A DNA stretch of 11,352 nucleotides from Gemmatimonadota bacterium (GTDB taxonomy: Bacteria; Gemmatimonadota; Gemmatimonadetes; Longimicrobiales; Gaopeijiaceae), in the NCBI GenBank assembly GCA_039589315.1, contig JBDHHQ010000126.1:1-11352 (forward strand), written 5' to 3'. Made by a program: the position numbers and the translations under genes. Below the pieces are notes generated by a model. That model was not told the DNA's origin. It was given only the letters and a program-made list of their open reading frames with translations, and did no database searches. Below, in pieces: positions 1 through 11,352 of the stretch. How positions within the stretch are numbered: position 1 is the stretch's first letter; each line of letters begins with the position of its first letter.

Positions 1-195
1 CCCCGGGTCAAGCGGCTGTTGGACGAAGCGGGAGCGGATCACATGCTCCTCACGGGCGGAGGGATCATCCCAGAGGAGGACATGGAAACGCTGGCGGCCC
101 AGGGCGTGGGCAAGCTGTTCGGGCCGGGTACGTCCACCGGACAAGCGGTGGAATACATCCGGGAGTGGTTCGCCACCCAGGAGCACCTGTTGTGA
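1..195 (+). CDS. Cobalamin (B12)-binding domain of an acyl-CoA (methylmalonyl/isobutyryl-type) mutase, 3' end only (5' truncated by window)
   Basis: Not in the ORF track. Frame 1 translated by hand: PRVKRLLDEAGADHMLLTGGGIIPEEDMETLAAQGVGKLFGPGTSTGQAVEYIREWFATQEHLL* (TGA 193-195). GGGIIPxxDxxxL..GV..xFGPGT is the C-terminal signature of mutase B12-binding domains. Confidence 0.9.
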   Translation, partial: PRVKRLLDEAGADHMLLTGGGIIPEEDMETLAAQGVGKLFGPGTSTGQAVEYIREWFATQEHLL

Positions 196-212
196 GGGCC
201 GTGCCGCGATGA
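192..212 (+). other. Putative 6-aa linker mini-ORF (MRAVPR), overlapping the upstream stop (GTGA 192-195) and the downstream start (ATGA 209-212)
   Basis: gtg agg gcc gtg ccg cga tga read directly from the sequence. Translation is unproven. Confidence 0.3.
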
Positions 213-1864
213 CGGAAGTGACCACCGAGGGGAAGGCGGGCCAGACCACAGAGGAGCGTGACACCCGCTTGGGTGCGCTCGCGTCGGAGCTGGGCGAGCT
301 CCGGGCAGGCCTCCGGCTCGGCGGTGGGTCCAAGCGCATCCAGCGCCAGCACGATCAGGGCAAGCTCACGGCCCGGGAACGCGTCGAGCGGCTCCTGGAC
401 CCTGGGGCGCCGTGGGTGGAGGTGGGCCTGCTCGTGGCTCACGACCTCTACGACGGGCAGGCCCCAGGCGCCGGGGTCGTCACCGGGGTCGGTCGGGTGG
501 AGGGTCGGGAGGTCGTGGTCGTGGCCAATGACGCCACGGTCAAGGCGGGGTCGTGGTGGCCCGAGACGATCAAGAAGATCCTGCGGGCGCAGGAGATCGC
601 CATGCGCTGCCGGATCCCCATCGTATACCTGGTGGACTCGGCCGGCGTGAACCTCCCCTACCAGGGGGGCGTCTTCCCGGGTCAGTACGGCGCGGCCCGG
701 ATCTTCTACTACAACTCGGTCATGCGCCGCTACCTGCACGTACCCCAGCTGGCCGCGGTCATGGGGCCGTGCATCGCGGGCGGCGCTTACCTGCCGGCCC
801 TCTCCGACGTGATCCTCATGGTAGAGGGCACCAGCTTCATGGGGCTGGGCGGCCCGAACCTGGTGAAAGGCGCCACCGGTCAGAGCGTGGGCTCGGAGGA
901 GTTGGGCGGCGGGCGCGTCCACACATCCGTCAGCGGCGTGGCCCACTACCTGGTGGAGAACGACGAGGCGTGCCTATTCAAGCTCCGCCAACTCGTGCGG
1001 GAGCTCCCCCGGGAGACGCCGGCGCTGCGGTACGACGGGGAGTGGACGCCTACCACCCGGCCGGTGGAGGATCTCTACGAGCTGCTCCCGCCCGATCACC
1101 GTCAGCCCTACGATACGCACGGTGTGCTGGACGCGATCCTGGACGGAGAGGGGTTGGACGAGTTCCAGCCCGAGTACGCCAAGGAAATGATCTGCGGCAC
1201 GGGTTTCATCCAGGGGATTCCCGTTGGCGTGATCGCCAATGCCCGCGGGATGATCCGTGTATCCGGCGAACGGCCTCGCTTCGGAGGCATCGTCTATACC
1301 GAGAGTGCCGAGAAGGTGGCGTACTTCATCGAGACCATGAACCGCCACCGGACACCGCTGCTGTTCGTACAAGACGTGTCGGGGTTCATGGTGGGGCCCG
1401 AGGCCGAGCACTCGGGCATCATCCGGGCGGGCGCGCGCTTCGTGGAAGCCATGGCCACGGCAACCGTCCCCAAGCTGGTGCTCACGCTGAACCACGCCTC
1501 CGGGGCCGGCTATTACGCCATGGCCGGACAGGGCTTCGATCCCGACTTCATCCTGAGCCTTCCCACGGGCCGCATGGGCGTGATGGAAGGCGAGAGCGCC
1601 GTCATGGCGCTCTTCAGCAGTCAGCTCGACAAGCTCAAGGCCGAGGGGAAGGTGCCGGACGAGGACCTCACGACGCGCATGGACGATGTGCGGGCTGAAT
1701 ACGACCGCCAGCTGGACGCCCGCTTCGCAGCGGCCCGTGGGTTCGTGGACGAGATCGTGCTTCCGGAGGAGCTCAGGGACGCCCTGGGGCTTCTGCTCCG
1801 GGCCTCGCTCCACAATCCGGGCCCCCACATCGGCGCTTTCCACCTGCCATGGGCCCAGGAATGA
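209..1864 (+). CDS. Acyl-CoA carboxylase carboxyltransferase subunit, 3-methylcrotonyl-CoA carboxylase beta (LiuB/MCCB)-like
   Basis: 551 aa. Motifs include RQHDQGKLTARERVERLLDPG, VANDATVKAGSWWPETIKKILRAQEIA, YLVDSAGVNLPYQ, GPCIAGGAYLPALSD, QDVSGFMVG and GAGYYAMAG, typical of MCC-beta-like carboxyltransferases. Confidence 0.93.
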   Translation: MTEVTTEGKAGQTTEERDTRLGALASELGELRAGLRLGGGSKRIQRQHDQGKLTARERVERLLDPGAPWVEVGLLVAHDLYDGQAPGAGVVTGVGRVEGREVVVVANDATVKAGSWWPETIKKILRAQEIAMRCRIPIVYLVDSAGVNLPYQGGVFPGQYGAARIFYYNSVMRRYLHVPQLAAVMGPCIAGGAYLPALSDVILMVEGTSFMGLGGPNLVKGATGQSVGSEELGGGRVHTSVSGVAHYLVENDEACLFKLRQLVRELPRETPALRYDGEWTPTTRPVEDLYELLPPDHRQPYDTHGVLDAILDGEGLDEFQPEYAKEMICGTGFIQGIPVGVIANARGMIRVSGERPRFGGIVYTESAEKVAYFIETMNRHRTPLLFVQDVSGFMVGPEAEHSGIIRAGARFVEAMATATVPKLVLTLNHASGAGYYAMAGQGFDPDFILSLPTGRMGVMEGESAVMALFSSQLDKLKAEGKVPDEDLTTRMDDVRAEYDRQLDARFAAARGFVDEIVLPEELRDALGLLLRASLHNPGPHIGAFHLPWAQE

Positions 1865-1990
1865 TGGCGACCGGAGCGCGACGGCCACCGCGGTTCACGT
1901 GACAGAAACCGACGACGCATTGACGACGACGCCGTGACCGACCGTATGCATCTGACCATCGACAACTGCTCTTCGAAGAGACGCCCGTGA
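1861..1990 (+). other. Chain of three mutually overlapping mini-ORFs: 1861-1902 (MMATGARRPPRFT), 1899-1937 (MTETDDALTTTP), 1934-1990 (MTDRMHLTIDNCSSKRRP)
   Basis: ATGA at 1861 and GTGA at 1899, 1934 and 1987. Each ORF is open from one junction to the next (checked codon by codon). Translation is unproven. Confidence 0.35.
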
Positions 1991-3372
1991 CCGACACCGC
2001 AGACGACGCCATCCGCATCGCCAGCGGACAGGGCTTCTGGGGCGACGACCTGGAGGCGCCGGTTCGCCAGGTTGAACGGGGCCCCATCGACTACCTGATG
2101 ATGGACTACCTGGCTGAAGTGACCATGTCCATCATGCAGAAGCAGCGGGCCAGGGATCCGTCGGCCGGCTACGCTCGGGACTTCGTGCCGCTGATGAAGC
2201 GCATCCTCCCGGCGTGCGTCGAGCGGGATATCCGCGTCGTCACCAACGCCGGAGGAGTGAACCCCCGCGGGTGCGCCGAGGCACTGGTCGAGGCCGGTCG
2301 GGAGGTGGGGGTGGGTGGGAAGGCCCGCGTGGCCATGGTCACGGGCGACGACCTCATGGATCGTCTGGACGACCTCCTGGCGGCGGGTCACGCCCTCGAG
2401 CACATGGAGACGGGCGAGTCTCTCTCCACGGTCCGCGACCACGTCCAGAGCGCCAACGTCTACATCGGCGGGGCCCCGATCGTGGAAGCCCTCCGGCAGG
2501 ACGCCCGGGTGGTGGTCACGGGGCGGTCCACCGACACGGCGCTCACCTACGGTCCCATGATGCACGCTTTCGGGTGGAGCCCCGACGACTACGACCGGCT
2601 GGCGGCCGGGGTGGTGGCGGGCCACATCAACGAGTGCGGGGCCCAGTGTTCGGGCGGGAACTGCCTGATCGACTGGTGGGACATCCCGGACATGGCCGAC
2701 GTGGGCTTCCCCATCATCGAGGCCCAGCCGTCCGGCGAGTTCGTCGTCACCAAGCACGAGGGGACGGGAGGCCGGGTGTCCCGGGCCACCGTCACCGAGC
2801 AGATCGTCTACGAGATGGGCGATCCGGCTACATACATCACTCCCGACGTGATCGCCGACTTCACGACGATCCACCTGGCGGAGGAGGGCTCCGACCGCGT
2901 ACGGGTTCACGGGGTGAAGGGCAGGGGACCCACGCCCTTCCTGAAGGTGTCCATCGCCTACTCCAGCGGCTGGAAGGCCGTGGGCACCCTGGTCTACACC
3001 TGGCCCGACGCGGCGGCCAAGGCCCGCCGGGCCGACGAGATCCTCCGTGAGCGCATGGACCGGCTGGGCCTCATGTTCGACACGATCCGCACGGAGCTCG
3101 TGGGGTGGGACTCGACCCACGGTCCGCTGGTGGGTGAGCCGCCGGCCGACCTGCCCGAGGTGCAGCTCCGGATCGGCGTGCGTGGGTCGGACCGGGCGTC
3201 GGTGGAGCGCTTCACCCGGGAGATCGCGCCCCTGGTGCTGACCGGCCCACCCTCGGTGACGGGCTTCGCGGGGGGCCGGCCCCGGGTGCAGGAGATCATG
3301 GCGTACTGGCCAGCGCTCATCGACCGCACTGTCGTGGAGCCCCACCTGAGCGTCGAGGTGTTCGACGTATGA
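1987..3372 (+). CDS. Acyclic terpene utilization AtuA family (DUF1446) protein, N-terminal large module
   Basis: 461 aa, GTG start. IRIASGQGFWGD, DYLMMDYLAEVTM, VVTNAGGVNP, SANVYIG, VVTGRSTD, AGHINECGAQCSGGN and EQIVYEMGDPATYITPDV are AtuA-family motifs. Confidence 0.92.
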   Translation: MTDTADDAIRIASGQGFWGDDLEAPVRQVERGPIDYLMMDYLAEVTMSIMQKQRARDPSAGYARDFVPLMKRILPACVERDIRVVTNAGGVNPRGCAEALVEAGREVGVGGKARVAMVTGDDLMDRLDDLLAAGHALEHMETGESLSTVRDHVQSANVYIGGAPIVEALRQDARVVVTGRSTDTALTYGPMMHAFGWSPDDYDRLAAGVVAGHINECGAQCSGGNCLIDWWDIPDMADVGFPIIEAQPSGEFVVTKHEGTGGRVSRATVTEQIVYEMGDPATYITPDVIADFTTIHLAEEGSDRVRVHGVKGRGPTPFLKVSIAYSSGWKAVGTLVYTWPDAAAKARRADEILRERMDRLGLMFDTIRTELVGWDSTHGPLVGEPPADLPEVQLRIGVRGSDRASVERFTREIAPLVLTGPPSVTGFAGGRPRVQEIMAYWPALIDRTVVEPHLSVEVFDV

Positions 3373-3460
3373 GGCGCAGGATCCGAGCAGATCGAGGCGT
3401 TCGCGGCACAAGGCGCGGGACCGAAGCAGGTCGAGGCGTTCGCGGCGTGGGGCGGATCGC
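3352..3460 (+). repeat. Degenerate 39-bp tandem repeat (about 3 copies) starting inside the 3' end of the AtuA-family gene
   Basis: gtcgaggtgttcgacgtatgaggcgcagga at 3352, atcgaggcgttcgcggcacaaggcgcggga at 3391, gtcgaggcgttcgcggcgtggggcggatcg at 3430. The period is exactly 39. Confidence 0.85.
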
Positions 3461-3521
3461 CCGAGCCCGGCCTTCGAACGAGACGCGGAATGACCGAACA
3501 TCCGGGAGGACGACCTCGTGA
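3369..3521 (+). other. Putative 50-aa Arg-rich linker mini-ORF (MRRRIRADRGVRGTRRGTEAGRGVRGVGRIARARPSNETRNDRTSGRTTS)
   Basis: Starts at ATGA 3369-3372 (overlapping the AtuA stop) and ends at GTGA 3518-3521 (overlapping the next start), with no internal stop. Confidence 0.3.
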
Positions 3522-3892
3522 CCCGTATCCAGCTCGTCCACCTGGCCCACGCCCGATCGGGCGACAAAGGAGACACGGCCAACGTGGGCGTCATCGCCTA
3601 CGATCCCGACCACTACGCGCTCCTCCGCAACGCGCTGACCCCCGAGCGGGTGAAGGCGCACTTCGGCGACATGGTCCTGGGCGAGGTGGAGCGCTTCGAG
3701 CTTCCCAACCTGGTGGCGCTGAACTTTCTCCTGCACGGCGCGCTGGACGGCGGAGGAACCGTTTCGCTGATGACCGACGCCCAGGGGAAGGTCTTCAGCA
3801 CTGCGCTCCTTCGCATGGAGATCGAGGTGCCGGACGACGTCGCAGAGGCGGTGACCGGCAAGGGTCGACTGCCCGAAGGGGGTGCGGCGTGA
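3518..3892 (+). CDS. Small AtuA-related protein (stand-alone AtuA C-terminal module)
   Basis: 124 aa, GTG start, strong SD GGGAGGA at 3504-3510. AHARSGDKGDTANVGVIA, VERFELPNLVALNFLLHGALDGGG and DAQGK match the C-terminal domain of full-length AtuA proteins. Confidence 0.9.
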   Translation: MTRIQLVHLAHARSGDKGDTANVGVIAYDPDHYALLRNALTPERVKAHFGDMVLGEVERFELPNLVALNFLLHGALDGGGTVSLMTDAQGKVFSTALLRMEIEVPDDVAEAVTGKGRLPEGGAA

Positions 3893-4656
3893 GCGAGATC
3901 CTCCTCTACTCGGTGGACCTGGGCGTCGCGACGCTGGTCATGAACCGGCCCGAGAAGCGGAACGCACTGAACCGGGAGCTGGTGGCCGCGTTGGCCGATG
4001 CCCTCGAGCGTGCGGCGGCCGACGACGAGGTCCGCGTCGTGATGCTGCGCGGCGCGGGGAGCGACTTCTGCTCCGGGGCCGATCTGGCCGAGCTGGAGCG
4101 CATCGCCGAGATGGGGCCTGAAGCCAGCCTCGCGGACGCCTCGGTCCTGGGCGATCTCTTCGTCGCCATGCGCCGGCACCCCAAGCCCATCGTGGCCGCG
4201 GTGCACGGCCGTGCCCTGGCGGGCGGGGCGGGGCTGGCCACCGCGTGCGACCTGGTGGTGGCCTCGGAGGACGCAGAGCTCGGCTACCCCGAGGTGCACC
4301 TCGGCTTCGTGCCAGCCATGGTCATGGCGATCCTCCGCCGCAAGGTCGGAGAGTCCCGGGCGTTCGAGCTGGCCACCCGAGGCGACCGGATCCCGGCTCC
4401 GGACGCCAGGGACCTGGGCCTGGTGAACCGCGTCTTTCCGGCCGACCGGTTCGACGACGAGGCCGCGTCGTACGCGGCGGCGCTGGCCGCCCGCCCTACC
4501 TCGGCGGTTCAGCTGTCCAAGCGGCTCCTCTACGGGCTCGACGGCGTGGGCTTCGAGGACGGCATCGCCCGGGGTGCCGAGGTGAACGCCATCGCACGGC
4601 TCACCGAAGCCTGCCGCGAGGGTGTGCGCCGCTTCCTTCAGCGTACGCGTTCCTGA
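3889..4656 (+). CDS. Enoyl-CoA hydratase/crotonase family protein, methylglutaconyl-CoA hydratase (LiuC)-like
   Basis: True start is probably GTG 3889 (GTGA overlap with the upstream stop), giving 255 aa: MSEILLYSVDLGVATLVMNRPEKRNALN...FCSGADL...AVHGRALAGGAGLATACD...YPEVHLG. The first catalytic Glu position is Gly and the second is retained, as in bacterial LiuC-type enzymes. Confidence 0.9.
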   Translation: MSEILLYSVDLGVATLVMNRPEKRNALNRELVAALADALERAAADDEVRVVMLRGAGSDFCSGADLAELERIAEMGPEASLADASVLGDLFVAMRRHPKPIVAAVHGRALAGGAGLATACDLVVASEDAELGYPEVHLGFVPAMVMAILRRKVGESRAFELATRGDRIPAPDARDLGLVNRVFPADRFDDEAASYAAALAARPTSAVQLSKRLLYGLDGVGFEDGIARGAEVNAIARLTEACREGVRRFLQRTRS

Positions 4657-4665
4657 GGACGGCTC

Positions 4666-4974
4666 TTGGTCTTCCGTGCTCGCCGTGGCCGGGACCACTA
4701 CCTGACCTGGAAGGTCCGCCTGTTCGCCATCGGCGCCACATTGGGCCTCGCAGGTATGTTCCTGGAAATCCGCGAGCTGATCTGGGCAGCCATCGTGGTT
4801 CTGGTGGTGGGGTTTCTGTTGCGGTTCTTCCAGGTGTCCGGCTCGGGGTCCGCCGCCGACGCGCGGGCTGAAGACGACGGCGGGAGATCGGAGGACCGCA
4901 GCGTGCGACCGGGAGGGAACGAGGTGGCGTCGGAGGACGAGCCGAGCCGGCCGGACCATCCCGGATCGTCGTAG
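4666..4974 (+). CDS. Small hypothetical membrane protein (two predicted TM helices plus acidic low-complexity tail)
   Basis: TTG start with GAGGA SD overlapping the upstream stop. Hydrophobic segments LFAIGATLGLAGMFL and LIWAAIVVLVVGFLLRFF, with GC-rich third codon positions. Confidence 0.7.
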   Translation: MVFRARRGRDHYLTWKVRLFAIGATLGLAGMFLEIRELIWAAIVVLVVGFLLRFFQVSGSGSAADARAEDDGGRSEDRSVRPGGNEVASEDEPSRPDHPGSS

Positions 4975-4978
4975 CGGC

Positions 4979-5062
4979 CACCGTCACGTCCCACCGGCCT
5001 TTTCCGCACCGTCACGTCCCACCGGCCTTCCCGCGCCCGCGTCCCACCGGCCTTCCCGCGCC
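4979..5062. repeat. Degenerate 25-28 bp C-rich tandem repeat, 3 copies, core CGTCCCACCGGCCTT
   Basis: Identical 15-bp core at 4987-5001, 5015-5029 and 5040-5054. Confidence 0.9.
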
Positions 5063-5122
5063 GGCATCTCGCTCGTCCCTTTCTGACCTTCCCTTGCCCC
5101 TGCCACCTCCCTTGATTCGGGA

Positions 5123-6694
5123 GTGGGCAACCCAAGCCTGATCCCTGGGCCGGACCGAGCTGCACGTCCGGCCCTGGAAGACGCCCGACGCGTCCTGCTG
5201 GAGCGGTTCGGCTATCCCGGCTTCCGACCGGGTCAGGCCGAGCTGGTGTGTGCGGTGCTCGCGGGCCGGGACGCCCTGGGCATCCTGCCCACGGGCGGCG
5301 GTAAGACCGTGTGCTACCAGGTGCCGGCCCTGCTTCTGGGTGGCGTCACGGTGGTCGTGAGCCCCCTGATCTCGCTCATGGACGACCAGGTCGGGCGGGC
5401 GCGGCAGGTGGGCCTCCGGGCGGCAGCCCTCACGTCCACGCTCCCCCGGGCGAAGCTGCGCGATCTCCTCGGCCAGTGCCGCCGCGGGCAGCTCGACCTG
5501 ATTCTCGTGGCACCCGAGCGGTTCGAGGTGCCCTCGTTCCTCACGGTCCTGAAGTCCCTGCCCGTGAGCCTGGTCGCGGTGGACGAGGCCCACTGCATCA
5601 GCGAGTGGGGTCACGACTTTCGGCCTTCCTACCGTCGCTTCGGTGCCGTGTGCCGGTCCCTGGGCTGTCCGGTTCTGGCCCTCACCGCTACCGCCACACC
5701 GCCGGTACGGGACGACATCACCCGGGTGCTGCGCCTGCGTCGGCCGGTCCGAGTGGTCGGGTCGTTCGATCGCCCCAACCTCTCGTGGGCGGTGATGGGG
5801 GCGGGGAGCCACGGCGAGAAGGTGGCGGCGATCTGGACCCACCTCGAGGACTGCTCGGAGCCGGCAATCGTATACGCGAGCACCCGGCGCACCGTCGAGG
5901 CCGTGCGTCGCTCGTTGGCCGGCAGCGGGCTCCCCGCGGCGGCCTATCACGCCGGGCTGGACCCCGACGAGCGGCACCGGGTCCAGACCGGCTTCATGGC
6001 CGGGGCGATCAGGATCGTGGTAGCGACCAACGCATTCGGGATGGGCGTCGACAAGGCCGACGTGCGCACCGTCCTCCACTACCAGCTCTCCGGCTCGCTG
6101 GAGGGATACTACCAGGAGGCCGGACGGGCCGGGCGTGACGGCGCTCCGGCGACCTGCCTTGCCCTGCACGGACCCCACGACGGGCGGCTTCACCGGGCGT
6201 TCGTGGACCGGAGCCGGCCACCGGCTCGGTTCCTGGACCGTGTGTGGCGGGCTCTCCGCAAGCAGTGGCACCGCACCCGACGTCCAGTGTCGGTCCAGAC
6301 CCTCGACGCCGAGCTTCGCAGGGGGGCCACGGCCGAGCGGGTGGAGGATGCCCTCACTGCCCTGGCCGGCGAGGGCGTCGTCGCAGCCGTCCACGCCGAG
6401 CCACCCGCCGTTCCCGCAGACGGCGGGGCCGTTGTCGGGCCCCGTCGGAGTGGCCGGGAAGGAACTCCGCTGTCGTCTTCCGGGTCTTTATGCTGGGCTC
6501 CGGTTCCCGGGGCCGACCCACCCGATCTGAAGCGGGCACGGCGCCTGCGACGTGCCGCTCTGAGGAAGGTGGAGGCCGTAAGCCGCTACGCTGCCACGCG
6601 CCAATGTCGCCGACGGGAGATCCTGGAGTATTTCGGAGAGCGAGGCGCCGCGGTCCGGTGTGGCCGCTGTGATCGCTGCGCTCCCCGCCGGTGA
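5123..6694 (+). CDS. recQ: RecQ family ATP-dependent DNA helicase (short form, no HRDC)
   Basis: FGYPGFRPGQ (motif 0), LPTGGGKTVCYQVP, VVSPLISLMDDQV, AVDEAHCISEWGHDFRPSY, LTATAT, VATNAFGMGVDK, YYQEAGRAGRDG, and Zn ligands CRRREILEYFGE...CGRCDRC. The exact start is uncertain. Confidence 0.93.
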   Translation: MGNPSLIPGPDRAARPALEDARRVLLERFGYPGFRPGQAELVCAVLAGRDALGILPTGGGKTVCYQVPALLLGGVTVVVSPLISLMDDQVGRARQVGLRAAALTSTLPRAKLRDLLGQCRRGQLDLILVAPERFEVPSFLTVLKSLPVSLVAVDEAHCISEWGHDFRPSYRRFGAVCRSLGCPVLALTATATPPVRDDITRVLRLRRPVRVVGSFDRPNLSWAVMGAGSHGEKVAAIWTHLEDCSEPAIVYASTRRTVEAVRRSLAGSGLPAAAYHAGLDPDERHRVQTGFMAGAIRIVVATNAFGMGVDKADVRTVLHYQLSGSLEGYYQEAGRAGRDGAPATCLALHGPHDGRLHRAFVDRSRPPARFLDRVWRALRKQWHRTRRPVSVQTLDAELRRGATAERVEDALTALAGEGVVAAVHAEPPAVPADGGAVVGPRRSGREGTPLSSSGSLCWAPVPGADPPDLKRARRLRRAALRKVEAVSRYAATRQCRRREILEYFGERGAAVRCGRCDRCAPRR

Positions 6695-7944
6695 GCGTCC
6701 AGCCTGACACGATCACGAAGAGTCAAATGGACCGATATCTCTCGAAGGACCACGTCGCCCTCCGGAACCGCGTACGCGAGTTCGCCCTGGAGTCCATCGT
6801 TCCGGTCGCTACCGAGCTCGACGAGCGGTCCGAGTTTCCGTGGGAGACCGTCAAGGCCATGGGCGAGATGGGGTTGCTGGGCGTTCCCGTCCCCCGGGAG
6901 CTGGGCGGCATGGGCCTCGACTACCTCAGCTACATCCTGGTCGTGGAGGAGCTGGCCAAGTACGACGCCAGCCACGCCATCACGGTCTCGGCGCACACCA
7001 CCCTCGGATCCGGACCCATCCTGGACTTCGGCACCGAGGAGCAAAGGGAGCGCTTCATTCCGCCCTTGGCGTCGGGCAAGGTGCTGGGAGGATTCGGCCT
7101 CACCGAGCCGGATGCCGGCTCTGACGCCGGCAGCAGCCGAACGCGGGCGATCCGCGAGAACGGCTGCTACCGGCTGAACGGCGCCAAGATCTTCATCACC
7201 CACGCCGGGGTGGGAGAGATCTTCACGGTCACCGCCGTCACCGATCCCGACGCCGGCTCCAAGGGCATCAGCAGCTTCGTCGTTTGCAAGCCCACCGTCG
7301 ACCTGGAGCGCGCGAGCCAGGTGGGGTTCGGCCACCTCGACGACCTGCCCTTCGTGCCTGGTGTCAAAGCGGGCAAGAAGGAAGACAAGATGGGTTGGCG
7401 GGCGTCCGATACGCGCGAGCTGCTCCTGGAAGACGTCGTGGTGCCCGAGAACAGCCGCCTGGGCGACGAGGGACAGGGCTTCATCAACTTCATGAAGACC
7501 CTGGACGCGGGGCGAATCGGCATCGCGGCGCTTTCCCTGGGGCTCGCCGAAGGCGCGGTGGACGTGGCCCTCCGCTACGTGAACGAACGGGAGCAGTTCG
7601 GCAAGAAGATCTGGGAGTTCCAGAGCGTCCAGTTTCCGCTGGCGGACCTGGCCACCGAGATCGAGGCCGGGCGACACCTGACGTATCACGCGGCGTGGCT
7701 CAGGGACCAGGGCTGCCCGTACGGCAAGGAAGCCGCCATGGCCAAGCTCTTCTGCTCCGAGCTGTCGATGAAGGCCACGGCGACGGCCATTCAGGTGCTG
7801 GGCGGGGCAGGCTACACGTCCGACTATCCGGTGGAGCGCATGTTCCGGGACGCCAAGGTCTGCGAGATCGGCGAGGGCACCAACGAGATCCAGCGCATGG
7901 TCATCGGACGGCACATGGTGAGGGAGGCCTTGCAGGAGGCCTGA
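6691..7944 (+). CDS. Acyl-CoA dehydrogenase (short/branched-chain type)
   Basis: FGLTEPDAGSDA, LNGAKIFITHA, KKEDKMGWRASDT, LDAGRIGIAA, REQFGKKI, QVLGGAGYTSDYPVERMFRDAKVCEIGEGTNEIQR. GTG start overlaps the recQ stop (GTGA); alternative ATG at 6727. Confidence 0.95.
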   Translation: MSVQPDTITKSQMDRYLSKDHVALRNRVREFALESIVPVATELDERSEFPWETVKAMGEMGLLGVPVPRELGGMGLDYLSYILVVEELAKYDASHAITVSAHTTLGSGPILDFGTEEQRERFIPPLASGKVLGGFGLTEPDAGSDAGSSRTRAIRENGCYRLNGAKIFITHAGVGEIFTVTAVTDPDAGSKGISSFVVCKPTVDLERASQVGFGHLDDLPFVPGVKAGKKEDKMGWRASDTRELLLEDVVVPENSRLGDEGQGFINFMKTLDAGRIGIAALSLGLAEGAVDVALRYVNEREQFGKKIWEFQSVQFPLADLATEIEAGRHLTYHAAWLRDQGCPYGKEAAMAKLFCSELSMKATATAIQVLGGAGYTSDYPVERMFRDAKVCEIGEGTNEIQRMVIGRHMVREALQEA

Positions 7945-7962
7945 GCCGCTCAATGGCCGGAT

Positions 7963-7981
7963 CCGGATGCACCCCATCCGG
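7963..7981 (+). terminator. GC-rich hairpin after the acyl-CoA dehydrogenase stop (possible weak terminator or stabilising stem)
   Basis: CCGGATG-caccc-CATCCGG, 7-bp stem, followed by only TT (no real U-tract). Confidence 0.3.
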
Positions 7982-8082
7982 TTGGACGCAGCTCTCGTGG
8001 ATCGATCGAGCGCCTGCGGCGTATACGTAAGCGCGACGGACACGGCCGAACCCGCGAGGAGGGCAGGCCGCGCCCGTCGCCG

Positions 8083-8298
8083 CATAATCAGCTGTGTCTA
8101 AACCAGGGGCCTGAAGCCCCCTGCCGCCCAAGTGACAGCCGACCTCCGCCCCGGAGTCTGCCAGGCCCGGAGGGGAGACGGGGTCGAATGGGAAGCGGTC
8201 GACCGCGGCCGGTCACACGCCCACGAGCGTGAATGGCCGGCACGGTGCCGTCGGGACAGGGGACCAGGTCGCGCACCCCCGAGAAGGGGACCAGCGTC
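8083..8298 (+). promoter_or_regulatory. Putative -10 element (CATAAT 8083-8088) and ~200-nt structured 5' leader of the RNase E/G gene
   Basis: Hairpins at 8104-8123, 8140-8186, 8208-8241 and 8277-8289, the last covering the SD. No good -35 was seen. Confidence 0.45.
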
Positions 8299-9828
8299 TT
8301 GAAGAGGCAGATTCTGATCAGCGCCACGACGCACGAGTCGTGGGTGGCGCTGGTCGAAAACGGAGAATTAGCGGAGCTCATGTTCGACCGGCCCGACCAG
8401 GGCCGGCTCGTGGGCGACATCTTTCTGGGTCGCGTAGAAGCCGTGTTACCCGGCATCCAGGCGGCCTTCGTCGATATCGGGACCGAGAAGGCGGGGTTCC
8501 TGCACGCCTCGGACCTGGAGCGGACCGAGGACGACGACGAGGATGACGGGGGCAACGGTCGTCGGAGTCGAAAGTATCCGCCGATCCAGGACAGGGTCCA
8601 GAAGGGCCAGCAGATCCTGGTGCAGGCGACCAAGGAGCCCATCAGCACCAAGGGGCCGCGCCTCACCGCGGAGGTCTCCCTCCCAGGTCGGTTCCTGGTC
8701 TACATGCCCTTCTCGTCACATGTGGGCGTGAGCCGCAAGATCGACGACCGCTCCGAGCGGGGCCGGCTGCGACAGTTGGCGCGGTCGATCCTTCCCGAGG
8801 ACAGCGGGGGGATCATCGTCCGCACGGTTGGGGAAGAGGTGACCGAGGCCACGCTGGCCAAGGAGTTCCAGCGCCTTCACGCGAATTGGAAGAAGATCCA
8901 GAACCGGTCCCGTTCGATGAAGGCACCGTCGGTGGTTCATCGGGAGGCCAAGCTCATCTCCGGCGTCATCCGAGACCTGTTCAGCGACAAGTTCGACGCG
9001 CTGATCATCGACTCCAGGGCCATCTTCAACGAAGTCAGCCAGTACGTGCAGTCGGTGGACCCGGACCTCATGGACCGGGTCAAGTACTACGACGGCTCCG
9101 AGCCCCTCTTCGACAAGCACAACATCGGAGAGGAGATTCGCGGTCTCTTCGAGCGCAGGGTCGAGCTGGCGTCGGGAGGCTCCATCGTGATCGAGCCCAC
9201 GGAGGCTCTGGTCTCCATCGACGTCAATACCGGGCGCTTCACGGGCAAAGGCAAGAACAAGGATCCCGAGAAGACGATCCTGAAGACCAACCTCGACGCT
9301 GCCCGGGAAGTGGCTCGGCAGCTTCGCCTGCGCGACGTCGGCGGCATCATCGTCTGCGACTTCATCGACATGGAGTCCCAACAGAATCGGGACCGAGTCC
9401 TGCACGAGCTCCGGACGCACCTGGGACGGGACCGGGCCCGGACCCGCGCCTTTCAGGTCTCCGACCTCGGACTCGTGGAGATGACGCGGCAGCGGGTCCG
9501 ACCGTCTCTCGCCCATTCCCTCACGGAACCGTGCACCTGCTGCGGCGGCAGGGGGCGCGTGGACACGCCGCCGACGGTCGTGCGGCGGATCGAGCGTGCC
9601 CTCCGCAGGGCCTCGGCCTCCAGGAACGAGACTACGCTGGTGATCCGCATCCACCCCGAGGTAGCGCTGTACATCCTGGAGGAAGAGGCGGACTTCCTCC
9701 GGCGCATGGGCAAGTGGACCAAACTCTCCCTGGACATCCGCGACGATCCCCTCATGCGCCAGGACGAGTTCCGCCTGCTGTCCGGTCCGGCCGAGACCGA
9801 CGTGACCGGTCGGTACAGCAGCCAGTAG
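8299..9828 (+). CDS. Rne/Rng family ribonuclease (RNase G-length, catalytic domain only)
   Basis: Likely start is TTG 8299 (MKRQILIS..., SD AAGGGGA 8284-8290), 509 aa. S1 domain GDIFLGRVEAVLPGIQAAFVDIGTEKAGFLH, KEPISTKGPRLT, EALVSIDVNTG, RQLRLRDVGGIIVCDFIDM, GLVEMTRQR, and Zn-link CTCCGGRG. No long C-terminal degradosome scaffold. Confidence 0.95.
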   Translation: MKRQILISATTHESWVALVENGELAELMFDRPDQGRLVGDIFLGRVEAVLPGIQAAFVDIGTEKAGFLHASDLERTEDDDEDDGGNGRRSRKYPPIQDRVQKGQQILVQATKEPISTKGPRLTAEVSLPGRFLVYMPFSSHVGVSRKIDDRSERGRLRQLARSILPEDSGGIIVRTVGEEVTEATLAKEFQRLHANWKKIQNRSRSMKAPSVVHREAKLISGVIRDLFSDKFDALIIDSRAIFNEVSQYVQSVDPDLMDRVKYYDGSEPLFDKHNIGEEIRGLFERRVELASGGSIVIEPTEALVSIDVNTGRFTGKGKNKDPEKTILKTNLDAAREVARQLRLRDVGGIIVCDFIDMESQQNRDRVLHELRTHLGRDRARTRAFQVSDLGLVEMTRQRVRPSLAHSLTEPCTCCGGRGRVDTPPTVVRRIERALRRASASRNETTLVIRIHPEVALYILEEEADFLRRMGKWTKLSLDIRDDPLMRQDEFRLLSGPAETDVTGRYSSQ

Positions 9829-9926
9829 GCCTCCATCCGCGACCGACCTCCTCGCAGCCGTCTCGCGTGCCCCGTGGGGAGCTTACGGACCGCGTTCGGC
9901 ACCTCACGACTTGCATGGGTCCATCC

Positions 9927-9962
9927 TTGACATGCATCTTCCCTCGCCGTAAGTAAGATAAT
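9927..9962 (+). promoter_or_regulatory. Putative sigma70-type promoter for the TonB-dependent receptor gene
   Basis: Perfect TTGACA at 9927-9932 and an AT-rich TAAGTAAGATAAT at 9950-9962. The 17-bp spacing gives an imperfect TAAGTA; the better TAAGAT/GATAAT lie at non-canonical spacing. Confidence 0.45.
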
Positions 9963-10172
9963 TACCAAGTCAGGAGCACGTCAGATCTTGCAGGGGCCGC
10001 GACGCCCCAAGGAGGTGTGGGCTGACCCGTCTATCGTTCGATCCCCCACATACAAGCACAATTTCCCAGCTGCACGCATAGTGTCCGGGAGAACACTCTC
10101 GCGTGTGGCGTCCGCTGTGGAACGTGTCCGCAGTGGAACCGTTTCTCTCCGACCTTTTTGGAGGCCAGAGAA

Positions 10173-11352
10173 ATGAGACGTCCATCGTACGCTCTTCTAC
10201 CCAAAGGGCTTGCGCGCCTCGCGTTTGCGGGGGTTTTCGCGTTCGCCCTGGGGTGGGCCCCTTCGGCGGCTTCGGCGCAGACCGGAACCATCGTCGGCAC
10301 GGTGTCGGAATCCGGAGGCCTGCGCACGCTCGAAAGCACGCAGGTGTTTATCCCGGGGACCGGAATCGGCACGCTGACGAACGCCGCCGGAAGGTACCTG
10401 CTCCTGAACGTCCCGGTCGGTCAGGTGACCGTTCGGGCCGAGCTCGTCGGCTACCGCGCCTCCGAGGTCACCGTGACGGTGGCCGCGGACGAGTCCGTGG
10501 TCGCCGACATCTCCTTGGCTCAGACGGCCATCGCCCTCGACGAGGTGGTGGTGACGGGAGCCGGCCAGGCAACGGAGATCCGGAAGCTCGGAAACACCAT
10601 CGCCAGCATCAACTCCGAGGATCTGGAACAGCAGCCGGTGACGACGCTGTCCGAGATCCTCACCGGCCGTGAGCCCGGCCTGGTGGGTCTGCCCAGCTCC
10701 GGTTTGACCGGCGAGGGCGCCCAGTTCCGGATCCGCGGCTCCGCCAGCCTCTCGCAGTCCAACGAGCCCATCATCTACGTGGACGGCGTCCGCGTGGACC
10801 GGGCCGGCGGGTTCGGCCAGGGCGTGGACGCCGGCACGGCCGGTGAGCCCTCGCGTCTGGACGACATCAATCCCGACGCCATCGAGCGGGTCGAGATCCT
10901 CAAGGGCGCGGCGGCGGCGACGCTGTACGGGTCCGAGGCGTCCAACGGCGTCATCCAGATCTTCACCAAGTCCGGGCGGACCGGTGAGCCGAGCTGGAAC
11001 TACACAGGCGAGTACGGCCTGGTGAACTACCCCGGCGACGCTTTCCTGCCCAACACGGGCTTCGCCACGACGCAGGAGCAGCTGGGCAACATGCAGCAGC
11101 TCTACAACGCGCCGGGTCTGCAGCTGTACGAGCCCCTCGCGGTGCCCATCGTGAAGGACTGGTCCTACGAGACCGGCCAGTTCACGACGCACTCCCTGTC
11201 GGTGAACGGTGGGACGTCGGCGGTGACCTACTTCCTGAGTGGCCGTATCCAGTACGAGGACGGCCCGTTCGGCGGTACGGACCGTTGCGTCGTCGGTTGC
11301 GCCGAGGACACGAACCAGAAGGTCCAGGGATCTGCGACCATCAACGTGTTCC
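10173..11352 (+). CDS. SusC/RagA family TonB-dependent outer-membrane receptor, 5' part (runs off window)
   Basis: Not in the ORF track (no stop in window). ATG 10173 with SD GGAGG 10160-10164. Signal peptide ending APSAASA/QTGTIVGTV, an N-terminal carboxypeptidase-regulatory-like domain, TonB-box-like LDEVVVTG, and plug motifs RIRGSASLSQSNEPIIYVDGVRVD and LDDINPDAIERVEILKGAAAATLYGSEASNGVIQIFTKSG. Confidence 0.93.
   Translation, partial: MRRPSYALLPKGLARLAFAGVFAFALGWAPSAASAQTGTIVGTVSESGGLRTLESTQVFIPGTGIGTLTNAAGRYLLLNVPVGQVTVRAELVGYRASEVTVTVAADESVVADISLAQTAIALDEVVVTGAGQATEIRKLGNTIASINSEDLEQQPVTTLSEILTGREPGLVGLPSSGLTGEGAQFRIRGSASLSQSNEPIIYVDGVRVDRAGGFGQGVDAGTAGEPSRLDDINPDAIERVEILKGAAAATLYGSEASNGVIQIFTKSGRTGEPSWNYTGEYGLVNYPGDAFLPNTGFATTQEQLGNMQQLYNAPGLQLYEPLAVPIVKDWSYETGQFTTHSLSVNGGTSAVTYFLSGRIQYEDGPFGGTDRCVVGCAEDTNQKVQGSATINVF

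Follow-up and report, generated by a model that had tools for sequence, protein, structure and literature searches.

Several described systems give precedents for the idea that a spacer between two genes can pass ribosomes from one to the next. MIRUs, the interspersed repetitive units of mycobacteria (Supply et al. 1997), are described in parts of PMC12548453 as a dispersed, apparently mobile repeat family thought to hand on ribosomes between genes. In integrons, the short ORFs of attC sites and ORF-11/17/18 of attI1 encode non-functional peptides and carry ribosomes over a spacer by termination-reinitiation, with residue changes mattering little; according to the sections of PMC8876359 devoted to them, these ORFs sit within hairpin-bearing recombination sites, ORF-11 brings a Shine-Dalgarno (SD) sequence of its own, and an exact -4 overlap is not required. 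Among mycobacterial small ORFs and uORFs, RTGA linkage is reported to be over-represented (23/220 vs 32/1000; Shell et al. 2015, PMC4633059), and excerpts on both mycobacteria (PMC4633059) and Sinorhizobium (PMC13285730) indicate that the linkage can persist while the peptide changes. Termination-reinitiation at direct -4 overlaps, with a junction motif identical to that described below, was studied by Huber et al. 2023 (PMC10666635), who in the relevant passages treat annotated gene pairs and do not discuss positive gaps that a hidden ORF might bridge. Since reinitiation is reported there to be nearly lost by about 20-38 nt, genes spaced further apart are assumed to start independently. Our literature search, in which few subscription papers were covered, found no publication with a genome-wide test of intercistronic mini-ORFs coupled at both ends.

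The window analysed here is an 11,352-nt stretch of a contig from a Gemmatimonadota bacterium (genome G000), and a sequence-only reading had described within it an unbroken chain of nine RTGA (ATGA or GTGA) stop/start overlaps with five mini-ORFs. A scripted walk starting at 192 reproduced all of them: GTGA at 192, ATGA at 209 and 1861, GTGA at 1899, 1934 and 1987, ATGA at 3369, and GTGA at 3518 and 3889. The start of each mini-ORF coincides with the preceding stop in the -4 overlap typical of termination-reinitiation coupling, and the apparent gaps so crossed measure 13 nt (gap 1), 122 nt (gap 2) and 145 nt (gap 3), while at 3889 the two genes simply overlap each other directly by -4, with no mini-ORF. 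The gene identities proposed earlier (mutase B12-binding domain, Carboxyl_trans, AtuA, AtuA_ferredoxin and ECH_1) also hold. The statement that every gap of the operon is bridged went too far. The chain stops at the hydratase stop, CTGA at 4653, and the gene at 4666-4974 starts 9 nt past the hydratase end in phase 0, leaving junction 4656/4666 of the likely operon unbridged; in the relative L251, the counterpart of this gene shares a -4 overlap with the hydratase. Towards 5', the operon runs on beyond the contig edge.

Table. Features of the junction chain and its surrounding genes in the window.
Feature	Position	Strand	Evidence or remark
Acyl-CoA mutase cobalamin-binding (C-terminal domain) subunit, 3' end	1..195	+	TIGR00640 match; gene cut by contig edge
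Mini-ORF 1, 6 aa, GTGA to ATGA, across 13-nt gap	192..212	+	junction walk
Acyl-CoA carboxylase carboxyltransferase (CT) subunit, 551 aa	209..1864	+	Carboxyl_trans profile match
Mini-ORF 2, 13 aa	1861..1902	+	junction walk
Mini-ORF 3, 12 aa	1899..1937	+	junction walk
Mini-ORF 4, 18 aa	1934..1990	+	junction walk
AtuA N-terminal part (atuA-N), 461 aa	1987..3372	+	AtuA profile match
Three tandem 39-nt copies across atuA-N stop	3353..3469	+	repeat search
Mini-ORF 5, 50 aa	3369..3521	+	junction walk; no Pfam match
Shine-Dalgarno GGGAGGA of atuA-C, strong	3504..3510	+	also kept in L031
AtuA ferredoxin-like C-terminal part (atuA-C), 124 aa	3518..3892	+	AtuA_ferredoxin profile match
Enoyl-CoA hydratase, 255 aa, overlapping atuA-C directly by -4	3889..4656	+	ECH_1 profile match; CTGA stop

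Truncation of the mutase gene at the contig edge keeps the TIGR00640 match below cut-off, which the full-length orthologue in locus L031 passes. Gap 1 contains an SD-like GAGG at 194-197, and in L031 mini-ORF 1 runs from TTGA to ATGA with its frame unchanged. CT ends in a rare GAA codon (16% of Glu codons) followed by TGA, which yields ATGA, and the ATGATG at mini-ORF 2 offers -4 and -1 starts in one and the same frame. The start of mini-ORF 3 resembles the atuA start at 7 of the 10 bases after GTGA, and CCGTGACCGAC occurs at 1932 and again at 1985, in the region of mini-ORF 4; local duplication is a likely source of part of the gap 2 DNA. The start of atuA-N at 1987 is the sole in-frame start ahead of the conserved core, and a search upstream of it found no SD. 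This gene ends in a rare GTA codon plus TGA, and the DNA of gap 3 was produced partly by local duplication, with phase kept across the tandem repeats because their unit is a multiple of 3.

We propose, with slightly better than even confidence in the explanation as a whole, that lost overlaps have here been expanded into ribosome relays with retained frame, and that the mini-ORFs probably took the place of those overlaps as translational-coupling spacers that are under weak selection and independent of peptide sequence. From ancestral junctions that were direct stop/start overlaps, the lineage would have gained DNA at or just past the overlap, partly via local duplication. The upstream genes remain full length with their own RTGA, at which a terminating ribosome could still reinitiate. 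Where the frame of the added DNA lands on an RTGA at the true downstream start, ribosomes would be delivered there by termination-reinitiation; a single step needs a gap of 1 mod 3, and several steps would also work. Relay-compatible lengths would be preferentially retained, other lengths would be tolerated chiefly where the downstream gene starts on its own SD, and the linker peptides would be by-products. The relay should weigh most at gap 2, since atuA-N is without an SD, and less at gap 1 and at gap 3, the latter because atuA-C has a strong one.

Three relayed gaps in one chain are unique among the 2904 gene pairs of G000, where the observed relay rate predicts 0.010 such chains per genome and the control rate 0.001, so that anyone scanning genomes in very large numbers will occasionally meet one by chance. 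The locus by itself thus proves little, and the case rests on genome-wide and comparative tests. Genes of G000 were called with a home-made caller without overlap bonus, on which the gene starts depend. The sequence-only reading had suggested comparing bridging with shuffled gaps or random length offsets. Such nulls were rejected as too lenient, being exceeded by CTGA pairs (47 vs 31) and TAA/TAG pairs (48 vs 35) as well, and empirical stop-codon controls were therefore used. True gaps of 5-250 nt behind RTGA stops were set against those behind CTGA and TAA/TAG, leaving out TTGA stops and pairs with a possible overlapping in-frame start. Relays span 57/224 RTGA gaps vs 49/410 for CTGA and 48/407 for TAA/TAG (controls together 97/817; OR 2.5, p = 2e-6). 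The excess persists under other SD weights, with length stratification (MH OR 2.3, p = 1e-5), without this contig (RTGA count 54/221) and among pairs with a closed downstream frame (16/106 vs 23/385). A sample of the sister genome G001 gives 13/57 vs 24/239 (p = 0.014). Two results count against the proposal: SDs are at least as frequent at bridged downstream genes as at other genes, and, given phase 1, an open frame is equally frequent in controls (42/53 vs 37/47 and 39/54).

The most serious competing account is that of chance and neutral history, in which RTGA ends are left over from an old overlap or start duplication, frames stay open in GC-rich DNA, genes use their own SDs, and the relay is unused or irrelevant. 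Much in the data agrees with it. The control rate by itself would account for about half of the relays in G000. When the downstream start is RTGA, controls bridge 27/47 (57%) of short gaps, making the 13-nt gap 1 uninformative, and in G000 and G001 short gaps (5-40 nt) show no significant excess. The two longer gaps, in contrast, are informative: at 100-170 nt, 13/27 RTGA-stop gaps are relayed vs 11/83 (13%) of controls with a downstream RTGA start. Repeats are present in gaps 2 and 3, and atuA-C can draw on its SD. Against this account stands its prediction of equal phases 0 and 1, whereas G000 gaps with RTGA at both ends show a phase 1:0 ratio of 56:32 vs 102:135 in controls (p = 0.001). In G000 the two starts also resemble each other in phase 1 (3.67 vs 3.01 of 10, p = 0.001), a signal of duplication that is absent in phase 0 (2.81 vs 2.67), although it was not replicated in 12 G001 or 18 outside-genus junctions.

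Comparison of orthologous operons, leaving out duplicate junction sequences and L043, whose AtuA frame is broken, shows that the ancestral junctions were direct overlaps: 348/415 are direct or close, 248 of these being -4. In G001 all three gaps are bridged too. Gap 2 of that genome is 145 nt long and poorly alignable with that of the window, and it is crossed by one 50-aa bridge, that is, in one step instead of three; such re-bridging at another length and step number argues against mere neutral history. Among orthologues, gaps behind RTGA are relayed in 15/25 cases vs 5/20 behind CTGA or TAR, or 11/21 vs 5/20 without G000 and G001 (p = 0.11). On the other side, relatives without bridges exist. 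In L251 (88% AtuA identity), the gaps upstream of CT and of atuA are unbridged and carry weak SD-like motifs, and L006, L102 and L309 are likewise unbridged. Over the 576 of 654 G000/G001 junctions with shared starts, one direct overlap of G000 has a 47-nt bridged insertion in G001. Eight G000 relays changed length in G001, of which seven kept frame and only four the RTGA start (8/19 in control pseudo-relays), and bridged junctions are no better than unbridged ones at retaining the R ahead of the stop (27/31 vs 70/84).

Outside the genus, after 23 of 174 loci were dropped (2 duplicates of G001 DNA, 6 of other or unassigned taxa, 15 below 60% GC), relays again exceed controls, at 30/144 vs 54/561 (p = 5e-4). 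This excess is limited to junction families that are mostly direct overlaps (17/46 vs 8/68, p = 0.002), with 7/61 vs 30/316 (p = 0.64) in mostly spaced families. Enrichment is confined to gaps of at most 40 nt, those of 41-160 nt showing no excess (6/81 vs 28/294), so that the length class with an excess differs between the two data sets. Taking one junction per family gives a median OR of 1.9 (p = 0.15), and four other genomes alone give 6/32 vs 15/143 (p = 0.23). The missing long-gap excess again accords with chance and neutral history, which, taken together, we consider rather unlikely while giving it real weight. The interpretation first offered for the mini-ORFs, as spacers preserving coupling after intergenic expansion, is thus partly supported: genome-wide excess, ancestral overlaps and the re-bridged gap 2 speak for it, and the lack of enrichment of long relays outside the genus speaks against it.

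That the linkers are independent of peptide sequence, as also first suggested, is well borne out. Substitutions over nine bridged G000/G001 pairs fall 39/42/39 by codon position, which indicates no constraint, and the coding score of the mini-ORFs resembles that of non-coding DNA (-0.15 vs +0.13 per codon). True small-protein genes with functional products would explain why gap 3 keeps its length in G001 at 83% identity, above the 75% of atuA third positions, and real small membrane-protein genes do sit at the gap 3 junction in other lineages. Yet mini-ORF 5 of L031, equal in length and frame, differs at 17/47 residues, gap 3 substitutions are spread 10/7/7 over codon positions, gap 2 peptides are unrelated between G000 and G001, and a Pfam scan of mini-ORF 5 found no match; this explanation is largely refuted and very improbable.

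Frameshifted relics of upstream gene tails, or assembly errors, are a still fainter prospect. One case of a relic is found elsewhere, at the G000 C37 junction, where the G001 counterpart has gained a TAG at a T-run, and CTGA pseudo-bridges are fairly common among the operon orthologues (5/12). Relics would, however, give CTGA bridges nearly as often as RTGA ones (NTG+A in genes: C 39%, A+G 53%), whereas CTGA in G000 stays at the TAA/TAG level. G001 has the same layout, and the mutase, CT and AtuA-N tails of the window, like those of nearly all bridged orthologues, equal or come close to the median length found in the others; at this locus, such intact C-termini refute the relic reading.

Translated linkers might instead be of use as cover of the mRNA against Rho and RNases, or by unfolding the downstream start, with no delivery of the same ribosome. 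Rho loads on untranslated RNA, and unfolding is a recognised coupling model in the portions of PMC12548453 that discuss it; moreover, TTTT is absent from 40/40 bridged gaps of at least 40 nt and present in 10-12% of unbridged ones. Cover does not, however, need the exact -4 geometry at the downstream start, gap 2 of the window folds worse than shuffles (z +2.2) with no gap folding better, and searches of the gaps found no promoter-like or terminator-like sites. We judge this improbable.

Compared with MIRUs, the coupling spacers share an internal ORF whose -4 overlap ties it to the next gene and an insertion at the start codon that relatives lack; in relatives the genes mostly overlap directly, and the upstream genes are intact. 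The step lengths of 38, 35 and 53 nt, all 2 mod 3, would likewise suit copies of a MIRU-like mobile repeat inserting at start codons. MIRUs are dispersed and multi-copy, whereas these spacers are single-copy, vary by gap and between sister genomes, and arise partly by local duplication. The gaps are unlike each other, no conserved unit shared between them was found in G000, the genome searched, and an Rfam scan gave no match. Within G000 (95% complete), blastn of gaps 2 and 3 refuted a mobile repeat (best non-self matches at most 22 nt), which makes this origin extremely unlikely. The integron ORFs are alike in relaying ribosomes with a peptide of little importance, and differ in that no integron and no conserved hairpin accompany the spacers: protein scan, repeat search and folding, used in place of an attC model, found no integrase among 11 window proteins and no inverted repeat or stable fold in the gaps. 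The uORFs begin at transcript 5' ends or at RBSs of their own, with coupling at a single end, while the spacers are internal, coupled at both ends and chained. By these analogies, the spacers probably operate like MIRU or integron attC ORFs without being a mobile repeat.

That the layout is commoner than chance in the genus suggests that the spacers pass ribosomes from gene to gene. We infer that the mini-ORFs are translated, that the excess of relays is due to selection and that this locus is among the selected cases. Tentatively, and with somewhat less than even confidence, we extend the coupling-spacer explanation to ordinary single-copy intra-operon DNA, on which selection would act through its length modulo 3 and through an RTGA at each end. 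About 1% of same-strand pairs in the genus (some 30 of 2904 in G000) might then be joined by a hidden, peptide-independent relay. Overlaps lost in GC-rich bacteria could generally end this way, MIRUs being a special case that exploits it. If hidden relays are translated, some spaced pairs are still coupled, the fitness effects of intergenic indels depend on frame, and reports of long-distance coupling need to be re-read for bridging ORFs. The comparison of RTGA with CTGA/TAA/TAG, and of phase 1 with phase 0, is applicable to any genome.

Relays in G000 also tend to cluster (4/13 adjacent pairs vs 0.84, p = 0.008), a figure to which the window itself contributes two pairs and on which no argument is built, and direct overlaps neighbour relays in 23/71 vs 47/210 cases (p = 0.11). 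In G001 the atuA frames stay open across gaps 2 and 3, and a longer N-terminus is thus possible in that genome.

From position 192, a frame walk recovered every mini-ORF described in the sequence-only reading, five in all (6, 13, 12, 18 and 50 aa), together with its nine RTGA junctions, and this relay, in which each start overlaps the preceding stop by 4 nt, is a real feature of the window. It joins an edge-cut mutase B12-binding subunit, a carboxyltransferase (CT), the split AtuA halves (AtuA matches occur in 55 of the 61 genomes searched) and an enoyl-CoA hydratase, whose stop, CTGA, ends the chain. The claim that every gap is bridged is correct for the mutase/CT, CT/atuA-N and atuA-N/atuA-C spacers (gaps 1 to 3), but not for the 9-nt gap between the hydratase and the small gene at 4666, which is unbridged; the counterpart of that gene overlaps the hydratase (-4) in L251, the next relative (88% identity), and follows it with an ATG start and a gap of 9 in the related locus L031. 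In gap 1 (13 nt), an SD-like GAGG overlaps the stop. In gap 2 (122 nt), the atuA start recurs: CCGTGACCGAC stands at 1932 and again at 1985, and 7 of the 10 bases after the GTGA at 1899 match that start; our own scan found no SD for atuA-N, nor is there an alternative in-frame start ahead of its conserved core. Three 39-nt tandem copies run across the atuA-N stop in gap 3 (145 nt), and atuA-C has a strong SD. Neither gap 2 nor gap 3 has dispersed copies in the home genome, an Rfam match or a terminator-like site, and folding was no better than that of shuffles.

Genes of the home genome were called with a self-trained dicodon model that has no overlap bonus and recovered the window genes. Gene pairs on the same strand that are separated by a true gap of 5-250 nt were scored for a strict relay, running from the base preceding the stop to the called start. 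Relayed pairs numbered 57/224 after RTGA stops, 14/94 after TTGA, 49/410 after CTGA and 48/407 after TAA/TAG, an RTGA excess (OR 2.5, p 2e-6) that holds with other SD weights, after length stratification, without the window's contig and within closed downstream frames alone. Its sources are RTGA at both ends and phase, the gap length modulo 3 (phase 1 to phase 0, 56:32 versus 102:135 in controls, which have CTGA or TAA/TAG upstream stops); frame openness adds nothing. Shuffle and indel nulls for relay frequency were set aside as too lenient. As the excess comes to ~30 junctions, about half of all relays are chance; that chance and neutral history account for the relays as such is the less likely reading, yet one of appreciable weight. 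The bridging of all three window gaps had been put forward as the signal. Among pairs with an RTGA downstream start, 13/17 gaps of 5-30 nt are relayed versus 27/47 in controls, so that gap 1 is uninformative, but at 100-170 nt (13/27 versus 11/83) our own arithmetic gives a likelihood ratio near 3.6 for each of gaps 2 and 3.

In a 1.46-Mb sample of the sister genome, which is not independent of the home genome, 13/57 pairs were relayed versus 24/239 (p 0.014), and four other genomes gave 6/32 versus 15/143 in controls (p 0.23). The pool outside the genus, which adds 151/174 further loci, gave 30/144 versus 54/561 (OR 2.5, locus bootstrap 1.4-3.9), with a median p of 0.15 when one junction per family was taken. 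This outside excess sits in gaps of <=40 nt (22/44 versus 21/169), with none at 41-160 nt (6/81 versus 28/294). The 41-160 nt class is enriched in the home (37/117 versus 53/428) and sister (10/35 versus 10/118) genomes, where enrichment of shorter gaps is not significant. Outside the genus, the excess is restricted to families that mostly overlap directly (17/46 versus 8/68) and is absent from spaced families (7/61 versus 30/316), the pattern that substitution of relays for lost overlaps would produce.

The comparison of orthologous operons took in loci L001-L110 and L251-L330, each distinct junction once, without L043, in which the AtuA and CT reading frames end early inside their matches, possibly through sequencing indels. 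The ancestral state is overlap: 348 of 415 junctions are direct or <=4 nt apart, the others being 54 true gaps, 12 with an open frame from CTG and 1 without a start. True gaps were relayed in 15/25 cases after RTGA, 5/9 after TTGA, 5/12 after CTGA and 0/8 after TAA/TAG (p 0.034); without the home and sister genomes, the counts are 11/21 for RTGA versus 5/20 for controls (p 0.11). Genes upstream of bridged junctions have normal tails. GTA-TGA ends 28 atuA-N orthologues, although GTA makes up 4.5% of Val codons in the home genome: at 3369, the old start codon (ATG) of atuA-C has persisted from the ancestor. Four unbridged RTGA gaps (L025, L057, L076 and L307) open with a hydrophobic ORF; in the first three, and in L056, this is a membrane-type frame that starts where the stop of atuA-N forms its RTGA, ends in TAG and is probably a real small membrane gene; for L025, the NCBIfam match is weak and below cut-off. 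The CT-to-atuA gaps of L006, L102 and L309 (unbridged, phase 0, 81-156 nt) have in common a GC-rich hairpin-like motif, perhaps a small repeat element.

In the sister locus L002, whose junctions are identical in L031 (94% amino-acid identity), the gap 1 bridge begins at TTGA, gap 3 is unchanged in length (145 nt) and in its frame of 50 codons, and gap 2 (145 nt versus 122 nt in the window, poorly alignable) is bridged by one 50-codon ORF versus three. The atuA frames are open across sister gaps 2 and 3, so longer N-termini are possible there. In L251, the genes that flank gap 3 overlap directly, and the gaps upstream of CT and of atuA are unbridged.

Over 576 junctions with shared starts in the home and sister genomes, eight home relays changed length; seven kept the frame, four of them with an RTGA start (two of these through a changed step number), and control pseudo-relays kept it in 8/19. 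R before the stop was kept at 27/31 bridged and 70/84 unbridged junctions. A direct -4 overlap near G000:C1 159516 (+) in the home genome has acquired a 47-nt insertion in the sister that forms a perfect ATGA-to-ATGA bridge. The mini-ORF peptides are unconstrained: substitutions by codon position are 39/42/39 over nine bridged pairs, 17/47 residues of the gap 3 peptide differ between window and sister (10/7/7 by codon position), and coding scores are those of non-coding sequence. In the home genome, the bases behind the two RTGAs resemble each other in phase 1, not in phase 0, a pattern compatible with duplicated starts on which length then acted as a filter; this likeness was not replicated in the small sister and outside sets.

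The most likely reading, to which we give guarded preference, is that ribosome-passing RTGA-to-RTGA insertions at ancestral overlaps were preferentially retained. DNA added at such overlaps would be kept more often where an RTGA-to-RTGA frame forms, and that frame would hand terminating ribosomes onward; the data establish the layout, the overlap ancestry and the statistical excess, and at the window locus we infer both mini-ORF translation and selection. The relay works like MIRU ORFs (PMC12548453) and integron attC ORFs (PMC8876359), and also like small ORFs coupled through RTGA, in which the linkage persists longer than the sequence (PMC4633059). On the evidence from the window and the home genome, it belongs to neither the MIRU nor the attC type. 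Intergenic small ORFs near either neighbour have been noted, with no test of both-end relays in the accessible part of that article (PMC11188072), and the published literature searched yielded no precedent for a genome-wide test of both-end-coupled relays. With regard to the proposed preservation of subunit stoichiometry, a preprint (10.64898/2026.09.10.750558) reports that overlap is not tied to complex subunits other than through proximity.

Features located in the window and in related loci
Feature	Coordinates	Remark
54-60 aa hydrophobic ORF between atuA-N/atuA-C	L025:2859-3038, L056:5380-5559, L057:4736-4918, L076:3276-3440	
Hydrophobic ORF, 102 aa, TTG start	window:4666-4974	no Pfam match
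25-nt tandem repeat, 3.2 copies	window:4979-5063	upstream of RecQ-family gene
RNase E/G family gene	window:8233-9828	ordinary neighbour
Start of TonB-dependent (SusC-like) receptor gene	window:10158-11351	ordinary neighbour

This stretch seems to have undergone local tandem duplication often. At window:6691-6694, the stop of the RecQ-family gene is linked by another GTGA overlap with what may be the start of an acyl-CoA dehydrogenase; our caller favours the ATG at 6727.
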